From positions 1 through 61,373 of the forward strand of contig CALRDS010000001.1 of NCBI GenBank assembly GCA_943354975.1: a stretch of DNA of 61,373 nt, given 5' to 3'. The position numbers and the translations under genes are program-made. This document shows positions 1 to 61,373 of the stretch, one piece after another (positions within the stretch are counted from its first letter, which is position 1; each line of letters begins with the position of its first letter). Under the pieces are notes generated by a model, which was given only the letters and a program-made list of their open reading frames with translations, was not told the origin of the DNA and searched no databases. The DNA is from Candidatus Nomurabacteria bacterium (GTDB lineage Bacteria; Patescibacteriota; Minisyncoccia; Phycocordibacterales; UBA5272).

Positions 1-216
1 GACCTAGGTCGCACATTTGTAAACTACATAGCTCAAACAGGTGAATACCCAAAAAAACTTTTAGAAGGATATGGTGATGGAGAAGAAATAGATGAAAAAG
101 CATTACATGCAGCAATTTTCATAAATATTGTTTATAAAATTCCATATCAACACCAAAAAGGTAGGGTGAAAGTTGTTGAGAATTTCCAGAATTATTTGTT
201 TCAATCTCAGGTCTAA
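1..216 (+). CDS. hypothetical protein, C-terminal fragment (start outside window)
   Basis: Frame 1 is open from base 1 to TAA at 214-216 (...VENFQNYLFQSQV*). No motif recognised. Confidence 0.4.
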   Translation, partial: DLGRTFVNYIAQTGEYPKKLLEGYGDGEEIDEKALHAAIFINIVYKIPYQHQKGRVKVVENFQNYLFQSQV

Positions 217-415
217 TCCCGTACTAGAAGGGTAGTGCTAAAAACATAGTCGTTGGTTTTTTGTTTGAAGGTAAATCACGACAGTACACCGTCAAAACTT
301 TACTCAAGATGTCAGCGTACTACATAGCATTCTTGCTATTAATTTTACATATCTAGTTCTGAAACCTGTTAAGGGTATCAAAAATAACTATTATAAAATA
401 TAGCTCCAAAAGTTG

Positions 416-486
416 CTGGGGTACAAGGACTCGAACCTCGATACTCAGGACCAAAACCTGATGTCCTACCATTAGACGATACCCCA
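416..486 (-). tRNA. tRNA-Gln (anticodon UUG)
   Basis: The reverse complement folds as a 71-nt cloverleaf. Acceptor TGGGGTA/TACCCCA, D stem GTCT/GGAC, anticodon stem TCAGG/CCTGA with loop TTTTGGT (anticodon TTG), T arm CGAGG-TTCGAGT-CCTTG. CCA is not encoded. Confidence 0.85.
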
Positions 487-521
487 ATAATATTTTATTT
501 TTTAACTACTCATTATTTATT

Positions 522-597
522 GTCCTGAGCTCAGGACCTCTATATTTATCGCTCCGTAAACTCCGCTAGCTGATGCCCTACCATTAGACGATACCCA
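522..597 (-). pseudogene. tRNA-Gln 5'-half remnant plus 16-nt perfect palindrome
   Basis: 570-597 repeats tRNA positions 1-28 (one substitution, one deleted C). 530-538 repeats the 3' strand of the anticodon stem. The anticodon loop is replaced by 31 unrelated nt, and there is no T arm or 3' acceptor. Palindrome GTCCTGAGCTCAGGAC at 522-537. Confidence 0.6.
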
Positions 598-781
598 AGT
601 AAACTAGTTATTAGTTAAATTTCAAATAACTATAAATAAAGGCTAGACAAACACAAGAATAGCATTTTTAATATGTTTTTACCATCCTAAATATTAAGCT
701 AATTCTTGTGTAAGAAATTAAAACTACAATGATATTTCAGATTTGTCGAATTTTCTCCTATGAAAAATAGTAGGAATATTT

Positions 782-799
782 TTCTCCACATTCTCCACA
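782..799 (+). promoter_or_regulatory. tandem 9-nt direct repeat TTCTCCACA x2 upstream of a sigma70-like promoter
   Basis: TTCTCCACATTCTCCACA. Each unit is one mismatch from the DnaA-box consensus TTATCCACA. TTGCAC (820-825), 18 nt, TATAAT (844-849) follows. Confidence 0.3.
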
Positions 800-884
800 T
801 GACACCACAGAAAGATTGCTTGCACGATGCGAAGTTATGCGGGTATAATCATATGAAGCTTATAAGACATTTAAATAAAATTGC

Positions 885-1136
885 ATGAAAAATCCTGGAA
901 GTTCAAGGGGTCACGTTTTTAAAATAGAAAAGACAACAACAGATGATGATGCCTACAGTGTTCGTGTCCCAGGACTTTCAGAAAAATTAACTACGCTAGA
1001 GATATTTGCTAAAAAGACATATGCTAGATTAAGCGAAAAATGTAGAACTGCAGAAGATAGAAATGTAACTGTAGCAGCAACGTTAGTAACAAATTTGACC
1101 CTTCGTGCAGCAGAATTTGACCCTTCAGTTTCATAA
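885..1136 (+). CDS. hypothetical small protein (83 aa), weakly supported
   Basis: ORF lies downstream of the 820-849 promoter. No SD and no recognisable motif. An antisense 65-aa ORF overlaps it. Confidence 0.3.
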   Translation: MKNPGSSRGHVFKIEKTTTDDDAYSVRVPGLSEKLTTLEIFAKKTYARLSEKCRTAEDRNVTVAATLVTNLTLRAAEFDPSVS

Positions 1137-1229
1137 ACATAAATTCGCAATAGGTTAATAACCTAGTTTGACAATTTGCTATTTCCATGAGAGAGTGAGG
1201 TTAGAAATACCCAGTATTTTCAAGGATTT

Positions 1230-1520
1230 ATGGCAATAATTAAGGATTTAAAAGAAATATTAGAAAATTCCAACCTAACTTCTGAAGAAGTTAGGGCCTT
1301 TGAATCTGGGTTGTCACTACTAACGAGAACTGAACAGGAAACATTCACATCCATTATCGAAAAAGACCCTGAACTAATTTATCCACTTTATATAAATTTT
1401 AAGGCGAAACTACGTGCAGCACGTGGTACAAAAGAAGATTGGGAACGTGCCATTGAGACAGAGGTTATACAGCTCGAGGACTACATCACAAAAAGAAAAT
1501 TTGGAAATGAAATAAAGTAG
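1230..1520 (+). CDS. hypothetical protein (96 aa, helical/charged)
   Basis: Clean ORF with protein-like composition. No family recognised. Confidence 0.5.
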   Translation: MAIIKDLKEILENSNLTSEEVRAFESGLSLLTRTEQETFTSIIEKDPELIYPLYINFKAKLRAARGTKEDWERAIETEVIQLEDYITKRKFGNEIK

Positions 1521-1550
1521 TCAAATTGTTACATGTTATAATTATGTAAC

Positions 1551-2090
1551 ATGAAAGCACTTGTTTCTAATCTAACGCTTATAGTTGCCAGAAAAGATAG
1601 TCGCCTGATAATAATTGTCTCTACTTTAGTTTTTCTCTTTTTGTTATTGCTTGTACAAAATGGCTCTCAAGCTCTTCAAGCACTTTCTTTTACAGTTATC
1701 CCTGAACTAGAGAGATGGAAACTGGCTCTTTCTACTTTATTTGATATATCTAATACCTTCACAGCTGGAACCCTTATCTTGGCGGTACTAGGATCATTTT
1801 TAGGTGGAATAAATATCTCACTTGCTTACACATATATGCGCATACGTGGCGAAATTATCGCCAAGAGCGGGCTCTATAGTGGAGTAGGGCTCTTCTTAGC
1901 TTTTATAGGAATAGGATGCGCTGCATGCGGTACAGCACTTCTTAGTGTTATATTGGGATTCTTTGGATTTTCTGCGATGTTAAATGTTTTACCTTATCAA
2001 GGAGAGGAGCTCGGTTATATTGGTATTATATTTTTATGTATAGCCACCTATACTCTTTCTCAAAAAGTTTCAGCTCCAGCTGTGTGTTAA
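1551..2090 (+). CDS. integral membrane protein with intramembrane CxxC
   Basis: Several hydrophobic spans, a GIGCAACG motif inside a predicted TM segment, and a C-terminal Cys. Family not recognised. Confidence 0.6.
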   Translation: MKALVSNLTLIVARKDSRLIIIVSTLVFLFLLLLVQNGSQALQALSFTVIPELERWKLALSTLFDISNTFTAGTLILAVLGSFLGGINISLAYTYMRIRGEIIAKSGLYSGVGLFLAFIGIGCAACGTALLSVILGFFGFSAMLNVLPYQGEELGYIGIIFLCIATYTLSQKVSAPAVC

Positions 2091-2106
2091 ACTTTCTTTA
2101 ATAATT

Positions 2107-2670
2107 ATGTCTTCACAAACGAAGAAACTACTAATATCAACAATAACTATATTAGTATTGGCGATTTCATATCAAGGAAGAGAATGGAATCTCTACGGAA
2201 CAGACCTTACAACAGAAAATACTAATAATATAGGAACTTTTTATAAAGTGACCAAAGTGGTTGACGGCGATACTCTGCATATAGATGTAAACGGTGTAGA
2301 CGAAAAAGTTCGTTTGATTGGAATAAATACTCCAGAAACTGTAGACCCTCGTACCTCAGTACAATGTTTTGGAAAAGAGGCGAGTAATCGCATGAAAGAT
2401 TTAGCAAGTGGAAAGCTTGTACGTATAGAATATGATGAATCTCAAAATGTACGTGATGTTTACAATAGACTTTTAGCATATTTGTACTTAGAAGATGGCC
2501 AAATGCTTAATCGCAAAATGATAGCTGATGGTTATGCTTATGAATATACCTATTTAACTCCATATAAATATCAAAAAGAATTCCGTGATATTCAAAACAT
2601 CGCTAGAACTTCCGGTAGGGGGCTATGGTCGGAAAATACTTGCTCTGGCAGTAAAACACTACAAAGATAA
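2107..2670 (+). CDS. nuc: secreted thermonuclease (staphylococcal nuclease/SNase fold)
   Basis: N-terminal TM/signal, then VVDGDTL...VRLIGINTPE...GKEAS...RLLAYLY...N..MI..GYA, the classic SNase pattern. Confidence 0.85.
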   Translation: MSSQTKKLLISTITILVLAISYQGREWNLYGTDLTTENTNNIGTFYKVTKVVDGDTLHIDVNGVDEKVRLIGINTPETVDPRTSVQCFGKEASNRMKDLASGKLVRIEYDESQNVRDVYNRLLAYLYLEDGQMLNRKMIADGYAYEYTYLTPYKYQKEFRDIQNIARTSGRGLWSENTCSGSKTLQR

Positions 2671-2672
2671 TT

Positions 2673-3278
2673 ATGGAAACCATTCGCGAACTTTTGGGTT
2701 TACTTTTTAAATTAGCAATCGCGATGATATTCATCGCTTTTGTGTGGTGGATAGTCACACTACTTTACCCATCACTTAGTCTACGAGGTTACTTGTCTAA
2801 AACAGAAGGTGGAACAGACTGGCTTCTGGCACCGAGAAATGTTGGCCTACTTTCTTCTTTGATGACAGCACCCAACGAAACCACAAACCTTTATGTTCCT
2901 GGACCAGCATATGATGGTTATGGACTAAATACCAAAGCAAATCTCGTTGAGTATAATCAGACGATCGCACAACCTACTGTTATTCGTAATCTTTCAATAT
3001 TTGAAGGTGGACACATATACACAGGAATATCATTTAGCGGAGAAGCCAAGGAGACAATATTTAGAGACGGTAAATTTCCGATTTTAATAGTCGATAATAA
3101 TGGAAGAATCGCTGGAGTATCCTATGCGGAACAAATAAATATGTGGGCGACCCCAGGTTGGGCTCGTTTCCAAGTTAAAGTACAAAGTGTTCTACCAAAT
3201 AGAGTTCAATGTAGTATGATTTTCCAATCAGCAAATCAACAACAAGTAAAATATATTATTCCCATAACTTGTAATTAA
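2673..3278 (+). CDS. hypothetical membrane-anchored/secreted protein
   Basis: N-terminal TM helix and a beta-rich C-terminal part. Starts 3 nt after the nuclease stop. Confidence 0.55.
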   Translation: METIRELLGLLFKLAIAMIFIAFVWWIVTLLYPSLSLRGYLSKTEGGTDWLLAPRNVGLLSSLMTAPNETTNLYVPGPAYDGYGLNTKANLVEYNQTIAQPTVIRNLSIFEGGHIYTGISFSGEAKETIFRDGKFPILIVDNNGRIAGVSYAEQINMWATPGWARFQVKVQSVLPNRVQCSMIFQSANQQQVKYIIPITCN

Positions 3279-3308
3279 AAAAGATAACTAAATTAGTCAA
3301 AATAAAAA

Positions 3309-3347
3309 ACCGGTGCCCCTACCCCTTGAAATTCAGGGCACACCGGT
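3309..3347. terminator. intrinsic terminator (functional for the minus-strand cassette, possibly bidirectional)
   Basis: Stem ACCGGTG(T)GCCC / GGGGCACCGGT, flanked by an A run on + and a T run on -. It abuts the stop codon at 3348-3350. Confidence 0.6.
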
Positions 3348-3611
3348 TCAATCTTCGCCCGCCGCGGCATCCTTGAGACTCCTTGAAACTGGCTTGGCGG
3401 TTTCAGACAATGGGGGTAACGTTCCGCCACTCAAAATGATGCGAACACTTTTGATTATTGCGTGTTTCGCGCTGTCATGTCTTTCTACCAACCCAACCAT
3501 TGTTGGACACCCAACAAGATCTTCCAGTTTATTCAAGAATGGAATCCCTATCAGGTTTTCTAGAACTCCCGCTGGGTCATCTGCGAAAAGATCAGCTTCA
3601 GATTCAGACAT
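3348..3611 (-). CDS. hypothetical 87-aa protein, GC-rich cassette A
   Basis: TTGACT (3665-3670), 17 nt, TATAGT (3642-3647). GGAG lies 7 nt before the ATG and the terminator is at 3309-3347. G+C is visibly above the flanks. No family recognised. Confidence 0.55.
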   Translation of the reverse strand: MSESEADLFADDPAGVLENLIGIPFLNKLEDLVGCPTMVGLVERHDSAKHAIIKSVRIILSGGTLPPLSETAKPVSRSLKDAAAGED

Positions 3612-3678
3612 GGTGTTTCTCCACGCTTAATGATTTATATAACTATACAACTATTGCTGATACAAGTCAATATTATTA

Positions 3679-4125
3679 CTAGGTAGTAAGTCTGTCAATA
3701 ACTGCTTTTACTACTGCTCCATCTGCTGTATCTCCTAACTCTTTCATCATCATTCCAATAAATTGTCCTTTCTTTGTAGGGTCAAGTGGGGACTCCGCCA
3801 ACTTTGCTTTTACCTTTGCCTCGATATCTGCTTCAGACATTTGTGTTGGAAGAAATGCTTCTATAACAGCGAGCTCGTTTTTCTCATCTTCGGCGAGTTC
3901 TGGTCGTCCAGCTGCAGTATATTGTTCCATAGAATCTTTTCTTTGTTTTGCTAAACGCTTAATAACCTTCATACAATCTTCATCAGACAATGGTTCTTGT
4001 GGAGGTCGTCCTTGTGCGACTAGTTCATTTGTAAACGCAGCTGAAAGCATACGTAATGCTCCTACACGCACTCCATCACGTGCAAGCATCGCTGTTTTAA
4101 TTTCCGACTTTATTTTTTCTTGCAT
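3679..4125 (-). CDS. yqeY: GatB/YqeY domain protein
   Basis: MQEKIKSEIKTAMLARD...LR.L......ELAVIEAFLP..MSE.E....V matches the YqeY family pattern. Confidence 0.85.
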   Translation of the reverse strand: MQEKIKSEIKTAMLARDGVRVGALRMLSAAFTNELVAQGRPPQEPLSDEDCMKVIKRLAKQRKDSMEQYTAAGRPELAEDEKNELAVIEAFLPTQMSEADIEAKVKAKLAESPLDPTKKGQFIGMMMKELGDTADGAVVKAVIDRLTT

Positions 4126-4168
4126 AGTTCTCTAATTTTAACATATTTTTTTATGCTAAACTAGGCAT

Positions 4169-5218
4169 ATGTCAGCTAGTTTTATCTACATTTTTGGGGT
4201 TATAATCTTTGGACTTTTGGTTATAATACTTATCCGTCAGAAAAATGTAGGGAAACGCGACGAAGACCAATCATTTCTCATTCTCCAAGACCAATTGGAA
4301 AAATTGAGAAACACTGTAGAAAATAAACTCGAGCGTTCACAGTCAGAACTACACCAAGTACTGGCTCGTCACAATTCAGAATCAAATAGAATCATCACGG
4401 AAATCACTCGTGAATTAACTGAAGTAAAAGAGGGGAATAAGCAGGTTTTTTCTATGACTGAACAATTGCAAAACTTAGAAAAAGTTCTGACTCACCAAAA
4501 GCAACGTGGAAACTTAGGCGAGGCATCTCTTGAGCTCATCTTATCTAACATGCTTTCACCCGGACAATATGAAATGCAATATCGATTTAAAGATGACAAA
4601 ATAGTTGACGCTGTAATTCATACAAAAGAAGGAATTATTCCAATCGATGCAAAATATTCACTAGATAATTACCAACGCCTAATGAATGCGACAGACGCAG
4701 AAGATACAGCGTACTACGAAACTGAATTCAAAAAAGATATTCAAAAAAGAATAGACGAGACTTCTAAGTATATTAAACCAGAGGAGGGGACACTCCCTTT
4801 TGCTTTTATGTTTATACCTGCTGAAGGTATTTATTATGATTTATTAATTAATAAGGTCTCTTCGGGAGCAGTGAATACTCAAAATCTAATCGAATACGCC
4901 TACAATAAGCGTAAAGTTATAATCGTTTCTCCAACGACATTTTACGCATATTTACAATCTGTATTATTTGGATTCAAAGCGTTCAAAATAGAGGAAAGTG
5001 CACAACAAATTCAGAAAAAAGTAGAAGACCTAGGACGTCATATCAGTGCTTATGAAAGTTACTTCAAAAAACTTGGGAATACACTTGGGACAACTGTAAA
5101 CCATTACAATGATGCTTATAAAGAATTAAATAAAATTGACAAAGATGTTTTGAAAATAACCGGGGAAAGTGCGGGAATAGAAACTCTCATTTTAGATAAA
5201 CCAAGTAACGACGACTAA
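4169..5218 (+). CDS. rmuC: DNA recombination protein RmuC
   Basis: N-terminal TM, a coiled coil, then GNLGEASLELIL...DAVI...IPIDAKYSL..Y...FMFIPAEG, typical of RmuC. Confidence 0.85.
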   Translation: MSASFIYIFGVIIFGLLVIILIRQKNVGKRDEDQSFLILQDQLEKLRNTVENKLERSQSELHQVLARHNSESNRIITEITRELTEVKEGNKQVFSMTEQLQNLEKVLTHQKQRGNLGEASLELILSNMLSPGQYEMQYRFKDDKIVDAVIHTKEGIIPIDAKYSLDNYQRLMNATDAEDTAYYETEFKKDIQKRIDETSKYIKPEEGTLPFAFMFIPAEGIYYDLLINKVSSGAVNTQNLIEYAYNKRKVIIVSPTTFYAYLQSVLFGFKAFKIEESAQQIQKKVEDLGRHISAYESYFKKLGNTLGTTVNHYNDAYKELNKIDKDVLKITGESAGIETLILDKPSNDD

Positions 5219-5246
5219 AAAATAAAACTCCGCCGTAGCGGAGCCT

Positions 5247-5591
5247 TCAAGCTTTCTCCTTTCGTTCTTTTTGACCTCTGTTGATTTTGTCCAGTCTTTG
5301 CTGTCTTTCTTCAGCCAGTGTTCGCAAATACGCGCGCCGAGCTATTTCTAATTCATCAACTTTCTTGGCTTTCTTTGTTTCCCTAGCTTCCTCGGTTTCT
5401 TTTTGTCTTTGGTCGTAGATCCATTTTTTCTCTCGAATCCAATCCTCGGCTATAGATTGTTTTCTAAATCTTTCTACCGCCATTTTGTGTTCACTACGTG
5501 GAATTAGGCTTTTGGCAATTAGGAACAGTGCGAAGGCAATAATGAGAGTTACCGCCACCAACTCCAGCTCCTCTATAATGAAATTAATCAA
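5247..5591 (-). CDS. small single-pass membrane protein with charged coiled-coil tail (cassette L)
   Basis: The track ORF is trimmed to the TTG preceded by GGGAG. TTGCCT (5647-5652), 17 nt, TATGAT (5624-5629). Terminator CTCCGC-cgta-GCGGAG at 5228-5243. Confidence 0.5.
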   Translation of the reverse strand: MINFIIEELELVAVTLIIAFALFLIAKSLIPRSEHKMAVERFRKQSIAEDWIREKKWIYDQRQKETEEARETKKAKKVDELEIARRAYLRTLAEERQQRLDKINRGQKERKEKA

Positions 5592-5673
5592 TTTATTCTC
5601 CCTTTTCGTACAATCAAGAGATATCATACACGACCTTGCATAATAAGGCAAAATACGGTATAATTTCCCAACT

Positions 5674-5991
5674 ATGTCATTTGCTGTAATCCAAACGGGG
5701 GGTAAACAATACCGCGTCTCAACAGGAGACGAAATCGCAGTTGAGAAAATCAAGGGTGATTATAAAGTTGGAGACAAGGTCACAATCGACTCTGTTGTAT
5801 TAAAAGATGACGGAAAAGATACTACACTAGGTGCACCTTTTATATCTGGTTCTAAAGTAGAAGCTACTATTACAGAAAATGGAAAGCTAGATAAGGTCAT
5901 GGTGGTACGCTACAGGGCAAAAAGTCGTTATCACAAGCGAAATGGTCACCGACAGCCGTATATGACGCTAAAGATAGATTCGATCAACTAA
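5674..5991 (+). CDS. rplU: 50S ribosomal protein L21
   Basis: MSFAVIQTGGKQYRV... is the canonical L21 N-terminus. TTGCAT, 17 nt, TATAAT lies only about 8-9 nt before the ATG. Confidence 0.95.
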   Translation: MSFAVIQTGGKQYRVSTGDEIAVEKIKGDYKVGDKVTIDSVVLKDDGKDTTLGAPFISGSKVEATITENGKLDKVMVVRYRAKSRYHKRNGHRQPYMTLKIDSIN

Positions 5992-6024
5992 AGACAAAAT
6001 ACTCCCCTCCGGGAGTATTTTAGT

Positions 6025-6651
6025 TTACCCTCTATGCTCCAACGCACTTTTAAAAGTATCCCTGTCTACGTACTCGAGCTCAAGGCCAGAAGAAAGCCCA
6101 CGTGCTAAGTTCGAAAGTGTAACTTTTTCTATCCCTACTATTTGTTTAATAGTTTTTTCAACATATTCTTTTGTAGTATCTCCATAATCCGTAACTGGAA
6201 GTGCAAAAATTACTTCTATTAATTTTTCTTCTTCTAGCGCCTTATGAATACGTCCTGTTAATTCTCTTATACGAATGAGTTCAGATGGTTTTTCAGTAAG
6301 TGGCGGAACTAGTCCTCCTAAAATAAAATATAATCCATCGTACGATCCAGTTTTTTCTACTGCATCCACGTCCAATTCTTTTTCTACAATCATAAACACT
6401 GAAACATCTCGTGATTCTGAGTCACAAATATCACACAATAATTTTTTGTTATTCTGACTTTTATCACCAAAGAATCTGAAGCACATATCGCATTGCTTAC
6501 CAGTAAACTTTAATTCTTCAAGTGCTTTAATGAGTTGTTCTTTATAGTGAGAATGTTCACGTAATAGAAAATATACAAAACGTCGTGCCTGTTTCGGCCC
6601 GATACCAGGGAATCGCATAAAGAGTTCGGTAAGTCTGTCTGTAGCATTCAT
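6025..6651 (-). CDS. recR: recombination protein RecR
   Basis: HhH FPGIGPKQARR, a C4 zinc finger (CDMC...CDIC), and a Toprim domain. Confidence 0.9.
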   Translation of the reverse strand: MNATDRLTELFMRFPGIGPKQARRFVYFLLREHSHYKEQLIKALEELKFTGKQCDMCFRFFGDKSQNNKKLLCDICDSESRDVSVFMIVEKELDVDAVEKTGSYDGLYFILGGLVPPLTEKPSELIRIRELTGRIHKALEEEKLIEVIFALPVTDYGDTTKEYVEKTIKQIVGIEKVTLSNLARGLSSGLELEYVDRDTFKSALEHRG

Positions 6652-6701
6652 ATAGTCAAATTAGTATAACAAATGTAAATAGCATCTATTTGAGTTATAA
6701 A

Positions 6702-6921
6702 TAAATAAGAGGCGACATTGCTGCCGCCCCTAGGTGACTGGAAATTTACCGTAGAAAAGGCAGATATAGCATGCCATTCCCGCGAGCTTCCACTGTATTA
6801 GAGTCGCCAGGCCGGAGTCGTAAATTCCGGGCACTTGAGGGGTGTTATTCCCACGGGCGTTACGGAAGCCTGCTTATTTTATTTGCGCCAATTTTCGGCC
6901 TTGTAACGGTATTATCCAAAC
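6702..6921 (-). ncRNA. unclassified structured RNA (~215 nt), 6S-like architecture possible
   Basis: TTGACG (6951-6956), 17 nt, TATTAT (6928-6933) directly after the dnaB stop. The body is GC-rich with nested pairings TACCGT/ACGGTA, AAGGC/GCCTT, GCTTCC/GGAAGC, CCGGA/TCCGG. Terminator GGCGGC-AGCAAT-GTCGCC (6711-6728) plus a T-rich tail. No ORF. Confidence 0.5.
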
Positions 6922-6960
6922 AATAATATAATAACATCTATATATGAATCCGTCAAATAT

Positions 6961-8394
6961 CTAAAACTCCGGAGTACTCATTGAAGGCATAACAAAATCT
7001 CCAAATTCACTTTTTTCAACTGGAAGAAATGATGTCTTCTTGTCATCAAAGAAGAGTTCTACTATTCCTGTCGGTCCATTTCTATGTTTTTCAATTAATA
7101 TCTGTACAATATTTTTCTTTTCAGAATCATCATTATATTTATCCTCGCGGTGTATAAACATGACCACATCCGCATCTTGTTCAATAGAGCCAGAATCTCG
7201 AAGGTCAGATAATCGTGGACGTCCACCACGTGACTCAACTGCACGGGAAAGTTGAGAGAGCGCAATAACAGGAGCATTAAATTCTTTTGCCAATGCTTTT
7301 AGTGAGCGAGAAATTTCTGTGACCTGGTTTACCATACTGTCATAATCTTTTGATGTACTCATGAGCTGAAGATAGTCCACTATGATTAGCCCAATCGGTT
7401 TATCACTATTAAGTCTTCTTAAAACACTTCTCATATTTAAAATAGAATTCGCCGCTTTATCATCAATATAAAGTGGAGCCTTCATGAGCTCATGCATTCC
7501 AGTTTGAAGACGAGCAAATTCATCGTCCAGTGTAAGACGTGACGTACGTAGCTTCCAGCCGTCCACCTGAGACTGAGCAGACAACATTCTATCTACCAAT
7601 TGTTCTTTACTCATTTCAAGAGAAAATATTGCAGTAGGGACGCCGAACTTCACCGCGGCATTACGAGCAAAATCAAGCGCTAAAGATGTTTTACCAACTG
7701 ATGGGCGTGCTGCGAGAATGATTAAATCTGATTTTTGGAAACCAGAAAGTTTATTGTCCAAATCTTTATACCCAGATGGCACACCGCGCAATTCTCCAGT
7801 ATTTTCTGAAAGCTTTTCAATTCTAGTCCATGTTTCTTCTATTAATTCTTTGAAAGCAATAAGACGGTGTGATGAATTTCCTTTGGTTGTAATTTCATAA
7901 ACTCTCTTTTCTGCTTCTTCTAGAATAGATTCTAATGGCTCAGATTCATCATATGATATTTCTGCTATATGATTACTAGCTTCGATTAATCTGCGTAACA
8001 ACTCTTTCTTACGAACAATGTTCGCATAATATTTTATATTCGCAGCTGATCCAACCAAGCCAAGAAGTTCAGAAAGGTACGGAGCTCCTCCTATTTGGTC
8101 AAATTCTTTTCTTTCTTTTAATCTGGCCGAAACAGTAAGCACATCTACTGGATCTTTTCTATTTACTAAATCTTCAATCACTTCAAAAATTACTTGATGT
8201 TTCGCTGCATAAAAACTATGAGTATTCACAATATCTGAAATTTCAAAAAGCATTTCAGAAGAAAGTAGTAACGAACCGAGTAACGCTTTTTCTGATTCTA
8301 AATCTTGTGGTGGAATACGTGGTCCACGAAGTGGATCTTCAAGTACGGGGCTACGGCGTCGCTTGTCATTTGAGAATTTTTCTTGTATTGCCAT
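6961..8394 (-). CDS. dnaB: replicative DNA helicase DnaB
   Basis: N-terminal PPQDLESEKALLGSLL. Walker A ARPSVGKTS, plus the SLEMS, DYLQLM and SQLSR motifs. Confidence 0.95.
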   Translation of the reverse strand: MAIQEKFSNDKRRRSPVLEDPLRGPRIPPQDLESEKALLGSLLLSSEMLFEISDIVNTHSFYAAKHQVIFEVIEDLVNRKDPVDVLTVSARLKERKEFDQIGGAPYLSELLGLVGSAANIKYYANIVRKKELLRRLIEASNHIAEISYDESEPLESILEEAEKRVYEITTKGNSSHRLIAFKELIEETWTRIEKLSENTGELRGVPSGYKDLDNKLSGFQKSDLIILAARPSVGKTSLALDFARNAAVKFGVPTAIFSLEMSKEQLVDRMLSAQSQVDGWKLRTSRLTLDDEFARLQTGMHELMKAPLYIDDKAANSILNMRSVLRRLNSDKPIGLIIVDYLQLMSTSKDYDSMVNQVTEISRSLKALAKEFNAPVIALSQLSRAVESRGGRPRLSDLRDSGSIEQDADVVMFIHREDKYNDDSEKKNIVQILIEKHRNGPTGIVELFFDDKKTSFLPVEKSEFGDFVMPSMSTPEF

Positions 8395-8477
8395 ACGCCT
8401 AATTGTACATGGCAGGGATAGGGTTGCACAAAAGAAATAACTGTTGTGGATAGGGGATTAGGGGGATAGTGGTAAAT

Positions 8478-8512
8478 AACTTCTAACTTCTAATTTTTAA
8501 TGTCTAAATTTA
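8478..8512 (+). repeat. heptad-periodic tract AACTTCT AACTTCT AATTTTT AATGTCT AAATTTA
   Basis: 7-nt period read directly. It sits just upstream of the -35 at 8521 and about 90 nt upstream of dnaB. Confidence 0.6.
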
Positions 8513-8555
8513 AAGATAATTTGCAAAAATCAGTAAAGTTCTATAGAATAAATAC

Positions 8556-8621
8556 TGAACTTACGAGAGCACTTTCTATGTGCGATCGGGGAGGAGGGCT
8601 ACCCGTAAGTCCCTCCTTTTT
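8556..8621 (+). ncRNA. candidate small RNA antisense-convergent to the cysS 3' end
   Basis: TTGCAA (8521-8526), 17 nt, TAGAAT (8544-8549). Terminator GGAGGG...CCCTCC plus TTTTT (8593-8621). ACTTACG (8559-8565) can alternatively pair with CGTAAGT (8604-8610) inside the terminator loop. Confidence 0.3.
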
Positions 8622-10014
8622 ATATTTTACTTACTTCCTGTCCATTTTCAGTATCTTTCACAGAAAATCCTAAGTTGAGAATTTCATCACGCAATTTATC
8701 AGACTCTTCCCAGTTTTTCTCTTCGCGAGATTTTTTACGATGATTCAGTAATTCCTTTACATTATGAGGCATATCTACAGCCTTTTCTTTCTCAGCTAAA
8801 TGTAAATTTAACCCGAGCACTGCACTCATATACATAAGTGTTGTGTATTTATCATTATCACTCAATGATTCATCTTTTATAAGATTCCAGATTTGTGCGA
8901 CACAGGCCGGAGTTCCTAAATCATCATACAAACTTTCTTTAAAAAGATTTTTGTAGTGCTTACTGATTGAACCTTCTTCTGTTTTATGTTCCACACACCA
9001 AAATACTAACTTTTTATACGCAACATTTGATGCATCCAATGCTTCAAAAGAAAAAGAAAGTTCTTTTCTATAATGTGCTGTTAATAAAAAGTATCTATAG
9101 GCGATTGGGTCATATCCTTTTTCAATCAATGTAGAAAGCGTCAGAAAGTCATCGGAGGATTTTGCCATCTTACCAACTGCATCAATCAAAAAGTTGTTAT
9201 GTACCCAATAATTAACAAATTTTTCTCCCGTCGCACAAACACTCTGTGCAATTTCATTTGTATGGTGTACGGGTATATGATCGATACCTCCCGTGTGAAT
9301 ATCAAAATGATGTCCCAAATATTTCATAGACATGGCAGAACATTCTATGTGCCAACCCGGAAAACCTATTCCCCAAGGGGATTCCCACTCCATCTGTCTT
9401 TTTTCATCTTTGGGAGAAAATTTCCATAGAGCAAAGTCAGTTATATTTCTTTTCTCTGTGTTTTCTTCTACACGAGCACCACTTCTTAGTCCTTCTACAT
9501 CTAGATGGGCGAAATCTGCATACTTTTTAAACTTGGCGGTGTCAAAATAAACTCCATCATTTGTTACATATGCATAACCTTTTTTTTCAAGAGATCTAAT
9601 TAATTCTATCTGCTCAGGAATATGATCTGTTGCGCGTGGGAAAATATAATCCTTAATAGGAATATTTAGTGCGATTAAATCCTTAAAATAAGCATCAGTA
9701 TACAGCTTTGCAATATCCCAAACACTTTTACCTTCACGTCGTGAACCTTTTTCCATTTTATCCTCACCATTATCACCATCATCTGTATTGTGTCCAACAT
9801 CTGTAATATTTATGACATGTTTAACATTATAATGTGCTGAAACAAACATTCTACGCAAAGTATCCGCAAAAACATATGCTCGTAAGTTTCCAATCTGAGC
9901 AAAATGGTAAACAGTTGGTCCACAAGAATAAATGGAAACTTCTCCTTCTTTTATAGGTTTAAATTCTTCAATATTTTTAGTTTTTGTATTGTATAATCGT
10001 ATCTCACTAAGCAT
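8620..10014 (-). CDS. cysS: cysteine--tRNA ligase
   Basis: CGPTVYHFAQIGNLR (HIGH region), GWHIECS, KMAKS (KMSKS). Confidence 0.95.
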   Translation of the reverse strand: MLSEIRLYNTKTKNIEEFKPIKEGEVSIYSCGPTVYHFAQIGNLRAYVFADTLRRMFVSAHYNVKHVINITDVGHNTDDGDNGEDKMEKGSRREGKSVWDIAKLYTDAYFKDLIALNIPIKDYIFPRATDHIPEQIELIRSLEKKGYAYVTNDGVYFDTAKFKKYADFAHLDVEGLRSGARVEENTEKRNITDFALWKFSPKDEKRQMEWESPWGIGFPGWHIECSAMSMKYLGHHFDIHTGGIDHIPVHHTNEIAQSVCATGEKFVNYWVHNNFLIDAVGKMAKSSDDFLTLSTLIEKGYDPIAYRYFLLTAHYRKELSFSFEALDASNVAYKKLVFWCVEHKTEEGSISKHYKNLFKESLYDDLGTPACVAQIWNLIKDESLSDNDKYTTLMYMSAVLGLNLHLAEKEKAVDMPHNVKELLNHRKKSREEKNWEESDKLRDEILNLGFSVKDTENGQEVSKI

Positions 10015-10063
10015 GTATTTATCCCTTTATTCTAACACATTTTTGCGCTATACTATTTGTTAT

Positions 10064-11311
10064 ATGCAGAGATTCTCAATCGCTCCACACATAAAAAGAC
10101 CGGCAACGGCTACCCCTAGAAAAGTATTTAAACACTTAGGTATAGTTATCTTTATAGTTGCGTTATTTTGCGTAGGAGTCATAGTTGGTGCGGCATTAAA
10201 TAATAATACGTATGCGGCAGATGGGAAAGTAGATAGCCCACTTCTTTCTCAAGTAAAAAGTAAACTAGACGAGAAGCTTATTTTTTGGAAATCATCTTCA
10301 ACATTACCAACAGATAAAGAGCTTGAGTACGGAATGATAAGAGGATACGTAGATAGTTACAAAGATCCTTATACTGTGTTTTTCCCTCCAGCTGAAGCAA
10401 AAAGCTTCGCAGAAAATGTACAAGGTTCTTTTGGAGGTGTAGGTATGAACGTAGGTATGAAAGATGGAAGTATCGTGATAATTGCACCGCTTAAAGACTC
10501 TCCAGCTATGAAGGCAGGAATTTTAGCCGGGGATATCATTACTGCAGTTGATGGGAAAAGTATGATAGGGTTTTCTTCTGATCAAGCCGTTAATATGATT
10601 CGTGGTCCAATAGATACAAAAGTAGTTGTAACAGTACTTCATAAAAACGCAAAAGAAGTTTCTGATATTACAATAATACGTAAAGAAATAAAAATCCCGA
10701 CGATTGATACAGAAAAGAAAGACGGAGTATTCATAATACATTTATATAATTTCTCTGCCGAGTCTCCTGAATTGTTCCATACAGCATTAAATGACTTCAT
10801 AACTTCGGGTTTGAAATATCTGGTTATTGATTTACGAGGAAACCCAGGAGGATATCTAGAAGCATCAGTAAAGATGGCAAGTTTTTTCTTGAAAGAGGGT
10901 CAGGTGGTTGTAAGTGAGAGACAGGGAAAAGACGAAACAGTAGTTAACCATAGAAGTTTAGGCTTAACTGGATTACTCTCTGATACAAAAGTGGTTGTTT
11001 TGGTAGACGGAGGTTCTGCATCAGCGTCAGAAATATTTGCTGGAGCATTAAAGGATCAGGGTGTTGCAAAAATAGTTGGTGAAAAAACCTTTGGGAAAGG
11101 CTCTGTCCAAGAGTTGGTGAATTTTGAAGGTGGATCGTCTCTTAAAGTAACTATAGCAAAATGGTATACACCATCTGGGATAAATATATCCGTAAGTGGA
11201 ATCAAATCAGACGTTGAATCTGTTGCCACAACAACAGTTAAAGGAAAGGATGGTAAGCCGGTAGACACTCAGCTTTTAAAGGCTATTGAAGTAGTAAAGA
11301 GAGTGGGTTAG
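10064..11311 (+). CDS. carboxy-terminal processing protease (S41) with PDZ domain
   Basis: The track ORF is trimmed to ATG 10064 (MQRFSI...), because the longer form overlaps cysS. PDZ GDIITAVDG, S41 motifs DLRGNPGG and GGSASASEIFAGAL. Confidence 0.9.
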   Translation: MQRFSIAPHIKRPATATPRKVFKHLGIVIFIVALFCVGVIVGAALNNNTYAADGKVDSPLLSQVKSKLDEKLIFWKSSSTLPTDKELEYGMIRGYVDSYKDPYTVFFPPAEAKSFAENVQGSFGGVGMNVGMKDGSIVIIAPLKDSPAMKAGILAGDIITAVDGKSMIGFSSDQAVNMIRGPIDTKVVVTVLHKNAKEVSDITIIRKEIKIPTIDTEKKDGVFIIHLYNFSAESPELFHTALNDFITSGLKYLVIDLRGNPGGYLEASVKMASFFLKEGQVVVSERQGKDETVVNHRSLGLTGLLSDTKVVVLVDGGSASASEIFAGALKDQGVAKIVGEKTFGKGSVQELVNFEGGSSLKVTIAKWYTPSGINISVSGIKSDVESVATTTVKGKDGKPVDTQLLKAIEVVKRVG

Positions 11312-11320
11312 TATAAGAAA

Positions 11321-11761
11321 ATGAAAATAATATTGTTGAAAGATATTTCTCGTCTTGGAAAAAGAGGAGAAATTAAAGAGGTGGCGGACGGGTACGCAAT
11401 GAACGTACTTATTAAAAGTGCCCAGGCAATACGTGCCACACCAGAAGAACTTACAAAATGGAAGCAAAAGGAAGAAGCCCAAAAAAGAAAAAAAGAGCTC
11501 GCTACAACTATATTTTCTCAATTACTGGATAAATTAAATAAAGAACAGGTAAAAATCACTGGTAAAAAAGCTGATCAAAAAGGACAACTCTTCGCACAAG
11601 TAAAGGAAACTGACATAACAGAAATGATATTTAAATCAACCAATATTTCCATTGACCCACACCAAGTTATAATCCCCACACCCATAAAATCAGTTGGCGT
11701 GCATACCGTGGAATTAAAACAAGGAACTCGTAAAGAAAAATTCAAAATTAATGTAATCTGA
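11321..11761 (+). CDS. rplI: 50S ribosomal protein L9
   Basis: [29 protein letters not shown] is the L9 N-terminal domain. Confidence 0.9.
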
Positions 11762-11806
11762 GTATAAACGATCACAGTTGTCCTAGAAATTGTGTATACT
11801 TGAATT

Positions 11807-12286
11807 ATGAGTACTCATAAAAGTTCTAACGTAAGCGCAATAATAGTTTTTGTAATCTTAGGTGGAATTTTTTATTTTTACAAAAATATTCCTACAAAAG
11901 TAGTTATTACTCCGATAGATAAAAGCTCATTAGCTCCACCGGGGATTCCAATTAAAAAAGAATCTACTACTAAAGTCCCGGCAACCATGGTTATATACAC
12001 AGATAATGGATTTACACCAAAAACAATTGTAATCAAAAAAGGATCTAAATTAACTTTTGTTAATAAGACAACAAACAAAATGTGGATAGCGTCTGACCCA
12101 CATCCAACTAATAGTGGGTACATCGGAAAAACCAGAGTATCACACTGTCCTGACACTTCTGGAACTGCTTTTGACCAGTGCAATATTGGTAATAGTTATA
12201 CTTTTACTTTCAACAAAATTGGAACATGGGGATACCATAATTACATGGTAGACCAAGACAAAGGCGTGATAACTGTAACTGAATAA
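11807..12286 (+). CDS. membrane-anchored cupredoxin-like domain protein
   Basis: TM anchor, then a beta-sandwich-like F.P..I.IKKGS.L.F.N......H...SDPHP...C...H pattern. The assignment is tentative. Confidence 0.5.
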   Translation: MSTHKSSNVSAIIVFVILGGIFYFYKNIPTKVVITPIDKSSLAPPGIPIKKESTTKVPATMVIYTDNGFTPKTIVIKKGSKLTFVNKTTNKMWIASDPHPTNSGYIGKTRVSHCPDTSGTAFDQCNIGNSYTFTFNKIGTWGYHNYMVDQDKGVITVTE

Positions 12287-12316
12287 AAAACTGACCCTGG
12301 TGGTCAGTTTTTTATT

Positions 12317-12589
12317 TTATAAAACATTCGCAATCTTTTTTCTTTTTATAGATCCGTCTAGATGCTTCATCCGTCTTTCTGAGTATGATACAACTCCTGG
12401 TTTAAGCGCAAATAACGTGTGATCTTTTCCTAGTCCTACATTTTTTCCAGCCATTATCTTTGTGCCTCTTTGGCGAACAATAATAGCCCCAGCTGAGGCT
12501 GTTTCTCCAGCATAAAGCTTAGTACCTAGGTACTTTGGCTTACTATCTGTTAGGTTTTTTGCCGAACCTGCGGCTTTTCTTGTTGCCAT
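12317..12589 (-). CDS. rpmA: 50S ribosomal protein L27
   Basis: AGSAKN..DS.PK.LG.K...G......[10 protein letters not shown]...[12 protein letters not shown]. Confidence 0.95.
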
Positions 12590-12618
12590 AGCTTATACTA
12601 AAAATGCAGAATAATTAA

Positions 12619-12969
12619 TTGTTTATGTGGCACAGTATACAAGAAAACTTGAAAAAAATCAATAGCTACCTATCTTGGGGTGACTGTTTCAGTTTATTTA
12701 TAACAACCTTGTTTCTGGGCACTTTTTTAACATTTATATATCTAGAAAAAGCCGATTCCTACATACCCGTGCGATATATAGAGTCTAACGGGGAAATTTT
12801 GTCTAAAAATAATATCTCGAAGCCGTTTGCGAGTAGAAGCGGTAAAACCTATACCTTTTCTTGGTGCCAAGGATCTACAATTATAAGTGAGAAAAACAAA
12901 ATATATTTTTCAACTGAAGACGAGGCCATTAACTCAGGTAGAGTTTTATCCAAGCTTTGCCAAAAATAA
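12619..12969 (+). CDS. membrane-anchored protein with C-terminal Cys-containing (Ada-like/sunset-type) motif
   Basis: TM helix. The C-terminus reads GKTYTFSWCQGSTII..KNKIYF.TE.EA...GR..SKLC. An ATG at 12625 is an alternative start. Confidence 0.55.
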   Translation: MFMWHSIQENLKKINSYLSWGDCFSLFITTLFLGTFLTFIYLEKADSYIPVRYIESNGEILSKNNISKPFASRSGKTYTFSWCQGSTIISEKNKIYFSTEDEAINSGRVLSKLCQK

Positions 12970-13036
12970 AAAAAGACCCGGGCGAACATGGGAGGATGAA
13001 CGCCTGGCCTAAATCCTACGGTAGGGTGCAGGGAAT
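12968..13036 (-). ncRNA. candidate ~70-nt sRNA with CCUCCC (anti-SD-like) hairpin loop
   Basis: TTGTCA (13066-13071), 17 nt, TATAGT (13043-13048). The GC-rich stem GGCCAGGCG.../...CGCCCGGGTC encloses the loop UUCAUCCUCCCAUGUU (CCUCCC = 12990-12995) and is followed by a T7 run. No ORF. Confidence 0.35.
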
Positions 13037-13272
13037 ACCAAGACTATACCAAACTTACTTACTTTTGACAACCCCTCTAAAATAAAACTAAATTTGTCCA
13101 CTTCTATTATTAAGAACTACCGCTATACTGTAACTATATGGCAAAAGGAAATCACAGCGAAAGAAGAGAGAAAAAGAAGCCAAAGAAGGTTGTTATAAAA
13201 TAGATTTTTAACTTTCTAAGACTTAATAAAATTCAAAGCATTTAAAAGTGCTATTTTTGTTATACTATCTTT

Positions 13273-13875
13273 ATGATTTTCACCCCTCGCTTAGATGAAG
13301 CTATACGACTTTCAGCCCAGCTTCACAGAAACCAAGTAAGAAAAGATAACCAGAAAACTCCTTACATAACTCATCTTTTTTCTGTTGCTTTAATTATTGC
13401 AGAAGTAACTGATAATGAAGACATAATAATCGCTGGTCTTATGCATGATTCGCTGGAGGATGTTCCTGGATACACATACTCGAAGCTAACTGAGGACTGT
13501 GGTGAAGATGTTGCAAAAATTGTTCAATCTGTTACTGAGCCTCTTGACCCAAACAAAGAGGAGACCGAGCAATTGCCATGGCTAGAAAGAAAAGAAAAAT
13601 ACTTAGAAAGTCTTAAATCTGGAGGCCGTGAAGGTGCAATAGTTTCTGGTGCAGATAAAATACACAATACTGAAAGCTTGTTAAGAGGACTAGAACGAGA
13701 AAAAGATGAATTTCTAAAAAGATTTAGCTCTAGTTTACGCAATAAACTTTGGTTTCATGAGCAAGTACTTTTAATAATAGAAGAAAAGCTTGGGACTGAC
13801 CATCGTATTGTAATGCGGATGAAAACCTGCACAGAAAAATTTAAGTCACTTCTTTCTGAATATGAAAAAGGATAA
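13273..13875 (+). CDS. HD-domain phosphohydrolase, SpoT/MESH1-like (p)ppGpp-hydrolase type
   Basis: A.HR.Q.RK....PYI.H...VA.....T.......AGL.HD..ED pattern. Its stop overlaps the next gene by 14 nt. Confidence 0.7.
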   Translation: MIFTPRLDEAIRLSAQLHRNQVRKDNQKTPYITHLFSVALIIAEVTDNEDIIIAGLMHDSLEDVPGYTYSKLTEDCGEDVAKIVQSVTEPLDPNKEETEQLPWLERKEKYLESLKSGGREGAIVSGADKIHNTESLLRGLEREKDEFLKRFSSSLRNKLWFHEQVLLIIEEKLGTDHRIVMRMKTCTEKFKSLLSEYEKG

Positions 13876-16800
13876 AAATATAAGCCTAAATTTTGAAGAG
13901 CGATATAATACTCTAAACAAAGAACAGAAAAAAGCAGTCGATGAAATAGACGGCCCAGTGCTTGTAATTGCGGGCCCGGGAAGTGGAAAGACTGAACTCT
14001 TGTCATTACGTGTAGCAAATATTCTAAGAAAGACAGGACTCTCAGGAAGTGCTGTACTGTGTCTTACATTTACTGATAGCGGAGCCATGGCCATGCGTAA
14101 AAGGTTACTTTCACTTCTTGGGAAAGAGGCGTACAGAGTTGGGGTATTTACATATCACGGATTCGCAACACATTTAATAAATAGATTTCCCGAATATTTT
14201 TATAATGCAGTCTCATTCGTACCAGCAACAGACATCATAACTTCAAACATTTTTCAAGAAATATTTAAAGCTCTCCCTCATTCACATCCATTTTCTAGTT
14301 ATCATGGTCGTTTGGGATATAGTTTCTTGTCAGATGCGAAGTCTCGTATAAGTGAAATCAAGCGTGGTGGTTATACAGCTAAATCATACAGAGAAGTTCT
14401 AGAAAAACTTATTAAGGAATCTATTGCTATAGATAAAATCTTAAAAAAATATCCTGAAGGTAAGATGTCTGTAAAAAGACTCTCTGAAATTGAACCTCTC
14501 ATAAAAGAATTTACTGGTTTAAAGTCACACACTGGAGGACTTTTCTCAGAAACATTAAAAGAAGCCGTAATCTCAACAGAAGCGTCCGGAACTGTTGAAC
14601 CATTAACCACATGGAAATCAAGATATACAGAAAAAGAAGAGGGAATCCTGATAACTAAAGACACACATAATAAAGAAAAATTACTAGCGCTTTGTGATAT
14701 TTATGACACATACGAAAATAAATTAAATGAGTTAGCTTTGTTTGACTATGATGATATGATTTTGCAGGTCGGAGAAACTCTGCGCAAAGAAGAATCTCTG
14801 CGCGACATTTTACAAGAAGAATACCAATACTTACTACTTGATGAATTCCAAGATACAAACGAAGCCCAAATGCATATAGTAGAGGCCTTAACGAGTAGTC
14901 ATATACACGAAGGAAAGCCAAACATTTTAGCAGTAGGAGATGATGACCAAGCTATTTATAAATTCCAAGGTGCACTCGTATCTCATATTTCTCATTTTAG
15001 AGGTAAATTATACAAAGATGTAAAAACCATTGTCCTTGATAAAAACTATCGTTCAACTCAAAACATAATCGATCTATCAAGAGATACAATAATTCAAGGA
15101 AAAGACCGACTGGAAAATCATTTTTCTGATATCCAAAAAATACTAAAACAAGGTAAAGAGTCACTACCTACTGGAGAAATACACATAAACTCTTATCCAA
15201 ATGAAACCAGTGAATACGAGCATGTAGCAAAGAAAATAAACGAGCTGATAAAAGAGGGGATCGCCTCCGAAGAAATTGCCGTTATATCAAAGAAGCACAA
15301 AGATTTACAATCAGTACTACCGTATTTTGATTATTATAAAATTCCTTATTCTTATGAGAAAAAGGCGAACGTCTTCGACGAGCCCCACGTTGCCGAAATA
15401 GTAACTATATGTGAATACATTTCTTCTGTTTTTAATAATGATGTGACAAAAGATTATTTACTACCACGTATTCTTTCTTATAAATTCTGGAACATTGAAG
15501 CTAAAGAATTAATTTCAATATCTGTAAAAGCAAAAAAGTCTAATCTACTGTGGAAAGACTCCGTATCTACCAGTACTGATAAAAATATCATCTCTGCATA
15601 TAATTTACTTTCTGAATTAGCAAAAGATTCTCCTAGTGCTCCTCTTGCTCACTTGATAGACACATTCATTGAAAAGAGTGGTTTCAAAACTTATTATTTT
15701 GGTGAAGATGTTTTAAAAGAAAATGAAGTTAAGTACATAACATTTCTCACATCGCTTCGCACATTTATGGAGGCACTACGTGAGTACAAAGATAAAGAGA
15801 ATCTGCTAGCTAGTGATGTGTCTACCTTCGTTCATATATATAAAGAACACAAACTCTCACTTGTCTCAACTACTGTATTATCCACAAATATAAAAAATAT
15901 CTCATTATTATCTGCACATAAATCTAAAGGTTTAGAATTTGAGTACGTTTTTATTATTAACGGCGATGATGATACTTGGAACGGGCGAGGTCGCACGAAC
16001 ATAGTACCACTGCCTATTTATCTCGTTCCTTTTATCGTTCCAGCAGGGGACACAGAAGATGATAAGTTACGATTACTTTATGTTGCTCTAACAAGAGCCA
16101 AACATTCTTTGTATGTATCACACCACGGCACACTAGTTAGATATTTAGAAAACCAAGATAAATATAAAAAAGAAATAGCTATTGAAAGTGATATAAATCT
16201 AAAAAATTCCACTCTCTCCCTTCCTCTTATACTTCATACTCCATACTCACAAAAAGAGCATAGCTTGTTGAAAGAATTGGTAAAGGATTATGCGATGCCA
16301 GTTACACATTTACAAAACTTTACAGATTTATCTCGTGGGGGACCATTTTATTTTGTTGAACAAAACTTATTACGCTTTCCAAAACCACTAATTGCAAGTG
16401 GTGCTTATGGAAATGCAGTTCATTCTGGAATAGAAGAAATAGTTTTGTATAAAAAGTATCACGGTGGAGAATCTCCGACTTTAGAACATATATTAAGTAC
16501 GTTTGTACATAAACTTGCATCGAGTCGACTACCTCAATCTGAATACATCTTTTTTAAAAACAAAGGCGAAGAAACCCTAAGAAGATACTACAAAGAAGCT
16601 GTAAAAAATTTCACTGGGAATGAAGCTGTAGAGCTCGATATGAAAGAAGAGGGGGTCACAGTAGATGATGCAGTATTAACTGGTAAAATCGATTTTATGC
16701 GTGAAGAAAAAGATGGATACCATATATTGGATTTCAAAACTGGAAAAAGTTATGTGGAATGGAAAGGAAAAGATGATACGGAGAAAATAAAATTACATAA

Positions 16801-17077
16801 TTATAGATATCAGTTACTCATGTATAAACTTCTATTAGAGGAAAGTACCCATTACAAGAAAAATGTATCGACCCTCGGACTTCAATTTGTAGATGACGAA
16901 GAAATAACGACTCTTTATTTAGATGAAAAAGATGGAGAGATGGAACATTTCAAAAAATTAATCTCTGCAGTTTATAAAAAAATAACTACACTTAATTTCC
17001 CAGATATTTCTAAATACCCTCAAACACTTGATGGCATAAAACAATTTGAAGAAGATTTGATTTCTGAAAAAATATGA
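13862..17077 (+). CDS. UvrD/Rep-family helicase fused to a C-terminal PD-(D/E)XK nuclease (AddA/RecB-like)
   Basis: Helicase motifs GPGSGKT, LLLDEFQDTN, VGDDDQAIYKFQGA, YRSTQNI, SAHKSKGLEFEYVFI, LLYVALTRAK. Nuclease motifs GKIDF...ILDFKTGK...YQLLMYKLLL at the C-terminus. Confidence 0.85.
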   Translation: MKKDKNISLNFEERYNTLNKEQKKAVDEIDGPVLVIAGPGSGKTELLSLRVANILRKTGLSGSAVLCLTFTDSGAMAMRKRLLSLLGKEAYRVGVFTYHGFATHLINRFPEYFYNAVSFVPATDIITSNIFQEIFKALPHSHPFSSYHGRLGYSFLSDAKSRISEIKRGGYTAKSYREVLEKLIKESIAIDKILKKYPEGKMSVKRLSEIEPLIKEFTGLKSHTGGLFSETLKEAVISTEASGTVEPLTTWKSRYTEKEEGILITKDTHNKEKLLALCDIYDTYENKLNELALFDYDDMILQVGETLRKEESLRDILQEEYQYLLLDEFQDTNEAQMHIVEALTSSHIHEGKPNILAVGDDDQAIYKFQGALVSHISHFRGKLYKDVKTIVLDKNYRSTQNIIDLSRDTIIQGKDRLENHFSDIQKILKQGKESLPTGEIHINSYPNETSEYEHVAKKINELIKEGIASEEIAVISKKHKDLQSVLPYFDYYKIPYSYEKKANVFDEPHVAEIVTICEYISSVFNNDVTKDYLLPRILSYKFWNIEAKELISISVKAKKSNLLWKDSVSTSTDKNIISAYNLLSELAKDSPSAPLAHLIDTFIEKSGFKTYYFGEDVLKENEVKYITFLTSLRTFMEALREYKDKENLLASDVSTFVHIYKEHKLSLVSTTVLSTNIKNISLLSAHKSKGLEFEYVFIINGDDDTWNGRGRTNIVPLPIYLVPFIVPAGDTEDDKLRLLYVALTRAKHSLYVSHHGTLVRYLENQDKYKKEIAIESDINLKNSTLSLPLILHTPYSQKEHSLLKELVKDYAMPVTHLQNFTDLSRGGPFYFVEQNLLRFPKPLIASGAYGNAVHSGIEEIVLYKKYHGGESPTLEHILSTFVHKLASSRLPQSEYIFFKNKGEETLRRYYKEAVKNFTGNEAVELDMKEEGVTVDDAVLTGKIDFMREEKDGYHILDFKTGKSYVEWKGKDDTEKIKLHNYRYQLLMYKLLLEESTHYKKNVSTLGLQFVDDEEITTLYLDEKDGEMEHFKKLISAVYKKITTLNFPDISKYPQTLDGIKQFEEDLISEKI

Positions 17078-17110
17078 AATAAAAAAGGCACAACCACTTC
17101 CGTGGTGTGC

Positions 17111-17311
17111 TTATTGGGGTTTCTGACCATAGTGCATCAGGTCTCGGAAAAACGCCACGTGGACCATGAAGCACAGGACCGCCACTCCGCCAAGGTTCGC
17201 GATGAAGCAAATCTCCGGCGAGAGGGGAATCAGGTACATGTTGATGAACATGAGTCCACCGAATTCCAAGGCGATTGGCCACCAAATCATGTATAGAAAC
17301 AACAGAATCAT
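17111..17311 (-). CDS. small hydrophobic protein (66 aa, ~2 TM), GC-rich cassette B
   Basis: MILLFLYMIWWPIALEFGGLMFINMYLIPL...; the track ORF runs to 17359. TTGACA, 17 nt, TAACAT upstream. Terminator GCACACCAC-GGAA-GTGGTTGTGC plus a T run at about 17085-17110. G+C is well above the flanks. Confidence 0.45.
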   Translation of the reverse strand: MILLFLYMIWWPIALEFGGLMFINMYLIPLSPEICFIANLGGVAVLCFMVHVAFFRDLMHYGQKPQ

Positions 17312-17453
17312 CGTTCCCTTGGTCCTCGGAAAATGTTTTAAGACACTTCTCCTTATCATTGGGATTCTTATATGTTACAACCAAAACCAATTTCTGTCAA
17401 TATTGCTCTAGTTAGTACAGACGAACCGAGACTTTTCTTAAAGCAACATCACT

Positions 17454-17481
17454 GGAAACTAAAAACTAAAAACTGTAAACT
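17454..17481 (+). repeat. heptad tract GGAAACT AAAAACT AAAAACT GTAAACT
   Basis: Exact 7-nt phasing. The last unit supplies TAAACT (17476-17481), 6 nt before ATG 17488. Confidence 0.7.
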
Positions 17482-17487
17482 ACCTAC

Positions 17488-18372
17488 ATGCCTGATAAAT
17501 ACTCTGCAGTGTGGGTATCACATTCTTCTATGGGAGACTTTTTGAAATGTCCTCGCTTATATTATTTACATAACATGTATAAAAGTAAAAAAACTGGACG
17601 AAAGATATCCATTGTAAGCCCACACATGTCGTTAGGTGTCGCAGTCCATGAAGTATTAGAAGGATTGGCGAATTATCCTGCAAATGAAAGATTAGATACT
17701 GATTTGCGTGCGAAGTTTGAAGAAGAGTGGTTAAAAGTATCTGGTAAAAAAGGAGGGTTCACAGATACAGACGAAGAGGATGAGTTTAAAATGCGCGGGA
17801 AAGACATGATAAACAATGTAATAAAAGATCCGAAGTTTTTAGTTAACAAATGTGTAAAACTAAAAAGAGGGGAGATGAACCCAAATTTTTATTTAAGTGA
17901 AGATGACAACATTATCTTAAATGGATTGATTGATTGGCTAGAATATTTACCACTTAGTGACTCGCTTCACATTGTTGACTTTAAAACTGGTAAAAAAGAG
18001 GAATCCGAAGCGTCTCTTCAGCTTCCAATATATTTATTACTTTGTAATGCACTTCAAAAAAGAAAAGTAACTAAGGCAAGTTATTGGTACCTAGAATCTG
18101 GAAATATAGTCGAAAAAGAATTACCGGACGCTGATACTGCCTATAGAGATGTATACACTGTGGCTCGAAAAGTAAAAGACGCTCGTGTGAAAGCAAAACG
18201 TGAAGGGGAGGATTCTGTTTTTGTATGTCCGCAAGGTCCATATAACCCAACAACACTTTCTGGTGGATGTATGTACTGTCGACCGTATGAGTGGATAATA
18301 TCTGAAAGTGATATGGCAGAGCATGTGGGAATTGGTGGATTTAATCAAGATATGTATATAATTAAGAAATAG
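17488..18372 (+). CDS. PD-(D/E)XK nuclease with 1+3 Cys cluster (AddB/Cas4-like)
   Basis: An N-terminal Cys (KCPRLYY), IVDFKTGKK, QLPIYLLL, and C-terminal C-x13-C-x2-C. This arrangement is typical of iron-staple RecB-family nucleases. Confidence 0.8.
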   Translation: MPDKYSAVWVSHSSMGDFLKCPRLYYLHNMYKSKKTGRKISIVSPHMSLGVAVHEVLEGLANYPANERLDTDLRAKFEEEWLKVSGKKGGFTDTDEEDEFKMRGKDMINNVIKDPKFLVNKCVKLKRGEMNPNFYLSEDDNIILNGLIDWLEYLPLSDSLHIVDFKTGKKEESEASLQLPIYLLLCNALQKRKVTKASYWYLESGNIVEKELPDADTAYRDVYTVARKVKDARVKAKREGEDSVFVCPQGPYNPTTLSGGCMYCRPYEWIISESDMAEHVGIGGFNQDMYIIKK

Positions 18373-18375
18373 AAT

Positions 18376-18759
18376 ATGAAAAGAAACAGAAATATATATT
18401 TAGCTGGAATCATAGTTATACTTCTTCTTTTTGTAGTTTATTTTTACAAGTCAGGCACCACACCATCATCACTCAAAAAAGAACCTATTGTTTCCAGTAT
18501 TCCAAGTTATGATGATTTAGATTTCCAAAGATTTGTAAAGGCGAGAATAGAAAAACGCTGTCCATTTTATCAACCAGATGGAGTCACATACAGGCAATGC
18601 TTATCTGATTGGGAAGAAGGTTTAGTAAAAGAAGTTATACCGGAACTGTCGGATGAAGTTCATGCCTACTGCGATACATTCACAAAAAAATATACTGAAC
18701 CACACTCTCTTGAATCAATAGAATTATTTTTAAAATGCTCAATTTATAAATTACAATAA
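18376..18759 (+). CDS. hypothetical membrane-anchored Cys-rich protein
   Basis: N-terminal TM helix and four Cys in the soluble part. No family recognised. Confidence 0.5.
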   Translation: MKRNRNIYLAGIIVILLLFVVYFYKSGTTPSSLKKEPIVSSIPSYDDLDFQRFVKARIEKRCPFYQPDGVTYRQCLSDWEEGLVKEVIPELSDEVHAYCDTFTKKYTEPHSLESIELFLKCSIYKLQ

Positions 18760-18958
18760 TTTGGGCACTAGTCGCAATTTATAAATTTCCCTCATGGGTG
18801 ATTTTTATAAATATCCCATATCTGATATTGGTGTCGTTTGCCACTATTTTACAACTGACCACACTATCCCTAAATCGCTAAATAAGGGGCCTTACAGAGC
18901 AATATATGCCAAATTACAAGGGGCTGAAGAGGTGTTTAGAAAAACTCTATAACTCCAA

Positions 18959-19081
18959 AGTCTTTGTAAATTTGGAGCCAGTTCTAGGCGCGGAGAAACG
19001 AGTGAGGAGACGTACGAAATAGTACGTTAACGAGTGAGAGAGGCTTCGCAACGAAGAAATGGCCCAAATTTACAAAGACTT
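18959..19081 (+). repeat. R element copy a, flanked by perfect 18-bp inverted repeats
   Basis: AAGTCTTTGTAAATTTGG (18959-18976) and CCAAATTTACAAAGACTT (19064-19081). The core at 18984-19058 carries GAGGAG, ACGTAC-GAAATA-GTACGT, and ...CGCAACGAAG. Confidence 0.6.
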
Positions 19082-19117
19082 ACCAAAAGACAATAAATAT
19101 GGTAAAATGTCTAGTAT

Positions 19118-19870
19118 ATGTCAGAAAAGGTATATTTATACGGCAAACATTCTCTACGTGAAGCCCTTATGGCTATTAAGCGCGAAGATCCTCTAATAAT
19201 TGATAAGATTTATTTAACACAATCTGTCGTTACCGATCCAAAAATAGTTAGTCTTTTGCAAAGTAATAAATTTTCTTATTCTACTGTAACAGCAGACGAA
19301 ATTGATAGCATGGTTGGAAAAGATGCAATTCATCAAGGAGTATGTGCACAAATAAAAGAAAGTACTCTTTATACTCCATTAGATAGGGTTTTACAAAAAG
19401 CAAAAAATAAATCTGCTAATTCTCTTTTTGTACTTATGGATGAACTTCAAGACTCACATAATGTCGGCGCCATAATCAGAAGTGCGGTAGCATTCGGAGC
19501 AGATGCAGTTCTCATACCCGAACACAATCAAACCCAAATAACAGCGACAGTTATAAAAACTTCTTCAGGAATGGCTTTTGCTATACCAATAGTAAGAATT
19601 GGAAATATAAATACGACTCTAACTAAACTAAAAGAAAATGGATTCTGGACTTATGGACTAACTGGTGACGGAGATACTAAATTAGATGAAACAAAGTTCG
19701 ACGCGAACACTGTAATAGTGGTCGGTGGAGAAGGTGTAGGAATTCGTGCGAAGACACTTGAGCTATGCGACTTTAAACTTTCAATAAAGATCAACTCACT
19801 TTGTGAATCGCTGAATGCGTCAAATGCAGCCGCCGTGACTCTTTACGAATGGAATAAGCAAAATAACTAA
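19118..19870 (+). CDS. SpoU/TrmH-family RNA 2'-O-methyltransferase (RlmB-like)
   Basis: N-terminal substrate-binding domain, then SHNVGAIIRSA..FG, VVGGEG.G and SLNASNAAAV motifs. Confidence 0.85.
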   Translation: MSEKVYLYGKHSLREALMAIKREDPLIIDKIYLTQSVVTDPKIVSLLQSNKFSYSTVTADEIDSMVGKDAIHQGVCAQIKESTLYTPLDRVLQKAKNKSANSLFVLMDELQDSHNVGAIIRSAVAFGADAVLIPEHNQTQITATVIKTSSGMAFAIPIVRIGNINTTLTKLKENGFWTYGLTGDGDTKLDETKFDANTVIVVGGEGVGIRAKTLELCDFKLSIKINSLCESLNASNAAAVTLYEWNKQNN

Positions 19871-21130
19871 ATGAAACCACCAATTCAAAAAAATGAAATA
19901 TGGGATGTTGTTGTAATTGGTGGAGGTCCCGCCGGTATGATGGCTGCTGGTCGTGCAGGGGAACGTGGAAAGAGAGTTTTGTTACTTGAAAAAAACCCCG
20001 AACTAGGAAAGAAACTTTTAATAACTGGGGGAGGCAGGTGTAATGTTACTAATAACAAACGTGATAATAGAATAATGTTGGCAAAATATAAAGGAAATGA
20101 CCAATACCTTTTTTCTGCATTTGCTCAATGGAATGTAAAAAGTACTATAGAATTTTTCAATAAAAGAGGGATGGAAACAAAAGAGGAAAACGAGGGTAGA
20201 ATATTCCCAGTATCTAATACAGCTCAATCTGTCTGGGATGTTTTACATAAATATATGAAAGAAGGAAATGTAAAAATAGAGAATAATAAAACAGTGTCTG
20301 GGATATCTGAAAGTAAAGATGCTACGCATTTAGTTATAAAGGTAAAAGGTGGAGAAAATATTTTTGCAAAATCATGCATATTAGCAACTGGTGGAACCTC
20401 ACGCCCAGAGACAGGATCTACGGGTGACGGATTTAGATGGTTACAAAAATTAGGTCACACTGTAATAGAAAATGAACCATCTTTAGTGCCAATAGCACTT
20501 AAAGATTTATGGACTAAGAAAATAAGTGGGCTAACACTAAATGATATAAAATTAACAACTTTTCAAAATGAACAAAAACAAGAGGCCCATAAGGGGAAGG
20601 TTCTTTTTACACATTTTGGTATATCCGGTCCGACAGTTTTAAATATGAGCAAAGAAGTTGGAGAGCTTTTGAAATATGGTGATACAAATATTGTGCTTGA
20701 TTTGTTCCCGCATCTTGATTATCCAGAATTAAAGTCTCAACTACAAAGAATACTAATAGAAGAGAGTAATAAAAAAATAAAAAATGCTTTAGGGAGACTT
20801 ATTCCAACTTCACTTGTTTCTTCAATACTAGAGCTTGCTGAAATTAGCGGAGAAACATTTAATCATAGTGTAAAAAGTGAAGATAGAATAAAATTAGTAA
20901 ACACTATGAAAGTAATTACGCTTCATGTAAAAGCACTACTTGGTGTAAATAAAGCGGTTGTATCTTCGGGAGGAGTAGTTCTTAAGGAGGTAAACTTTAA
21001 GAATATGCGGTCACGAAAATTAAAACATTTATATATTGTTGGAGATGTGCTAAATATTGATAGACCCTCAGGTGGTTATAGTCTTCAATTATGTTGGACT
21101 ACTGGATATGTAGCAGGCAATAATGTTTAA
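19871..21130 (+). CDS. HI0933/YhiN-family FAD-dependent oxidoreductase
   Basis: DVVVIGGGPAGMMAA...LLLEKN..LGKKLLITGGGRCNVTN and C-terminal GG.S.Q......G. Confidence 0.85.
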   Translation: MKPPIQKNEIWDVVVIGGGPAGMMAAGRAGERGKRVLLLEKNPELGKKLLITGGGRCNVTNNKRDNRIMLAKYKGNDQYLFSAFAQWNVKSTIEFFNKRGMETKEENEGRIFPVSNTAQSVWDVLHKYMKEGNVKIENNKTVSGISESKDATHLVIKVKGGENIFAKSCILATGGTSRPETGSTGDGFRWLQKLGHTVIENEPSLVPIALKDLWTKKISGLTLNDIKLTTFQNEQKQEAHKGKVLFTHFGISGPTVLNMSKEVGELLKYGDTNIVLDLFPHLDYPELKSQLQRILIEESNKKIKNALGRLIPTSLVSSILELAEISGETFNHSVKSEDRIKLVNTMKVITLHVKALLGVNKAVVSSGGVVLKEVNFKNMRSRKLKHLYIVGDVLNIDRPSGGYSLQLCWTTGYVAGNNV

Positions 21131-21145
21131 CAGTATAATGTATAT

Positions 21146-21787
21146 ATGAATAATATTGGTGGAACCCCGAAAATTCCAGTATCAAAACCTACCCCATGGG
21201 AGAAATTTTATGAGCAAACTGAAGGACATCAGCCTTGGGCACATACCATTAAATCTATAGAACTGGCCCCGGATAAAGACCTAGCAATTGATATTGGTGC
21301 CGGTGCACTTAATGAGTCAAAATATGCTCTTGAAAAAGGGTTCAAGCAAGTTATAGCAATAGATACTTCAAAAAAATTTGTAGAACGTGCTGAACAATTA
21401 GCTTCTTTAGATAAACGATTCGAATGGCACAACATAAAGGCATCAGAGTTTCCAATGTTCCCTGAAAGTATTTCTTACGTAGTCGCGACTAATTCATTTT
21501 CTTTTATGACAAAAGATGAAGTGAAAATAGTCTGGCAAAACATTCGCGAAGGATTAAAAAGCGGGGGGATACTTGCTTGTACTTTTTTTGGAGTTAAAGA
21601 TCAATTTAATATGCCAGAAGATGGGCACACGAGAACTTTTTATACAAGAGAAGAAATCAATGAATTTATAAAAGACTACGAAGTTATTGAAAATACTGAA
21701 CTAAATGGCAATACAGAAAATGTCAAATCTGCTGATGGCACAAAGAAACGCTGGCATATGTTTACTTTAATTTTGAGAAAAAAGTAA
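21146..21787 (+). CDS. class I SAM-dependent methyltransferase
   Basis: Motif I AIDIGAGAL, then the acidic loop VIAIDTS. Confidence 0.8.
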   Translation: MNNIGGTPKIPVSKPTPWEKFYEQTEGHQPWAHTIKSIELAPDKDLAIDIGAGALNESKYALEKGFKQVIAIDTSKKFVERAEQLASLDKRFEWHNIKASEFPMFPESISYVVATNSFSFMTKDEVKIVWQNIREGLKSGGILACTFFGVKDQFNMPEDGHTRTFYTREEINEFIKDYEVIENTELNGNTENVKSADGTKKRWHMFTLILRKK

Positions 21788-22377
21788 TTCTACTTTCTTA
21801 TTTAATATCAGTTACTTACTATAGAAGTCATACTACTAAGAATACCACGTGAAAGCAACTGTAAATTAGGGGGGTTAATTTACAATTTAATCCCAAGATT
21901 TTGCATAGGGGAATAAATAGCACAGATTATAGAGTGCGTGCGGGATTAATGCATTGGTCTATATGTTATGCATATATAAGGAATAGAGGGGCTTTGCTAT
22001 ATATGGTCAATGTCGCACAATATATCTTTTACGACGATAAACCGCTATCCACACTTAGGGGTTTCAAACTACGGTGTCAAGACCTGTGTCAATGGTACTT
22101 AGAAATATAATCCACACAACTGTCACTCTTTAACCTTTAATATCTTTTTATAAAATAGCCGGTGTATTAATAAAAGAAATTGCAAATAAAAAATCATCTT
22201 AAATTAACTAGAAAATATTATAAAACACTAGAAAGATACCCCTCTGTACTCCCCTATTATTTAATTGCAAAAATACCCCAAACTCCAACTATCACACCCA
22301 CAACAAAAGCGGCAAATAAAATTAAGACAAACGCGGCGGTAGTAAATGTAATCATAATAGAAGTATATCAAAATTAA

Positions 22378-23676
22378 TTATAAGTAAGATAGAGGGTTAA
22401 GATATCCTTCACGTGGTGCTAATGGAAGTATCATATAAGTTCTACATATTTTACTTTTGTATTCCGTTGGTCTTGATATATGAACTGCTTCTGTTGCGTA
22501 AACAGTAAAGTGAAGATGTGGCCCTGTAGAGTACCCAGTGTTACCCGAAAGCCCAATTTTTTGTCCAGAAGTAACAGATTGACCCGAAGATACCTGAACC
22601 ACCGAAAGATGAGCATAAAGAGTACTCAACCCATTTGAATGTTTTATAAGGACCCATTTACCATAAGACACGCCGTTACATACAGTGTCTGTATTTCCTG
22701 TACCAGTTACTGTACCTCCGCCAGCAGACAATATAGGAGTCCCAACATTAACCGCAAAGTCTACCCCATTGTGACCAGCGCCATTATAGACTTGAGGATT
22801 TTTACTAGCAAAAGGAGTATTACCGAAATATTGAGTTATCTTTACATTTCCAACAGGATATTTAAGAACTCCTTTTCCAGATTTAGGGAGTTTACTCAAA
22901 TCAACTGCGATTTTAATTTTATCTTCAACTCCAAGGACTTCTTCTTCCAGAGCATTCTTTTTTTCTAATCTATCTGCAAGTAACTTTTGGTATTCGCTTT
23001 CTTTATTTTTTGTTTGTACGAGAAGATTGCTCTTATCTTTTGTAGACTGCTCGACTAATATTTTCTTATCACTTAATGTAGAGGTTAATTTCTCAAGTGT
23101 CTTTTTATTAAATTCAAAATTTTCTTTCTGATCACTTAACTCCTTCTTTGTTATGGAAAGTACTCGAACCTTTATGTTTATTGCTTTTGATGTATCCGTA
23201 TTCCTTTTAAGGGTATCAATAACATCTGAAAAATGAGAACCTGGCTTAAGAACCTGTATGAACAAAGGCACATTTGTGTCTAGATATACAATAGAGCGCA
23301 ATGTTTCAGCTAAGGCTTTTTTATTTTTTGTAAGAATACTTTCTGTAACACTAATTTTCCCTTGTGTAATGCCGATGTTATGAACTGTTTGCTTTATTCT
23401 TAATTTTGTTTTATCAATTTCTTTAATAAGCAAAGCTTTATTAAGTTCGAGTTTCGCCAATGCTGCTTTTAAAGTTTTTGCTTCTCCTTGAGTCTGACTG
23501 ATTTTTGTATTGTATAATCCTATTTCTCTGTCTAAATCATCGATTTTAGTCGACAGCGCATCCAAGTCTGCTTGTAGATCGCTCATCTCATCAGCCTGTA
23601 CTACTACACTATGTAGAAAAATAGAGATTAATATAATAACCAGAATACTTATTTTTTTAAAAGAGCTAGGAGACAT
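22378..23676 (-). CDS. M23 peptidase with N-terminal coiled coil (EnvC-like murein hydrolase)
   Basis: Signal/TM, a long coiled coil, and C-terminal H.GVDF...GTPI.....G.V...YAHL...V..G......IG.SG.TG.STGPHLHF. Confidence 0.85.
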   Translation of the reverse strand: MSPSSFKKISILVIILISIFLHSVVVQADEMSDLQADLDALSTKIDDLDREIGLYNTKISQTQGEAKTLKAALAKLELNKALLIKEIDKTKLRIKQTVHNIGITQGKISVTESILTKNKKALAETLRSIVYLDTNVPLFIQVLKPGSHFSDVIDTLKRNTDTSKAINIKVRVLSITKKELSDQKENFEFNKKTLEKLTSTLSDKKILVEQSTKDKSNLLVQTKNKESEYQKLLADRLEKKNALEEEVLGVEDKIKIAVDLSKLPKSGKGVLKYPVGNVKITQYFGNTPFASKNPQVYNGAGHNGVDFAVNVGTPILSAGGGTVTGTGNTDTVCNGVSYGKWVLIKHSNGLSTLYAHLSVVQVSSGQSVTSGQKIGLSGNTGYSTGPHLHFTVYATEAVHISRPTEYKSKICRTYMILPLAPREGYLNPLSYL

Positions 23677-23687
23677 TTATATTTATA

Positions 23688-25124
23688 TTACGAATCTAGT
23701 ACGCTACAAGCACTATCTATACGATTAATAGCTTCATCTCTACCTAAAACATAGCAAATAGTAAACGGGTCTACTGATTTTTCTTGCCCAGATAATGACA
23801 TACGTAGTGGCCATAATACATTTCCTTTACCATTACTTTCGGCATACGGCATTATAGATTCTTTTATAGATTCAGATGATAAGAAATCAGCTTTAGAAAG
23901 TATTTCTTTTACGGCCTGTAGATGACTAAGTGCCTCTTCCTTTGATGAATCCTTCCAGAGAATTTTCTCAACGTCTAACTTAGGGGTATTTATAAAGAAA
24001 CGAAATTCAATAGGTTCAATGGAATTTAGTTGTCCGTAATTAGAAATACGATCAATAACAGTAGGTAACAATCTATTTAATAAATCATCTGGATAGTCTT
24101 TCATAAATGGTTTAACTGACTGAGATTGTATTTCTTTAGACTGCTTACGAATATGTTCCTTATTTATCCATAAAAGTTTTTCTTCGTTGAACATGGCGCC
24201 GGCTTTATGTATATGAGAAATATCGAACAATTCAATAAATTCCTCTTTTGAGAAAATCTCTTTCTCTCCTCCTGGGTTCCATCCCATTAAAACTAAAAAA
24301 TTAAGCATGGCTTCCGGTAAGAATCCTTCTTCTCTATAATCTAAAATATCTTTAGCTCCATCTCTCTTACCAAGTTTCTTTGTCCCCTCTTCACCCAAAA
24401 TCGGAGGAAGCGTCACAAATATCGGTGGAGTAATCTCAAGCGCATCATATAAAGATAAATACTTTGGCACAGAAGCGATGAATTCATCTGCTCTAACTAT
24501 ATGAGTTACTCCCATCTCTAAATCATCAATAATGTGAGCAAAATTATACGTTGGATAACCATCACTTTTTATTAAAATAAAATCATCCAGTGCTTCTTCT
24601 CCTGCTGATAGTTCACCTCGAACATCATCATTCCACGTATAAGATTTCACAACTGGAACTTTAAGTCGAAGTGGTTTTGTGCCATCCCACACACCGAAAC
24701 TCTCTGGTCTATGTTCACGATATAAAAATGCACGCTTCTCTTCCTCTGCTTTTTTACGAAATACTTTAACTTCATCTTCTGTATATGGATCTGGGTAAGC
24801 AAGGCCTTTCTCAATTAAAATATTTGCATATTTTTTGTAATGAGAAAGTCTTTGTGATTGTACGTATGGAGCATTTGGACCACCAATATCTATTCCTTCA
24901 TCCCACTCTATTCCAAGCCATTTCAAGGATTCTATAATATGAGCAATACTACCTTCTACTTCTCGTGCTTTGTCTGTATCCTCAATTCTAAGAATAAATT
25001 TGCCTTCATTTTTTCTAGCTAGTGCCCAAGCATACAATGCGGTGCGAACTCCACCGACATGAATAAATCCTGTTGGACTTGGTGCAAAACGTGTTACGAT
25101 TTTCTTTTCTATTTGTGTGGACAT
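23688..25124 (-). CDS. gltX: glutamate--tRNA ligase
   Basis: RFAPSPTGFIHVGGVRTALY (HIGH) and KLGKRDG (KMSKS equivalent). Confidence 0.95.
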   Translation of the reverse strand: MSTQIEKKIVTRFAPSPTGFIHVGGVRTALYAWALARKNEGKFILRIEDTDKAREVEGSIAHIIESLKWLGIEWDEGIDIGGPNAPYVQSQRLSHYKKYANILIEKGLAYPDPYTEDEVKVFRKKAEEEKRAFLYREHRPESFGVWDGTKPLRLKVPVVKSYTWNDDVRGELSAGEEALDDFILIKSDGYPTYNFAHIIDDLEMGVTHIVRADEFIASVPKYLSLYDALEITPPIFVTLPPILGEEGTKKLGKRDGAKDILDYREEGFLPEAMLNFLVLMGWNPGGEKEIFSKEEFIELFDISHIHKAGAMFNEEKLLWINKEHIRKQSKEIQSQSVKPFMKDYPDDLLNRLLPTVIDRISNYGQLNSIEPIEFRFFINTPKLDVEKILWKDSSKEEALSHLQAVKEILSKADFLSSESIKESIMPYAESNGKGNVLWPLRMSLSGQEKSVDPFTICYVLGRDEAINRIDSACSVLDS

Positions 25125-25163
25125 ACTTACTTATATAACAAGTGAACTAACTCTTGCGTGACT

Positions 25164-26270
25164 TTATGTGTGGCTTAAACCTATTCTTATAAGCTCTCTA
25201 GCAATAACATCCGCGGCTGTTCTTGAATTTTCAAATTGAATACAAGACTCTGACATCTTCGCATAATTTTCTTTGTTTTCCATTATGCTTTTTATAGCTG
25301 AAAGCAGAGTCGCCTTACCTAGATTGTTTTCTTCTATAACAACGGCAGTCCCTCGACTAGCCATAGCATAAGCATTTGTTCTCTGATCTCTACTTATAGT
25401 TTCAGGAATAGGTATAACTAGCATCGGGAGTTGCCATAAAGCCATTTCAAAAAGTGTTGAACCCGCTCGTGTAATAGTCATATCTACTTTTGAATAAAAT
25501 ATTGAAACATCTATGAATCCATCCATAAAGTAATGATCTTTATACGGATGATTTTTTAATATTGAGTCCGTTATTTTCTTCATGTCCTCTTTGTTTGCGA
25601 CACCCACTTGATGAACAATGTCATAAACACTTAAAAGTTCTGGTAAAACTAAGAGGATAGATTCATTTATTGCTTTACTTCCTTGAGATCCACCGATAAT
25701 CATTATGACATTGCGATCCTTAGCCGGTGGATTACGAACATAGTTACTCGGAGGAATTATTATATCTCTTATAGGTTGACCGATGAGCGCTGTTCTGTCT
25801 CTTGGATAAAATGAAGCTGCTTCTGGATATGCTATAGCTACTTTTTTAGCAAATCCTCCGGCCCATTTGGTTGTACGTCCCGGAACAGTATCACTTTCGT
25901 GTACCACTACAGGAATAGCCAGGATTCTCGCTGCAAATAGTGTAGGGAAACTCGCATAACCACCTTTTGCAAAAACTACATCAGGATAAATAGAATAGAG
26001 TTTTATTATTGCAAAGAAACACCCCGCTATTGTCTTAAATATATCTAAAAATGTTTGGAAAGACGGATACACACGAAGTTTTCCAGCTGGAATATAAACA
26101 AACTTTATTTGAGACTCAAAAAGTAAAGTTTCATTATACGGTTGATCTGAAAAAAAATATAAATCCGGCTGTACAATCTTCTGCGTAAAGACTTCTTTCC
26201 TTATTCTTTCTGCAACGGCAATAAGCGGATAAAAGTGTCCTCCTCCTGCTCCGGTAAAAGCTATTTTCAT
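25164..26270 (-). CDS. murG: UDP-GlcNAc:lipid I GlcNAc transferase MurG
   Basis: GGGHFYP..A.A, GGSQGS, and R.GS.T..E motifs. Overlaps ftsW by 4 nt. Confidence 0.9.
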   Translation of the reverse strand: MKIAFTGAGGGHFYPLIAVAERIRKEVFTQKIVQPDLYFFSDQPYNETLLFESQIKFVYIPAGKLRVYPSFQTFLDIFKTIAGCFFAIIKLYSIYPDVVFAKGGYASFPTLFAARILAIPVVVHESDTVPGRTTKWAGGFAKKVAIAYPEAASFYPRDRTALIGQPIRDIIIPPSNYVRNPPAKDRNVIMIIGGSQGSKAINESILLVLPELLSVYDIVHQVGVANKEDMKKITDSILKNHPYKDHYFMDGFIDVSIFYSKVDMTITRAGSTLFEMALWQLPMLVIPIPETISRDQRTNAYAMASRGTAVVIEENNLGKATLLSAIKSIMENKENYAKMSESCIQFENSRTAADVIARELIRIGLSHT

Positions 26271-27367
26271 ACGTAATTGTATATAGATTTAGATATGTTA
26301 AGAAGGACTCCTAATTCAAACATCGCTGCCATAAGAGCAGTTCCTCCATGAGAAACAAGTGGAAGAGGAACTCCTGTTAACGGAAGAACCCCTAACATTG
26401 AACCAATGTTAAGCGTGGCTTGCGTTAGTATAATTGCCGTTATGCCTATCGCTAAAAGTCGACCAAATTGGTCTGGGGAATACTTCGAGATGTTATATCC
26501 CCGTACACCTACTATAACATACAGAGTAAGGATAAAAAGAACCCCGAGAAAGCCCAGCTCCTCTCCTATAACAGCAAAAATTGAATCCCCTATCGGTTCT
26601 GGTAAATAGTTGAACTTCTGAACACTTTGGCCCAATCCCCTCCCAGTAATACCACCACCACCTAAAGCAATTAAAGATTGGTTAAGTTGCCACGAAGAAC
26701 CTCTTGGGTCATGGGTATTATTAACAAAAGTTTTTATACGTTCCAACATATACGGACGAAAGGTTACTAAAAGTGCAATGCCGCACAGTGCGATTACGGC
26801 TAAAGAAATTATATGATTTTTTCTGGCTCCCCCTACGAAATAAGTTATAGCCGACGCAGTCATAATAACTATATATGTTCCAAAATCAGGTTGTAGTAAA
26901 AGTATCACTGAAATAATTCCGGCAGATACTATGTACGCAAGTACTCCATATCTCCAGTCTTTAAAATAATTACGGTATTTTGAACACCAGAAAGCAACAG
27001 CTAGAACAAAAGTAAACTTAAGTAATTCACTTGGTTGAAAAGATATTGGGCCCAAATCTATCCATCTATGAGCTCCACCATGATACTGGGATAAGCTAGG
27101 AACAAAAACAAGTGCAGTCACCACAGTAGCTATTCCAAAAAAAATAAAAGCGTATTTTTTATACCATCTATACGGAATAAAAGCCCCTACACAAAGCGCA
27201 AAGGTACCTCCGATTAATGCATATATTAATTGTGTTTCTATTATTGAATAAAATTTTGCTTCGTTCACCGCAAGAACACCCAATGCTGCAGAACCAAACA
27301 TAATAAGTCCCGAAATAAGTAAAATAATTATACTGACAAGAAGTGTTTTATCTACTCTTTCAAACAT
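26267..27367 (-). CDS. ftsW: SEDS-family lipid II flippase/polymerase FtsW
   Basis: Ten-TM SEDS pattern (QPSEL.KF, PD.GT, LPE..TDSIFA.IGEELG, P..G.PLP..S.GG). Sits between mraY and murG. Confidence 0.9.
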   Translation of the reverse strand: MFERVDKTLLVSIIILLISGLIMFGSAALGVLAVNEAKFYSIIETQLIYALIGGTFALCVGAFIPYRWYKKYAFIFFGIATVVTALVFVPSLSQYHGGAHRWIDLGPISFQPSELLKFTFVLAVAFWCSKYRNYFKDWRYGVLAYIVSAGIISVILLLQPDFGTYIVIMTASAITYFVGGARKNHIISLAVIALCGIALLVTFRPYMLERIKTFVNNTHDPRGSSWQLNQSLIALGGGGITGRGLGQSVQKFNYLPEPIGDSIFAVIGEELGFLGVLFILTLYVIVGVRGYNISKYSPDQFGRLLAIGITAIILTQATLNIGSMLGVLPLTGVPLPLVSHGGTALMAAMFELGVLLNISKSIYNYV

Positions 27368-27370
27368 ATC

Positions 27371-28441
27371 TTAACTGATTAGAACCAAAATAACCCCAAG
27401 CAATGCGCATATGTAAGATACTAACCAATATCTCATAACGATTCTATATCTCGGCCAACCTTTAGCCTCAAAGTGGTGGTGAAGCGGGGCAACCAGTAAT
27501 AATTTTTTCTTAAATACTTTTTTCCAAAATAATTGCAAGATAACTGATGCTGTAGTAACCACGAGAGGAAAAGCAATTATAGGTAAATACATAACCGAGT
27601 CTGTTAAGAAAACAATAACAGAAAGTGCAAGAAGTATAGCCATTATTCCAGTTTCTCCCATCATAAACGATGCTGGAGGAACATTGAACCAAAGAAAAGC
27701 AAGGATAGCTCCGGCAATAACAAAACAAAGCGCTGAAATATCTATTTGATTATTTATAAAAGCGATGGCGCCATATGCGGAGAATACTGAAGAAAATATT
27801 CCGCCAGATAAACCATCTATTCCATCAATGACACTAGTTGAAAACAATGCAACGGTTATCAAAATAAAGAAAGCGACAAATAATATTCCACCTAAGTACA
27901 AATGTCCGTAAAATGGTATAAAAACAGTTACAACTCCAAGTTTTAAATAAAACCACAATCCAGCAAATAAACCCATAGAAGCAACGGCACTTAATCTAAC
28001 TGGGAATGACAAACCTCCGCCCACATAAGTTCCATTACTTTTATTGAAAAATTGAGATACCAGTAAATCATCTATTCCTCCAACCAATGCACCAACTAAC
28101 ATCCCCATAAGCGGTAACCATGTTTGATTACGTGATATAAAATCAAGTTTTTCTGTTACTAGGGTTGGATGTATTTTAGATATTGTCCAAAATAATAACG
28201 CTGTAAAAAATACAGCGAACCAGACAACGATCCCACCCATGCGCAGAAGCTTCTTTTCTTCGTCATTATGAAGACTTGCTGTTATCGTGGCATCAAACCC
28301 ATCAATAGTCTTACCAATATTTTTCTTTTTCCAAATCTTATGGGTCGTTAAAAAACGCACGACTGTTGGTGCGATTAGAATGCCAACCGTGAAAGAAACA
28401 ATAACAGGAAGGAGTACTTTTAGTGGATCAAGCGCGAACAT
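27371..28441 (-). CDS. mraY: phospho-N-acetylmuramoyl-pentapeptide transferase MraY
   Basis: Polytopic membrane protein with GGIDDL, NV..ASFMMGETG and APLHHHFE motifs. Confidence 0.9.
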   Translation of the reverse strand: MFALDPLKVLLPVIVSFTVGILIAPTVVRFLTTHKIWKKKNIGKTIDGFDATITASLHNDEEKKLLRMGGIVVWFAVFFTALLFWTISKIHPTLVTEKLDFISRNQTWLPLMGMLVGALVGGIDDLLVSQFFNKSNGTYVGGGLSFPVRLSAVASMGLFAGLWFYLKLGVVTVFIPFYGHLYLGGILFVAFFILITVALFSTSVIDGIDGLSGGIFSSVFSAYGAIAFINNQIDISALCFVIAGAILAFLWFNVPPASFMMGETGIMAILLALSVIVFLTDSVMYLPIIAFPLVVTTASVILQLFWKKVFKKKLLLVAPLHHHFEAKGWPRYRIVMRYWLVSYICALLGVILVLIS

Positions 28442-28486
28442 TTATCTAGTATAACACCATAAAATATAAGGAAAAAGTGCAAAAAC

Positions 28487-29416
28487 CTACAAATTATCCT
28501 TCAAACTCTCTTGTAATGCGTGATATAGAATTTCAACATCTTTAAACCGTTCTTCGTACGTAGACCCGAGTACAACTATTGCAACTGGATGCCCGAGTGC
28601 AATATCTACCATTATTGCTAAATTACCCCCTGCGCTATCTGTAAATCCAGTTTTTGAGGCTTCAGCTCCTATCATATTCATGATGTCCTGATTAGTATTT
28701 GGGATACCTACGACTTTTCCAGTACTTGCATTAACTGTAGCTCTTGTCTTTGTTGTCGCGTCTAATACCTCTGGAAACCTTTTTCTAGCTATTGAAAATA
28801 ATTTAGCAACTTCAAGAGCTGTCCCCTGGCCCCCTAATTTTTTACCAACATCCACTCCAGAGGGAGAAGTAAAATGTAGTGTTGGTAATCCAAGAAGAGT
28901 TGCGTCCATATTCATTTGAGAAATAAAACTCTCTCTTCCACCTAATCCATCGGCGATTGCATTTGCCCCATCATTTGATGAAAATACAAGTGTGTACTTA
29001 AGCAATTCCCCAAGTGTCCATACCTGACTATTCTTTAATCCTAAATCATATCCACCGTCTATATTTTCTGGTTTTATAGTTATTTTTTTTGTAGAACTAG
29101 CGTGTGTTAGTGCACTAATAGCTGTCATAACTTTTGTAATACTAGCTAATGGCAAAACTTCATTTTCATTTTTAGCAGAAATAATTTGTTTTCCTACTAA
29201 GTCATATACAACATAAGCTTTAGCACGCACGTGAACCCCCTCAAAAGACTTATGTTTATAAAAAACTGGTACTTCTACTTTTTTTTCTTTTGGAGTTATT
29301 ATTCCTAAATGAATAATTTTTGTAGGGGTAGCGACTAAGGAAAGAAGTACGACTGTAAAAACTGCAAAAATATACAGGAAAGAAAGTTCTATATAATCAT
29401 GTTGTGCTTTTTTCAT
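28487..29416 (-). CDS. D-alanyl-D-alanine carboxypeptidase (S11, PBP5-like)
   Basis: SITK (SxxK), SSND (SxN), KTGFT (KTG). N-terminal TM anchor. Confidence 0.85.
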   Translation of the reverse strand: MKKAQHDYIELSFLYIFAVFTVVLLSLVATPTKIIHLGIITPKEKKVEVPVFYKHKSFEGVHVRAKAYVVYDLVGKQIISAKNENEVLPLASITKVMTAISALTHASSTKKITIKPENIDGGYDLGLKNSQVWTLGELLKYTLVFSSNDGANAIADGLGGRESFISQMNMDATLLGLPTLHFTSPSGVDVGKKLGGQGTALEVAKLFSIARKRFPEVLDATTKTRATVNASTGKVVGIPNTNQDIMNMIGAEASKTGFTDSAGGNLAIMVDIALGHPVAIVVLGSTYEERFKDVEILYHALQESLKDNL

Positions 29417-29423
29417 AGTCTTT

Positions 29424-29930
29424 TTACATTTCCCTAGAGGATAATTTTTCTATTAAAGATGCACGTATTTTTTCATACTCCGGTAATTCTTCTATTTTTG
29501 TAACACCTAAATGTTTTAGTGAATCTGCAGTTATGGAACAATTTTCTCCAGAACGACTGATGAGACCTCGAACCGCTAGGGTTCTTATAGACTGAGAAGA
29601 TTGAACGCCACGAATATAAGATATTTCTTCACGAGTAGGATTTCCTAAATATGCGACCAGTGTTAATACTTGCAATGTCGCTGGTGTCAGTTCTCCTTGA
29701 AGCTCTTCCTTCCAAAAAGAGTTAACCAATTCTGCTTGAGACGCATCTGTGACAATAGATAATCCATCTTTACTTTGTAATAATCCAAGACCGATAGACC
29801 TAAGGGCATTTTCCAGTTCGGGGATAATCGATTCAATTTCTTTTATATTGCAATCTAATATTTTTGCAATAGACAAAAGAGGTGTCGATTCACCAGACAG
29901 AAATAAAACTGTAACAACCTTAGCGAGCAT
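29424..29930 (-). CDS. scpB: segregation and condensation protein B
   Basis: Trimmed to ATG 29930 (MLAKVVTVLFLSGES...). Winged-helix repeats with REEISYIRGV.S....R.L..RGLI. Confidence 0.8.
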   Translation of the reverse strand: MLAKVVTVLFLSGESTPLLSIAKILDCNIKEIESIIPELENALRSIGLGLLQSKDGLSIVTDASQAELVNSFWKEELQGELTPATLQVLTLVAYLGNPTREEISYIRGVQSSQSIRTLAVRGLISRSGENCSITADSLKHLGVTKIEELPEYEKIRASLIEKLSSREM

Positions 29931-29959
29931 AATGTTATTTATTGTAACACAATGCCATA

Positions 29960-30682
29960 TCAACTTTGTGGACTTCCTATTATATTTATATCTCCCCCTG
30001 ATTCGTTCTGCTCAGCATTAATATTTCCTGCGCGGAGTAGTTCAAGTAATGCTATGAAGTTAACAATCAGGAGTTTCTTTCTTTCTTCAATTGTTTTCGC
30101 ACCGTTTGCCAGACTTTGAAGTGTAACAGCTTGCATAGTTCGTACACGGTTAAGCATTGCCTCTATAACATTCTCTATTCTTAGGGCTTGTTCCACAGCT
30201 ACCTTAACAAGCTGTTTCGGGGTTACAAATGAAGCAAGAGTAAGTAACGCGATAGACTGTAAAAGAGATTGAGTTATTTTGCTATCTGGTACAAACACTG
30301 GGTCTCCCTTATATGGAGTCCTTCCCCTTTCATATATTGGAGTTTTCATATAAACAGATCTTAATTTTCCACAGGCCCCCATAAGTATCGCGTATAACTC
30401 AAGCTTCCTTTCTAAATCATGGACCTGTTTTTCTTCCTCTTCTGTATAAATCACACCAGGGAGAAGTGATTTCGCTTTTATGAGCATCAAGGTAGAAGCG
30501 ACCACAATAAATTGTGAAATATCTACCAGATTTTTTTTGTCCAGTGTCTTTATATAAGCAATGTAGTCATCAGCGACAGAAACAAGAGAAATCTCTGTAA
30601 TAGAGAGTTTCTTTTGGTCAATAAGCTCAAGAAGTTTTGTATAAGGTCCTTCGAACCTGTCTAATTTAACGGTGAATTCCAT
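29960..30682 (-). CDS. scpA: segregation and condensation protein A
   Basis: L..FEGP...LLELI...K..I.EISL..V.DDY and C-terminal FIALLEL.R. Confidence 0.85.
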   Translation of the reverse strand: MEFTVKLDRFEGPYTKLLELIDQKKLSITEISLVSVADDYIAYIKTLDKKNLVDISQFIVVASTLMLIKAKSLLPGVIYTEEEEKQVHDLERKLELYAILMGACGKLRSVYMKTPIYERGRTPYKGDPVFVPDSKITQSLLQSIALLTLASFVTPKQLVKVAVEQALRIENVIEAMLNRVRTMQAVTLQSLANGAKTIEERKKLLIVNFIALLELLRAGNINAEQNESGGDINIIGSPQS

Positions 30683-30689
30683 ATTAAAT

Positions 30690-30724
30690 AGTTTACAGTT
30701 TATAGTTGTTAGTTACTAGTTAAT
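30690..30724 (-). repeat. heptad tract (AGTTNNN)x5 on +, (NNNAACT)x5 in scpA sense
   Basis: AGTT at 30690, 30697, 30704, 30711 and 30718. The proximal unit gives TAAACT, 7 nt before the scpA ATG (30682). Confidence 0.7.
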
Positions 30725-30758
30725 ACAAAAAATTAATTAATTAATATTATTAAAGTAC

Positions 30759-30787
30759 TTGACAAAATATCATTTCTAGTGTATAAT
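30759..30787 (+). promoter_or_regulatory. consensus sigma70 promoter of cassette C
   Basis: TTGACA (30759-30764), 17 nt, TATAAT (30782-30787), a perfect match to both hexamers. Confidence 0.6.
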
Positions 30788-31069
30788 TATATATGTTCTA
30801 CCTTATTAACATTTTTTGGAGGCTATACGCCGTTTTACCGAATTACCGTTGATATTGTCAACAACAAGGCTTTCCGGCAGGTGTTTGCGGAAATGCTGAA
30901 GTTGGCAAAAGAATACGAATGTTCCGTAATCGGAACATTCGCCGGAAAGGAAATCGAAGTATGCCATAACGACACCCTCGAAGGGGCCGCCAAAGCATAC
31001 AAAATTCCCGCCAACGCAAGTCAGGGCGGAAGGAACACGATGACCTTCTCGGTAAGGGTTGCTGGATAG
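30779..31069 (+). CDS. hypothetical protein, GC-rich cassette C (true start uncertain)
   Basis: The track ORF starts inside its own -10 box, so the real start is downstream. GGAGG at 30818-30822 is not followed by a canonical start in frame. An in-frame ATG near 30893 would give 58 aa. Confidence 0.4.
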   Translation: MYNYICSTLLTFFGGYTPFYRITVDIVNNKAFRQVFAEMLKLAKEYECSVIGTFAGKEIEVCHNDTLEGAAKAYKIPANASQGGRNTMTFSVRVAG

Positions 31070-31093
31070 AGATATCTAGGCAATCCCTCAAGG

Positions 31094-31122
31094 CGCGCGT
31101 AAAGTCTACGCGCGTTTTTTTT
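31094..31122. terminator. intrinsic terminator, shared with the convergent GH18 gene
   Basis: CGCGCGTA-aagtc-TACGCGCG (8 bp) followed by T8. The GH18 stop codon (31121-31123) lies in the T run. Confidence 0.7.
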
Positions 31123-32266
31123 ATTTTAAGATTTCCCAAAGTCTTGGGTCATTGCCTCCATCTACTTTAAATACTGCAACGCCTCCTAATTTATAAAGCT
31201 TTGCAAGGCGTATTTTATCTGCTATAGCAGTTGCATCTGAGTACCATACTAAGTATTGTTTATAACTTCCAAGTGAATTCCCATTAAGATCAGTGCTTGT
31301 GGAATATACATAGCTGAGCTCCCCTGCTACATTTCTATTTGGGACAATGTTCAGACTTTTTGCCAATTCATCTGCATAATTAAAATTCATAGAACCGATA
31401 CGCAAATATTTTGTACTACTGGTGCCTACAGCAGGAACGATTTCGTACTTATTACCGTATGTTGGTACTCCAATTATAATTTTTTTCGCTGGAATATCTT
31501 CAAGTGCAAGTGTTATAACTTTTTTAACCCAATCAATATCAGCAACTGGTCTATATAAATTACCTGAATTTTTATTTTGAAATGTTAGTAGTGCGTCATC
31601 TTCTGCTTGGTCATATGCCATGATTCTAACTTGGTCACACACTCGACCAATTATTTTATAATCATTCGAATATTCTACTCGTGCAAAAATACTTTTAGAT
31701 GTGGTGGCATATTTACTCTCAGGTGGAATTCTAGCTTCTACTGTGCAAATAAGTTGTTTGCCTTGTTTGTGTAAAGCTGAAGCTAAGTCAGTTAAAAATA
31801 GCGAGAAGTGTGGTTTTATCTCTGCAACTTTATTTTCATAATCAATATCAATTCCATCAAATCTATATTTTTTAACTAAATCTACTATATCTTTTATGTT
31901 CGCATCACGTTTCTTTTTCTGAGAAAGGAGAATGTACATCGCGTCTTTTTCTTTTTGAGTTTGTGGGTATGACAGAATACTAGGATATATTTTTATTGCG
32001 TTCGGTTTTTTATGCTTTCTCGCCTCAGATATTAAGGTAGCCCATGGTTCTTCTTCTATTTTAAGTGCATTTTTTATAGAACCATCGTACTGAAGCTCAA
32101 AAGCAAATGGACTGATTTGTGTTACAGATTTCAGATTAGCCAGTGTAGTACTCGCACCAGCGGTCTTTTGCCAATATGGAATCCAAATAGCCCGCTCAAA
32201 AGTGGCTGCAGAGACTGTATTTGTAAAACCTATTGAAATTATAAAGAACAGCAGAATCTTCTTCAT
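31121..32266 (-). CDS. glycoside hydrolase family 18 protein (chitinase/peptidoglycan hydrolase-like)
   Basis: Signal peptide. The catalytic motif FDGIDIDYE (DxxDxDxE) is present. Confidence 0.8.
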   Translation of the reverse strand: MKKILLFFIISIGFTNTVSAATFERAIWIPYWQKTAGASTTLANLKSVTQISPFAFELQYDGSIKNALKIEEEPWATLISEARKHKKPNAIKIYPSILSYPQTQKEKDAMYILLSQKKKRDANIKDIVDLVKKYRFDGIDIDYENKVAEIKPHFSLFLTDLASALHKQGKQLICTVEARIPPESKYATTSKSIFARVEYSNDYKIIGRVCDQVRIMAYDQAEDDALLTFQNKNSGNLYRPVADIDWVKKVITLALEDIPAKKIIIGVPTYGNKYEIVPAVGTSSTKYLRIGSMNFNYADELAKSLNIVPNRNVAGELSYVYSTSTDLNGNSLGSYKQYLVWYSDATAIADKIRLAKLYKLGGVAVFKVDGGNDPRLWEILK

Positions 32267-32272
32267 TAGGTT

Positions 32273-33685
32273 TTATTTTTTAATTTCTATTTTTAGTTCT
32301 TTAAGTGCTTTTGAAGTGGCTGGTAATGGTGCTTGCATTAATAAATCCCTCCCTTCTCCTGTCTTTGGGAATGCTATCACTTCACGAATGTTTGGTTCGC
32401 CAAGTAAAATCATAAGAAGTCTATCTAATCCCCAAGCAATACCCCCGTGTGGAGGAGTCCCAGACGCTAGGGCTTTTAACATATGGCCAAAATTTTTCTC
32501 TATTCTTTCATCGGAGTACCCCATTATTTCAAATATAATACGCAGTGCTTTGGCATCATGCTCACGTATAGAACCTCCTCCGATTTCATAACCATTACAT
32601 GCGACATCATACTGGGAAGTTAAAATTTCTGCTATGTTTTTCTTTTCAAGAAGTTGCTCGCGATGTTTATCATCTGCGCGAGAAAATGGATTGTGCGTAA
32701 ATGTCCACTCCCCTTCTGCTTCTGCATCATCTGATCCAGCTGTTTTTTTGAAAAATGGAAAATTAATCACCCAACAAAAAGCTAAAACGTTATCATCACT
32801 TTTATCTTCACGCAAATCTGGCTTATCAGTACCATACTTTTCCATTACTTCTTTATATGTAAATATTGGAAATGGCACTTGCATAATTTTCTTTTCGGGA
32901 AATAGTTCTTTTACTATTTTGATTAGCAAATCTTCATTGACTTTCATCACATCTTCTCGTGTAACAAAACTCATTTCTATATCTAGCTGTGTAAATTCTG
33001 GCTGCCTATCACCACGAGTATCTTCATCTCGCATACATTTCGCGATTTGGAAATATCTTTCAAGTCCTCCAACCATGAGAAGTTGTTTATATTGTTGTGG
33101 GGATTGAGGAAGCGCATAAAAACTCCCCGGATGAACTCTTGATGGAACAAGGTAACTACGCGCACCTTCTGGTGTCGGATTTGTTAATAGTGGAGTTTCT
33201 ACTTCGACAAAATGTTTTTTATCTAAATAATCTCTGATGAACTTTATAACTTTGTGACGAGTTCTAATATTTCTTTGCATTCTGGGGCGACGCTGATCTA
33301 GATATTTGTATTCCAGACGAACTTCTTCCCCGACTTCATAACCATCAGTTGAAATATCAAATGCTGGAGTAGTGGCTTCGTTTAGAACTTCTATACCAAG
33401 TACCTCTAGTTCCACATCACCATTTGACACATCTTTATTTATATTCTTTTCTGGGCGCTTATTAACCTTTGCTGTGACTGCTACGACCCATTCTGGACGC
33501 AATTTTTGGGCCACATCGAGTGCTTCTGTATGATTTGGCAATACTACCGCTTGTACCTTTCCTGTGACATCCCTAAGGTCAAGAAAGACCATTTTCCCTT
33601 GATCACGACGAACGTCTATCCAACCCTTTACAAGCACATCAGTGCCAACAGAAGCTGAAATATCTTTAATAAGAGTCCTTTGCAT
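32273..33685 (-). CDS. aspS: aspartate--tRNA ligase (bacterial-type core, no GAD insertion)
   Basis: OB fold, QSPQQYKQLLM, RDED.R.DRQPEFTQLD.E and GG.A.GLDRL motifs. Only 470 aa. Confidence 0.95.
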   Translation of the reverse strand: MQRTLIKDISASVGTDVLVKGWIDVRRDQGKMVFLDLRDVTGKVQAVVLPNHTEALDVAQKLRPEWVVAVTAKVNKRPEKNINKDVSNGDVELEVLGIEVLNEATTPAFDISTDGYEVGEEVRLEYKYLDQRRPRMQRNIRTRHKVIKFIRDYLDKKHFVEVETPLLTNPTPEGARSYLVPSRVHPGSFYALPQSPQQYKQLLMVGGLERYFQIAKCMRDEDTRGDRQPEFTQLDIEMSFVTREDVMKVNEDLLIKIVKELFPEKKIMQVPFPIFTYKEVMEKYGTDKPDLREDKSDDNVLAFCWVINFPFFKKTAGSDDAEAEGEWTFTHNPFSRADDKHREQLLEKKNIAEILTSQYDVACNGYEIGGGSIREHDAKALRIIFEIMGYSDERIEKNFGHMLKALASGTPPHGGIAWGLDRLLMILLGEPNIREVIAFPKTGEGRDLLMQAPLPATSKALKELKIEIKK

Positions 33686-33811
33686 AGCTTTTTGATTATA
33701 GCAAAAATTGACTAATGTAGAAATATAAACAGGTTTTTGGAGAAGTATTTAAATCTTAATTTGACTTTTTTATTAATTGTGCTACAATTAATATGTTATC
33801 AATTAAGGAGA

Positions 33812-34222
33812 ATGACCTTGAAAAGCATATTGATAGTGGACGGGAACCGCGTTGTCGCGGGTTTGATGAAAGAAAGCCTGCTGACACATCTGGGTGAAAT
33901 TGAGGGCGGCGTAGACGCAATAATCATCAGGTCCTACTTCCTTGCAATTTCCGCAATAAGTGCGTACCAACCCGACCTGATTTCAACTGGAATGGTTTTT
34001 CCCGAAAAAGGCGGAACACCTCCGAGATCAGATATGGGGGAGCAGTTGATCCGAGATGCCCGCAAGATCTGCCCTGGTACCCCTGTAATCCTTTTCACCG
34101 GGGATACGCCACGAAACTTCAACCATACGGGATTACCGTCGGATCGAATCATTCATAAGGGAAATCCCGAGACCTACATAGCGTGGGTAACGAAGGTAAG
34201 GGAATTACTAACGGCCAAATGA
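33812..34222 (+). CDS. stand-alone CheY-like pseudo-receiver, GC-rich cassette D
   Basis: ILIVDG...PDLISTGMVFP...PVILFTGD...HKG follows the REC beta1/3/4/5 pattern, but Gly sits where the phospho-acceptor Asp should be. TTGACT (33761-33766), 16 nt, TGcTACAAT (33783-33788). AAGGAG at 33805-33810; the TTG at 33818 is an alternative start. Confidence 0.6.
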   Translation: MTLKSILIVDGNRVVAGLMKESLLTHLGEIEGGVDAIIIRSYFLAISAISAYQPDLISTGMVFPEKGGTPPRSDMGEQLIRDARKICPGTPVILFTGDTPRNFNHTGLPSDRIIHKGNPETYIAWVTKVRELLTAK

Positions 34223-34247
34223 AGATACACCCGGCAAAGATAGACGG

Positions 34248-34273
34248 GCGCGTCCTCTGCGACGCGCTTTTTT
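34248..34273. terminator. intrinsic terminator, shared with convergent trpS
   Basis: GCGCGTC-ctctgc-GACGCGC plus T6. The trpS stop (34272-34274) lies in the T run. Confidence 0.7.
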
Positions 34274-35252
34274 ATTTTTCTAATCCTACTTGTACTCTCA
34301 CTTGCTTCATCGTCTCTTGTGCTTTTGCACGCGCGCTCTTTCCTCCTTTTTCTAAAATTTCATACACCTCATCTTCATGAGATTGATAATATTCATATTT
34401 CTCACGATACGGTTTCATAAATTCACAAATTTTCTCTGCTAACATTTCTTTTGCTTCTTTATACGAAAGCCCACCATCTTCATACTTAGCGCGCAGAGCC
34501 TCATCTTCTTTTTTGTTTAAAAATAGTTTATGAATTTTATAAATATTGTTTTCATCTGGATTCTTTTTGTCTTCTGGTAATGCAGAATCAGTAACTATTT
34601 TCATTACACATTTTTTAATTTCTTCATCTGTTGTAAAAAGCGGAATAACATTTCCTTTACTCTTACTCATTTTTTCTCCATCAGTTCCTGGCACAATAGC
34701 AACATCTTTTATAATATAGTCCTTTGGAATAGTAAGTAATTCTCCCCACGTGCGATTAAATTTCTCTGCAATATCTCTCGCATATTCAACATGCTGTTTC
34801 TGGTCTGAACCAACTGGCACAATGTCTGCCCCATAAATCAGAATGTCGGAGGCCATCAGTACTGGGTAATCAAACAGTCCAACATTTACTTCTTTGTTTT
34901 TTACCTCGTGGTCTTTATATGCATGTGCGCGCATAAGAAATGGCATAGTAACAACATTATTTAGAATCCAACAAAGCTCTGTATGTTCTGGCACATCAGA
35001 TTGTTTAAAGAGTGTTGCTTTCTTAGGATTAAGACCCAGCGCTAAATATGTACACGCCACATCAAAAGTATTTTTTACTAGCTCATCTTTATTCTTTACA
35101 GTAGTAAGAGCGTGATAATCAGCAATAAATACATAACTTTCATGGTCATCACTATTACCAAGTTCAATATTTTGTCTTATTGCTCCAAAATAGTTTCCAA
35201 TATGTAGTGTTCCTGTTGCTTGCACACCAGAAACTAAGATCTTTTTTGACAT
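34272..35252 (-). CDS. trpS: tryptophan--tRNA ligase
   Basis: GVQATGTLHIGNY (HIGH), KMSKS. Confidence 0.95.
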   Translation of the reverse strand: MSKKILVSGVQATGTLHIGNYFGAIRQNIELGNSDDHESYVFIADYHALTTVKNKDELVKNTFDVACTYLALGLNPKKATLFKQSDVPEHTELCWILNNVVTMPFLMRAHAYKDHEVKNKEVNVGLFDYPVLMASDILIYGADIVPVGSDQKQHVEYARDIAEKFNRTWGELLTIPKDYIIKDVAIVPGTDGEKMSKSKGNVIPLFTTDEEIKKCVMKIVTDSALPEDKKNPDENNIYKIHKLFLNKKEDEALRAKYEDGGLSYKEAKEMLAEKICEFMKPYREKYEYYQSHEDEVYEILEKGGKSARAKAQETMKQVRVQVGLEK

Positions 35253-35256
35253 TTGA

Positions 35257-36669
35257 CTAGTGTATCATTTTCTCCTCTCTTTTTATAAATCGTCCTAAAA
35301 TTGTACCCAGCACCATACCAATTGCAGAAGCGACAAATCCCATAAATGTCCCTGGAATATCAGAAGTCACAAAATATTCCCAGTATTGCCAAACACTTAT
35401 TCCAGCAATAATCGAAACAAGTGCACCAAAAGAATTTGCCTTCTTACTATAAAGCCCGACTGCAAGTGGAATAAAGCCCGCAACTAAAGTAACAGAATAA
35501 GCACTTGATACAAGTTCATAAATACGAGCATTATCCTTAAGTGCAAGAATAACACCTCCGAATGCTATAAATATAACCGCAATACGAATAATATGAAGAC
35601 GGAACCTATCCGAAATATCACTAAAGAACAGCTTGATAACATTTTCTGCAAGAAGTGTTCCTGGTGCCAAAAGCGCACCTGAAGCGGTTGAAATAATTGC
35701 TGAAACAAGTGCGCCGAAAAATAGAACCTGAATCAGAAGTGGTGTATGATCTCCAACAAGTGTGAGTATAAGGTTTTGCGGATCGCTTGCGAGAACATTT
35801 GGATACAGAATACGAGCAACTCCTGCGATTAGAAGTGGTATAAGTACAATAGAAAAATAAAGTAGTCCCCCAATAACAGATGCCCACACTGAAATAGTTG
35901 CAGATTTTGCAGACATGGCACGCTGATATATATCTTGTTGAGGAATCGAACCTAGACCAATTGTCATAAGTGCAGTAACAAATATAATCCATTCAGTAAG
36001 TGACTGCTTAGATTCTGGAACCACCCTCCAAAAATCAGGAGGAGTCTGTGCGATAAGTGCATCCATACCCCCTATCTTGGAAAGTGCATACGCGAAAATT
36101 GCACCTAGCCCTACAATAATCACAACGGACTGTATCGTGTCAAGAAGTGCCACAGAATACATCCCACCAAAAAATGTGTAGAACGTCACAAGCGCAGCAG
36201 CAAAAAGAATCGCCCACTGAAGAGAAAGTGTGGGTATAACTGTAGAGATGACTAACCCTAATGCAAGAAACTGAGCCGCAACCCAACCAAAATAACTGAT
36301 GATTATTGCAACTGAAAGAAACACTGCAATTATTGTGTTGTATCTGTTCTTGAAATAGTCTCCAATTGTTAGAAAACTTAGATTGTAAAGTTTCCTATTA
36401 AAGAAAATCCCGGCAATAATGAGACATAGTGCAGCGCCGAATGGGTCTTCGATAACATTTCCAAAACCTCCTTCGGCAAATTTTGTAGATGCACCTAAAA
36501 TAGATTCAGATCCAAACCAAGTCGCAAATACAGTTGCAAGAGCCATATAAAATGGAAGAGACCTCCCGGCTAAAACATAATCCTCTGAAGTTTTTACCTT
36601 ACGGGCAGCATATACACCAATTGCAATCATTACAACCGTATAGGCCAAAATAAAGATTGGAAGAAGCAT
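35257..36669 (-). CDS. sodium:solute symporter family transporter
   Basis: About 13 TM segments. N-terminal YVLAGRSLP......ATW.G matches the SSF signature. Confidence 0.85.
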   Translation of the reverse strand: MLLPIFILAYTVVMIAIGVYAARKVKTSEDYVLAGRSLPFYMALATVFATWFGSESILGASTKFAEGGFGNVIEDPFGAALCLIIAGIFFNRKLYNLSFLTIGDYFKNRYNTIIAVFLSVAIIISYFGWVAAQFLALGLVISTVIPTLSLQWAILFAAALVTFYTFFGGMYSVALLDTIQSVVIIVGLGAIFAYALSKIGGMDALIAQTPPDFWRVVPESKQSLTEWIIFVTALMTIGLGSIPQQDIYQRAMSAKSATISVWASVIGGLLYFSIVLIPLLIAGVARILYPNVLASDPQNLILTLVGDHTPLLIQVLFFGALVSAIISTASGALLAPGTLLAENVIKLFFSDISDRFRLHIIRIAVIFIAFGGVILALKDNARIYELVSSAYSVTLVAGFIPLAVGLYSKKANSFGALVSIIAGISVWQYWEYFVTSDIPGTFMGFVASAIGMVLGTILGRFIKREEKMIH

Positions 36670-36676
36670 AGTGAAA

Positions 36677-36708
36677 ATAGCTTATAGCTAATAGCTTATA
36701 GTTTATAT
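36677..36708 (-). repeat. heptad tract ATAGCTT ATAGCTA ATAGCTT ATAGTTT
   Basis: Exact 7-nt period, starting 8 nt upstream of the symporter ATG (36669). Confidence 0.65.
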
Positions 36709-36727
36709 TAAAAGGTAAAAAAAGAAA

Positions 36728-36764
36728 CCCGCTTACCGCAGTAAAAAATTTTTTGCGATAAACG
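36728..36764 (-). terminator. intrinsic terminator of cassette E
   Basis: On the minus strand CCGTTTATCGC...GCGGTAAGCGG forms 11 bp including two G-U pairs, followed by GTTTCTTTTTTT. Confidence 0.6.
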
Positions 36765-36769
36765 GATAT

Positions 36770-37141
36770 TTATACAGGAACCGGATGAAGGCCTTCGACG
36801 TCCGAAACGTAAACCTTGTGCACGTCGTTGAAATACAGAACGTTTGATCTGAAGCGAACTCGTGGCCCTTTATTTGGGGTTTCCTCGATTTCAAACGGAA
36901 TGATCAGGTTGGGAAATAATACCAAGATGCACGGCACATTGGAGATAACCTCCCAATCCCCTGGGGGAATCCCATGCTCACCAAGTTTGCGCTTGATCGA
37001 CCACCTGACTTTGATGACCACAAAATCACTATCGTCTACGGAAAGGCTTTCGATTGGTCCATAGATAGCTTCCTCTAAATTATTGAGCTCGATGTAACCT
37101 TTAGGTTTCCTTTCTGCGACCAAATTCCAATCGTGTTCCAT
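36770..37141 (-). CDS. hypothetical 123-aa protein, GC-rich cassette E
   Basis: TTGACA (37228-37233), 17 nt, TAGTGT (37205-37210). GGGGGA lies 7 nt before the ATG. Own terminator. No family recognised. Confidence 0.55.
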   Translation of the reverse strand: MEHDWNLVAERKPKGYIELNNLEEAIYGPIESLSVDDSDFVVIKVRWSIKRKLGEHGIPPGDWEVISNVPCILVLFPNLIIPFEIEETPNKGPRVRFRSNVLYFNDVHKVYVSDVEGLHPVPV

Positions 37142-37247
37142 TTGTTATTCCCCCTAAAGATCTCCACTTGCTACAGGTGTGAAAAAAACCTGGGTACAAA
37201 GTAAACACTACAATATTAAAATATTTGTGTCAAACTAGATTCTTAGT

Positions 37248-38333
37248 CTATAAACCTTCTTCTTGTAGTCCTGATATAAACTCCATGGCCTTCTTGGAAA
37301 GTTTCTTTGGCATATGAATATCTAACTTTACAAGTACATCACCTCTTTTGTGTTTATCATGAATGTGTGGAACACCACGTCCACGCACACGTAGTATTTC
37401 ACCGGTTGAAGCACCAGTTGGAATATCAATTTCAATTTTTCCATCAAGAGCATCAACTATATGCCTTGCGCCAAGTAAAGCATCAGTTAATTTAATTCCA
37501 TGAGTAATAGACAAATCATTTCCTTCTCGCTTCCATGTTTTATGTGCATGTACATTTATTTTTACATATAAATCTCCTGATGTTCCACCAGATACAGCCT
37601 CACCCATACCAGTCATGCGCATCATTTCTCCATTTGCAATTCCTGCTGGAACTTTTATACTAACTTCTTCACGACTGTTTACTACTCCATTACCTCTACA
37701 ATCATGACACTTTTCTTCGGGAACCTTTCCTATTCCGCGACATACATCACAAGTTCGAACAGTTTGAAAACTACCCATAAATGTTTTCTTTACATCATGA
37801 ACTTTTCCTTGACCATTACAAATAGTACAAATCTTTAATTTAGTACCAGCTTTTGCTCCAGTACCAGAACAAGTTTTACAAGTTGAAACTTTTGAAAGTA
37901 AAACATTTCTTTCTGTTCCAAAAATACTTTCAGTAAATGGTACATCTATCTCAAGAGAAATATCGCGTCCACGTTTTATGCCTCTACCACCAAATGGAGA
38001 TGCACCTCCAAATACGTCGCCAAAAATATCTCCTATGTCTCCAAAATCAAATTGCATGTTTGCAAAATCTGATTGATCAAATCCTCCAAAACCACCAAAA
38101 CCTCCTTGTGGACCTTGACCATTAAATGTTTGACCGTATGTATCATATTCCTTTCGTTTCTTTTCATCAGAAAGGACTTGATAAGCCTCATTTACTTCTT
38201 TGAACTTTGATTCATCTCCTCCTTTTTTATCTGGATGATATTTCGACGCAAGATTGTAAAAGGCCTTTTTAATATCCTCCTTTGTGGCACTTTTATCTAT
38301 ACCAAGCATATTATAATAATCTTTTGTTGCCAT
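37248..38333 (-). CDS. dnaJ: molecular chaperone DnaJ
   Basis: J domain (YHPDK), G/F region, and four CxxCxGxG zinc repeats. Confidence 0.95.
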   Translation of the reverse strand: MATKDYYNMLGIDKSATKEDIKKAFYNLASKYHPDKKGGDESKFKEVNEAYQVLSDEKKRKEYDTYGQTFNGQGPQGGFGGFGGFDQSDFANMQFDFGDIGDIFGDVFGGASPFGGRGIKRGRDISLEIDVPFTESIFGTERNVLLSKVSTCKTCSGTGAKAGTKLKICTICNGQGKVHDVKKTFMGSFQTVRTCDVCRGIGKVPEEKCHDCRGNGVVNSREEVSIKVPAGIANGEMMRMTGMGEAVSGGTSGDLYVKINVHAHKTWKREGNDLSITHGIKLTDALLGARHIVDALDGKIEIDIPTGASTGEILRVRGRGVPHIHDKHKRGDVLVKLDIHMPKKLSKKAMEFISGLQEEGL

Positions 38334-38456
38334 ATATCTTTACATTACCACAATTATAAACAGATGTAAAAATTTCTTTGATTGATTTTCCTTAGTTTGA
38401 CAAACTTATTTATTAGTGATAGTATTTTTATAAACTAAAAATTTTAGGAGTACAGC

Positions 38457-39149
38457 ATGTCCTTTGAAGAAAAATATGTCTTTGAAATCACAACAGTAGA
38501 CAAACAGGGCACCTCAACCAGAGAAGACGGTTTTGCATTCGATACGGGCACAAAACGACTGACAATAGCCTCATACATACCTGACCCTTCATTGGTAGAA
38601 ATAGAGGCTGTCGAACTGGCTATAAAAAATAACTGGGTGATACGACCAAGAGATAAACCATTTTTTAGGAAAATAATTGGTATACCAGATGGATTTTCTT
38701 TTGCAATGCCAACAAGATGTATTCTTGCTCATTTTGATTATCCGTACAATAAACCGATTGTAACCGTCGGAAAGGCAGTAATTCTTACGGCATACAGCTT
38801 TGAAGAAGCCAAAATTCATGGTCGTTCTGATCTGCGACTTAAGGGATTAGGGCACTTTTTTTCGATTTTACGCTACCCTCAATTATCCCCACACGCTCAA
38901 GTGCACGAATTGATGTTATTACTCAATGGGACTTGTGATAAATTTTTAAGAAAATCTGGACTGCCTTTTCTGGGCAAAAATAAGTCCGGCAAAATTGTTG
39001 TGAGAGGTGGTCACTCAACAATAAGCCGCCCACTCCGAGATGTAGCATCATTAATAAACTGCTGGCAACTTTCAAACTATTTGGACACACCTGAGAAACG
39101 TGCTGTCTGGTTTTCACACCAAGATTTACAGAACTTTCTAAAAAAATGA
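38457..39149 (+). CDS. minimal RNB-like (RNase II/R catalytic-domain-like) protein, cassette F
   Basis: TVDKQGTSTREDGFAF resembles RNB motif I (IDxxxxxDxDDAL). IASYIPDPS resembles IADP/V. HSTISRPLRDVASLINCWQL resembles HFTSPIRRYxDLxVHRQL. There are no CSD/S1 domains. TTGACA (38397-38402), 17 nt, TAGTAT; AGGAG lies 6 nt before the ATG. The functional call is tentative. Confidence 0.45.
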   Translation: MSFEEKYVFEITTVDKQGTSTREDGFAFDTGTKRLTIASYIPDPSLVEIEAVELAIKNNWVIRPRDKPFFRKIIGIPDGFSFAMPTRCILAHFDYPYNKPIVTVGKAVILTAYSFEEAKIHGRSDLRLKGLGHFFSILRYPQLSPHAQVHELMLLLNGTCDKFLRKSGLPFLGKNKSGKIVVRGGHSTISRPLRDVASLINCWQLSNYLDTPEKRAVWFSHQDLQNFLKK

Positions 39150-39152
39150 TCG

Positions 39153-39180
39153 GGCGTCGCGCAAGCGTCGCCTGTTTTTT
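39153..39180 (+). terminator. intrinsic terminator of cassette F
   Basis: GGCGTCGC-GCAA-GCGTCGCC (one T-T mismatch, GNRA loop) followed by a T run. Confidence 0.65.
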
Positions 39181-39197
39181 ATTTTCAATACTTTGTT

Positions 39198-41093
39198 TTA
39201 TGCACTAGTTTCACCATCTTTCTTTTCTTCTTTAACTTCTTCGGCTTTCGGTGCTTCTTCAGCTTTTGCATTATCAGCAGAAGTCTTCATCGCTTCCCCT
39301 ATCTTCATCATCTTCGTAGAAAGATTTTCACCTGCTTTCTTTAGAACTTCAATATCAGACCCGTCACGGGCTTTCTTTACTTCATCAATTGCTTCTGTCA
39401 CTTCTTTCTTTATTTCGGCAAATTTATCTTCAGCGCCTGTCTGCGCAGGCAGGTCTTTAAGAGCTTTTTCTGCTGTATGAACCATCACATCTGACATATT
39501 TTTTACTTCAACTAATTCAACTTTCTTTTTATCCTCTTCAGCATGAGTTTCTGCATCTGCCTGCATTCGTTTAATATCTTCGTCTGAAAGACCCGAAGAT
39601 GCTTCGATTCGAATTGTTTGAACTTTTCCTGAAGTCTTATCTTTTGCAGTTACATTTAACACTCCATTTGCATCTACATCAAACGTAACTTCAACCTGTG
39701 GCATACCACGTGGCGCTGGAGGAATGCCATCCAATATAAATCTACCAAGAGATTTATTATCTGTAGCCAGTGGTCTTTCACCTTGAGTAATGTGAATTTC
39801 TACAGAGGTTTGATTATCAGAAGCTGTTGAAAATATTTGAGATTTTGCTGTAGGAATAGTTGTATTTTTTTCAACCAACTTTGTAGCGACGCCACCCATA
39901 GTTTCAATTCCTAAAGAAAGCGGAATAACATCAAGTAAAAGGAGATCCTTGACGTCCCCTTGTAATACACCAGCCTGCACAGCAGCCCCGAGAGCAACCA
40001 CTTCATCTGGATTAATGGAACGGTTCGGTTCCTTGCCAAATAAAGCCTTCACAGCCTCTACAATCATCGGCATACGAGTCTGACCCCCTACCATTATAAT
40101 TTCATGTATCTCTTCTTTTTTAAAAGGCGAACTCTCTAATGCACGTTTTGTAATTTCGATCGATTTATCCACAAATTCTTTTGCAATCTCTTCAAGTTTT
40201 GCACGTGATACCTTCATTAACAAATGTTTTGGTCCGTCAGCACCAGAGGTAATAAATGGTATATTAATTTCAGTCTCTATTTGTGTTGATAGTTCATGTT
40301 TTGCTTTTTCTGCAGCCTCATCAAGTCTTTGAAGAGCAAGTGCATCTTTTGATACATCTATTCCTTGATCTTTTTTAAATTCAGATGCAATAAACTGTAC
40401 AAATTTTTGATCAATATCACGTCCCCCCAAATGTGAGTCACCATCTACTGATTTTACCTCAACAACTCCATCACCTACCTCTAGAATCGAAATATCAAAT
40501 GTACCTCCTCCAAAATCATAAACTGCAATTTTTTCATTCTTTACACTATTAAATCCATAAGCGAGTGCTGCGGCTGTTGGTTCCGGAATAATACGCATGA
40601 CCTCAAGTCCTGCGATTTTACCCGCGGCAATAGTTGCTTGTCGTTGAGTGTCATTGAAATAAGCCGGCACTGTGATAACGGCTTGTGTAATAGTCTCGCC
40701 AAGTTTTGCTTCAACATCTGTTTTTATTTTTTGTAAAATCATTGCAGATATTTCCTCAGGACGAGTGTCTTTGCCTCCTAAAGTAATAAGTACACCATCG
40801 TTTTCTCCTTTCTTAATTTTGTAGGAAACACGAGGGATATCATCTTGAACATCTTTATCACTAAATGAGTGTCCCATAAAGCGCTTCACACCGTGAATTG
40901 TATTTTCTGGATTCGTCACCGCTTGACGCTTCGCAATTTGCCCAACAGAACGTTCTCCATTTTTATTAACAGAGACAACAGAAGGTGTGGTACGATTACC
41001 TTCAAGGTTTTCGATTATTTTTGGTTGTCCTGCTTCTATAATTGCAACAGCTGAATTTGTTGTTCCTAGATCAATGCCGATAATTTTTGCCAT
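39198..41093 (-). CDS. dnaK: molecular chaperone DnaK
   Basis: [18 protein letters not shown] and the full Hsp70 pattern. Confidence 0.97.
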
Positions 41094-41183
41094 AACATTA
41101 ATAGTTTAAGTTTTTGTTCAATAAAATTTCAAAATCCCAATAATAATTTATTTCAATTCCTCAGAACGAAACAAATTGACCGA

Positions 41184-41264
41184 GATACGAAGCGCAAAAA
41201 GTTTTTGGGAGGAGATGTAGTTAAAGCTACATTGACCGACAAAAATGATGTTGTAACAAAGTAG
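41184..41264 (+). repeat. R element copy c (between grpE stop and dnaK promoter)
   Basis: GATACGAAGCG...GTTTTTG-GGAGGAG-ATGTAG-TTAAAG-CTACAT-TGACC..CAAAAAT...GTAACAAAGTAG. Ends 5 nt before the grpE stop codon. Confidence 0.6.
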
Positions 41265-41269
41265 ATTGG

Positions 41270-41917
41270 TTAAGCTGTTTCGTTATGACCAACGTGCACT
41301 CGGGCGGGACGGATAACGGTATCATTCATTCGGTAACCAGACTGTAGCACTTTTACTAGTTTACCATTTTCATCTTCGTTTGTAACGTTTACCATTTCCA
41401 TACTTTCGTGGAGTGCTGGATTAAATTCGTCTCCAATTTTACCGAACTGCTCTACCCCTTCTTTTTCTAATACAGATCGTAATTGCCCAAATATATATTC
41501 TATACCAACACGCCAATTTGAATCAACTTTTTCCCAGGATTCTACATTTCCTTTTGCCATATCATAACCATCAAGTACTGGAAATAATTCTTCAATGAAT
41601 CGCTTTGTGGCAAACTTTCTATCCATAGCACGATTAGACTCTACTTCTTTTTTAAAATTTGCATAATCTGCGCGCGTGCGTTGACTTAAATCCAAATACT
41701 CTTGTTTTTCAGATTCAAGTTTTTTAATCTTCTCACGAAGCTTTTTTATAGTTGTTTTTACATCCACCTCTCCCTCTTCATTTACTTCTTCAAAAGATAT
41801 GTCTTCATCACTCTTCGCTCCTTGAGAAACATCATCAGAATTTTCCGTTGAAGTCTCATGACTTATCGCTGATATTTCTTCGTTGTTAATTGTTTCAATT
41901 TCTTCTTCATTTTTCAT
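41270..41917 (-). CDS. grpE: nucleotide exchange factor GrpE
   Basis: Acidic N-terminus, a coiled coil with R..AD..N.KK, and C-terminal G...H.A......G.V..V...GY......IRPA.V. Confidence 0.9.
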   Translation of the reverse strand: MKNEEEIETINNEEISAISHETSTENSDDVSQGAKSDEDISFEEVNEEGEVDVKTTIKKLREKIKKLESEKQEYLDLSQRTRADYANFKKEVESNRAMDRKFATKRFIEELFPVLDGYDMAKGNVESWEKVDSNWRVGIEYIFGQLRSVLEKEGVEQFGKIGDEFNPALHESMEMVNVTNEDENGKLVKVLQSGYRMNDTVIRPARVHVGHNETA

Positions 41918-41952
41918 ATTGTCAGAATATACATTATATCACAAGGTAGTGA

Positions 41953-42004
41953 AAATTGGCATCGTATTTTTATGTTTTGGCTACAGCCAAAACAATGCCA
42001 ATTT
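41953..42004. promoter_or_regulatory. nested inverted repeat upstream of grpE (candidate operator)
   Basis: Outer arms AAATTGGCAT/ATGCCAATTT (10 bp). Inner arms GTTTTGGC-TACA-GCCAAAAC (8 bp). Sits just upstream of TGtGaTATAAT for grpE. This is not the CIRCE sequence. Confidence 0.35.
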
Positions 42005-42163
42005 CTACAAAGAACTAAAGTTATACAGTAACGAAAAAATTATAAAAAGATCATTACACAAAAAAGCTTCCTTAAGATATCAAAATACCCAGAGAGAAAT
42101 ATTACTTTTTTAAGATTCCTTTTTAGTTTACATTGCATTGATACCCATGCACTTTTAGAAAAA

Positions 42164-42196
42164 GCCTCTCCAAGTAGAAACCTTGGGAGGCTTTTT
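42164..42196. terminator. bidirectional-looking intrinsic terminator after cassette G
   Basis: GCCTCTCCAAG...CTTGGGAGGC stem flanked by A5 and T5. Confidence 0.6.
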
Positions 42197-42225
42197 AGGA
42201 AGCAGCAAGCGAGATTTCACATTGG

Positions 42226-42630
42226 TCATGGAACCCCTCGACGTAGAGATTCCTGTAGCCAAACTGTGTCTTTTGCCCATTCAAGAATTTCGGGAAGTCT
42301 TTCATTCACAAGATTTTCATGGTCTCCAAAGACTCCGCGGAGTTGATATTTTTTGTTACATTCCAGAAGATGAGCATCATCTCCCAACAAATTAAAAACG
42401 AGGAGCCCGTGTGGATTAAACTCAGATTCATTTGATTTATCTCTCCCGATATTTTCCCAATCAAATGATATATCAGAATTTTCTCCCATCATCCCGCGAG
42501 GTCTTTGTATTTTATTGCTAAACAAAAAAACCAATTCCGTTGGTATTCCTCTACTCCCAAGCCTGAAGTAACGGAGAAATTTCGTATTCGGTAAACTGAT
42601 AATTGGACACATGCGGATAATTAAATCCAT
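42226..42630 (-). CDS. hypothetical 134-aa protein, GC-rich cassette G
   Basis: Trimmed to the ATG preceded by GGGAGG (42638-42643) at 7 nt (MDLIIRMCP...). No family recognised. Confidence 0.55.
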   Translation of the reverse strand: MDLIIRMCPIISLPNTKFLRYFRLGSRGIPTELVFLFSNKIQRPRGMMGENSDISFDWENIGRDKSNESEFNPHGLLVFNLLGDDAHLLECNKKYQLRGVFGDHENLVNERLPEILEWAKDTVWLQESLRRGVP

Positions 42631-42789
42631 GAAGAAACCTCCCAACCAAGAACAGAATTTACTTGCTTAATTGCAAGAATATTTTAAATACTACAGAAAA
42701 TATATAATAAATCAAATTAACCAAAAAGCTTCCAATTTCTATGATTTCTTGTTAATTATTATATTTTGTAAACATATAATATTGAAATG

Positions 42790-42871
42790 AATACAAGACG
42801 CAAGGAATTTTTACTACCAAGACGTACACATGGTACGTCGCGTTGAGAAAAAATCCTGAGCAACGCAGTAG
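42790..42871 (+). repeat. R element copy d
   Basis: AATACAAGACG..GGAATTTTT...GACGTAC-ACATG-GTACGTC...AAAAAATCC-TGAGCAACGCAGTAG. Flanked by AATATTGA/TCAATATT. Ends 12 nt before the stop of the rpsI-tail mini-ORF. Confidence 0.6.
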
Positions 42872-42883
42872 TCACTCAATATT

Positions 42884-43006
42884 TTAACGTTTACTCCAAG
42901 TAGGTGCTTTGCAGGCTTTTTTGAGACCAAATTTGTTAATAGTATTTTTTACTTTTACCACCCATATCACTCTTAGGAGAAAGGTTTCGTTGAACAGATT
43001 AATCAA
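42884..43006 (-). pseudogene. rpsI 3'-end duplicate that retains an open frame (S9-tail mini-ORF)
   Basis: Encodes ...VKVKNTINKFGLKKACKAPTWSKR*, against authentic S9 ...ENVKNTLKKLGFLKRDSRQVERKKFGLKKARKAPTWSKR*. There is a 48-nt in-frame deletion, and the last 16 codons differ at 6 synonymous and 1 non-synonymous sites. Confidence 0.5.
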
Positions 43007-43123
43007 CTACTGAGAAGATATTTACAAAAAAAACTAATTTTAAGTTAGAATAAGGTGTTGCACTTGGCGTTTGAAATTTAATATGTTTCAACATAAAAAA
43101 ATTATTAATGTTATATTTAAAAC

Positions 43124-43432
43124 ATGGAAAAATCTCCACAAAATGAATTTACTCATATAGCTGATCTACTGTCTAAAATAAACACTATTTCTCTCGATGA
43201 TATAAGACAATTCCAAAATAGTCTTCTACGGCACAATACTAAAATATTTGAAAGACTACCAATGCTCGAACAGAAAATTTTAGTAGCAATAAGTAAATTA
43301 ACAGAATCACAATTAGAACATATATATTATACAGCAGAAAAGGGAGGTCATATACTAGGACTTCATGATTTAAAAAACCATGTAAATTTCTACAAAGGAT
43401 TAACTACCAATACTGACCCAAAAATACACTAA
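43124..43432 (+). CDS. hypothetical 102-aa protein (AT-rich, host-like composition)
   Basis: Clean ORF between the rpsI duplicate and authentic rpsI. No family recognised. Confidence 0.5.
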   Translation: MEKSPQNEFTHIADLLSKINTISLDDIRQFQNSLLRHNTKIFERLPMLEQKILVAISKLTESQLEHIYYTAEKGGHILGLHDLKNHVNFYKGLTTNTDPKIH

Positions 43433-43458
43433 ATATTTTTAACGACTAAATAGGTTTG

Positions 43459-43866
43459 TTATCTCTTACTCCAAGTAGGTGCTTTACGAGCTTTCTTTAG
43501 TCCAAATTTCTTTCTTTCTACTTGTCTTGAGTCACGTTTCAAAAATCCAAGTTTCTTAAGAGTGTTTTTTACATTTTCATCTCGCATAACTAGAGTACGA
43601 GAAAGTCCATGGCGAACAGCTTCAGCTTGAGCATGTATTCCTCCACCTAAAACATGGACTGATACCAAAAACTTTTCTCCAACTTCTCCCTTTGAAATAG
43701 CCTCCTGAGCAATCATTTGAAGCTCACCAGTCGCAAAATAATCCTTCACATCCTTTTCATTTACAACAAAAGACCCCTTTGTTGCTGGAGTAATGCGAAC
43801 ACGAGCAATAGCAGTCTTTCGACGACCTACAGCTTCTATATAACGATTTTTTGTTTCTGTTGACAT
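43459..43866 (-). CDS. rpsI: 30S ribosomal protein S9
   Basis: GRRK.A.ARV...G.G...VN....Y...V.GGG..GQA.A...G..R and the C-terminal tail ...KAPTWSKR. Confidence 0.95.
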   Translation of the reverse strand: MSTETKNRYIEAVGRRKTAIARVRITPATKGSFVVNEKDVKDYFATGELQMIAQEAISKGEVGEKFLVSVHVLGGGIHAQAEAVRHGLSRTLVMRDENVKNTLKKLGFLKRDSRQVERKKFGLKKARKAPTWSKR

Positions 43867-43876
43867 ATAATTTAAT

Positions 43877-43908
43877 AGTTTTTAGTTTACAGTTATCAGT
43901 TTTTAGTT
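43877..43908 (-). repeat. heptad tract (AGTTNNN)x5 between rplM and rpsI
   Basis: AGTT at 43877, 43884, 43891, 43898 and 43905. The sense strand reads ...GATAACT GTAAACT AAAAACT... Confidence 0.7.
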
Positions 43909-44251
43909 ATTCTTCAATGACTAAATTCTTCATACGAATATCTTGTAATTTATTTTTTGGAAGCATTCCATAAACGGCATGCTTTATAAGTTCAGAATAT
44001 CCTTTCTTTTCTACTACATACTTAAGTGGCATTTCTTTTAAACCCCCAGGAAATCCTGAGTACGATTTATGAACGCTTACATTCATTTTATTACCAGAAA
44101 CTTTTATCTTGCTAGCATTTATAACTTTTACAGATACATCCGCTACGCGATGTTTTACGAAATCTACACTATCTTTTGCATTAAGAAGAGCCGCGACCTG
44201 CGAAGCAAGACGTCCTAATACTTTATCTGTAGCATCAATTGTGTGTGTCAT
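43907..44251 (-). CDS. rplM: 50S ribosomal protein L13 (short form, 114 aa)
   Basis: IDA....LGRLAS.VA..L and GMLPKN.L motifs. Confidence 0.9.
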   Translation of the reverse strand: MTHTIDATDKVLGRLASQVAALLNAKDSVDFVKHRVADVSVKVINASKIKVSGNKMNVSVHKSYSGFPGGLKEMPLKYVVEKKGYSELIKHAVYGMLPKNKLQDIRMKNLVIEE

Positions 44252-44259
44252 AAAAATGA

Positions 44260-44613
44260 TTAAATAAATTCTATTACGGCGCGTTGCGCTCCATCTGAAA
44301 TACGTGTAGGTAATTTTAATATTCTTGTATAACCTCCAGTAACATCTTTATACTTTACAGCATATTCCTTAAATAATTTAGATGTTTCTACATCTTGATT
44401 CATTATGCGAGATGCAACTAATCTACGTCTCGATACAGCGTCTGTCTTTGCAAGAGTAACAAGCTTCTCAACATGAGGACGAATTTCTTTTGCACGAGCA
44501 AGAGTAGTCTCAATCTTTCCATGCCGTATTAGATTCACCAAAAGACCTTTTACAAAGGCTTTGCGTTCATTCTTCTCTCTTCCGAATTTTCTGATTGCTT
44601 TATGGTGTTTCAT
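44260..44613 (-). CDS. rplQ: 50S ribosomal protein L17
   Basis: MKHHKA.RKFGR....R.A....L...LI.H..I.TT..RAKE.R...EKL.T.AK. Confidence 0.95.
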   Translation of the reverse strand: MKHHKAIRKFGREKNERKAFVKGLLVNLIRHGKIETTLARAKEIRPHVEKLVTLAKTDAVSRRRLVASRIMNQDVETSKLFKEYAVKYKDVTGGYTRILKLPTRISDGAQRAVIEFI

Positions 44614-44657
44614 ATCTCGCTTTTATATCTTTGGATCTCTAACTATATCACGCTCTT

Positions 44658-45620
44658 TTACGCCTTCAAAGTAAGACCCAGGTCAGAAAGTGCCTTTTTT
44701 ATTTCATTTATTCCTTTCTCCCCAAGACCGTCTGTTGCGAGTAAGTCTTCCTCTGATTTACGAGCAAGACCTCCTGCTGTACGGATAGAAGCAGAAACTA
44801 GGACATTTTCAGTGCGTGTTGAAAGACCTAAGTCTTCGATCTTTACTTTACTTGCATCAGTTAGATCAAGAGAGTCAGATGAGTCAACTATCGGAGCTAC
44901 GGGTTCCTTTGGCATATCAATAATTGGTTCACGGAATCCGACAACTGCCTGAAGTTGTGTGATCATCGTATGAATCGCATCTTCAAGTGCTTGATGTGGG
45001 GTAATAGTTCCGTCTGTTTCAATAGAAATACGAAGACGGTTGTGGTCTGTACGATCACCAACACGCATGTTCTCTACTTCATAACTAGCACGACGAATCG
45101 GGGTAAATGACGCATCAAGTACAATAGTACCAATGTCTGCCTTTTCTTTTTGTAAAATTTCTCGTGGAACATATCCAAGACCTTTTTCAACTGTAATTTC
45201 AATTGCAATATCGACATCCTTTGCAGTAGATTCACAGATGTACTGATCCTTGTTCATTATTTCTAATTGAGTAGGTAAAGTTATATCCTTTGCGGTAATG
45301 GTCTTTGTTCCTTTTATATGAAGTGTGCCCTTTTGCGCATCATCACCGTGTAGCTTAAAACGAGTCTTCTTAAGATTAAGAATAATTGCAATAACATCTT
45401 CTTTGATACCATCAATTGCGGAGAATTCATGCTTAACGCCATCAATTGATAATGATGTGATGGCAGCTCCTGGTATTGATGAAAGGATAATACGTCGAAG
45501 TGAATTTCCTAGTGTGTGTCCATAACCAGGAAAAAGTCCATCTATTTCATACACACCAGAGACAGCATTTTCCTTAACAATTTTTGGCTTTGAAGGCAAT
45601 ATAATAGAATGTGAAGACAT
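44658..45620 (-). CDS. rpoA: DNA-directed RNA polymerase subunit alpha
   Basis: N-terminal domain GHTLGN.LRR.LLSS.PG.A. C-terminal domain LS.R..N.L......T...L. Confidence 0.95.
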   Translation of the reverse strand: MSSHSIILPSKPKIVKENAVSGVYEIDGLFPGYGHTLGNSLRRIILSSIPGAAITSLSIDGVKHEFSAIDGIKEDVIAIILNLKKTRFKLHGDDAQKGTLHIKGTKTITAKDITLPTQLEIMNKDQYICESTAKDVDIAIEITVEKGLGYVPREILQKEKADIGTIVLDASFTPIRRASYEVENMRVGDRTDHNRLRISIETDGTITPHQALEDAIHTMITQLQAVVGFREPIIDMPKEPVAPIVDSSDSLDLTDASKVKIEDLGLSTRTENVLVSASIRTAGGLARKSEEDLLATDGLGEKGINEIKKALSDLGLTLKA

Positions 45621-45879
45621 ATAGAATTAAAATGATTATTTCCGCAAACGGGCATAAGTGCCACTGCGGAAGCTGTTAGTTAATTACGCAAAACAGAAAC
45701 ACCCAGAAACACGATCGCCCTTATTAAATAAAGTTCCCCAATTCTACCAGGGAATTGCAAAATATGCAAGGCTTTACCTGTGAACAGGCAAAGCAAGTCA
45801 AAAGTCTGTAAAATCCTTAAAATCGAAGGCGGGCGCATTTACTTTATAGACTTTACGAACTTTAGACTTTACAGACTTA

Positions 45880-46500
45880 TTACCTAGAGTAGTATTCCAA
45901 CACCTTTTGTGTGTCGAACATACCCTCGACTTCTCTGATTGTCCCCTTTACTTCAGCTGAAAGTGTGTTTGGATTAACGGTCACCACATGACTTGGTGAT
46001 AAAGCCGTTAATCTCTCAGCAAGTCCTTCGAAAACTTTTGCGCCCTTACTACCCTCACGGATAGAAATAACATCTCCTAATTTGACTTGGTAAGAAGCGA
46101 TACTCGCGCGTCGTCCATTTACCAAAATATGACCATGGGACACTAGCTGACGAGCAAGAGCGCGAGTATTAGCAAAACCCGCTCGGAACACAATGTTATC
46201 CAATCTCGCCTCAAGTAAACGGGCAAGCTTTAGTGCTGGAGTAACAGACCCACTACCTGTTTCATGGGTAGCAGTTGCAGTTTTCACATAATTTGAAAAT
46301 TGCTTTTCCATAAGACCATAAGTAATGCGCATCTTTTGTTTTGCACGAAGCTGTTCACCATATTCAGAGACACTCGATCGATGCTTTCTTTCGCTGTCTA
46401 GTTTTCCTGGAGCATACGGGCGCTTCTTAAAAGCGCACTTTTCACGTCCACAAAGTGATTCTCCAAGTCTACGGCAAGTTTTACATGTTATTCTACTCAT
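45880..46500 (-). CDS. rpsD: 30S ribosomal protein S4
   Basis: C.CRR.G..LC, SEYG.QL..KQK, and S4 domain RLDN.VFR.GFA.TR..ARQLV.HGHI.VNG. Confidence 0.95.
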   Translation of the reverse strand: MSRITCKTCRRLGESLCGREKCAFKKRPYAPGKLDSERKHRSSVSEYGEQLRAKQKMRITYGLMEKQFSNYVKTATATHETGSGSVTPALKLARLLEARLDNIVFRAGFANTRALARQLVSHGHILVNGRRASIASYQVKLGDVISIREGSKGAKVFEGLAERLTALSPSHVVTVNPNTLSAEVKGTIREVEGMFDTQKVLEYYSR

Positions 46501-46505
46501 AAATA

Positions 46506-46940
46506 TTATATGTGACGAGGCTTACGAGGCTTTGGTCCATTGTGTGGAACCGGTGTCTTATCAATAATTGAAACAATATCTACACCGAATGTAGAAAATC
46601 CTCTGATGGCTGACTCACGTCCAGATCCCACTCCCTTTACGATAACAGCTACTTCCTTAAGTCCAGCTTGCTGTGCTTTTTCACCAATCAATTCTCCAAT
46701 TTTAGACGCTGCAAATGGTGTTCCTTTCTTTGCCCCCTTAAATCCTAGTGCACCAGAAGATGACCACGCAATAATATTACCTTCTTTATCAGAAAGTGAA
46801 AGTCTTGTGTTGTTGTAAGTAGACTCAACAAAAAGAATTCCTTCTACGATTTTCTTTTTCATTGTCTTGGCTAAAGAGCGTGCTTTTAGAGCACTATCAA
46901 CACCTGAACTATTCTTTTTTACTATACGTTTCTTTCCCAT
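46506..46940 (-). CDS. rpsK: 30S ribosomal protein S11
   Basis: NT...L.D..GN...W.S.G..GFKG.KK.TP.AA and G.GSGRE.A.R. Confidence 0.95.
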   Translation of the reverse strand: MGKKRIVKKNSSGVDSALKARSLAKTMKKKIVEGILFVESTYNNTRLSLSDKEGNIIAWSSSGALGFKGAKKGTPFAASKIGELIGEKAQQAGLKEVAVIVKGVGSGRESAIRGFSTFGVDIVSIIDKTPVPHNGPKPRKPRHI

Positions 46941-46968
46941 GTTTTTATATTATTTTATTGGTCTACTT

Positions 46969-47349
46969 TTATGTTTTCTCTGTCTTTCGGCGTCCACTAC
47001 CCATAGTACGACGTACGTTACCTCTCACTGTACGACTATTTGTTTTTGTACGTTGTCCACGAACAGGAAGATGCCTAATGTGACGGATACCTCGGTATGC
47101 CTTAATATCTTTTAGACGCTTTATGTTTTGCTGAGTCTCTCTCTTAAGATCTCCTTCTGTTTTAAAAATTTCAATCTCACGACGAATCAGATTTTCCTGT
47201 TCTGCGGTTAACTTTGTAGTCTTCATCCCCTCATCAAGAGCAAGCTTCTTAATAATCATCTTTGCGCGTGAACGTCCAACACCATAGACAGCAGTTAGTG
47301 CAATTTCTAGTCGTTTATTTTCTGGGAGGGTAATACCTGAGATACGCAT
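46969..47349 (-). CDS. rpsM: 30S ribosomal protein S13
   Basis: MRISG...P..KR.EIALT..YG.G and YRG.RH...LPVRGQRT.TN. Confidence 0.95.
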   Translation of the reverse strand: MRISGITLPENKRLEIALTAVYGVGRSRAKMIIKKLALDEGMKTTKLTAEQENLIRREIEIFKTEGDLKRETQQNIKRLKDIKAYRGIRHIRHLPVRGQRTKTNSRTVRGNVRRTMGSGRRKTEKT

Positions 47350-47356
47350 GATAGAT

Positions 47357-47389
47357 AGTTTTTTAGTTTACTGTTGTCAGTTTTCAGTT
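47357..47389 (-). repeat. heptad-like tract upstream of rpsM
   Basis: AGTT/TGTT at 47357, 47365, 47372, 47379 and 47386. The sense strand reads ...GAAAACT GACAACA GTAAACT AAAAAACT. Confidence 0.6.
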
Positions 47390-47401
47390 AAATTCTGATA
47401 C

Positions 47402-47515
47402 TTAGCCTTGAGCTTGTTTATGTTTAGGATTTTCGCAAATAACACGAAGTACACCACCACGTTTTATCATCTGGCATTTTGAACAAATTTTTTTTACTGA
47501 TGATCGTACTTTCAT
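47402..47515 (-). CDS. rpmJ: 50S ribosomal protein L36 (not in the ORF track, below the length cutoff)
   Basis: The reverse complement encodes [37 protein letters not shown], the canonical L36 sequence. Located between infA and rpsM. Confidence 0.9.
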
Positions 47516-47572
47516 GAGAAAATATGGGACGTATTCTACTATAACTTGATAAATAATGCAAATTAAAGGCTT

Positions 47573-47785
47573 TTATAGTCTCTTGATAATTCTACCTCGA
47601 CCTGAATATGGGTCAATTTGCATGCTTACTTTGTCTCCAACGAGAACTTTTATCTTGTGAACTCGCATTCTACCAGCAAGGTTTGAGAGTATTTGTTTTC
47701 CACCACTAACTTCTACTCTAAAGAGAGTACTCGGTAGTGCTTCTACAACACGCCCTTCAACAATGTCCATTTCGTTTTCATCCAT
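47573..47785 (-). CDS. infA: translation initiation factor IF-1
   Basis: S1-like fold: G.V.E.LP...FRVE...G......L.G.MR...I....GD.V.....PY....GRI..R. Confidence 0.9.
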   Translation of the reverse strand: MDENEMDIVEGRVVEALPSTLFRVEVSGGKQILSNLAGRMRVHKIKVLVGDKVSMQIDPYSGRGRIIKRL

Positions 47786-47823
47786 AGTTAAGACATCAAT
47801 TATACCAGAATTTTACTCATTTA

Positions 47824-49224
47824 TCAACGCTTAGGTAGAGACTCCACCACTTTAATTTTTGATACGTTATCTGGGAATGTCATAAGCCATAGAGGTGAGA
47901 AGCCTATTTCTGCTCCCTTTATAGAACTAATACCTCCCATTAAGGATTCAAACTCGGCACGTTTCTTTCCAGCAACTAACTTTTTCAAAATACTTTCATC
48001 TGTGATCCAAACAAGTCGTGAGTTACCCCCCACTAATACGTCTAGCTTGCTAAGGGCACTAATTTTATCAGTATCTTTTCTGGTGTAGTTAAGCATCTCC
48101 GTATAGTCTAATCTAACTGGGTCACCCTTCTTATAATCACGAGCAGAGAACGCGACTTTGTTTGCGAGTTCTGCTGCAGAAGCAAATATCAAGTAACCTG
48201 TCGCAGTAACTTCATACGTAGAAGTTTTACCCTGAAGAACTTCTACTTCGTTATCCTTGTAAGTAACTTCGACTGCACTGTACAAACCTATATATCCATC
48301 TTTTTTCATTATTGAAAAAGTAGATTTTATTTTCTGCGCAGTTTCAAGTGCTAGCTCATCTTTTGCAGCATTAACATCTGACTGTGAGGCAAGTGACATG
48401 TTTCCAGAAGAACCACCAGTTATAGGGCCATCAGATCTAGCAAAGAATGCTGTGAATCTCGGAGTACCTTTGAATCCTGGGATAGTGAAGTCTGCTGGCG
48501 CACTATTATAGTCAGCCCCATAACTATCTGCATAAACAGTGACTTCTACGCTACCTGGTGTAGTACCAGACTTACCTGGAATAGTTACTGACTGATTGAT
48601 ACGATAAATTTTCCCGCCAGGAGTTTCAAAACGAGTATTCTTTATAAGTTTTTGTTCAGATGAATCGTAGTTGTTATAAATAATTATTTTTCCAGATGCT
48701 TTTGCTTCTACTTTTTTAGTTTCTGAAAGTGTGAGTACTTTTGAACTTGTGAGTGATGTCGTGGCCACTATAAAAGGAATACTGTTTGTATCTGCAGAAT
48801 TTTGGCTAAAGTTAAATGTCTTTCGGAAATTATCCATATCCTGATATTTCGGAGTTATAGTTACTGTTGCACTATTAAATACATACGTGAGTAACCCCGT
48901 ACCGACTGCTAGTACTAAAACTGTAATGATAAAAGCCCAAGTGCCAAATGACTTGTTGGACTTCATATAACGAGTACGTGGGTCTCTGTACACTATGTCT
49001 CCACGACCTCCCTTTTCTTCACCGACACCTTCACGTCTCCTTTTAGGAAACATCTCCATGTGGTCTAGATTTCGACGATTACGAAATGATCTGTTTGGAA
49101 TTCGTACTGACTCTTCGTCATCTAATTCATCATCTGAATAATCATTAGTTTCAAATTCTTCTACGCGATGTGAAATATCACGGCTAGATTTTGAACGAGT
49201 GTATGGTTTGCGAATGTCTTGCAT
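47824..49224 (-). CDS. hypothetical membrane-anchored protein (466 aa)
   Basis: Charged N-terminus, a single TM (WAFIITVLVLAVGTGLL), and a large beta-rich extracytoplasmic part. No family recognised. Confidence 0.6.
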   Translation of the reverse strand: MQDIRKPYTRSKSSRDISHRVEEFETNDYSDDELDDEESVRIPNRSFRNRRNLDHMEMFPKRRREGVGEEKGGRGDIVYRDPRTRYMKSNKSFGTWAFIITVLVLAVGTGLLTYVFNSATVTITPKYQDMDNFRKTFNFSQNSADTNSIPFIVATTSLTSSKVLTLSETKKVEAKASGKIIIYNNYDSSEQKLIKNTRFETPGGKIYRINQSVTIPGKSGTTPGSVEVTVYADSYGADYNSAPADFTIPGFKGTPRFTAFFARSDGPITGGSSGNMSLASQSDVNAAKDELALETAQKIKSTFSIMKKDGYIGLYSAVEVTYKDNEVEVLQGKTSTYEVTATGYLIFASAAELANKVAFSARDYKKGDPVRLDYTEMLNYTRKDTDKISALSKLDVLVGGNSRLVWITDESILKKLVAGKKRAEFESLMGGISSIKGAEIGFSPLWLMTFPDNVSKIKVVESLPKR

Positions 49225-49567
49225 AAGAAATAGCAGCGCCTTCTATACCTTCTATTGTAACACTTATAGGCGCGCCGTCAGTATAGAACTGTGTATAAGA
49301 ACCATTCTCAATAACTTCTCCAATCCAAGTAGCATAGCGTGTAGTAACTAATCTGAAGTCTGTCGGTATTCTATCGTGAAGAGAAATGAATTCTAACGCG
49401 TATAAAACTCCATCTAATAATTTCGAACCTGCGATATGATTCATACCATCTGCTTCAATATGTTTGAAACCAATTGGGTGGCTGTGTGACACAACAACTT
49501 CACCATCAACTACATAATTTATAAGTGTAGTTGAGTCTCCAACAGAAATACGAAGGTGGGGATTCAT
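49184..49567 (-). CDS. hypothetical protein (127 aa)
   Basis: Trimmed to ATG 49567, 6 nt downstream of TATACT (49574-49579). Its 3' end overlaps the next ORF by 41 nt. Confidence 0.5.
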   Translation of the reverse strand: MNPHLRISVGDSTTLINYVVDGEVVVSHSHPIGFKHIEADGMNHIAGSKLLDGVLYALEFISLHDRIPTDFRLVTTRYATWIGEVIENGSYTQFYTDGAPISVTIEGIEGAAISYARHSQTIHSFKI

Positions 49568-49580
49568 ATAGATAGTATAC

Positions 49581-49608
49581 AGGTGAGAGGTGAGAGGTGG
49601 TAGTGGAA
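49581..49608 (-). repeat. heptad tract AGGTGAG AGGTGAG AGGTGGT AGTGGAA
   Basis: Exact 7-nt period. It occupies the -35/spacer region of the 49567 promoter. Confidence 0.6.
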
Positions 49609-49615
49609 ACAAAAA

Positions 49616-49657
49616 GCGGTATTGATAATGAAATTACCATTTCATTATCAATACCGC
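49616..49657 (-). terminator. 19-bp perfect-stem terminator of cassette H
   Basis: GCGGTATTGATAATGAAAT-TACC-ATTTCATTATCAATACCGC, followed on the minus strand by TTTTTGTTT. Confidence 0.7.
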
Positions 49658-49667
49658 TCGACCCGAT

Positions 49668-49937
49668 TTACTTCCCAAATTTGAACACGGCAATTCGTGT
49701 TGTTGGAAAAATGATAACCCCTGGCAAGGAGGGTTTTCCGTTTGCCTCAGCAGGAAACAAAATACTTCCGCGAGGCAATCTGGCGTGCATGAAGACCCGA
49801 CTACCGTTTCCTTGTACTAAACAAGGCCCATCTTTTGATTCGTCTGCTCTGTGCCATTCGCATGTACGTTCTGGTGAATTCGGTAGAGTTAACTGATTGG
49901 CAATAGTCCTTATCCAATTTATTCCTAGCATATTCAT
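49668..49937 (-). CDS. hypothetical 89-aa protein, GC-rich cassette H
   Basis: TTGACT (49991-49996, directly after the alaS stop), 17 nt, TAGATT (49968-49973). This places the TSS downstream of the track start, so the ATG at 49937 is used, preceded by GGAGGA at 7 nt. Confidence 0.5.
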   Translation of the reverse strand: MNMLGINWIRTIANQLTLPNSPERTCEWHRADESKDGPCLVQGNGSRVFMHARLPRGSILFPAEANGKPSLPGVIIFPTTRIAVFKFGK

Positions 49938-49996
49938 GTGCAAATCCTCCAAATAAGGTATCTGCATAATCTATCTTAAAAGAAACTTACAGTCAA

Positions 49997-51967
49997 TTAT
50001 TCAAGTACTGCTTTTATTCTACGAACACCCGCAGATACAGCCTCTTCTTTTATGATTTTAAATTTCACTTTCCTTTTATCCATTTGATTGTTATCATCTG
50101 GATGATTATCCATCTGACTGCTGTCATCTGGATGATTTCCACCGACGGCGAGTACGCCTGTGGAAATCACATGCGGACCGCCACAGAATTCCATAGAAAA
50201 CATTTTCTCTTTTCCTCTTGTCCCTGTTTCCCCTACTGTATAAATGCTAACTGTATCTCCGTACTTTGTATCAAATACGCCAATTGCACCACGAGCACGT
50301 GCTTCAGCATGGCTAACTTCTTCCCTAGTTACTGGTAAATTTTGTGCTATAACATCATTTACTATTTTTTCTACTCTCGCTTTTTGTTCATCTGTCATTT
50401 TTTCACCATGTGAGAAATCAAAACGCAGTCTCTCCGGTGTAATGTTACTTCCTTTCTGAAGTACATGATCACCTAAAACTTGTCGTAGTGCTTCGTGTAA
50501 TAAATGTGTTGCTGTATGATACTTCACCTCCATTTCTCCATCCCCTCCAAGACCACCCTTGAACTTACCAGCGGAAGCAGTGCGAGATTCTTCGGAATGC
50601 TTTTTCTTTTCTTCATCAAATGATGACCTATCTATTTCTATATTTCTTTCCTTGGCAAGTTCTTCTGTAAGTTCAATTGGAAACCCATATGACTGAAGAA
50701 GATCAAAGGCATCAATACCAGAAATATTTCCATGGGATAGTTTTTCAAATTGCCTTATACCATTTTCAAGTGTCTTTCTAAATTTACTTTCCTCTCTATC
50801 AATTTCAATAAGAATATTATCTTTCTTTTCTTCAAGATTGTTGTATTCCTGTCTATATGTTTCAATAAATGAAACTGCGACTTCTTTTGTAAAATTCTCT
50901 TTTACTCCTAGATTACGTGCAAATCTCACTGCGCGACGAATAAGACGGCGCACGAAATACATCTGATCTTTGTTTCCTGGCATCACACCATCCCCTATTA
51001 AAAATGTCGCTGCACGAAGATGGTCCAAACTAACTCGGTATGCATACGTTACCGACTCAGACTCTCCATATTTCTTTCCTGAAAGTCTTTCAATTGTCTT
51101 CTTCGGTTCATCAAAAACGTCAATATTAAACATATCTGAATCATTATTGACTGCGGCTGCTATACGTTCAACTCCACCTCCAAAATCAACATTCATTTGT
51201 GGAAGTTCCTCAAAACCATTTGCAGTCTTCTTGTACTGCATGAATACATTGTTTCCAATTTCCATAAATCTCCCACAATCACAATTCACATGACATGGAA
51301 CATTTGTATACTTAGAAATTGAGTGCATCTTTTTCTCCATCATTGGATCAAAATCATAGAACATTTCAGAATCAGGCCCCCCAGGTTCTCCTGCTGGCAT
51401 ATTCGCTGGTACACCTGAACGTGACCACCAATTTTTTTTCTCTTCAAAATAAAAAATTTTCTCTCCATCATTCATTCCACTTTCTGGGTTTTCACTTATT
51501 TTTGCAACGATTCCTTTTGAGGAAAAAAGTTTTTGCCAAAGCTCAGCAGAAAAAGTATCTCGAGGAACACCCAAATTTTCTTTACCAATAAAACAAGAAA
51601 CATAAAAATGTTGTGGGTCAAGCTTAAGTTCATCAATAAGAAATTCCCACATCCACGTAATCTGCTCCTCCTTAAAATAATCTCCAAAAGACCAATTTCC
51701 AAGCATTTCAAAAAATGTTGTATGCCTATTATCCCCTACTTCCTCTATATCTTTAGAACGAAATGATTTTTGAGAATCAGCAATACGAGTTCCTAGTGGA
51801 TGTGGCTGTCCGAGAAGGTACTGCAACATTGGTTGCATACCACTCCCAGTAAAAAGTGTTGTTGGGTCATTTTCTGGGACCAACGATGCAGACGGTACAA
51901 TAACATGCCCCTTTTCCTTCATAAAATTTAAAAACTTGCTTCTTATTTCGTTTACGGTTAAAGACAT
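49997..51967 (-). CDS. alaS: alanine--tRNA ligase (no C-Ala domain)
   Basis: Trimmed to MSLTVNEIRSKFLNFMKEKGH. Motifs FTGSGM, NWSFGDYFK, and editing-domain HTATHLLH...H. TATAAT (51974-51979) lies 6 nt before the ATG. Confidence 0.95.
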   Translation of the reverse strand: MSLTVNEIRSKFLNFMKEKGHVIVPSASLVPENDPTTLFTGSGMQPMLQYLLGQPHPLGTRIADSQKSFRSKDIEEVGDNRHTTFFEMLGNWSFGDYFKEEQITWMWEFLIDELKLDPQHFYVSCFIGKENLGVPRDTFSAELWQKLFSSKGIVAKISENPESGMNDGEKIFYFEEKKNWWSRSGVPANMPAGEPGGPDSEMFYDFDPMMEKKMHSISKYTNVPCHVNCDCGRFMEIGNNVFMQYKKTANGFEELPQMNVDFGGGVERIAAAVNNDSDMFNIDVFDEPKKTIERLSGKKYGESESVTYAYRVSLDHLRAATFLIGDGVMPGNKDQMYFVRRLIRRAVRFARNLGVKENFTKEVAVSFIETYRQEYNNLEEKKDNILIEIDREESKFRKTLENGIRQFEKLSHGNISGIDAFDLLQSYGFPIELTEELAKERNIEIDRSSFDEEKKKHSEESRTASAGKFKGGLGGDGEMEVKYHTATHLLHEALRQVLGDHVLQKGSNITPERLRFDFSHGEKMTDEQKARVEKIVNDVIAQNLPVTREEVSHAEARARGAIGVFDTKYGDTVSIYTVGETGTRGKEKMFSMEFCGGPHVISTGVLAVGGNHPDDSSQMDNHPDDNNQMDKRKVKFKIIKEEAVSAGVRRIKAVLE

Positions 51968-52097
51968 TACCTGATTATAGCTTAGAAATTTATAAAAATG
52001 AATACTCACATAAATAACTAATAATACAGTGTAGTACAACAATATTTAATTAAAAATAAAGACCCGCTTAGCGAGCCTTCTTTTAACATATTTTTTG

Positions 52098-52493
52098 CTA
52101 AGGCAGCTTGGCCAAAGCGTTATCGATTTTAGTCAAGCCATATTGCTCCCAAATAAGTTCATTTTTTTTGTGGAGGTATACCGTATAGTATAATTCTGAA
52201 TCGAATTTATACTTTTCGCTAAAAAGCTTTCTGAGGATTACATCAAGTTCAACTCCAGTAAATTTAGCTATTTTTTCCAGAACAACGGGTTTTGGGTCGC
52301 TGCAAGTCCCAAATTCATACTCGCCTAGGAGTCCAGTACTCACACCAATCTTCTTCGCAAAAAAATCACGTGAGTATGGTTTTTTCATATTTGAGGATTT
52401 AGCCCTCTCTCGAAGAGACCTTAAGTATGCTCCAAATTTTGGTAGTATTTTTCTTTCGCTCCTGGGAACACTTCTCGAACCTTTAGCTTTCAT
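52098..52493 (-). CDS. XRE-family helix-turn-helix transcriptional regulator, cassette J
   Basis: Trimmed to the ATG preceded by GGAG. FGAYLRSLRE...SRDFFAKKIGVSTGLLGEYEFG...P....LEKIAKFTGVELD is a Cro/C1-type HTH. TTGACT, 17 nt, TAGTTT, with palindrome CTAGTtgACTAG over the -35. Confidence 0.75.
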   Translation of the reverse strand: MKAKGSRSVPRSERKILPKFGAYLRSLRERAKSSNMKKPYSRDFFAKKIGVSTGLLGEYEFGTCSDPKPVVLEKIAKFTGVELDVILRKLFSEKYKFDSELYYTVYLHKKNELIWEQYGLTKIDNALAKLP

Positions 52494-52644
52494 GATTTTC
52501 TCCAATTGAACAATTACTTTAAAACTACAATAGATTATGTAGCTAGTCAACTAGATTTCAATCATCTGTTCGGTTCGTAAAGGAAATCTTCGGCATTCAA
52601 TTTATCCGACTCGTCGCTCTGGGGCTCAAGCGACTTCGCTGGAT

Positions 52645-52702
52645 GATTGAATTTAAGATTTAAAAATGACCTTTCGGCCATTTTTAAATCTTAAATTCAA
52701 TC
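52645..52702 (-). terminator. 24-bp perfect hairpin whose 5' arm is the last six codons plus stop of ychF
   Basis: GATTGAATTTAAGATTTAAAAATG (52645-52668) and CATTTTTAAATCTTAAATTCAATC (52679-52702). In the mRNA sense the loop closes as CC-GAAA-GG. Confidence 0.6.
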
Positions 52703-53841
52703 ACATCCCCATCCTTCACAATGTATTCCTTTCCTTCCGTACGTAATACCCCTTTTGATTTTGCTTCTGCAAAACTACCTAAATCTATTAAATCTTCGTA
52801 TGATACAACTTCTGCACGAATAAATTTATCTTTGAAATCTGTGTGAATAGCTTGTCCTGCTACTGGTGCTGTACTTCCCTTCTTGATTGTCCATGCTCGT
52901 GTTTCCATTTCTCCGGTTGTGAGATACGTTTCTAAACCAAGCAAATTGTATCCAGCATTAATGAGGTTGTTGATTCCGTCATCACTCTCATTTGCCCCAC
53001 CTCGCTCATGCTCCAAATTTGGCGCATGAGCTTCGCGGGACGAATTACCAGTGAGGGCAATTCGCATCTCTTCTTTCTCAATACCTTCAAAATCTTTTAA
53101 TTCGTCTTCTATCTTTGCATCCACAACAACATAATGAAACTTATTTTCCTTAAAATATGCAATCAACTTCTCAAATCTACCATCCTTCATTTCATCTAAA
53201 TTCTTCCCACCAGATTGCTTATTTAATACATAAAGTATTGGCTTCATTGTTATTAAATGTAAGTCTCTGATTAACTTCATTTCATCTTCAGTAAATGATA
53301 AAAGATTTGCAAGTTTTCCTTCATCAAATGCCTTTTTGAAAACATCCAATAATTCTTGAAGTTTTATAGCGTCCTTGTCTCCGCGCCTTACATCACGACC
53401 TATTGTCTGACTTCTCTTTTCTACTGTCTGCATATCTGCCAAAATTAGTTCCATATTTATGATTTCAATATCACGAAGTGGATCCACTGTCCCCTCTACG
53501 TGTATCAAATCACTATTTTCATAAATACGTACTACTTCAGCAATAGCATCTGTCTCGCGGATATGTGAAAGAAAAGCATTTCCTAGACCCTCACCAGACG
53601 ACGCCCCTTTTACCAGGCCTGCAATGTCGACAAATGAAACAATTGCTGGAATTATTTTTTTAGAATTACTAATTTTTGAAAGTTTTTCAAGTCGCTCATC
53701 AGGCACAGGAACTACCCCAACTGACGGATCAATCGTACAGAAAGGATAATTTTCTGCTGGGACAGACTTCTTAGTGAGCGCATTAAATAACGTGGACTTC
53801 CCAACATTTGGCAACCCTACAATTCCAATAGACAAAGACAT
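52684..53841 (-). CDS. ychF: ribosome-binding ATPase YchF
   Basis: GIVGLPNVGKSTLFNALT, the DIAGLV motif, and the C-terminal TGS domain ending GDVIEFKI. Confidence 0.95.
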   Translation of the reverse strand: MSLSIGIVGLPNVGKSTLFNALTKKSVPAENYPFCTIDPSVGVVPVPDERLEKLSKISNSKKIIPAIVSFVDIAGLVKGASSGEGLGNAFLSHIRETDAIAEVVRIYENSDLIHVEGTVDPLRDIEIINMELILADMQTVEKRSQTIGRDVRRGDKDAIKLQELLDVFKKAFDEGKLANLLSFTEDEMKLIRDLHLITMKPILYVLNKQSGGKNLDEMKDGRFEKLIAYFKENKFHYVVVDAKIEDELKDFEGIEKEEMRIALTGNSSREAHAPNLEHERGGANESDDGINNLINAGYNLLGLETYLTTGEMETRAWTIKKGSTAPVAGQAIHTDFKDKFIRAEVVSYEDLIDLGSFAEAKSKGVLRTEGKEYIVKDGDVIEFKI

Positions 53842-53861
53842 AGTTGTGCTATTCTAACACA

Positions 53862-55070
53862 TTATTTTAAATCAAATTTCAAGCTTGCCAATCTATCAAA
53901 TGTCGCATCTTGTTGCGCTTTAGCTTTTGCATAAAGCGGAACAAGTGTCCCTAATAATTCTTCTACAAAAATTGGCTTATCTGGATTATCTTTAATACTT
54001 CTTAAAGCTTTTTCAAAGAAAGCCCGTGTGATAGATACCGTTTCTTTGTATTTATCATCTTTGTCATCTAAAACAACCCCAGTAATAATAGCGTCTATAT
54101 TTTCTTGCGCTATCTTAATTTGCTCTTTAATAAAAACAAGTCTATCTTCTTGGGACATCGCATCTTCATCAGAAAGACTATTGAAGTTTTCACTAAGAGA
54201 TGCGCCTTGAGAAAATAAAGCTAAGCTAGTTAGCTGATCCAACTTTTCCAAATTGCCTTGATTGTTCTCTAAAAAAGATCTTATGGCCACGTGTGCTTCA
54301 TCTCCTATAACTATATCAGTAAAGATTGGTGAATCCCCAAAAAAAAGACCCCGGTACAGCGTAGATTTATTTTTATGAAATATTATTTTTGCCATCTCGT
54401 GAAAATGAAATGGCATTTTTATTAATAAATCATAGCTTATTTCTTTTTTTATAATATCCTCAGAAGCACTAAACATTGAAGCAAAAGCCTCTTCGAGCAT
54501 AGCCTGCTGGCCAGAATTAAAACCACGATCAATTCTCATAAATGAGGGAATTGCTGAATTATCATTTAATAATCCTTGCTTAATAGCCAAAACCACATGA
54601 ACTAAATCATGCGAAGAAGTGATATTTCTATCTCCTGGCAAAACAACACTTACCCCTAAACGTACTAAATTAAAATAATCTTTTTTAGAATAATTTGATC
54701 TGGGTGTATCTTTTTTTATTTGAAAGTTTATAACTCTTTTAAAAACATAGTCTAGGGTCACGAGCAACTTCTCTTCCTCTTCTTCTGTAAGTTTCCGGCC
54801 TAAAGCATTTCTGGTATTTTCATAAATTTCATTTACTTCCACCATTGTCCTATATTGAATTATTGGATTAATCAAAGGATCATGAATCAAATTATTTGGA
54901 ATAGACTCTGATACGCCGGCAGTTTTATCAAGTTCACGCTGTTTGCTTTCTAGTTTTTCAGCTATATCACTTAAATCAGCCATTCTTTTTTCTCTAGCTA
55001 AAATATAACTACTTTTAACAGGCCCTACCTCTGTTTCATTTGAAGCTAAACCTGGTATTTTACTGTCCAT
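53862..55070 (-). CDS. hypothetical protein (402 aa)
   Basis: Long clean ORF of helical composition. No family or catalytic motif recognised. Confidence 0.6.
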   Translation of the reverse strand: MDSKIPGLASNETEVGPVKSSYILAREKRMADLSDIAEKLESKQRELDKTAGVSESIPNNLIHDPLINPIIQYRTMVEVNEIYENTRNALGRKLTEEEEEKLLVTLDYVFKRVINFQIKKDTPRSNYSKKDYFNLVRLGVSVVLPGDRNITSSHDLVHVVLAIKQGLLNDNSAIPSFMRIDRGFNSGQQAMLEEAFASMFSASEDIIKKEISYDLLIKMPFHFHEMAKIIFHKNKSTLYRGLFFGDSPIFTDIVIGDEAHVAIRSFLENNQGNLEKLDQLTSLALFSQGASLSENFNSLSDEDAMSQEDRLVFIKEQIKIAQENIDAIITGVVLDDKDDKYKETVSITRAFFEKALRSIKDNPDKPIFVEELLGTLVPLYAKAKAQQDATFDRLASLKFDLK

Positions 55071-55077
55071 ATAATTA

Positions 55078-55170
55078 TTATTTGAACAATTCCTGCAACT
55101 CCTTTTGATACTTTTTCCCCACTATGTGAATACACTTCGCGGGGCGAGACTGAATTATAAAAGTTGTCAT
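55078..55170 (-). CDS. 30-aa mini-ORF sharing the C-terminal 12 residues of the upstream 76-aa protein
   Basis: MTTFIIQSRPAKCIHIVGKKYQKELQELFK*. Its tail KKYQKELQELFK equals the tail of the 55182-55412 product, with 7 of 12 codons changed and all changes synonymous. Confidence 0.45.
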   Translation of the reverse strand: MTTFIIQSRPAKCIHIVGKKYQKELQELFK

Positions 55171-55181
55171 GTTAATTTTAT

Positions 55182-55412
55182 TCATTTCTTAAATAGCTCT
55201 TGGAGCTCCTTTTGATACTTCTTCATCACATCTAAGCTGGCGTACATTTCTGGTTTTCCTTGCTTCTTCAATACTTCAATTTCTTTTGCTATCTTACTAA
55301 ATAACGCGGGATTTTTATCCACGGCCACTTTCAACATTTCCTGTTGTTCTTTTGGCAAATTCTTTGCCCCATATTTTACTGCCTGTTTTACAAAAAAATC
55401 TCTAATTCCCAT
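55182..55412 (-). CDS. hypothetical 76-aa helical protein
   Basis: Clean ORF ending ...DVMKKYQKELQELFKK*. No family recognised. Confidence 0.6.
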   Translation of the reverse strand: MGIRDFFVKQAVKYGAKNLPKEQQEMLKVAVDKNPALFSKIAKEIEVLKKQGKPEMYASLDVMKKYQKELQELFKK

Positions 55413-55417
55413 ATTTA

Positions 55418-56074
55418 TTACTTAGATGCTTCCTGAATAACTTTATCAAAATCTTCAATTGATTTTGGGTTTTGTATCTTTTTACCATTTACAAAAAACG
55501 TTGGAGTACTATTAACACCTAAGTTCACCCCTTCTTTATATTCGGCTAAAATCTTTTCTTCAACTTCTTTGCTATTCAAATCTGATGTAAACTTCGCCAC
55601 ATTAAGACCAAGAGCTGAAGCATACCCAACAAAAGTATCTCGTGCATTTAGTGATCCACTCCAATCAGTCTGTTTATCATAGAGCATGTCATGCATTTCC
55701 CAGAACTTTCCTTGTAATCCTGCAGCCTCCGAAGAACGTGCCGCGAGAAGCGCGTTCTGATGCATTTGTGTTAATGGAAAATGTCTGAATACTACTTTTA
55801 ATATTTGTGGGTTATGTGCAGTAACTTGGCGAACTATAGGTTCATACGCTCCACAGGCAGGACACTGAAAATCTCCGAACTCAACTAAAGTAACTACACC
55901 ATTTGGTGCGCCACGTACATGATCCGTTTCTGTGATGACTACTTCTTGAGTAGTTGAAACGCCAGACTTACTTACGGCGTAAAAATAATAAGCAAATATA
56001 AGAACAATAACCAGAACTAATCCTCCAATAAATTTACCCTCTGTTGTTTCCAAATATTTGGTCAATTTTTTCAT
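55418..56074 (-). CDS. DsbA-family thiol:disulfide oxidoreductase (membrane anchored)
   Basis: TM anchor. Thioredoxin-fold active site FGDFQCPAC. Confidence 0.85.
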   Translation of the reverse strand: MKKLTKYLETTEGKFIGGLVLVIVLIFAYYFYAVSKSGVSTTQEVVITETDHVRGAPNGVVTLVEFGDFQCPACGAYEPIVRQVTAHNPQILKVVFRHFPLTQMHQNALLAARSSEAAGLQGKFWEMHDMLYDKQTDWSGSLNARDTFVGYASALGLNVAKFTSDLNSKEVEEKILAEYKEGVNLGVNSTPTFFVNGKKIQNPKSIEDFDKVIQEASK

Positions 56075-56097
56075 ATTCTTCCAAGTATAACATGGGT

Positions 56098-56125
56098 AGT
56101 TTTCAATTTACAGTTTAGAGTTTTC
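56098..56125 (-). repeat. heptad tract AGTTTTC AATTTAC AGTTTAG AGTTTTC
   Basis: 7-nt period, upstream of TATACT and the dsbA-like ATG (56074). Confidence 0.6.
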
Positions 56126-56274
56126 TGCAAATACAGACTCAAATTTACACTACCTGTAAAAGGTGTTATAAAGAACAGGAACTTATGATGACCACATTTC
56201 TGCGTGGAGAGTCCAAAGAAGAAAGAATAGCCCGGGAGAAACTCGAATCATCGAGATGGTATAGTTTTTGTTTT

Positions 56275-58026
56275 CTAGCGGTCGGGTGGAACTTCGTAGT
56301 AAGAGATGAGGAACTTAACCAACTTAAAAAATGGATCAGTCAGTGTGGCGGATGCATACTCTGCTCCCTTTGGATAAGTTTGAAAAAGAAAAATAATATA
56401 TTTTGGTTCATATGCTGGGAAATATCCAAAAAAAGAATGTAGATACCTATCTTCATAATATCCACCCCCTGGTTTTACCATTTGGGCTGTTCCAGTTTTT
56501 GCAGCAATACTATAGTGATCCATCTTTCGTGTCCCGTGAGTCAGAGCATTATCTACAACATGAACAAGCATGCGAGAAATACGCTCACTTGAATCTTTGG
56601 TTATAACTTGCTCACCTTCATCTTGAATAATCTTTTTTACATTACCATTTTGATAAATAATACTGTCTACAACATGTGGGGTTACTAATTTCCCACCATT
56701 GCCCAAAACAGAAAGTGCTCGTATTGTTTGAATCGGAGTAATGGCAATGCCTTGTCCGAAACCAGCGGTTGCCGAATCAACAAAAACAGAGCTATCCAAG
56801 TTTTTAGTAAGTCCGCTGGCTTCCCCTGGTAAATCAATACCTGATTCACTGCCTAGCCCGAACTTTTTAAAATAATCTTGGAATCTTTTTGCTCCTAATT
56901 GTTCAACTAGAAATACTGTTCCTACGTTTAGAGACTCATTTAATATCTTTTGCATAGAAGTATTCTTTCCACGAGGTTTCCCATCAAAATTGTGAACCGT
57001 GTAACCATTCAAATCTCTAAATCCAGTGTCGTTATACGTGGTGGATGCTTCATTTATCGCACCAGAATCTATTGCAGAAGCCATAGTTATTGGCTTCATA
57101 ATACTTCCCATTTCGTATACACCTGAAACATTTTGATTTAAAAATAAACTTGGATCTTTTACTTCTCCGTACATATTTGGATCAAATGAAGGTAACCCAT
57201 CCATAGCAATAATAGCTCCCGTTTGTGGATCCATGATGATACCTCCTACTTGTTCTGAATTCCATGTGGCGCGAGTCTCGGCTAGCGCACTGTGTAATGC
57301 CCGCCCTGCTTCAGCGTCTATCGTAAGAACGATGTCCCCCTCTTGTTTATCAGAATTTGAAACAATCGTTTTCTCTATATCCGTAAAAAGTTCTGCAAAA
57401 AAGTTTACTGTCTGATCAGCGCTAGTACGTGATAGAACATCGTCATAATATCTCTCTATTCCATACTGACCTTTTACCCTAGCTCCATCATTTCCCACAA
57501 AGCCGATGACTTTCGATCCAACTGTCTCTTGGGGATACGCCCGTATGTTATCTTTTACAAAGATAGTTCCTTTCAATTTTTGCTTTTTAAGATTCGCGAT
57601 TATTTCACTTGGAATATTTTTTGTAATCTCTTCATATGGATCATTTTTCTTTCCAGCTTTTTCCAAAAACATCACCTTGTCTACCATGACACTGAGAGAC
57701 AGTTTTTCATACAAATCTTCTGCATTTACTATTTGAGTCGGATCAATAGCAATGCGATAGGTAGTGCTTAATTGGGCAATAGGAACTGGAGTACTTCGAT
57801 AATGAGAAAGGAATACGGTTCCGCGGTCAAAATTTATTGGAGTAGTAGAGACGTATTGTTTATCTGCTAGTCCCACATAATATGAATGCTTTACAATTTG
57901 TACATAAAAAGCCCTGCACACCACGATAGCAATTAGTACAAACCACACCAGTAGCACAAGATGCGCCCTATCTTTTGAGCGCATCTCCTGATCTTCACTT
58001 ATTCCCCAAACCTCTTTATCGTGCAT
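56275..58026 (-). CDS. ftsI: class B penicillin-binding protein (FtsI-type transpeptidase)
   Basis: TM anchor, dimerisation domain, SIMK (SxxK), SLN (SxN), KTGTA (KTG). Located in the mraZ-rsmH-ftsL context. Confidence 0.9.
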   Translation of the reverse strand: MHDKEVWGISEDQEMRSKDRAHLVLLVWFVLIAIVVCRAFYVQIVKHSYYVGLADKQYVSTTPINFDRGTVFLSHYRSTPVPIAQLSTTYRIAIDPTQIVNAEDLYEKLSLSVMVDKVMFLEKAGKKNDPYEEITKNIPSEIIANLKKQKLKGTIFVKDNIRAYPQETVGSKVIGFVGNDGARVKGQYGIERYYDDVLSRTSADQTVNFFAELFTDIEKTIVSNSDKQEGDIVLTIDAEAGRALHSALAETRATWNSEQVGGIIMDPQTGAIIAMDGLPSFDPNMYGEVKDPSLFLNQNVSGVYEMGSIMKPITMASAIDSGAINEASTTYNDTGFRDLNGYTVHNFDGKPRGKNTSMQKILNESLNVGTVFLVEQLGAKRFQDYFKKFGLGSESGIDLPGEASGLTKNLDSSVFVDSATAGFGQGIAITPIQTIRALSVLGNGGKLVTPHVVDSIIYQNGNVKKIIQDEGEQVITKDSSERISRMLVHVVDNALTHGTRKMDHYSIAAKTGTAQMVKPGGGYYEDRYLHSFFGYFPAYEPKYIIFLFQTYPKGAEYASATLTDPFFKLVKFLISYYEVPPDR

Positions 58027-58333
58027 ACAGCACAGTATAACTTGCTATAGGGTCCTTACGCACAGCAAAAGTCGTACCATCTACTCGAGTAAAATTGTGA
58101 GCAAATAATGTCGAATCGTTTATAGAAGAAACCTTATTAGCATAACCAACCTCTAATGAACTAAGCTGTGAGGTTAAATCTCTACTCGCTAGATTATTTT
58201 GTTTTCGTTCGATGACTGAAAAAACTAGAGAAAGAAGTACTACGCAATATATCAGGGCTAGTACACAAAAAGTACCAAATAGTGTATGTACTGTTCTTTC
58301 GTATATTGTTATTGATTGGTATCTTGGTGACAT
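58016..58333 (-). CDS. ftsL: FtsL-like small bitopic division protein
   Basis: 105 aa with a single TM helix. Its position between rsmH and ftsI is the only real evidence. Confidence 0.5.
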   Translation of the reverse strand: MSPRYQSITIYERTVHTLFGTFCVLALIYCVVLLSLVFSVIERKQNNLASRDLTSQLSSLEVGYANKVSSINDSTLFAHNFTRVDGTTFAVRKDPIASYTVLYAR

Positions 58334-58339
58334 ATTTAT

Positions 58340-59233
58340 TTAAATTCTTTCTACTATTCTTAGTTGTGCACTACGAGCACGAGGATTCAGATTTATCTCA
58401 TCATCTGTCGGAATGATCGCTTTCTTTGTTATTGGAGTTAAAACATCTAACTTAGCTCGTAATCCCTGTTTTACAGTTCTGTCTTCTGTGCTGTGAAAAG
58501 TTATAAAGCAAGCCCTACCTTCAGTCTTTAGAATCTCGGGAAGTGCTTCGATTAAATCGTTTATGCTTCCGAGCTCGTCATTTACTGCCATACGCAGCGC
58601 CTGAAAAGTTTTTGTAGCAAAGTGAGTTCTTCTGTGACGATAAATAGCAGGAACTGCACCGGCTATTATATCTACTAACTCCTTAGTAGTCTTTATAGTT
58701 TTATTTTCTCTGTGACTTACAATTGCTCTGGCAATTCGACGAGAATATGTCTCGTCTGCAAATCCGTAGAGAATATCAGCTATAGTGGACTCGCTCCAGA
58801 AGTTCACGATGTCATAAGCAGTTGTCGTATCTTCATCAGGATGAGCGTCGAATGTCATCTGTAGAGGTTCGTCTTTTTGAAAAGAGAATCCTCTCCCAGA
58901 ATCATCTAGTTCCTGTGAAGAAAGTCCTAGGTCTGCGAGTATTCCATCTATTTGATTTATCTCGAATTTTCTTAGAATCTCTTTTATATGTCTGAAGTTC
59001 GAATGCACAAAATGTATCTCAGGTGCATTCTTTATATCCTTTAGCTTTCTTTTTGCAGAAGCTAAGGCTGTTTGATCTAAATCAATACATATAAGAGTTC
59101 CTTTCTTTCCGAGTAATTTAGCAATCTCTACAGAGTGTCCTGCACGGTTAGTCGTAGCGTCCACATAGGTACCCCCTTTTTTAATTACTAAACCATCTAT
59201 TGATTCTTTTAAAAGTACAGGTATGTGTGACAT
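58340..59233 (-). CDS. rsmH: 16S rRNA (cytosine1402-N4)-methyltransferase RsmH
   Basis: HIPVL..E......G.YVD.T...AGHS, DLG.SS.QLD...RGFSF, and FHS.EDR.VK. Confidence 0.95.
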   Translation of the reverse strand: MSHIPVLLKESIDGLVIKKGGTYVDATTNRAGHSVEIAKLLGKKGTLICIDLDQTALASAKRKLKDIKNAPEIHFVHSNFRHIKEILRKFEINQIDGILADLGLSSQELDDSGRGFSFQKDEPLQMTFDAHPDEDTTTAYDIVNFWSESTIADILYGFADETYSRRIARAIVSHRENKTIKTTKELVDIIAGAVPAIYRHRRTHFATKTFQALRMAVNDELGSINDLIEALPEILKTEGRACFITFHSTEDRTVKQGLRAKLDVLTPITKKAIIPTDDEINLNPRARSAQLRIVERI

Positions 59234-59253
59234 GGCACTTACAAATGTTCACA

Positions 59254-59688
59254 CTAAATGATTCCCAGTTCACTCAATTTGGAAGCCAGTGCATCTGCTT
59301 CACCATTTACTTTTGTAGTAATATTTTTCCAAGCATCTTCATCCCAAATTTCTACACGTGAGTGCATACCAGCTAAAACAACTTTATTAGAAAGTTTTGC
59401 AAAAGCTTTTAAGGTCTCTGGAATAACGATACGGCCCGCTGCATCGACGTCTGTTTCAAATGCATTTCCTAAAATAAATCGGTTAAAGTCTCTGGTGTCC
59501 TTGTTACCGAAACCACTTTGGGATAGACGCTGTGCAACAATTTGCCATTCTTTGATTGGAAAAATAAAGAGCGATGTATCTAAGCCATTGGTTACTACAA
59601 CTTTCTTACCTAAATCTGATCGCCATTTTGAAGGTAGCGTTAATCGTTTTTTAGGGTCGAGGTCGTGTGTGTATTGGCCAATTAGCAT
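59254..59688 (-). CDS. mraZ: transcriptional regulator MraZ
   Basis: Trimmed to MLIGQYTHDLDPKKRLTLPSKWR. Second SpoVT/AbrB-like repeat DAAGRIVIPE.L. Confidence 0.9.
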   Translation of the reverse strand: MLIGQYTHDLDPKKRLTLPSKWRSDLGKKVVVTNGLDTSLFIFPIKEWQIVAQRLSQSGFGNKDTRDFNRFILGNAFETDVDAAGRIVIPETLKAFAKLSNKVVLAGMHSRVEIWDEDAWKNITTKVNGEADALASKLSELGII

Positions 59689-59763
59689 AATAATTAAGTA
59701 GGTAGTAAGCAATGTTTAGCGAGTCGTTTGATTAAACGCTAAACACAACGCTTTTTGAAAGCT

Positions 59764-59787
59764 CCCACTTCCCCCCACCAAGACCCA
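59764..59787 (-). promoter_or_regulatory. candidate MraZ operator: three TGGG repeats at 10-nt phasing
   Basis: CCCA on + at 59764, 59774 and 59784 (TGGG in mraZ sense), immediately downstream of TATAAT (59787-59792). This mirrors the E. coli three-repeat MraZ operator layout. Confidence 0.5.
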
Positions 59788-59934
59788 TTATACTCCACTA
59801 TCTTTCTATTGTCCTAGAAAAAGCCTGTGGATAAGATAAATAAATTACATTGTTTGAATATAGAGTTTTGTTTTGACATAAAATAAATTTATGCTACAAT
59901 ATAATAAATAACCCCGAGGAGCTCTTTTAAGACC

Positions 59935-60339
59935 ATGAGCAAAAAATTAATTTACAATAAAGCTCTAGCAATTCCCATAGACCGCGTAGCAGCACGGGTG
60001 CTAAAAGAAGGAGAGCACTACGAGCCGCGAAGAATACCCAACAAGTTCTCACTTTTATACCACTCAGAAACACCACTGCCGATTCGACCCACACCAGTAG
60101 ATGCGCCAAAACTAGTGGGTATTACATTCGGAAGGCTTTCTGTAATTGGTCTACATGCAACAGTTAATGGTTTGTGGGTGGTCCGTTGCACCTGTGGCAA
60201 TTATGAAGGTCGCAGGACAAAAGCAATACTAAACCCCAAGAACAAATATGATCGTTGTGCAAAATGCGAACATTTAAGACATATAAAGAGCAATTACCAT
60301 TTTCTTAAAACAGGAAAAAATTGCGACAGCAATGATTAA
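59935..60339 (+). CDS. hypothetical zinc-ribbon protein, cassette I
   Basis: FGRLSVIG....NGLWVVRCTCGN...(17)...CAKC is a four-Cys module common in phage/mobile small proteins. TTGACA (59873-59878), 16 nt, TGcTACAAT (59895-59900). GAGGAG upstream. Terminator GACCC...GGGTC plus a T run (60365-60394). Confidence 0.55.
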   Translation: MSKKLIYNKALAIPIDRVAARVLKEGEHYEPRRIPNKFSLLYHSETPLPIRPTPVDAPKLVGITFGRLSVIGLHATVNGLWVVRCTCGNYEGRRTKAILNPKNKYDRCAKCEHLRHIKSNYHFLKTGKNCDSND

Positions 60340-60440
60340 CAATTTGTTTCTAACACCACCTCACGACCCTTAGATTGGGGTCATTTTTATTTTCAAACAA
60401 AAAGCAAAACTTGGATTTATAAAGCAGAAAAATTGGTTTA

Positions 60441-60520
60441 GATACGCGGCGTGAGCGATTTTTATGAGGAGACGTAGATAGAACTACGTTGACGATTAAA
60501 AATCGTGAGCAACAAAGTAG
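60441..60520 (+). repeat. R element copy b
   Basis: GATACGCGGCGTGAG-CGATTTTTA-TGAGGAG-ACGTAG-ATAGAA-CTACGT-TGACGAT-TAAAAATCG-TGAGCAACAAAGTAG. Ends 5 nt before the lysS stop codon. Confidence 0.65.
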
Positions 60521-60525
60521 ATGAA

Positions 60526-61373
60526 CTAATTTTTCGGTTTTATTAGAGGGAACATGTGGACCTCGCGAATAGGCTTATCTGCCAAAAATGCAAACAACCT
60601 CTCTCCAAATCCAAATCCACAAGTCGGTGGCATGCCGTGTTCAAGCATTTCTACAAAATCATGGTCTGCCATCATGGCTTCTTCATCCCCTCCTGCAAGA
60701 AGCACCTGTTGAGTATCAAATCGTGCACGCTGATCAATTGGATCATTTAATTCACTGTAACCTTTTCCGATTTCACTGCCAGCTAAGATTGGTTGGAATA
60801 ATTGCGCGGTCTCTTTGTCAGGATTGGCCTTTGCAAGTGGTGCCACAAGTAATGGATGATTAATTAAAAATGCTGGGCCAGAAATATTCTTGCGACAATA
60901 TTTCCAAAGTGTATCAATCAGTCTTTCGCGATTCGTACCATCATACTTAACTTTTAGCTCATGAAGCTTATCTTTGATCTCTTGGTCAGTGGATTCTTTT
61001 ATATTTATATGCGTTTGACGGAATATTTCATCTGTATAATCAAGTCGCTTCCATTCCTCACTTAAATCAAAAGCATGTCCACGTGTAGTGAACTTTGTAG
61101 TTCCAAATACTTCTGTGGCAATTTTTCTGTACAACTCCTGTACTAGATTCATGCCGTCTTCATAATCCGCATATGCCATGTAAAATTCACAATTAGTAAA
61201 CTCTTGCACATGTTCCGGAGAAGATCCTTCATTTCTATATACTCGTCCGATTTCAAATGTTTTAGGAAATCCAGCTGCCATAAGTCTCTTTTGCCAAAGT
61301 TCACCAACAGATATTCTCATGAATACATCTAAATCAAAATCATTATGATGTGTAGCAAAAGGTCGTGCTTCTG
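60526..61373 (-). CDS. lysS: lysine--tRNA ligase, class II (N-terminus outside window)
   Basis: The frame stays open to the window edge (..EARPFATHHNDFDLDVFMRISVGELWQKRL..). Motifs 2 and 3 are present, with GMPPTCGFGFGERL. Confidence 0.95.
   Translation of the reverse strand, partial: EARPFATHHNDFDLDVFMRISVGELWQKRLMAAGFPKTFEIGRVYRNEGSSPEHVQEFTNCEFYMAYADYEDGMNLVQELYRKIATEVFGTTKFTTRGHAFDLSEEWKRLDYTDEIFRQTHINIKESTDQEIKDKLHELKVKYDGTNRERLIDTLWKYCRKNISGPAFLINHPLLVAPLAKANPDKETAQLFQPILAGSEIGKGYSELNDPIDQRARFDTQQVLLAGGDEEAMMADHDFVEMLEHGMPPTCGFGFGERLFAFLADKPIREVHMFPLIKPKN

Follow-up and report, generated by a model that had tools for sequence, protein, structure and literature searches.

We confirmed that 11 small self-contained genes of odd base composition lie in the gaps separating conserved housekeeping genes across a 61,373-nt stretch of DNA (the window, analysed at its full length) from the metagenome-assembled genome of an uncultured Paceibacteria (CPR) bacterium, in which the housekeeping backbone is strongly syntenic. 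All 11 units of the original prediction were present at the positions and on the strands it had given. They do not constitute one system, and are probably dispersed, independently transcribed, lineage-specific single-gene islets at insertion-tolerant junctions of the syntenic Paceibacteria backbone. Their histories are mixed: cassette E belongs to a widespread family also found in mobile contexts and J to one known from phages; D and F have been in place for longer, and C is an orphan. The prediction of autonomous, accessory units that split gene pairs stood, but the units are not one class of recent acquisitions, and the unrecognised acquisition route that it suggested is not required.

Each unit consists of an AT-rich sigma70-type promoter, a Shine-Dalgarno (SD) site, a single small ORF and an intrinsic terminator, and appears monocistronic at the sequence level. 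Promoters were scored as matches of at least 10/12 to TTGACA-N16-18-TATAAT; such matches were found in 7 of the 11 units (A, B, C, D, F, I and J), ending 13–60 nt 5′ of the start codon, compared to 4 of 59 core genes, in line with the near-consensus promoters predicted for most units. The boxes of E, H and L are weaker, as quoted previously, and the promoter of G is uncertain, as had been said. GGAG-type ribosome-binding sites were present 5′ of 10/11 starts, B having none at its first ATG, and 10/11 ORFs start with ATG or TTG behind an SD site and stop just before the terminator. The predicted GC-rich stem and T-run followed every ORF (11/11), with the stem-loop (ΔG −10.9 to −31 kcal/mol) and T-run within ~35 nt of the stop; a stricter terminator scan was positive after C, D, F, I, J and L and after only ~5 core genes. 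For the units antisense to the backbone (C, D and F), the hairpin also terminates the convergent host gene, and the sharing of terminators proposed earlier was borne out for C, whose terminator abuts the GH18 stop (31121), and D, whose terminator abuts the trpS stop (34272). The terminator run TTTTTTATTTT was enriched (10 matches vs. 0.77 expected), but it was also found at the terminator of a core gene, indicating that it reflects the terminator style of the genome and does not mark a cassette junction. Both the promoters and the terminator tails of the cassettes look host-type.

Cassette C, the focal unit, lies on the forward strand, with a perfect 12/12 promoter (TTGACA, 17 nt, TATAAT; 30759–30787), an SD site read from the sequence as GGAGG (30818–30822), an orphan ORF of 80 codons from ACG to TAG (30827–31069; GC3 0.57) and a bidirectional terminator shared with the convergent GH18 gene (31089–31127; 12-bp GC-rich stem followed by T8ATTTT). 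There is no ATG, GTG or TTG close to the SD site, the in-frame codon 4 nt past GGAGG being ACG, and gene calls of the public assemblies omit the ORF, such that C may initiate at ACG or may have been freshly inactivated. A single-sequence AlphaFold model was compact (pLDDT 70, pTM 0.60), with a predicted beta-alpha-beta-beta-alpha-beta fold. Foldseek of this model against the PDB returned nothing significant (best E = 0.1, to HPr-like and de novo folds), and no relatives of C were found among 5.8 billion protein clusters.

Base composition separated the cassettes from core genes (n = 59; GC 0.367 ± 0.025, GC3 0.254 ± 0.042), as the original prediction had anticipated: GC3 was higher in cassettes than in all core genes (Mann-Whitney P = 2.6 × 10−7) and than in small core genes (P = 2.8 × 10−5). 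The excess was graded, being strong in B, C, D and E (z = 9.9, 7.5, 6.7 and 6.2), moderate in A, L and H (3.6, 3.2 and 2.9) and marginal in I, J, F and G (2.4, 2.0, 1.6 and 1.5). ORFs of near one half G+C, expected for most units, were limited to A–E (0.46–0.49), with lower values in H (0.44), L and J (0.41) and F, G and I (0.38–0.39). Only the ORF and terminator stem had raised GC; the 5′ control regions had GC of 0.22–0.36. Codon adaptation was low in A–E, L, H, I and J (CAI z −3 to −8) and more mildly so in F (−2.2) and G (−1.2). We rejected GC-biased gene conversion that spreads outward from hot spots of recombination, as GC3 of the flanks was only marginally higher within 80 codons of a cassette than elsewhere (0.274 vs. 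0.247, P = 0.053) and stepped sharply to 0.5–0.67 in cassettes B–E.

Pfam confirmed the flanking genes as AddA-like/PD-(D/E)XK, AlaRS, MraZ, class II LysRS, DnaK/DnaJ, AspRS/TrpRS and ScpA. On the reverse strand, cassette A (3309–3670) comprises a promoter, SD site, ORF (3348–3611; 87-aa orphan) and terminator between a gene for a 201-aa protein and yqeY; L (5222–5652; ORF 5247–5591, 114 aa from TTG) is flanked by rmuC and the L21 gene; and B (17085–17435; ORF 17111–17359, 82 aa, hydrophobic, GC3 0.675) lies between the AddA-like helicase-nuclease and PD-(D/E)XK (AddB-like) genes. B and L look like putative small membrane proteins on the basis of hydrophobic stretches judged by eye, with the L product showing one N-terminal hydrophobic helix followed by a charged tail. 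Also on the reverse strand are G (42164–42720; ORF 42226–42630, 134-aa orphan of near-host composition), downstream of grpE, H (49610–49996; ORF 49668–49937, 89-aa orphan with a 21-bp terminator stem), adjoining alaS, and I (52050–52561; ORF 52098–52493, 131 aa), between alaS and ychF. The proposed assignment of I as an XRE regulator agrees with an HTH_3 domain above the Pfam threshold (PF01381, 25.6 bits vs. cut-off of 23, E = 1.2 × 10−5). Most cassette products had no homologue or Pfam match, and defence annotation gave 0 matches with both PADLOC and NCBIfam.

We compared five junctions, those of C, D, E, F and G, in ~160 related loci. The ~160 Paceibacteria loci shared a conserved array, GrpE-DnaK-DnaJ-(SSF)-TrpS-AspS-(GH18)-ScpA-ScpB-S11-MraY-FtsW-MurG-GltX, and the five junctions were tight in some relatives and held unrelated orphan genes of the same architecture, often GC-rich, in others. 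The tight state occurred in outgroups and some sisters. The TrpS|AspS spacer was 586 nt in the window vs. 5–70 nt in many outgroups, DnaK|DnaJ 864 nt vs. 43–46 nt in loci L084, L090 and L091, DnaJ|SSF 578 nt vs. 113–115 nt in L089 and L091, and GH18|ScpA 438 nt vs. 24 nt in L093 and L094, which supports the claim that cassettes interrupt pairs that are adjacent in relatives. Homologues of C, E and G were absent from every related locus, and sister junctions held other orphans with the same promoter, ORF and terminator build and high GC3. In L012, 7/7 gap ORFs had GC3 of 0.53–0.63 vs. 0.318 in the core, and gap ORFs of the close clade averaged +0.085 GC3 over the core (33/76 above +0.10), while those of other Paceibacteria averaged −0.023 relative to the core. 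The SSF|TrpS junction of L091 holds a GC-rich ilvC (KARI_N E = 1 × 10−71, KARI_C E = 1.2 × 10−61, GC3 0.73) that is unmistakably foreign, and L165 carries three GC-rich cassettes in tandem, spaced by conserved terminator-plus-promoter sequence. Since relatives have either an empty gap or unrelated small genes, the five gaps are hot spots of accessory gene turnover, consistent with the dispersed accessory gene set originally proposed. D and F have diverged orthologues in place in sister lineages, and the cassettes are not one class of recent acquisitions.

Cassette E (36712–37233, reverse strand; ORF 36770–37141, 123 aa) has dnaJ and the SSF transporter gene as its neighbours, both in the same sense, and its product is a member of a widespread but uncharacterised family (81 representative clusters, best identity 61%), with no Pfam or PDB match even for a 40-sequence profile. 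Homologues were located beside a type I restriction-modification system and tRNA fragments, close to a Y1 transposase and among unrelated metabolic genes, and they were GC-rich relative to their neighbours in those genomes too, including several unrelated AT-rich ones. Within the window, ORF, repeat and border searches agreed with the prediction that integrases, transposases and a common junction sequence are absent: the tested ORFs included no integrase or transposase, the cassettes had no flanking repeats, target-site duplications or att-like repeats, and repeats found window-wide were unrelated to cassette borders. A shared junction sequence, target-site duplication or att repeat as a mark of insertion was rejected, as border-to-border matches among cassettes were no better than in shuffled controls and TTTTTTATTTT is a general terminator tail.

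Under the islet reading, the GC-rich units (B, C, D and E, then A, L and H) would have come from a GC-richer gene pool, and the near-host units (F, G, I and J) would be older or locally derived. Entry may have been by DNA uptake followed by recombination, whether illegitimate or aided by flank homology as in the minimal mobile elements of Neisseria, presumably with no site-specific element behind it, and the insertions to survive would have been those that arrived with, or acquired, a promoter and terminator of their own and left essential co-transcription intact. For none of the GC-rich cassettes was a donor identified, and C was unmatched in the protein clusters searched. An unrecognised acquisition route is not required; the pattern matches the published definition of minimal mobile elements (PMC3082526) and the gene gain and loss described in CPR Saccharibacteria (PMC7427843).

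The evidence on D and F bears on a different account, which we regard as doubtful but worth weighing, in which the cassettes are old, vertically inherited, lineage-specific and very fast-evolving, and raised GC3 is intrinsic and maintained instead of marking acquisition, with rare GC-ending codons selected to hold expression low or local GC-biased gene conversion as the cause. D (33761–34273, forward strand; ORF 33812–34222, 136 aa, with TTG at 33818 as an alternative start) lies between aspS and trpS in the antisense direction, and F (38397–39180, forward strand; ORF 38457–39149, 230 aa, near-host composition) is antisense between dnaK and dnaJ. Both have orthologues at the same junction and in the same orientation in sister lineages that are 26–31% identical, whereas the flanks there are ~63–87% identical, which indicates old, fast-evolving residents. 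That of F is in L014, and hmmsearch and jackhmmer over all fetched loci recovered the D family only in L087 and L012, with no obvious co-transfer of flanks in the flank identities of these D-bearing relatives. The D orthologues are still GC3-rich (L012 z = 9.2, L087 z = 3.1) despite divergence to ~30% identity, such that high GC3 has been retained in three lineages, which counts against a foreign signature that amelioration should have erased and is not accounted for by the islet reading. Gap-gene families were overwhelmingly tied to one junction and almost never changed junction, which together with the orthologues in place fits vertical descent coupled to fast divergence better than repeated acquisition for part of the set. 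The host-like promoters and terminators, the absence of mobility signatures and the low codon adaptation of A–E, L, H, I and J point the same way. Against vertical descent are the tight ancestral junctions in outgroups and some sisters, the lack of any homologue of C, E and G at the junction in relatives, the unrelated genomic contexts of the E family, including a tRNA-linked island, and the clearly foreign ilvC at a sister junction. Further, weakly constrained genes are expected to drift toward AT, not GC, and the sharp composition step with its marginal flank gradient argues against gene conversion.

The product of D is at best a pseudo-receiver, as judged from its sequence: the phospho-acceptor position at the end of beta-3 is Gly in the window (STGMVFP) and Asp in the L087 orthologue (SVDMGFP). 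A 3-sequence profile matched almost only receivers in the PDB, and weakly (E 0.025–0.5), Pfam gave no match and the single-sequence AlphaFold model was too poor for use (pLDDT 40). The description of F as RNB-like was not upheld, with no Pfam match at E ≤ 0.1 and no RNB chain in the PDB for either the single sequence or a 2-sequence profile.

We think it unlikely that a clade-specific, so far undescribed process repeatedly loads GC-rich promoter-ORF-terminator orphans into housekeeping-operon junctions and keeps them GC-rich in the long term. Such a process would amount to a mechanism dedicated to capturing or maintaining accessory genes, or to selection favouring GC-rich coding in them, as opposed to ordinary sporadic horizontal transfer. 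The GC3-rich orthologues at ~30% identity, the GC-rich members of the E family in AT-rich genomes and the tandem cassettes of L165 would fit it.

Derivation from phages, as true morons, free-standing genes of the homing-endonuclease type or relics of a decayed prophage, has a slim chance. The promoter, ORF and terminator build with atypical GC is textbook moron anatomy, and I encodes an HTH protein of the XRE type, which is common among phages. Cassette J (59873–60394, forward strand; ORF 59935–60339, 134 aa, CxC...CxxC), between mraZ and lysS, is by its sequence matches a predicted phage zinc-ribbon, HNH-like protein: it matched phrog_18493, a phage family of unassigned function (E = 1 × 10−28), weakly an HNH-endonuclease PHROG (E = 1 × 10−5), and GenBank phages at up to 42.6% identity, some of these homologues being annotated as HNH endonuclease, and it had no Pfam or PDB match. 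J was the only cassette with phage relatives, however, as the other 10/11 were unmatched in 50,697 GenBank phages, and IMG/VR scans gave nothing credible for C, D, E or J, the single E match covering 33 residues and J having no close relative. On these scans a phage origin of C, D and E was rejected. The units are also single and scattered among housekeeping genes, in a window with no phage structural, integrase or att features.

That the GC-rich stretches are non-coding (structured RNAs, or spurious ORFs from stop-poor GC-rich DNA) or assembly chimeras is highly improbable, even though they carry ORFs on both strands, C has no canonical start and is uncalled in public assemblies and most products lack a homologue or Pfam match, since Rfam (gathering thresholds) and ARAGORN yielded tRNA-Gln (415–486) as the sole RNA gene in the window, which rules out structured RNA genes, 10/11 ORFs are placed between an SD site and a terminator, the E family is conserved over 81 clusters, D and F have conserved orthologues, the C model is compact, and the cassettes have identical sequence in independent assemblies from different samples (three such assemblies in the case of C, D, E, F and J), which excludes chimerism.

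The islets represent genome flexibility of a familiar kind, here tidy and dispersed, and the closest known kind is, in our best reading, the minimal mobile elements (MMEs) of Neisseria, with a build like that of phage morons. MMEs, a concept of Saunders & Snyder 2002 and Snyder et al. 2007, are defined as different whole-gene cassettes between two conserved genes that are incorporated by homologous recombination (PMC3082526). The units in the window similarly lie between two conserved genes, with the flanking backbone conserved in ~160 Paceibacteria loci, carry no mobility genes or flanking or terminal repeats, are atypical in composition and split housekeeping pairs. MMEs vary between strains, whereas here variation was between species or genera (flank proteins 60–85% identical), with unrelated cassettes or empty sites at the five junctions. 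No presence/absence polymorphism was seen at the strain level among assemblies of the window organism, which were 99.98–99.99% identical to one another, and exact-protein look-ups with ScpA, MraZ and YqeY matched the same strain only. Neisseria MMEs rely on flank-mediated homologous recombination and natural transformation, which for these cassettes we only infer. Unlike in Neisseria, many sites fall inside one 61-kb core stretch, each cassette is complete from promoter to terminator and there is a clade-wide bias to GC-rich orphans.

Phage morons sit between conserved prophage genes and combine a promoter, a gene and a terminator in one unit of atypical composition. The analogy drawn by the original prediction held for the putative promoters (at least 10/12 in 7/11 units) and terminators (hairpin and T-run in 11/11), for composition (GC3 z at least 2.9 in 7/11, with F, G, I and J marginal) and for presence or absence between related genomes with often obscure function. 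It failed for location, as the flanks are dnaK/dnaJ, tRNA synthetase, scpA, alaS and mraZ genes and not phage or prophage, and phage relatives exist for J alone. Integron gene cassettes have a 3′ attC site and a promoterless ORF, with intI/attI nearby; they resemble the present units as single small ORFs, mostly orphans, that differ in composition from the host. Here, by contrast, units have their own promoters and are dispersed with no array, and there was no conserved attC-like imperfect palindrome, attI or, among tested ORFs, integrase, the 3′ ends sharing generic terminators only. Within the CPR, individual genes are gained and lost on a conserved syntenic backbone in Saccharibacteria G1, according to the available part of that account (PMC7427843), and both cases show strongly conserved gene order with differences consisting of single genes. 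Junction hot spots, self-contained units and a GC-rich bias distinguish the present case from that part of the account, which concerns another CPR class.

CPR/Patescibacteria genomes are tiny and highly syntenic, and how they gain new functions is little understood. The window suggests that much of their flexible gene content may consist of single self-contained genes at a limited number of junctions inside core operons, without recognisable mobile-element machinery. If general, such junctions in uncultured episymbionts would be predictable sites to search for lineage-specific genes of host interaction or defence. Candidate causes of the persistent, clade-specific GC-richness of the inserts are the donor pool, biased gene conversion and codon-usage selection. 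Because operons such as dnaK-dnaJ are interrupted here by antisense inserts that have bidirectional terminators, operon predictions transferred from relatives would be wrong.

All eleven small single-gene units of the original prediction (cassettes A to J and L) were found in place in the window, beside yqeY (A), between rmuC and the L21 gene (L), the AddA-like and AddB-like genes (B), GH18 and scpA (C, the focal unit, 30759-31122, plus strand), aspS and trpS (D), dnaJ and the SSF transporter gene (E), dnaK and dnaJ (F), alaS and ychF (I), and mraZ and lysS (J), downstream of grpE (G) and next to alaS (H). The window held 38 promoter matches of at least 10 of 12 positions, and in seven of the eleven cassettes (A, B, C, D, F, I, J), compared to only 4 of 59 core (housekeeping) genes, a match ended 13-60 nt ahead of the start codon; that of cassette C was a perfect TTGACA-17-TATAAT. 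A GGAG-type Shine-Dalgarno site was present in ten cassettes, and in all eleven a stem-loop (−10.9 to −31 kcal/mol) with a T-run behind it lay directly past the stop codon, with a stricter scan recovering 6 of the 11 cassette terminators vs. about 5 among all core genes. Because the T-runs of C and D overlap the stop codons of convergent host genes (GH18, 31121; trpS, 34272), we read both hairpins as bidirectional terminators. The terminator sequence TTTTTTATTTT was recurrent as predicted (10 matches vs. 0.77 expected), but it is a genome-wide terminator tail that also occurs at a core-gene terminator. These predicted signals would make the cassettes autonomous promoter-to-terminator units.

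Cassette composition differed from that of core genes at third codon positions (GC3; Mann-Whitney p = 2.6 × 10−7), as had been anticipated. Relative to a core GC3 of 0.254 ± 0.042, z-scores were 9.9 (B), 7.5 (C), 6.7 (D), 6.2 (E), 3.6 (A), 3.2 (L), 2.9 (H), 2.4 (I), 2.0 (J), 1.6 (F) and 1.5 (G), and the G+C near one half predicted for most cassettes held only for A to E. The increase was restricted to the ORF and terminator stem, while promoter and leader parts were host-like (0.22-0.36 GC). Composition borders were sharp. Two more small ORFs with raised GC3 (z ~3), at 12619-12969 (plus strand, 116 aa, GC3 0.376, no Pfam match) and 55182-55412 (minus strand, 76 aa, GC3 0.390), may be further cassettes absent from the original list.

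The window (61.4 kb, 36.6% G+C) encodes housekeeping functions almost exclusively, including tRNA synthetases for Cys, Glu, Asp, Trp, Ala and Lys, GrpE/DnaK/DnaJ, ScpA/ScpB, MraY/FtsW/MurG, MraZ/RsmH/PBP, RpoA, ribosomal proteins, an AddA-like helicase-nuclease, RecR and RmuC. TrpRS and AspRS neighborhoods from GTDB genomes and JGI metagenomes, whose records carry the titles Nomurabacteria, Lloydbacteria or Paceibacterota, place the host in the Patescibacteria, class Paceibacteria, with nearest relatives at 71% (TrpRS) and 81% (AspRS) identity. The same strain recurs in independent assemblies of other samples with 1-2 mismatches per 12-16 kb, so the window is no assembly chimera. Two other same-strain assemblies break contigs at or inside cassette J (border ~59820-59940), one (L172) ending ~110 nt upstream of mraZ and an ENA contig starting inside J; this could reflect population heterogeneity at the junction, or chance.

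Across ~160 Paceibacteria loci the array GrpE-DnaK-DnaJ-(SSF)-TrpS-AspS-(GH18)-ScpA-ScpB-S11-MraY-FtsW-MurG-GltX was conserved; some junctions, those of MraY, FtsW and MurG among them, were tight in every locus, and others were hugely variable. TrpS and AspS are separated by 586 nt in the window, 5-70 nt in many outgroups and up to 7 kb elsewhere. DnaK and DnaJ lie 864 nt apart vs. 43-46 nt in three related loci (L084, L090, L091), DnaJ and SSF 578 vs. 113-115 nt (L089, L091), and GH18 and ScpA 438 vs. 24 nt (L093, L094). These tight junctions in relatives indicate that the ancestral state was tight and the fillings derived. We compared five of the eleven cassettes and their junctions (C, D, E, F, G) against every ORF in the ~160 loci, and found no homologues of C, E or G in them. 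D had homologues only in L087 and L012, at the same junction and in the same orientation, that in L087 being 31% identical (E = 9 × 10−10) between flanks that are 71-79% identical; F had a 26% identical homologue in L014, plus a questionable one in L003. The tight ancestral junctions and the unrelated fillings of these five junctions in relatives support the prediction of a set of accessory genes dispersed over core junctions. The GH18 (31121-32266) and SSF (35257-36669) genes are confined to the close clade, and in outgroups ScpA directly follows AspS, and DnaJ or other genes precede TrpS. Their composition resembles that of the host, so both seem to have been inserted into this array earlier and to have ameliorated since.

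Comparing all 233 gap ORFs (ORFs in junctions between backbone genes) with one another yielded 29 families, 24 of which had every detected member at a single junction. Two of the remaining five merely join D and F of the window to their same-junction orthologues, leaving three small pairs, in distant genomes, that link genuinely different junctions; families are thus mostly bound to one junction, which indicates junction-specific turnover rather than hopping of genes between junctions. Gap ORFs of the close clade averaged +0.085 GC3 over core (33 of 76 above +0.10, 18 above +0.20, one below −0.10); those of distant Paceibacteria averaged −0.023 and were roughly symmetrical. In L012, all seven had GC3 of 0.53-0.63 vs. 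a core of 0.318, the majority with TTGACA-17-TAnnnT promoters and terminators. Of ten gap ORFs examined in sister loci, nine were Pfam orphans. The tenth, a complete ketol-acid reductoisomerase at the SSF-TrpS junction of L091 (4214-5308; GC3 0.73 vs. core 0.35), reads unmistakably as a foreign metabolic gene at such a junction.

Homology places E and J in families known in mobile or phage contexts. An exhaustive HMMER search recovered 81 representative clusters for the E family (best 61% identity), which has no Pfam or PDB relative. Its members are likewise promoter-SD-ORF-terminator units, in unrelated contexts adjoining a type I R-M system and tRNA fragments (contigs L164, L165), near a Y1 transposase (L166) or among metabolic genes (L167), and are GC-rich relative to AT-rich neighbors in each (L167, GC3 0.685 vs. 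~0.25). In an unrelated AT-rich contig (L165 1-2200, and L164 200-1440), three GC-rich single-gene cassettes stand in tandem, the third being the closest homologue. Each hairpin end is followed by a near-identical spacer, TTTTCTWTTTATATAAAATGGRGGATTTTGACA, that provides the next −35 box, and L165 has the look of a cassette array whose boundary element is conserved. By eye, apparent duplicated tRNA-gene fragments and the type I R-M system flank this array. J matched phrog_18493 (E = 1 × 10−28) and, with identities as high as 42.6%, phage genomes, in which some of the homologous genes are annotated as HNH endonuclease.

The cassettes differ among themselves in both age and origin. The predicted lack of integrases and transposases was borne out among the window ORFs tested, and we detected no repeats or target-site duplications at the cassettes. 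Likeness to phage morons holds for anatomy, but the phage surroundings that define morons are missing. The window pattern fits the way minimal mobile elements of Neisseria have been defined (MMEs; PMC3082526) and agrees with the gains and losses of single genes on a syntenic backbone described for CPR Saccharibacteria (PMC7427843), such that the unrecognized acquisition route initially proposed is not needed. We consider it reasonably probable that the cassettes are MME-like or islet-type flexible genome within a CPR lineage. Outside DNA would be taken up and integrated by illegitimate or flank-homology-assisted recombination, and selection would keep only inserts with their own promoter and terminator, where interruption of an operon is tolerated.

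The chief point outside simple acquisition, and the basis for a much less probable reading of dedicated capture or maintenance, or of selection, is persistent GC-richness. D orthologues are GC3-rich in three lineages despite divergence to ~30% identity, and several unrelated AT-rich genomes carry GC-rich E-family genes, which fits poorly with simple recent foreign DNA, whose signature amelioration should erase. Selection for rare GC-ending codons, or repeated re-acquisition from a GC-richer pool, may explain it. Gene conversion gains only marginal support from a slight GC3 rise in the nearest 80 codons of flanking genes (0.274 vs. 0.247 in the remainder, p = 0.053).

The focal ORF C has no ATG, GTG or TTG within reach of its Shine-Dalgarno site; the in-frame codon, 4 nt past GGAGG, is ACG (30818-30832). 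Public gene callers skip the ORF, its sequence is the same in two other assemblies, and 5.8 billion protein clusters contained no relative. A single-sequence model gave a compact beta-alpha-beta-beta-alpha-beta fold (pLDDT 70, pTM 0.60) for which the PDB offered no significant match. C is, or until recently was, a real protein gene, with either non-canonical ACG initiation or a very recent loss of the start codon (pseudogene). A profile built from D plus its two orthologues matched almost exclusively CheY-like receivers in the PDB, weakly (E 0.025-0.5), and where L087 has Asp at the phospho-acceptor position the window copy has Gly, so D is at best a putative pseudo-receiver. I is an HTH_3/XRE protein, the proposed RNB-like identity of F was not supported, and the ten cassettes other than I had no PADLOC or NCBIfam match.

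A conserved leader motif, AAAACTGTAAACTA, within a ~30-nt AACTAAAAACTAAAAACTGTAAACTA element, precedes the start codons of five host genes by 5-36 nt on the coding strand: those of the AddB-like gene (17469-17482, plus strand), scpA (30689-30702, minus) and the genes starting at 43866 (43883-43896, minus), 47349 (47364-47377, minus) and 56074 (56111-56124, minus). It had 7 matches with at most two mismatches (1.57 ± 1.29 expected), no Shine-Dalgarno site was noticed by eye in the five leaders, and it may serve the host in regulation or translation initiation; two copies adjoin cassettes B and C. The 5' part of tRNA-Gln (415-486, minus strand) has a 33-nt copy, 91% identical, ~110 nt away (458-490 and 570-602), and neither ARAGORN nor Rfam detected a second tRNA. 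Upstream of cassette I, a 28-nt inverted repeat (52644-52703, 96% complementary, 4-nt spacer, arms TGATTGAATTTAAGATTTAAAAATGACC and GGCCATTTTTAAATCTTAAATTCAATCA) covers the start codon of ychF (52684-53841, minus strand).

Follow-up and report, generated by a model that had tools for sequence, protein, structure and literature searches.

The stretch of DNA analysed here (61,373 nt; hereafter the window) carries closely similar sequences immediately behind the stop codons of grpE and lysS, and each of them can pair with its own flanks. What kind of element closes genes in this way, and does it belong to the genes or has it come to them? The initial annotation viewed it as a modular 3′-end device enclosed by a stem made from the last codons of each local gene. 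Its reading of the junctions was borne out when the sequence was reread: on the minus strand, the grpE stop continues as TAA-CCAAT-CTACTTTGTT and the lysS stop as TAG-TTCAT-CTACTTTGTT, both with a 5-nt spacer, and 12 nt separate the stop of a duplicated S9-tail ORF from CTACTGCGTT. The flanking inverted repeats were also recovered, with GAAAAATT (60427-60434) pairing with AATTTTTC (60528-60535) at lysS and AATATTGA (42778-42785) with TCAATATT (42876-42883) at the S9-tail copy; at grpE, AACGAAACA (41165-41173) does pair with TGTTTCGTT, but the second arm occupies 41276-41284, one base away from where it had been placed.

A covariance model (CM) scan of the window yielded exactly four copies of the sequence, termed R elements (97, 88, 75, and 30 bits), with E values reaching 1e-14 to 1e-18, and nothing below E=0.8 in the rest of the window; an extra BLAST candidate at 33705-33761 was unsupported by the model. 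The four copies share a conserved core on the plus strand, GAGGAGAYGTAS…STACRTTGAC. The copies and their neighbours are as follows.

41161..41288, plus strand (the structured GAGGAGA strand): R copy a, full palindrome (CM 41163-41282, 75.5 bits)
41209-41236, plus strand: core of R copy a
41270..41288, minus strand: grpE stop (41270-41272) and last 16 nt of its CDS (…H-N-E-T-A), inside the 3′ arm of copy a
39198..41093, minus strand: dnaK, co-directional gene downstream of copy a (Pfam HSP70, E=5.7e-238)
60416..60546, plus strand: R copy b (CM 60420-60538, 87.8 bits)
60427-60535, plus strand: solid stem of R copy b, with its core at 60466-60493
60526-60528, minus strand: lysS stop, which lies with the final codons K-P-K-N inside the 3′ arm of copy b
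60365..60394, plus strand: canonical intrinsic terminator from the terminator scan (GACCC…GGGGTC and a T-run) for the plus strand ORF 59935-60339
42769..42889, plus strand: R copy c, degenerate (CM 30.1 bits, E=4e-4)
42884..42937, minus strand: duplicate of the final 54 nt of rpsI including the stop, 81% identical (repeat search, ORFs)
43459..43866, minus strand: live rpsI, ribosomal protein S9 (Pfam Ribosomal_S9, E=2.6e-37)
18958..19081, plus strand: R copy d, top-scoring (CM 18959-19077, 96.9 bits)

Copy a, bounded by TCATAACG...CGTTCTGA, sits between grpE and dnaK, both on the minus strand, and is therefore intercistronic, as dnaK lies downstream in the same direction. It folds with -46.4 kcal/mol on the plus strand and -25.2 on the minus strand, and copy b behaves similarly (-47.9 versus -23.6). 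The LysS Pfam domain ends at residue 259 of 264. Plus strand read-through into copy b is unlikely, because the terminator at 60365..60394 ends ~20 nt before it. In copy c the core is mutated to ACCAAGACGTAC…GTACGTCGCGTTGAG; this copy abuts the dead rpsI tail duplicate and not live rpsI, from which it is parted by a ~520-bp insert (42938-43458) with a plus strand ORF, and, separated from its live gene, it has decayed. Copy d lies 5 nt past the stop of only a 52-aa plus strand ORF (18794-18952). Because its neighbouring genes are on the plus strand, its relative orientation is the reverse of that of the other copies, and the arrangement proposed for all copies does not extend to this strong one.

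Outside the window, the exact core was found at 105 loci in ~63 species-level assemblies, versus ~11 loci expected by chance according to our own estimate. The carriers are mostly Patescibacteria (dozens of genomes), together with some MAGs labelled Myxococcales and Omnitrophota, and there were 0 matches in viral contigs. In the family alignment the centre is conserved (AGAURC-RAGGC … GAGGAGAYGUAS-loop-SUACRUUGACGA … AAC-RMAG-YAGAUG) and the ends are variable; GNRA-like apical loops occur in many copies, and some loci hold tandem head-to-tail arrays. Across the 93 aligned sequences, 95.9% of the cells in paired positions could pair, versus 77.5% in shuffled and 27 to 47% in slid controls, and cells with double changes numbered 320 versus ~100 in the controls, so that covariation in the stems is strong. 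No Rfam 15 model matched any of the copies searched (the window plus six loci), even at permissive thresholds up to E<=1-10, and no account of the core sequence was found in the literature, nor among reports of Patescibacteria repeats or CPR structured RNAs. Judged from these comparisons, the R elements are copies of one undescribed family of repeats, ~125 nt in length, whose imperfect palindromes are predicted to form hairpins. Likenesses to the hammerhead core, single-stranded DNA promoters or sso, and DNA uptake sequence pairs were dismissed after comparison by eye, and so was the K-turn, because the R loops are symmetric tandem G·A without a 3-nt bulge. Two apparent half elements (L052 and L089) proved to be R elements interrupted by short insertions and not autonomous forms.

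The two strands of the palindrome are not equivalent. In 99 of 101 copies the GAGGAGA strand gives the more stable fold (mean -57.7 versus -42.7 kcal/mol), and on this strand the arms contain 161 G·U versus 23 A·C and 164 G·A versus 9 C·U oppositions, an asymmetry concentrated in the conserved inner 13 positions. The G·U and tandem G·A pairs lie on the strand antisense to the gene, and the mRNA would receive a weaker, C-rich hairpin, often ahead of a normal terminator. The sense strand is C-rich in all 84 copies compared (C/G = 1.7), and the idea that it might serve as a Rho loading site may be entertained.

The placement of R elements relative to genes is also far from random, and the random position and orientation that the initial annotation had named as a sign against its own proposal was not seen. 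Of 93 copies, 59 have the stop of an opposite-strand ORF against or within one arm and only 4 have the mirror arrangement; the palindrome either begins 0 to 3 nt past the stop or includes it. Among 86 copies with an adjacent ORF, 72 have the stop 5 to 30 nt from CTAC, with a mode of 18 to 25 nt; the offset is not fixed, as had been supposed, and the 5 nt observed in the window is the short extreme. The orientation rule is also valid in convergent gene contexts and in high-GC MAGs. GC skew follows gene orientation and therefore cannot separate the direction of replication from that of transcription. Upstream of the elements lie housekeeping genes of many kinds (92 Pfam families in 70 proteins), including those for RNR, trigger factor, GyrA, RpoC, RF2, chaperones, and tRNA synthetases. 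Recoding of the SECIS/PYLIS type was dismissed by eye because all three stop codons are used without frame preference, and a conserved read-through peptide likewise, because the stop offsets cover all three frames.

The arms answer the question of who supplies the last codons. They extend for a constant ~26 nt past the C24/G97 pair; farther out, pairing collapses. Complementarity beyond the core reaches a median score of 33.5, versus 4.0 (95th percentile, 20.6) for arms combined from different copies. The grpE and lysS copies have a common arm, AAAAATTAR-NNNATCTAC, and their 5-nt spacing is a matter of shared arm homology (AAA-AAT-TAR). In the window and in most genomes the arms are diverged and locus-specific; however, in a Zambryskibacteria MAG (PPGI01), in which four contigs break inside an R element, at least five copies at unrelated genes have the same arms, AACTTYCAAAACTGG/CCAGTTTTGGAAGTT, in the manner of a MITE. 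The view that the stems are built from local sequence thus gives way to one in which the arms, constant in length and homologous between loci, are part of the element. The argument that flanks differing between loci exclude transposon terminal repeats is opposed by the Zambryskibacteria copies, which display the very identity of flanks that had been set beforehand as a contrary sign.

The proximal arm had also been taken as the gene's own codons. The GrpE Pfam domain ends at residue 210 of 215; GrpE proteins of 10 relatives without the element end in ...GHFEK*, whereas the three with it end in GH-NETA*, GH-NNKN*, and GH-SDKN*. Because carriers and noncarriers differ in this manner, the comparison of orthologs shows that the final grpE codons come from the R element and not the reverse, and the final codons and stop of lysS are probably supplied by the element as well. 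The proposed match between the flank and the local CDS end is nevertheless supported at some orthologous loci (tig, prfB), where the distal arm tracks the CDS end. Orthologous prfB, tig, and RNR-beta sites retain their outer ~14 bp, CDS end included, around an inner module that is of a different subfamily in each case.

Occupancy of the same site varies among related genomes. The grpE-dnaK site is filled in the window and at two other loci (L108 and L115) and empty in the 10 relatives, the C terminus being replaced wherever it is filled. At the RNR-beta site, the proteins of two loci (L037 and L076) are 93% identical, and their elements are only 61% identical and belong to different subfamilies. 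The R element is thus non-coding, ~125 nt long, multicopy (four in 61 kb), and polymorphic for insertion. At the RNR-beta locus the element has a mean identity of 0.75 (up to 0.94), versus 0.41 at four-fold degenerate sites and 0.47 in the downstream flank; conservation above neutral at this locus shows the signature of an element partly under purifying selection.

No dedicated machinery was seen near the copies. Transposases, recombinases, and reverse transcriptases were not recurrent in 8-kb blocks around the 105 loci, where clustering of 1635 ORFs returned only housekeeping families, and the Pfam families of the upstream genes included no transposase. Within the 105 loci, no autonomous parent sharing the ends of the element was seen. 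The PD-(D/E)XK nuclease beside copy d was considered as a partner and rejected, since neither it nor other local ORFs recur at other copies. There was no direct repeat indicative of target-site duplication at two complete recent copies, nor a common flank motif at 44 clean boundaries.

With respect to transcription, the absence of a U-tract was borne out, but the suggestion of a terminator is weakened. No U-tract follows the R hairpin (T frequency past the palindrome, ~37%), and the terminator scan made no call spanning the hairpin on either strand of copies a and b; at the degenerate copy c it called a single short stem inside the copy, with a T-run (42879-42856, minus strand). A canonical intrinsic terminator in the direction of the gene is present within 84 nt downstream of 13 of 84 copies, and the mRNA strand, as described above, is nearly always the weaker folder. 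For 18 of the 84, including copy b, a terminator in the antisense direction lies immediately upstream. On the structured strand there is no conserved upstream promoter, TANNNT and TTGNNN showing no positional enrichment, and the neighbour on the side from which antisense transcripts would come is co-directional in ~65% of cases.

We favour, with moderate confidence, the reading of the R element as a hairpin repeat of the REP/ERIC/attC kind, mobile and strand-specific, that is co-transcribed as a 3′-UTR hairpin. It would act as a non-autonomous mobile repeat that multiplies within genomes, so that the same site may be occupied or vacant among close relatives and hold different subfamilies in different species. 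It comes to rest 0 to 3 nt past, or a few codons before, the stop of a housekeeping gene; where the insertion falls within the final codons, the arm provides new C-terminal residues and a stop, as in grpE and probably lysS. The orientation is fixed: the best-folding strand, which has the G·U wobbles and the tandem sheared G·A pairs, is the template for transcription of the adjacent gene. This strand may be what the machinery that moves or maintains the element recognises, most likely as a single-stranded DNA hairpin comparable to those of REP/RAYT, IS200/IS605 ends, and integron attC bottom strands. The strand present as RNA would be the gene-sense one, C-rich, G-poor, and less well folded; in the mRNA it would form a long hairpin, 3′-UTR or intercistronic, into the base of which the terminating ribosome moves, and its probable role is that of a 3′ hairpin affecting stability or processing, as for REP and ERIC, rather than that of a terminator.

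Several points count against mobility as the whole account, among them the absence, noted above, of target-site duplications, a target motif, recurrent mobility enzymes, and matches in viral contigs. Conservation is the reverse of that in MITEs and REPINs, the centre being kept and the ends free. For single-stranded DNA transposons of the IS608 type, the folded strand is expected on the lagging-strand template, which for co-directional genes is the sense strand, and the placement of the R element is opposite to this expectation. A host-level function beyond selfish mobility is pointed to by the sequence comparisons, because purifying selection is evident at RNR-beta and, at tig and prfB, the distal arm and the CDS end vary together.

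Known repeats match parts of this description. ERIC (IRU) is a 127-bp enterobacterial imperfect palindrome with a conserved central part, found in transcribed intergenic and 3′ regions; it yields hairpin RNAs of unequal stability according to orientation, varies in copy number, and is regarded as MITE-like. The R element resembles it in size (~125 bp), palindromic form, conserved centre, and transcribed 3′ or intergenic setting, but it occurs in a different phylum and bears no apparent resemblance to the ERIC consensus. Unlike ERIC, which occurs in both orientations, the R family has a 59:4 bias and abuts stop codons, and the TA duplication of ERIC is not seen. Classical MITEs are likewise small, non-coding, multicopy, and insertion-polymorphic, and the R element differs from them in lacking a target-site duplication. 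REP elements are extragenic palindromes that mostly follow coding regions and lie between genes in co-directional or convergent arrangement (PMC3733652). A REP unit has 20 to 40 nt with a terminal GTAG or CGTC, and two inverted REPs with a less conserved spacer make a REPIN (PMC3733652; PMC3116915), a ~100-nt hairpin predicted in single-stranded DNA or mRNA that shows compensatory changes and is moved in trans without target duplication (PMC3116915). Adjacency to stop codons or strict orientation of REPs is not reported in the passages of PMC3733652 that deal with stop codons and orientation. R and REP/REPIN elements are alike as extragenic palindromic hairpins near gene ends that also form tandem clusters; however, REP/REPIN ends are conserved around a variable spacer, and the R element has a conserved centre, variable ends, and no terminal tag. 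No RAYT (Y1/HUH) gene was seen near R copies in the 8-kb blocks. Rickettsia palindromic elements (RPE) and other MITEs that insert in frame give codons to the host protein. The R element similarly gives codons, forming the tails and stops of GrpE and probably LysS, but it alters only the last few codons and sits almost always at the very 3′ end. In-frame elements of the Rickettsia type are mentioned in PMC3733652.

The alternatives differ mainly in how they account for strand, stop, and conservation. A chance or compositional artefact of an AT-rich genome has virtually no probability left: short inverted repeats are common in such sequence, and find_repeats-type searches return several repeat families in the window with copies only ~65 to 75% identical, but the CM scores in the window, the census of the core pattern, the covariation controls, and the permuted-arm null all rule it out. 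An unlikely but more substantial alternative is that of the initial annotation, a host-evolved module acting at the mRNA level, in which a conserved inner part is held in a locus-specific stem from the last codons of the gene. Coupled to the ribosome that terminates there, it would serve as a terminator without a U-tract, as a stabiliser, or as a structure that sequesters the stop codon. The non-random 3′-end position on which it was based stands (59 of 93 versus 4), with the stop within 0 to 3 nt of the stem or inside it and the orientation rule kept even between convergent genes. The swapping of inner modules within retained outer base pairs at prfB, tig, and RNR-beta, a distal arm that follows CDS-end differences at tig, conservation well above four-fold degenerate sites, and the decay of copy c after separation from its live gene are consistent with it as well. 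Against it, the codons and arms are element-borne: one MAG repeats the same complete arms at unrelated genes, grpE and lysS have homologous arms, and the empty grpE sites show the codons that the element replaced. Moreover, the mRNA would have the weaker-folding strand, the hairpin lacks a U-tract and is followed by canonical terminators in the 13 of 84 copies, and the element is found in distant phyla.

It is improbable, though suggested by the strand on which structure is optimised, that the RNA of the GAGGAGA strand is the actual product, either as cis-antisense small RNAs or as a polar insulator that blocks antisense and passes sense transcription. The near-uniform stability bias, the excess of G·U and G·A oppositions, and the GNRA-like loops all fit an RNA of that strand, and an insulator would protect the coding region, the stop codon marking exactly where the hairpin ends. 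This reading is opposed by the lack of a conserved promoter and by the antisense-direction terminators just upstream, and there is no obvious source of antisense transcripts, because the neighbour is mostly co-directional; nor is there a U-tract past the hairpin on this strand, since the sequence there is that of the coding region in reverse complement. A recombination site of the integron attC kind that folds as a single strand, served by a tyrosine or HUH recombinase and making gene plus element an exchangeable unit, is very improbable. attC sites are 57 to 141 nt in length, have a fixed orientation and a folded bottom strand, and carry R''-L''…L'-R' boxes. The R element falls within this size range as an imperfect palindrome directly 3′ of an ORF stop; its orientation is fixed, its folding strand is the template (bottom) strand of the ORF and is marked by non-canonical features and strand-marking mismatches, and modules are exchanged at the same site in related genomes. 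However, no attC R/L boxes (R''/R', RYYYAAC/GTTRRRY) were found at the ends in 44 boundaries, the outer ends being variable and A/T-rich and the centre conserved instead. R loci also lack cassette arrays and intI, with an integrase in 0 of 105 loci, and their genes are core housekeeping genes in conserved syntenic operons (grpE-dnaK, rpsI cluster).

Returning to the mobile hairpin repeat, the R element has implications for Patescibacteria, whose genomes are very small and gene-dense and whose non-coding elements are little known. With ~1 copy per 15 kb in the window, it is a tractable structured repeat that rewrites some C termini, serves as an assembly-breaking marker, and is a source of mis-called gene ends; it may also act on mRNA 3′ ends in organisms not yet genetically tractable. 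No known repeat family explains the combination of stop-codon precision, strict orientation, and template-strand-optimised structure, and these three features pose the testable question of how a hairpin chooses its site. It is unlikely, but would be of wider consequence, that the element represents a new device, in which a template-strand hairpin or its copy is placed precisely at stops, in one orientation, across phyla, and without a target, or in which a domesticated 3′-end module carries inner cassettes in locus-specific stems. If the stop-precise placement is true, a coupling of insertion or maintenance to the end of translation or transcription would be implied; and, whether by such coupling or by domestication, the way in which mobile DNA locates the ends of genes in ultra-compact genomes would then follow a new principle.

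A covariance model built from the 93-sequence alignment of the R element, an imperfect palindromic repeat, was applied to the window with its filters disabled, yielding four copies, all on the plus strand, and no fifth copy with an E value below 0.8. About 120 nt can be aligned among them.

R copies found in the window by the covariance model
18959-19077, plus strand, R copy d, 96.9 bits
60420-60538, plus strand, R copy b, 87.8 bits
41163-41282, plus strand, R copy a, 75.5 bits
42769-42889, plus strand, R copy c, 30.1 bits

Pfam assigns GrpE, DnaK, a class II Lys-type tRNA synthetase, and ribosomal protein S9 among the genes near these copies. On the minus strand, as the initial annotation had described, the grpE stop codon (41270 to 41272) leads into CCAAT and on to CTACTTTGTT, the lysS stop codon (60526 to 60528) into TTCAT and on to CTACTTTGTT, and 12 nt separate the stop of a short ORF with a duplicated S9 tail from CTACTGCGTT. 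The inverted repeats that it placed around the copies also exist, except that TGTTTCGTT lies at 41276 to 41284 and not at 41275 to 41283; its fixed 5-nt offset was not borne out. Copy d is an exception in orientation, yet it starts only 5 nt past the stop of a 52-aa ORF; if this ORF is a true gene, copy d is another copy lying against a stop codon, though in the reverse orientation, which is rare. The nuclease gene just upstream does not recur near other R copies. Copy c has lost its core and is parted from the live rpsI by an insert of about 520 bp with a duplicated 54-nt gene tail; this segment resembles an insertion at the 3' end of rpsI, one that either duplicated or imported a replacement gene tail.

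Features beside copies d and c
17488-18372, PD-(D/E)XK nuclease gene, just upstream of the 52-aa ORF
18794-18952, plus strand, 52-aa ORF, ending before copy d
42884-43458, segment of about 520 bp between the live rpsI and a duplicate (81% identity) of its last 54 nt
43124-43432, plus strand, 102-aa ORF in that segment, without a Pfam match

Genes of the window lie mostly on the plus strand in 1 to 22300 and mostly on the minus strand in 22378 to 61373, and cumulative GC skew peaks at this switch (about 22.3 kb), which is compatible with a replication terminus or a simple change of operon orientation; all four R copies lie on one absolute strand, on either side of it. Two other repeats are present. 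An AGTT/AACT-rich repeat lies 10 to 30 nt upstream of minus-strand start codons, including that of rpsI, and may be a leader or promoter motif; runs resembling aactaattac precede dnaK in four loci encoding GrpE relatives (L106, L110, L117, and L124). A 33-nt partial copy of tRNA-Gln(ttg), 91% identical and about 110 nt away, is called as a tRNA by neither ARAGORN nor Rfam and may be a fragment left by an integration event.

Other repeats in the window
30685-30716, 43876-43909, 47357-47390, and 56097-56124, AGTT/AACT-rich repeat (TAGTTTACAGTTATCAGTTTTTAGTTA-like)
415-486, minus strand, tRNA-Gln(ttg)
570-602, partial copy of that tRNA

A scan of one genome per GTDB species with the core pattern of the window copies, GAGGAGAYGTAS-N4-8-STACRTTRAC, matched 105 stretches from about 63 assemblies, compared with about 11 expected by chance (our estimate from the information content of the pattern); all but about five share the flanking architecture. 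As deposited, the taxon labels are mostly Patescibacteria, Paceibacterota, and Nomura-, Zambryski-, Kaiser-, or Uhrbacteria, while several element-bearing MAGs are labeled Myxococcales (GC of about 0.7) or Omnitrophota, and some TPA labels look unreliable. The 93-sequence alignment predicts a long hairpin with compensatory changes in 13 of 19 pairs; paired cells amount to 95.9%, versus 77.5% after shuffling and 27 to 47% with partners slid, and double-change cells number 320 versus about 100 in shuffles. No matching family was found in Rfam 15, no match in IMG/VR, and no description in literature searches. The R element is real and widespread, and the resources searched contain no description of it.

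The GAGGAGA strand, which carries the conserved structured core, opens with about 26 nt of outer arm, the start of which is A-rich, followed by AGAURC and RAGGC. The middle stem is variable, two or more types of it being widespread (AUUUUUAU/AUAAAAAU and GGAGAAACGAGC/GAGCGAGAGAGGCUCC), and its halves enclose GAGGA, the apical stem GACGUAS-loop-SUACGUU, and GACGA; the second half leads into AAC-RMAG-YAGAUG and the other outer arm. Symmetric purine-purine juxtapositions form the conserved internal loops (GA-G-GA opposite GA-C-GA, AGAU opposite AGAU), and we read them as tandem sheared G·A motifs. In nearly every copy, arm pairing runs 25 to 27 nt past the C24/G97 pair and then collapses, so the element is a discrete unit of about 125 nt.

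The positions of 117 nhmmer matches were surveyed against mechanical ORF calls. The gene 3' of the GAGGAGA strand almost always lies on the opposite strand with its stop codon at the arm. In 72 of 86 cases, 5 to 30 nt lie between the stop and the CTAC of the initial annotation; the mode is 18 to 25 nt, which places the two 5-nt copies of the window at the short extreme. In most copies the palindrome starts 0 to 3 nt past the stop, and in about half the stem takes in the stop codon along with as many as 19 coding nucleotides. At an ORF threshold of 70 codons, the 93 copies with enough flank are far from random, as the initial annotation had expected: 59 show only the standard arrangement, 4 only its mirror, 2 both, and 28 neither, some of the last explained by tandem arrays. 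The orientation rule is kept between convergent genes and in high-GC MAGs. The genes upstream have varied housekeeping functions, with 92 Pfam families among 70 proteins, including the RNR small subunit (seven times), trigger factor (three), EF-G/LepA (three), GyrA, RF, DEAD helicases, RpoC, S7, AlaRS, and others. At L109 (3080 to 3190), a locus with a GrpE relative and no R element, a different GC-rich palindromic insert (…tcatcctcgcgaatgcggggatccagcccctggattcccgttttcacgggaatgaca…) directly follows the grpE stop, and this position appears to be used by other repeat families too.

The arms had been thought to be built from the last codons of the local gene. Among GrpE relatives taken from metagenomes, an element after grpE is confined to the window, L108, and L115, where the proteins end GH-NETA*, GH-NNKN*, and GH-SDKN*, respectively, each then TAA-CCRATCTRC, whereas ten relatives without it (64 to 77% identity) end ...GHFEK(x)*, and a short AT-rich spacer separates their grpE from dnaK. 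Therefore, the last four to five grpE codons and the stop come from the arm of the element, and the GrpE relatives settle the origin of these codons at copy a. The Pfam domains of GrpE and LysS stop 5 residues short of the C termini. The lysS copy reads AAA-AAT-TAG-TTCATCTAC and that of L108 reads AAA-AAT-TAA-CCAATCTAC; the 5-nt spacer common to grpE and lysS arises because both copies use the same arm in the same frame. In a Zambryskibacteria MAG, the full arms AACTTYCAAAACTGG/CCAGTTTTGGAAGTT are identical in copies after unrelated genes, 0 to 6 nt past TGA or TAG stops, contrary to the view that the arms cannot be transposon terminal repeats; four of its contigs begin within the element. These shared arms, together with the replaced GrpE codons, indicate that the arms travel with the element.

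The unexpected part of the analysis is strand asymmetry. Of 101 copies, 99 fold more stably as the GAGGAGA strand than as the complement (mean, –57.7 versus –42.7 kcal/mol). In the window, copies a (–46/–25), b (–48/–24), and d (–54/–45) do so, whereas decayed copy c is reversed (plus strand –34, minus strand –39). Under strand-neutral scoring, the arms hold 161 G·U versus 23 A·C and 164 G·A versus 9 C·U; the asymmetry resides in the conserved inner 13 positions (92 versus 18 and 102 versus 5), and the outer 13 are nearly symmetric (53 to 40). The better-folding strand is the template strand of the adjoining gene, and the gene-sense strand is C-rich and G-poor (C/G of 1.7 in 84 of 84 copies). 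No U-tract directly follows the R hairpin, and a canonical terminator in the gene's direction lies within 84 nt past the element in 13 of 84 copies; therefore, the element is probably transcribed within the gene's 3' UTR or an intercistronic RNA, in the orientation that folds less well. The initial annotation was right that the hairpin lacks a U-tract, but the R element is not the terminator.

Near-identical copies at unrelated loci, grpE sites both filled and empty among relatives, occurrence in distant phyla, and head-to-tail arrays are evidence for mobility. The arrays, of two to four units (L089, 6170 to 6650; L004, 6190 to 6600; L076, 850 to 1095; L039, 1410 to 1775; loci from other genomes), resemble REP/BIME clusters, and short internal insertions occur in some arrays or elements (L089 and L052). 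At the RNR-beta site, L037 and L076 have proteins 93% identical but elements of different subfamilies, 61% identical, whereas L037 and L078 have proteins 75% identical with saturated four-fold sites (0.25) but elements 94% identical, differing mainly in the apical loop; this discordance also counts toward mobility. No target duplication, target motif, or recurrent transposase was found at or near R copies. Across seven species at that site, mean identity is 0.75 for the element, 0.41 for four-fold sites, and 0.47 for the downstream flank, which suggests constraint. The inner module varies at prfB and tig, but the outer ~14 bp, which include the CDS end, are kept, and at tig the distal arm follows CDS-end differences; this retained outer stem and the core loss in copy c are further evidence for constraint.

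The initial observation is confirmed in part, and its interpretation is supported in part. Of the readings considered, the evidence best supports a hairpin repeat that is mobile and strand-specific, akin in kind to REP/REPIN, ERIC, and attC sites. Three others carry real weight. One is a host-built modular device, as initially proposed, of which the set orientation at gene 3' ends stands, but the derivation of arms from local genes does not. Another is an antisense RNA or polar insulator; against it, a terminator for the structured-strand direction lies just upstream in 18 of 84 copies (copy b included), and no conserved promoter was found before that strand. The remaining one is an attC-like recombination site. 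No known family jointly explains precise placement at stop codons in the absence of a target motif, a strict orientation, and a structure optimized on the template strand, and there is a minority chance that the R element represents a new principle.

As a mobile hairpin repeat, the element would be recognized in single-stranded form through its conserved center, an ssDNA hairpin being the most economical case. It settles at the ends of genes, where it can provide new C-terminal codons together with a stop. It would be cotranscribed there, giving a long 3' hairpin of imperfect pairing that the terminating ribosome enters. Given its conservation, a host-level role, e.g., as an mRNA 3' barrier or processing site, is plausible.

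Follow-up and report, generated by a model that had tools for sequence, protein, structure and literature searches.

REP, BIME and REPIN sequences are dispersed extragenic palindromes that lie at gene 3′ ends and between the genes of operons, often near stop codons. They occur singly, in tandem or as inverted pairs, persist for long times at orthologous sites and can form whole-hairpin units, of about 100 nt in the case of REPINs. Integron attC sites are imperfect hairpins of 57–141 nt in which structure rather than sequence is conserved, and the attC bottom strand, beginning at the stop codon of the adjacent gene, runs antisense to that gene. ERIC, Correia and MITE-like repeats are imperfect palindromes of ~125 nt inserted in transcribed intergenic DNA, which can change the ends of open reading frames and have orientation-dependent effects. 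Among hairpins that act in RNA, rRNA-type processing stalks and other RNase III substrates flank a conserved RNA with a stalk of about two turns whose sequence is free but covarying, while intrinsic terminators, including bidirectional ones, are stable hairpins found where genes end, in many cases between convergent ones. The elements described here, which we call rods, resemble each of these kinds in the traits just named; the likeness to attC, namely a start at or overlapping the stop codon of the preceding gene and a folded strand antisense to that gene, is one of geometry only.

Patescibacteria account for a large part of bacterial diversity and have genomes of ~1 Mb, and to our knowledge almost no non-coding elements have been characterised in them. 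The window, that is, the whole 61,373-nt stretch of Candidatus Nomurabacteria DNA analysed here, carries four repeats that are members of a large, previously undescribed family of ~125-nt rod-shaped hairpin elements. This family is explained by no known repeat or RNA class.

Four rods in the window and the family they belong to

Scanning the window with the covariance model R1, filters off, returned exactly four copies, all on the + strand, which are the four that the sequence-only reading had picked out; the next-best score anywhere in the window was at most 12.4 bits. R1 was seeded with 66 homologues, three of them window copies, copy c being outside the seed. Common blocks are already visible in a MAFFT alignment of the four copies, and the four stretches as first delimited gave z-scores of −3.0 to −5.7 against dinucleotide shuffles on the + strand. 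The core of each element had been recognised correctly, but not its full extent, as each copy continues into a longer rod of 124–128 nt through a locus-specific, near-perfect helix. The traits that say most about the element, namely this rod of ~125 nt, its place at stop codons and its antisense orientation, had gone unnoticed. The coordinates are given below; for rod d, the conserved core and its three parts were read from the sequence, and P2 from sequence and fold.

18958–19081, + strand: rod a, 124 nt; fold −54.1 kcal/mol, z −8.4
18968–19071, + strand: model match of rod a, 87.5 bits
41161–41288, + strand: rod b, 128 nt; fold −46.4 kcal/mol, z −6.0; − strand −25.3 kcal/mol
41172–41276, + strand: model match of rod b, 77.4 bits
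42768–42894, + strand: rod c, 127 nt; fold −34.0 kcal/mol, z −3.1; − strand slightly better, −40.1 kcal/mol
42778–42883, + strand: model match of rod c, 36.9 bits, E about 8e-7, outside the seed
60365–60392, + strand: canonical intrinsic terminator (hairpin and T-run) of the upstream + strand gene
60419–60543, + strand: rod d, 125 nt; fold of 60406–60555 −48.4 kcal/mol, z −9.6; − strand −23.6 kcal/mol
60429–60532, + strand: model match of rod d, 83.4 bits
60419–60440, + strand: 5′ arm of the basal helix P0 of rod d, pairing with 60521–60543
60456–60464 and 60497–60505, + strand: P2 of rod d, CGATTTTTA with TAAAAATCG
60466–60495, + strand: conserved core of rod d
60466–60472, + strand: GAGGAGA of rod d
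60473–60488, + strand: P3 hairpin of rod d, CGTAG-ATAGAA-CTACG
60489–60495, + strand: TTGACGA of rod d

The four rods have different neighbours. Rod a, whose basal helix is a perfect 18 bp, is flanked by two + strand genes and represents one of the minority 'sense' arrangements; a SpoU-type methyltransferase gene (Pfam) starts 36 nt downstream, and the end of the rod is the start of a promoter-like site serving this gene. Rod b lies within the grpE-dnaK-dnaJ operon (Pfam matches to GrpE, HSP70 and DnaJ) and is antisense to it; its 3′ arm contains the final four GrpE codons and the TAA stop (41270–41272), and a + strand promoter, divergent from the dnaK promoter, is predicted 34 nt upstream of the rod. 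Rod c, the most degenerate copy, has ACCAAG in place of GAGGAG and sits between divergently oriented genes (gene calls in L141). The terminator at 60365–60392 ends 26 nt before rod d, no promoter-like site was found between the two, and the 3′ arm of rod d overlaps the TAG stop (− strand, 60526–60528) of a convergent lysS-like gene (ORF 60526..61320, − strand, with a tRNA-synt_2 match).

Read from base to tip, a rod starts with a basal helix, P0, of ~22 bp and locus-unique sequence, followed by a conserved AGAU/AGAU module and a 3-bp helix. Above these stand a conserved purine-rich loop (RAGGC / AAC-RMA), the variable helices P1 and P2, and the nearly invariant module GAGGAGA/UUGACGA, which carries a tip hairpin of 7 bp whose loop is free. 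The inner hairpins and A/T-rich outer stems quoted in the sequence-only reading are correct, but its two nested stems are part of at least four nested helices. It was also mistaken in leaving copy a without an outer stem: this copy represents a common subtype, also found in L015, L028, L036, L046 and L069, with GCGGAG/CUUCGC as P1 and tandem G·A within P2 (CGAGU/GUGAG). Rods have a median length of 125 nt, with 91 of 130 measuring 120–129 nt, and the P0 arm is 20–23 nt long on the 5′ side in 85 and on the 3′ side in 74 of 105 rods. The sequence of the outer P0 differs at every locus and the rod termini are unconserved, while the core columns (GAGGAGA, P3 and TTGACGA) are 85–100% conserved among 141 distinct copies.

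Set antiparallel, GAGGAGA and UUGACGA pair as G·A, A·G, G-C, G·A, A·G, G·U and A-U, at positions that are 85–97% conserved, and the central G-C covaries (113 GC, 11 CG and 6 UA). The conserved purine modules would thus form tandem sheared G·A pairs, as judged from their sequence. GAGGAG, which had been described as single-stranded and SD- or anti-SD-like, most likely lies in such a non-canonical purine helix, on the strength of the sequence and of the covariation of the central G-C. The G·U pair of the module is almost invariant (123/141); together with the covarying G-C, it can be counted among the RNA-like features of the rods. Conserved ATTG was also considered as a Bacteroidetes-type promoter element and rejected, as it belongs to the basal helix. 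Likewise, the conserved positions do not fit the sarcin-ricin loop, the hairpin ribozyme, SECIS or a single-stranded DNA promoter with TTGAC as −35, and these candidates were discarded.

Covariation was quantified on a structure-blind MAFFT alignment of 66 copies, for which the RNAalifold consensus contains 22 pairs, 15 of them with double-sided changes. Adding the P2 helix by hand gave 28 pairs, counted on the same alignment, and 21 of the 28 show double-sided changes. Pairing was found in 91.0% of the cells, compared with 29.6–42.3% when partners were slid, and 456 cells carry double-sided changes, compared with 146 ± 10 in shuffles; the covariation score is 0.607 vs 0.18 in the control. Not one of 500 shuffles came up to these figures. 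In the family at large, each of the six P2 pairs in the model has double-sided changes. The signal held when more copies were added, with double-sided changes at 25 of 28 pairs in 141 distinct sequences, although this alignment leans towards the structure because it was fitted to the model. Pairing is therefore preserved while the paired bases change, as had been proposed from the four copies and as is also seen in the compensated differences between orthologues, which means that selection acts on a folded single strand, either RNA or a DNA hairpin. The idea that the copies resemble each other by chance, or are duplicated segments drifting neutrally, has nothing in its favour beyond the low complexity of the A/T-rich stems; it is refuted by the covariation statistics, the 144 homologues and the constant architecture, and its probability is close to nil.

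An exact-pattern scan (GAGGAGAYGTAS-N4-8-STACRTTRAC) of one genome per GTDB species returned 105 stretches, nearly all from MAGs of Patescibacteria (CPR), comprising Paceibacterota, Nomura-, Kaiser-, Zambryski- and Uhrbacteria. The other sources are, by MAG label, three independent 'Myxococcales', Omnitrophota and some Gammaproteobacteria or Saccharibacteria bins; the 'Myxococcales'-labelled MAGs have 68% GC, and one locus from them has 67–70% GC and ordinary bacterial genes. The printed flanks of the scan matches display a single architecture throughout. With R1, 144 copies were collected from 100 sources, and ~45 of these copies fall outside the search pattern. What had been presented as a four-copy family is one of hundreds of copies in many genomes. 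Its density is about one copy per 15–18 kb, at which a 1-Mb genome would hold tens of copies. The exact-pattern scan of IMG/VR viral contigs gave no match, and a phage origin was rejected on this ground.

The sequence-only reading could match the motif to no known class, and this agrees with Rfam 15, which has no family match for the window copies or the best-scoring members. Over the whole window, at gathering thresholds and at E ≤ 10, the sole match was a tRNA and none fell on a copy; stretches cut closely around copy d and the best family member (L016) gave chance matches only, of 8–14 bits, and eight further loci gave none at the gathering threshold. The core sequence was not found in the searchable literature, and topic searches gave no description either.

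The folded strand and its position relative to genes

The strand selected for folding is the + strand of the window copies. In 93 of 96 rods its free energy is below that of the − strand, which is favoured in 3 of 96; the mean gain is 14.7 kcal/mol. Within the modelled stems, G·U pairs number 182 against 74 A·C, and G·A 129 against 15 C·U. The same direction is seen in an ungapped, model-free count of the outer P0 (94 G:T vs 24 A:C, p = 6e-11), in clusters at least 80% identical, where 62 pairs are compensated and G·U stands at 29 vs 3 A·C, and between strict orthologues (7 G·U vs 1 A·C). Strand-biased deamination, in its standard model, acts on the non-template or lagging-template strand. We infer that mutational bias is not the source of this strand asymmetry, since deamination would give the opposite sign, and the asymmetry is therefore read as selection. 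In DNA, no mismatches are more stable than G·T and G·A, and tandem G·A is stable there as well; the asymmetry is consequently as compatible with single-stranded DNA as it is with RNA.

The gene on the 3′ side is convergent with the rod in 97 of 127 cases (76%, p = 2e-9), and it is consequently the weaker reverse complement that is present in the mRNA of this gene. Measured from the last paired base of the rod, the stop codon of the convergent gene lies between −3 and +3 nt in 35 of 90 cases, and between −19 and +4 nt in 64 of 90. The non-convergent rods (24%) fold equally well. Orientation flips with the local gene across a few hundred bases: head-to-head pairs of rods occur between convergent genes (L090, L088 and L021), each rod being antisense to its own neighbour, and tandem rods can stand back to back without a spacer (L039). 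On its 5′ side the rod faces a spacer that often holds a canonical intrinsic terminator or the promoter of the next gene, and in 8 of 21 convergent arrangements a + strand terminator lies ahead of the rod. At least six T in the eight bases after the hairpin were seen in only 3 of 127 rods and the mirror A-run in 4 of 127. No promoter was found at a fixed distance upstream of the rods in a search for −10-like hexamers, and when all open reading frames of the ~100 rod-bearing 8-kb loci were clustered, no protein cluster was present in more than eight loci; the proteins that do recur beside rods are encoded by housekeeping genes.

Several ordinary roles were rejected on the basis of this arrangement. 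An ordinary terminator does not fit, with a U-run after only 3 of 127 rods; nor does a cis-regulatory leader, with a co-directional downstream gene in only 24% of rods. A replication-oriented single-stranded DNA element is likewise dismissed, in that orientation follows the local gene and head-to-head pairs occur.

The rod could instead work through its reverse complement, as a 3′-UTR or intercistronic element of the gene's own mRNA comparable to REP, ERIC or a non-canonical terminator. Transcription of this reverse complement is certain for some rods, such as copy b inside the grpE-dnaK-dnaJ operon; the rod begins at the stop codon, and canonical terminators, where present, lie beyond the rod (16 of ~77). 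However, all of the strand tests speak against this reading: on the mRNA strand G·U is rare relative to its A·C equivalents (74 vs 182, 24 vs 94 and 3 vs 29 in the three larger comparisons above), the fold is weaker in 93 of 96 rods, and the conserved modules turn into pyrimidine-pyrimidine mismatches. The mutational biases that we considered would, as argued above, favour the opposite asymmetry. Such an element of the host mRNA is therefore improbable.

Insertion, maintenance and candidate functions

Relatives of the GrpE encoded in the window are found at 35 metagenomic loci, and a rod follows grpE in only two of them (L108 and L115), in the same antisense orientation as rod b and with 77–81% identity. 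In nine others the grpE-dnaK spacer is empty and 20–105 nt long, and in a tenth locus without a rod (L109) an unrelated G+C-rich palindrome occupies this site, from which it follows that the position after grpE tolerates insertions. Comparison of filled and empty sites reveals that the rod directly follows the conserved ...GGTCAT (Gly-His) codons of grpE and provides a TAA stop, with the old tail (TTTGAA...) pushed to the far side of the rod; the rod-bearing GrpE proteins end in N-E-T-A, N-N-K-N or S-D-K-N instead of the ancestral F-E-K... tail. No clear target duplication was found at these filled and empty grpE sites. Rods thus owe their places to insertion, at or inside the final codons of genes.

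Once in place, rods keep their fold through compensatory changes over long times. In six MAGs orthologous rods follow an nrdB-like gene, and in three sources they follow grpE, with mainly compensated differences in both sets; among strict orthologues, compensation is seen in 8 of 11 and 6 of 11 variable pairs. Rod pairs within a MAG have a median identity of 65%, with no master sequence, and 5% of them reach 80–92% identity, compared with 0.4% between MAGs; these within-MAG figures have to be read knowing that identical repeats break assemblies, and in one MAG several contigs end in identical rods. There is some recent spread, while most copies are old.

This history bears on the possibility that the rod is a strand-specific single-stranded DNA element, whose + strand hairpin would be the substrate of a HUH transposase (RAYT or IS200-type) or of a tyrosine recombinase that recognises structure, as happens at integron attC sites. 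Insertion without conservation of terminal inverted repeats and without a clear target duplication would be expected of such an element, as would the within-genome pairs of 80–92% identity, the contigs ending in identical rods, the BIME-like tandem and inverted clusters and the fixed rod length. It would not require a promoter, its folded strand, antisense to the adjacent gene from the stop codon on, has the geometry of the attC bottom strand, and its G·T and G·A pairs are the most stable among DNA mismatches. In contrast, orientation is tied to the neighbouring gene, with reversals over only a few hundred bases, and not to the direction of replication, which transposition of single-stranded DNA would predict. 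Pfam scans of 50 of the main open reading frames of the window detected no transposase, integrase or reverse transcriptase, and no gene recurs beside rods in ~100 loci. Most within-genome copies are old and divergent (median identity 65%), with no master sequence, and the core is conserved across phyla, unlike that of REP sequences. Orthologues also compensate in place, which needs either host-level selection or the continued activity of every copy. We regard a single-stranded DNA element as unlikely, though it is the main rival of the RNA model given below, and hold the same of its corollary, in which rods would be long-lived REPIN-like or attC-like replicators whose fold is kept for the need of the enzyme.

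A trans-acting small RNA or protein sponge would place the function in the core, which, freed from the basal helix, would titrate a protein or, via GAGGAG, the ribosome. The core is deeply conserved while the helices vary freely, the basal helix of constant length could serve as a processing stalk, and there are many paralogous copies per genome, about one per 15–18 kb. Nevertheless, the rods have neither a promoter at a fixed distance nor a terminator after them, and some copies come directly after a terminator; GAGGAG is probably paired, and the precise relation to the stop codon is unexpected for free-standing RNA genes. The odds of this explanation are accordingly long.

The most likely account, which we hold tentatively, is that rods are protein-bound, strand-specific RNA barriers or processing modules at gene ends. 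The active form would be a single strand, most probably of RNA; a conserved protein would dock on the tandem sheared G·A modules, and the basal helix, constant at two turns, would be a measured duplex such as RNase III or other double-strand-binding proteins use. The folded strand heads into the adjacent gene from its 3′ end, and we therefore propose that the rod could act as an orientation-specific barrier or cleavage site for RNA that would otherwise run antisense into this gene, whether read-through from the convergent neighbour or divergent transcripts from the next promoter. The gene's own mRNA would carry only the weaker, motif-less reverse complement, which would be tolerated. Such a barrier would account for the position and orientation of the rods, for the lack of a promoter of their own, and for head-to-head pairs and tandem copies.

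Some observations weaken this RNA barrier model. No protein family recurs beside rods, and the 24% of rods that are not convergent with their downstream neighbour fold as well as the others. Rods placed after good terminators (copy d, and 8 of 21 arrangements) leave only read-through as a possible source of + strand RNA, and a plain hairpin with a U-run suffices to terminate, which leaves the elaborate conserved core unexplained. A selfish element would agree just as well with the way in which rods were inserted and with some recent copies within genomes.

A broader proposal, which we consider possible but rather doubtful, is that rods are the nucleic-acid half of an undescribed system common to Patescibacteria, Omnitrophota-labelled and some Myxococcales-labelled genomes, being either a gene-end ribonucleoprotein insulator or a strand-specific hairpin replicator. 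As an insulator, the measured 22-bp helix and the tandem G·A modules would stop or cut antisense transcripts; as a replicator, rods would form a new class of strand-specific hairpin replicator. In both forms the folded strand would be deliberately kept off the host mRNA.

The covariation of the rods is as strong as that of established RNA families. Three traits are unusual, namely the conservation of the core across phyla, the fixed 125-nt rod and a fold selected on the strand opposite to the host gene. Folding of the opposite strand implies either an unrecognised policing of antisense and read-through transcription in streamlined genomes or a new single-strand mobile element. From a practical point of view, rods rewrite protein C-termini, as in GrpE, and break assemblies, and they can be annotated with model R1.

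Comparison with described repeats and RNAs

Intrinsic terminators need no conserved core, whereas rods have one and are followed by a U-run in 3 of 127 cases and by an A-run in 4 of 127; canonical intrinsic terminators are present beside rods in the same genomes. Unlike rRNA-type processing stalks, rods enclose an RNA of only ~80 nt and are present in tens of copies per genome, and a role of P0 as a stalk is a prediction. Retron ncRNA and msDNA come from one locus per system with an adjacent reverse transcriptase gene, whereas rods number tens per genome, and no reverse transcriptase was found among the scanned open reading frames of the window or as a recurrent gene in the loci. TIGR-Tas systems consist of arrays of hairpin units with unpaired dual spacers adjoining a Nop-domain Tas gene (PMC12045711). 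The variable segments of rods are base-paired, in contrast, and the copies are dispersed with no adjacent Nop-domain gene; TIGR-Tas, box C/D and K-turn were all rejected for their different architecture and for the lack of a 3-nt bulge.

Closer relatives in appearance also part from the rods at definite points. MITEs have conserved terminal inverted repeats and a target-site duplication, whereas the termini of rods differ at every locus around a conserved interior, with no clear target-site duplication at grpE, and the conservation of rods reaches far deeper than the genus level of ERIC and Correia repeats. REP sequences have a short unit of the 5′ GTAG type and a doublet of short palindromes, which rods lack, while rods display cross-phylum conservation of the core and a strong gene-orientation rule. 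REPIN-RAYT systems combine a gene for RAYT, a Y1 HUH transposase, flanked by the repeats with many near-identical copies around a master sequence; no RAYT-like gene adjoins any of the ~100 rod loci, and rods have no master sequence, only 5% of within-MAG pairs reaching 80% identity. Unlike attC sites, rods carry no mutually pairing RYYYAAC/GTTRRRY core sites, their conserved AAC facing AGGC and not GTT; they form no arrays, the copies being dispersed, and no integrase was found among the window open reading frames scanned. Their neighbours are housekeeping genes in conserved synteny, and between grpE and dnaK it is only the rod that comes or goes. Of the known kinds, REP/BIME/REPIN sequences, ERIC-type repeats and attC sites come nearest, and what rods share with them is a likeness of lifestyle and geometry, not membership.

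Rods at contig ends, in tandem and after grpE

In the metagenome-assembled genome PPGI01 (Zambryskibacteria), four contigs (L009, L074, L087 and L091) start or stop inside identical sequences of the rod, the ~125-nt hairpin element. This suggests that several identical copies are breaking the assembly. A Logan contig carrying the grpE gene of the window stops ~200 nt beyond grpE, within ~110 nt of the end of the rod.

Three head-to-tail rods at locus L039 (1411–1780) are separated by practically no spacer. The first and third nearly duplicate each other, and the core of the rod between them (ACGAGACGUAU...AUACGUUGAGUG) is divergent and lacks GAGGAG. At locus L109, a G+C-rich palindromic insert (3077–3270; gtcatcctcgcgaatgcggggatcc...gggaatgac), unrelated to the rod, occupies the same grpE–dnaK junction as rod b in the window. 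The site directly after grpE appears to be permissive for small palindromic elements.

Sequences adjoining rods a and d

The SpoU-type methyltransferase gene downstream of rod a has its ATG at 19118, 9 nt past the end of a promoter-like site (TTACCA-17-TGgTAAAAT; window 19080–19120); an mRNA started from this site would be leaderless or nearly so. The lysS-like ORF that adjoins rod d (window 60526–61373) apparently runs on beyond the end of the window; the ORF as listed opens with an ATG internal to the gene and includes just the catalytic portion at the C terminus.

Intergenic island and sub-threshold Rfam matches

Between the recR-like and dnaB genes lies an intergenic island of ~180 nt (window 6700–6885) with a G+C content of ~50%, compared to 36% for the whole window. 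It contains AAAUUCCGGGC, which is reminiscent of the P4 region of RNase P. An Rfam search of the island returned no match, even at E ≤ 10, and its fold z-scores were only -1.3 and -0.9. Two Rfam matches in the window fell below threshold:

Window 10986–11126, minus strand: Rickettsia sR47, 38.6 bits versus a gathering score of 60
Window 5224–5311, minus strand: RsmY, 27.1 bits versus a gathering score of 57

The sR47 match lies within, and antisense to, a peptidase S41 ORF, and both matches are probably due to chance.

A high-GC rod subfamily

L068 and other loci labelled 'Myxococcales' (L007, L017, L029, L054, L061, L093 and L098) form a high-GC rod subfamily, in which AAGCGA replaces AGGCG and AUCGCG replaces CAAC. 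The genomes hosting this subfamily have a GC content of ~68%; thus, either the rod family extends past the low-GC Patescibacteria or the 'Myxococcales'-labelled bins are mislabelled.
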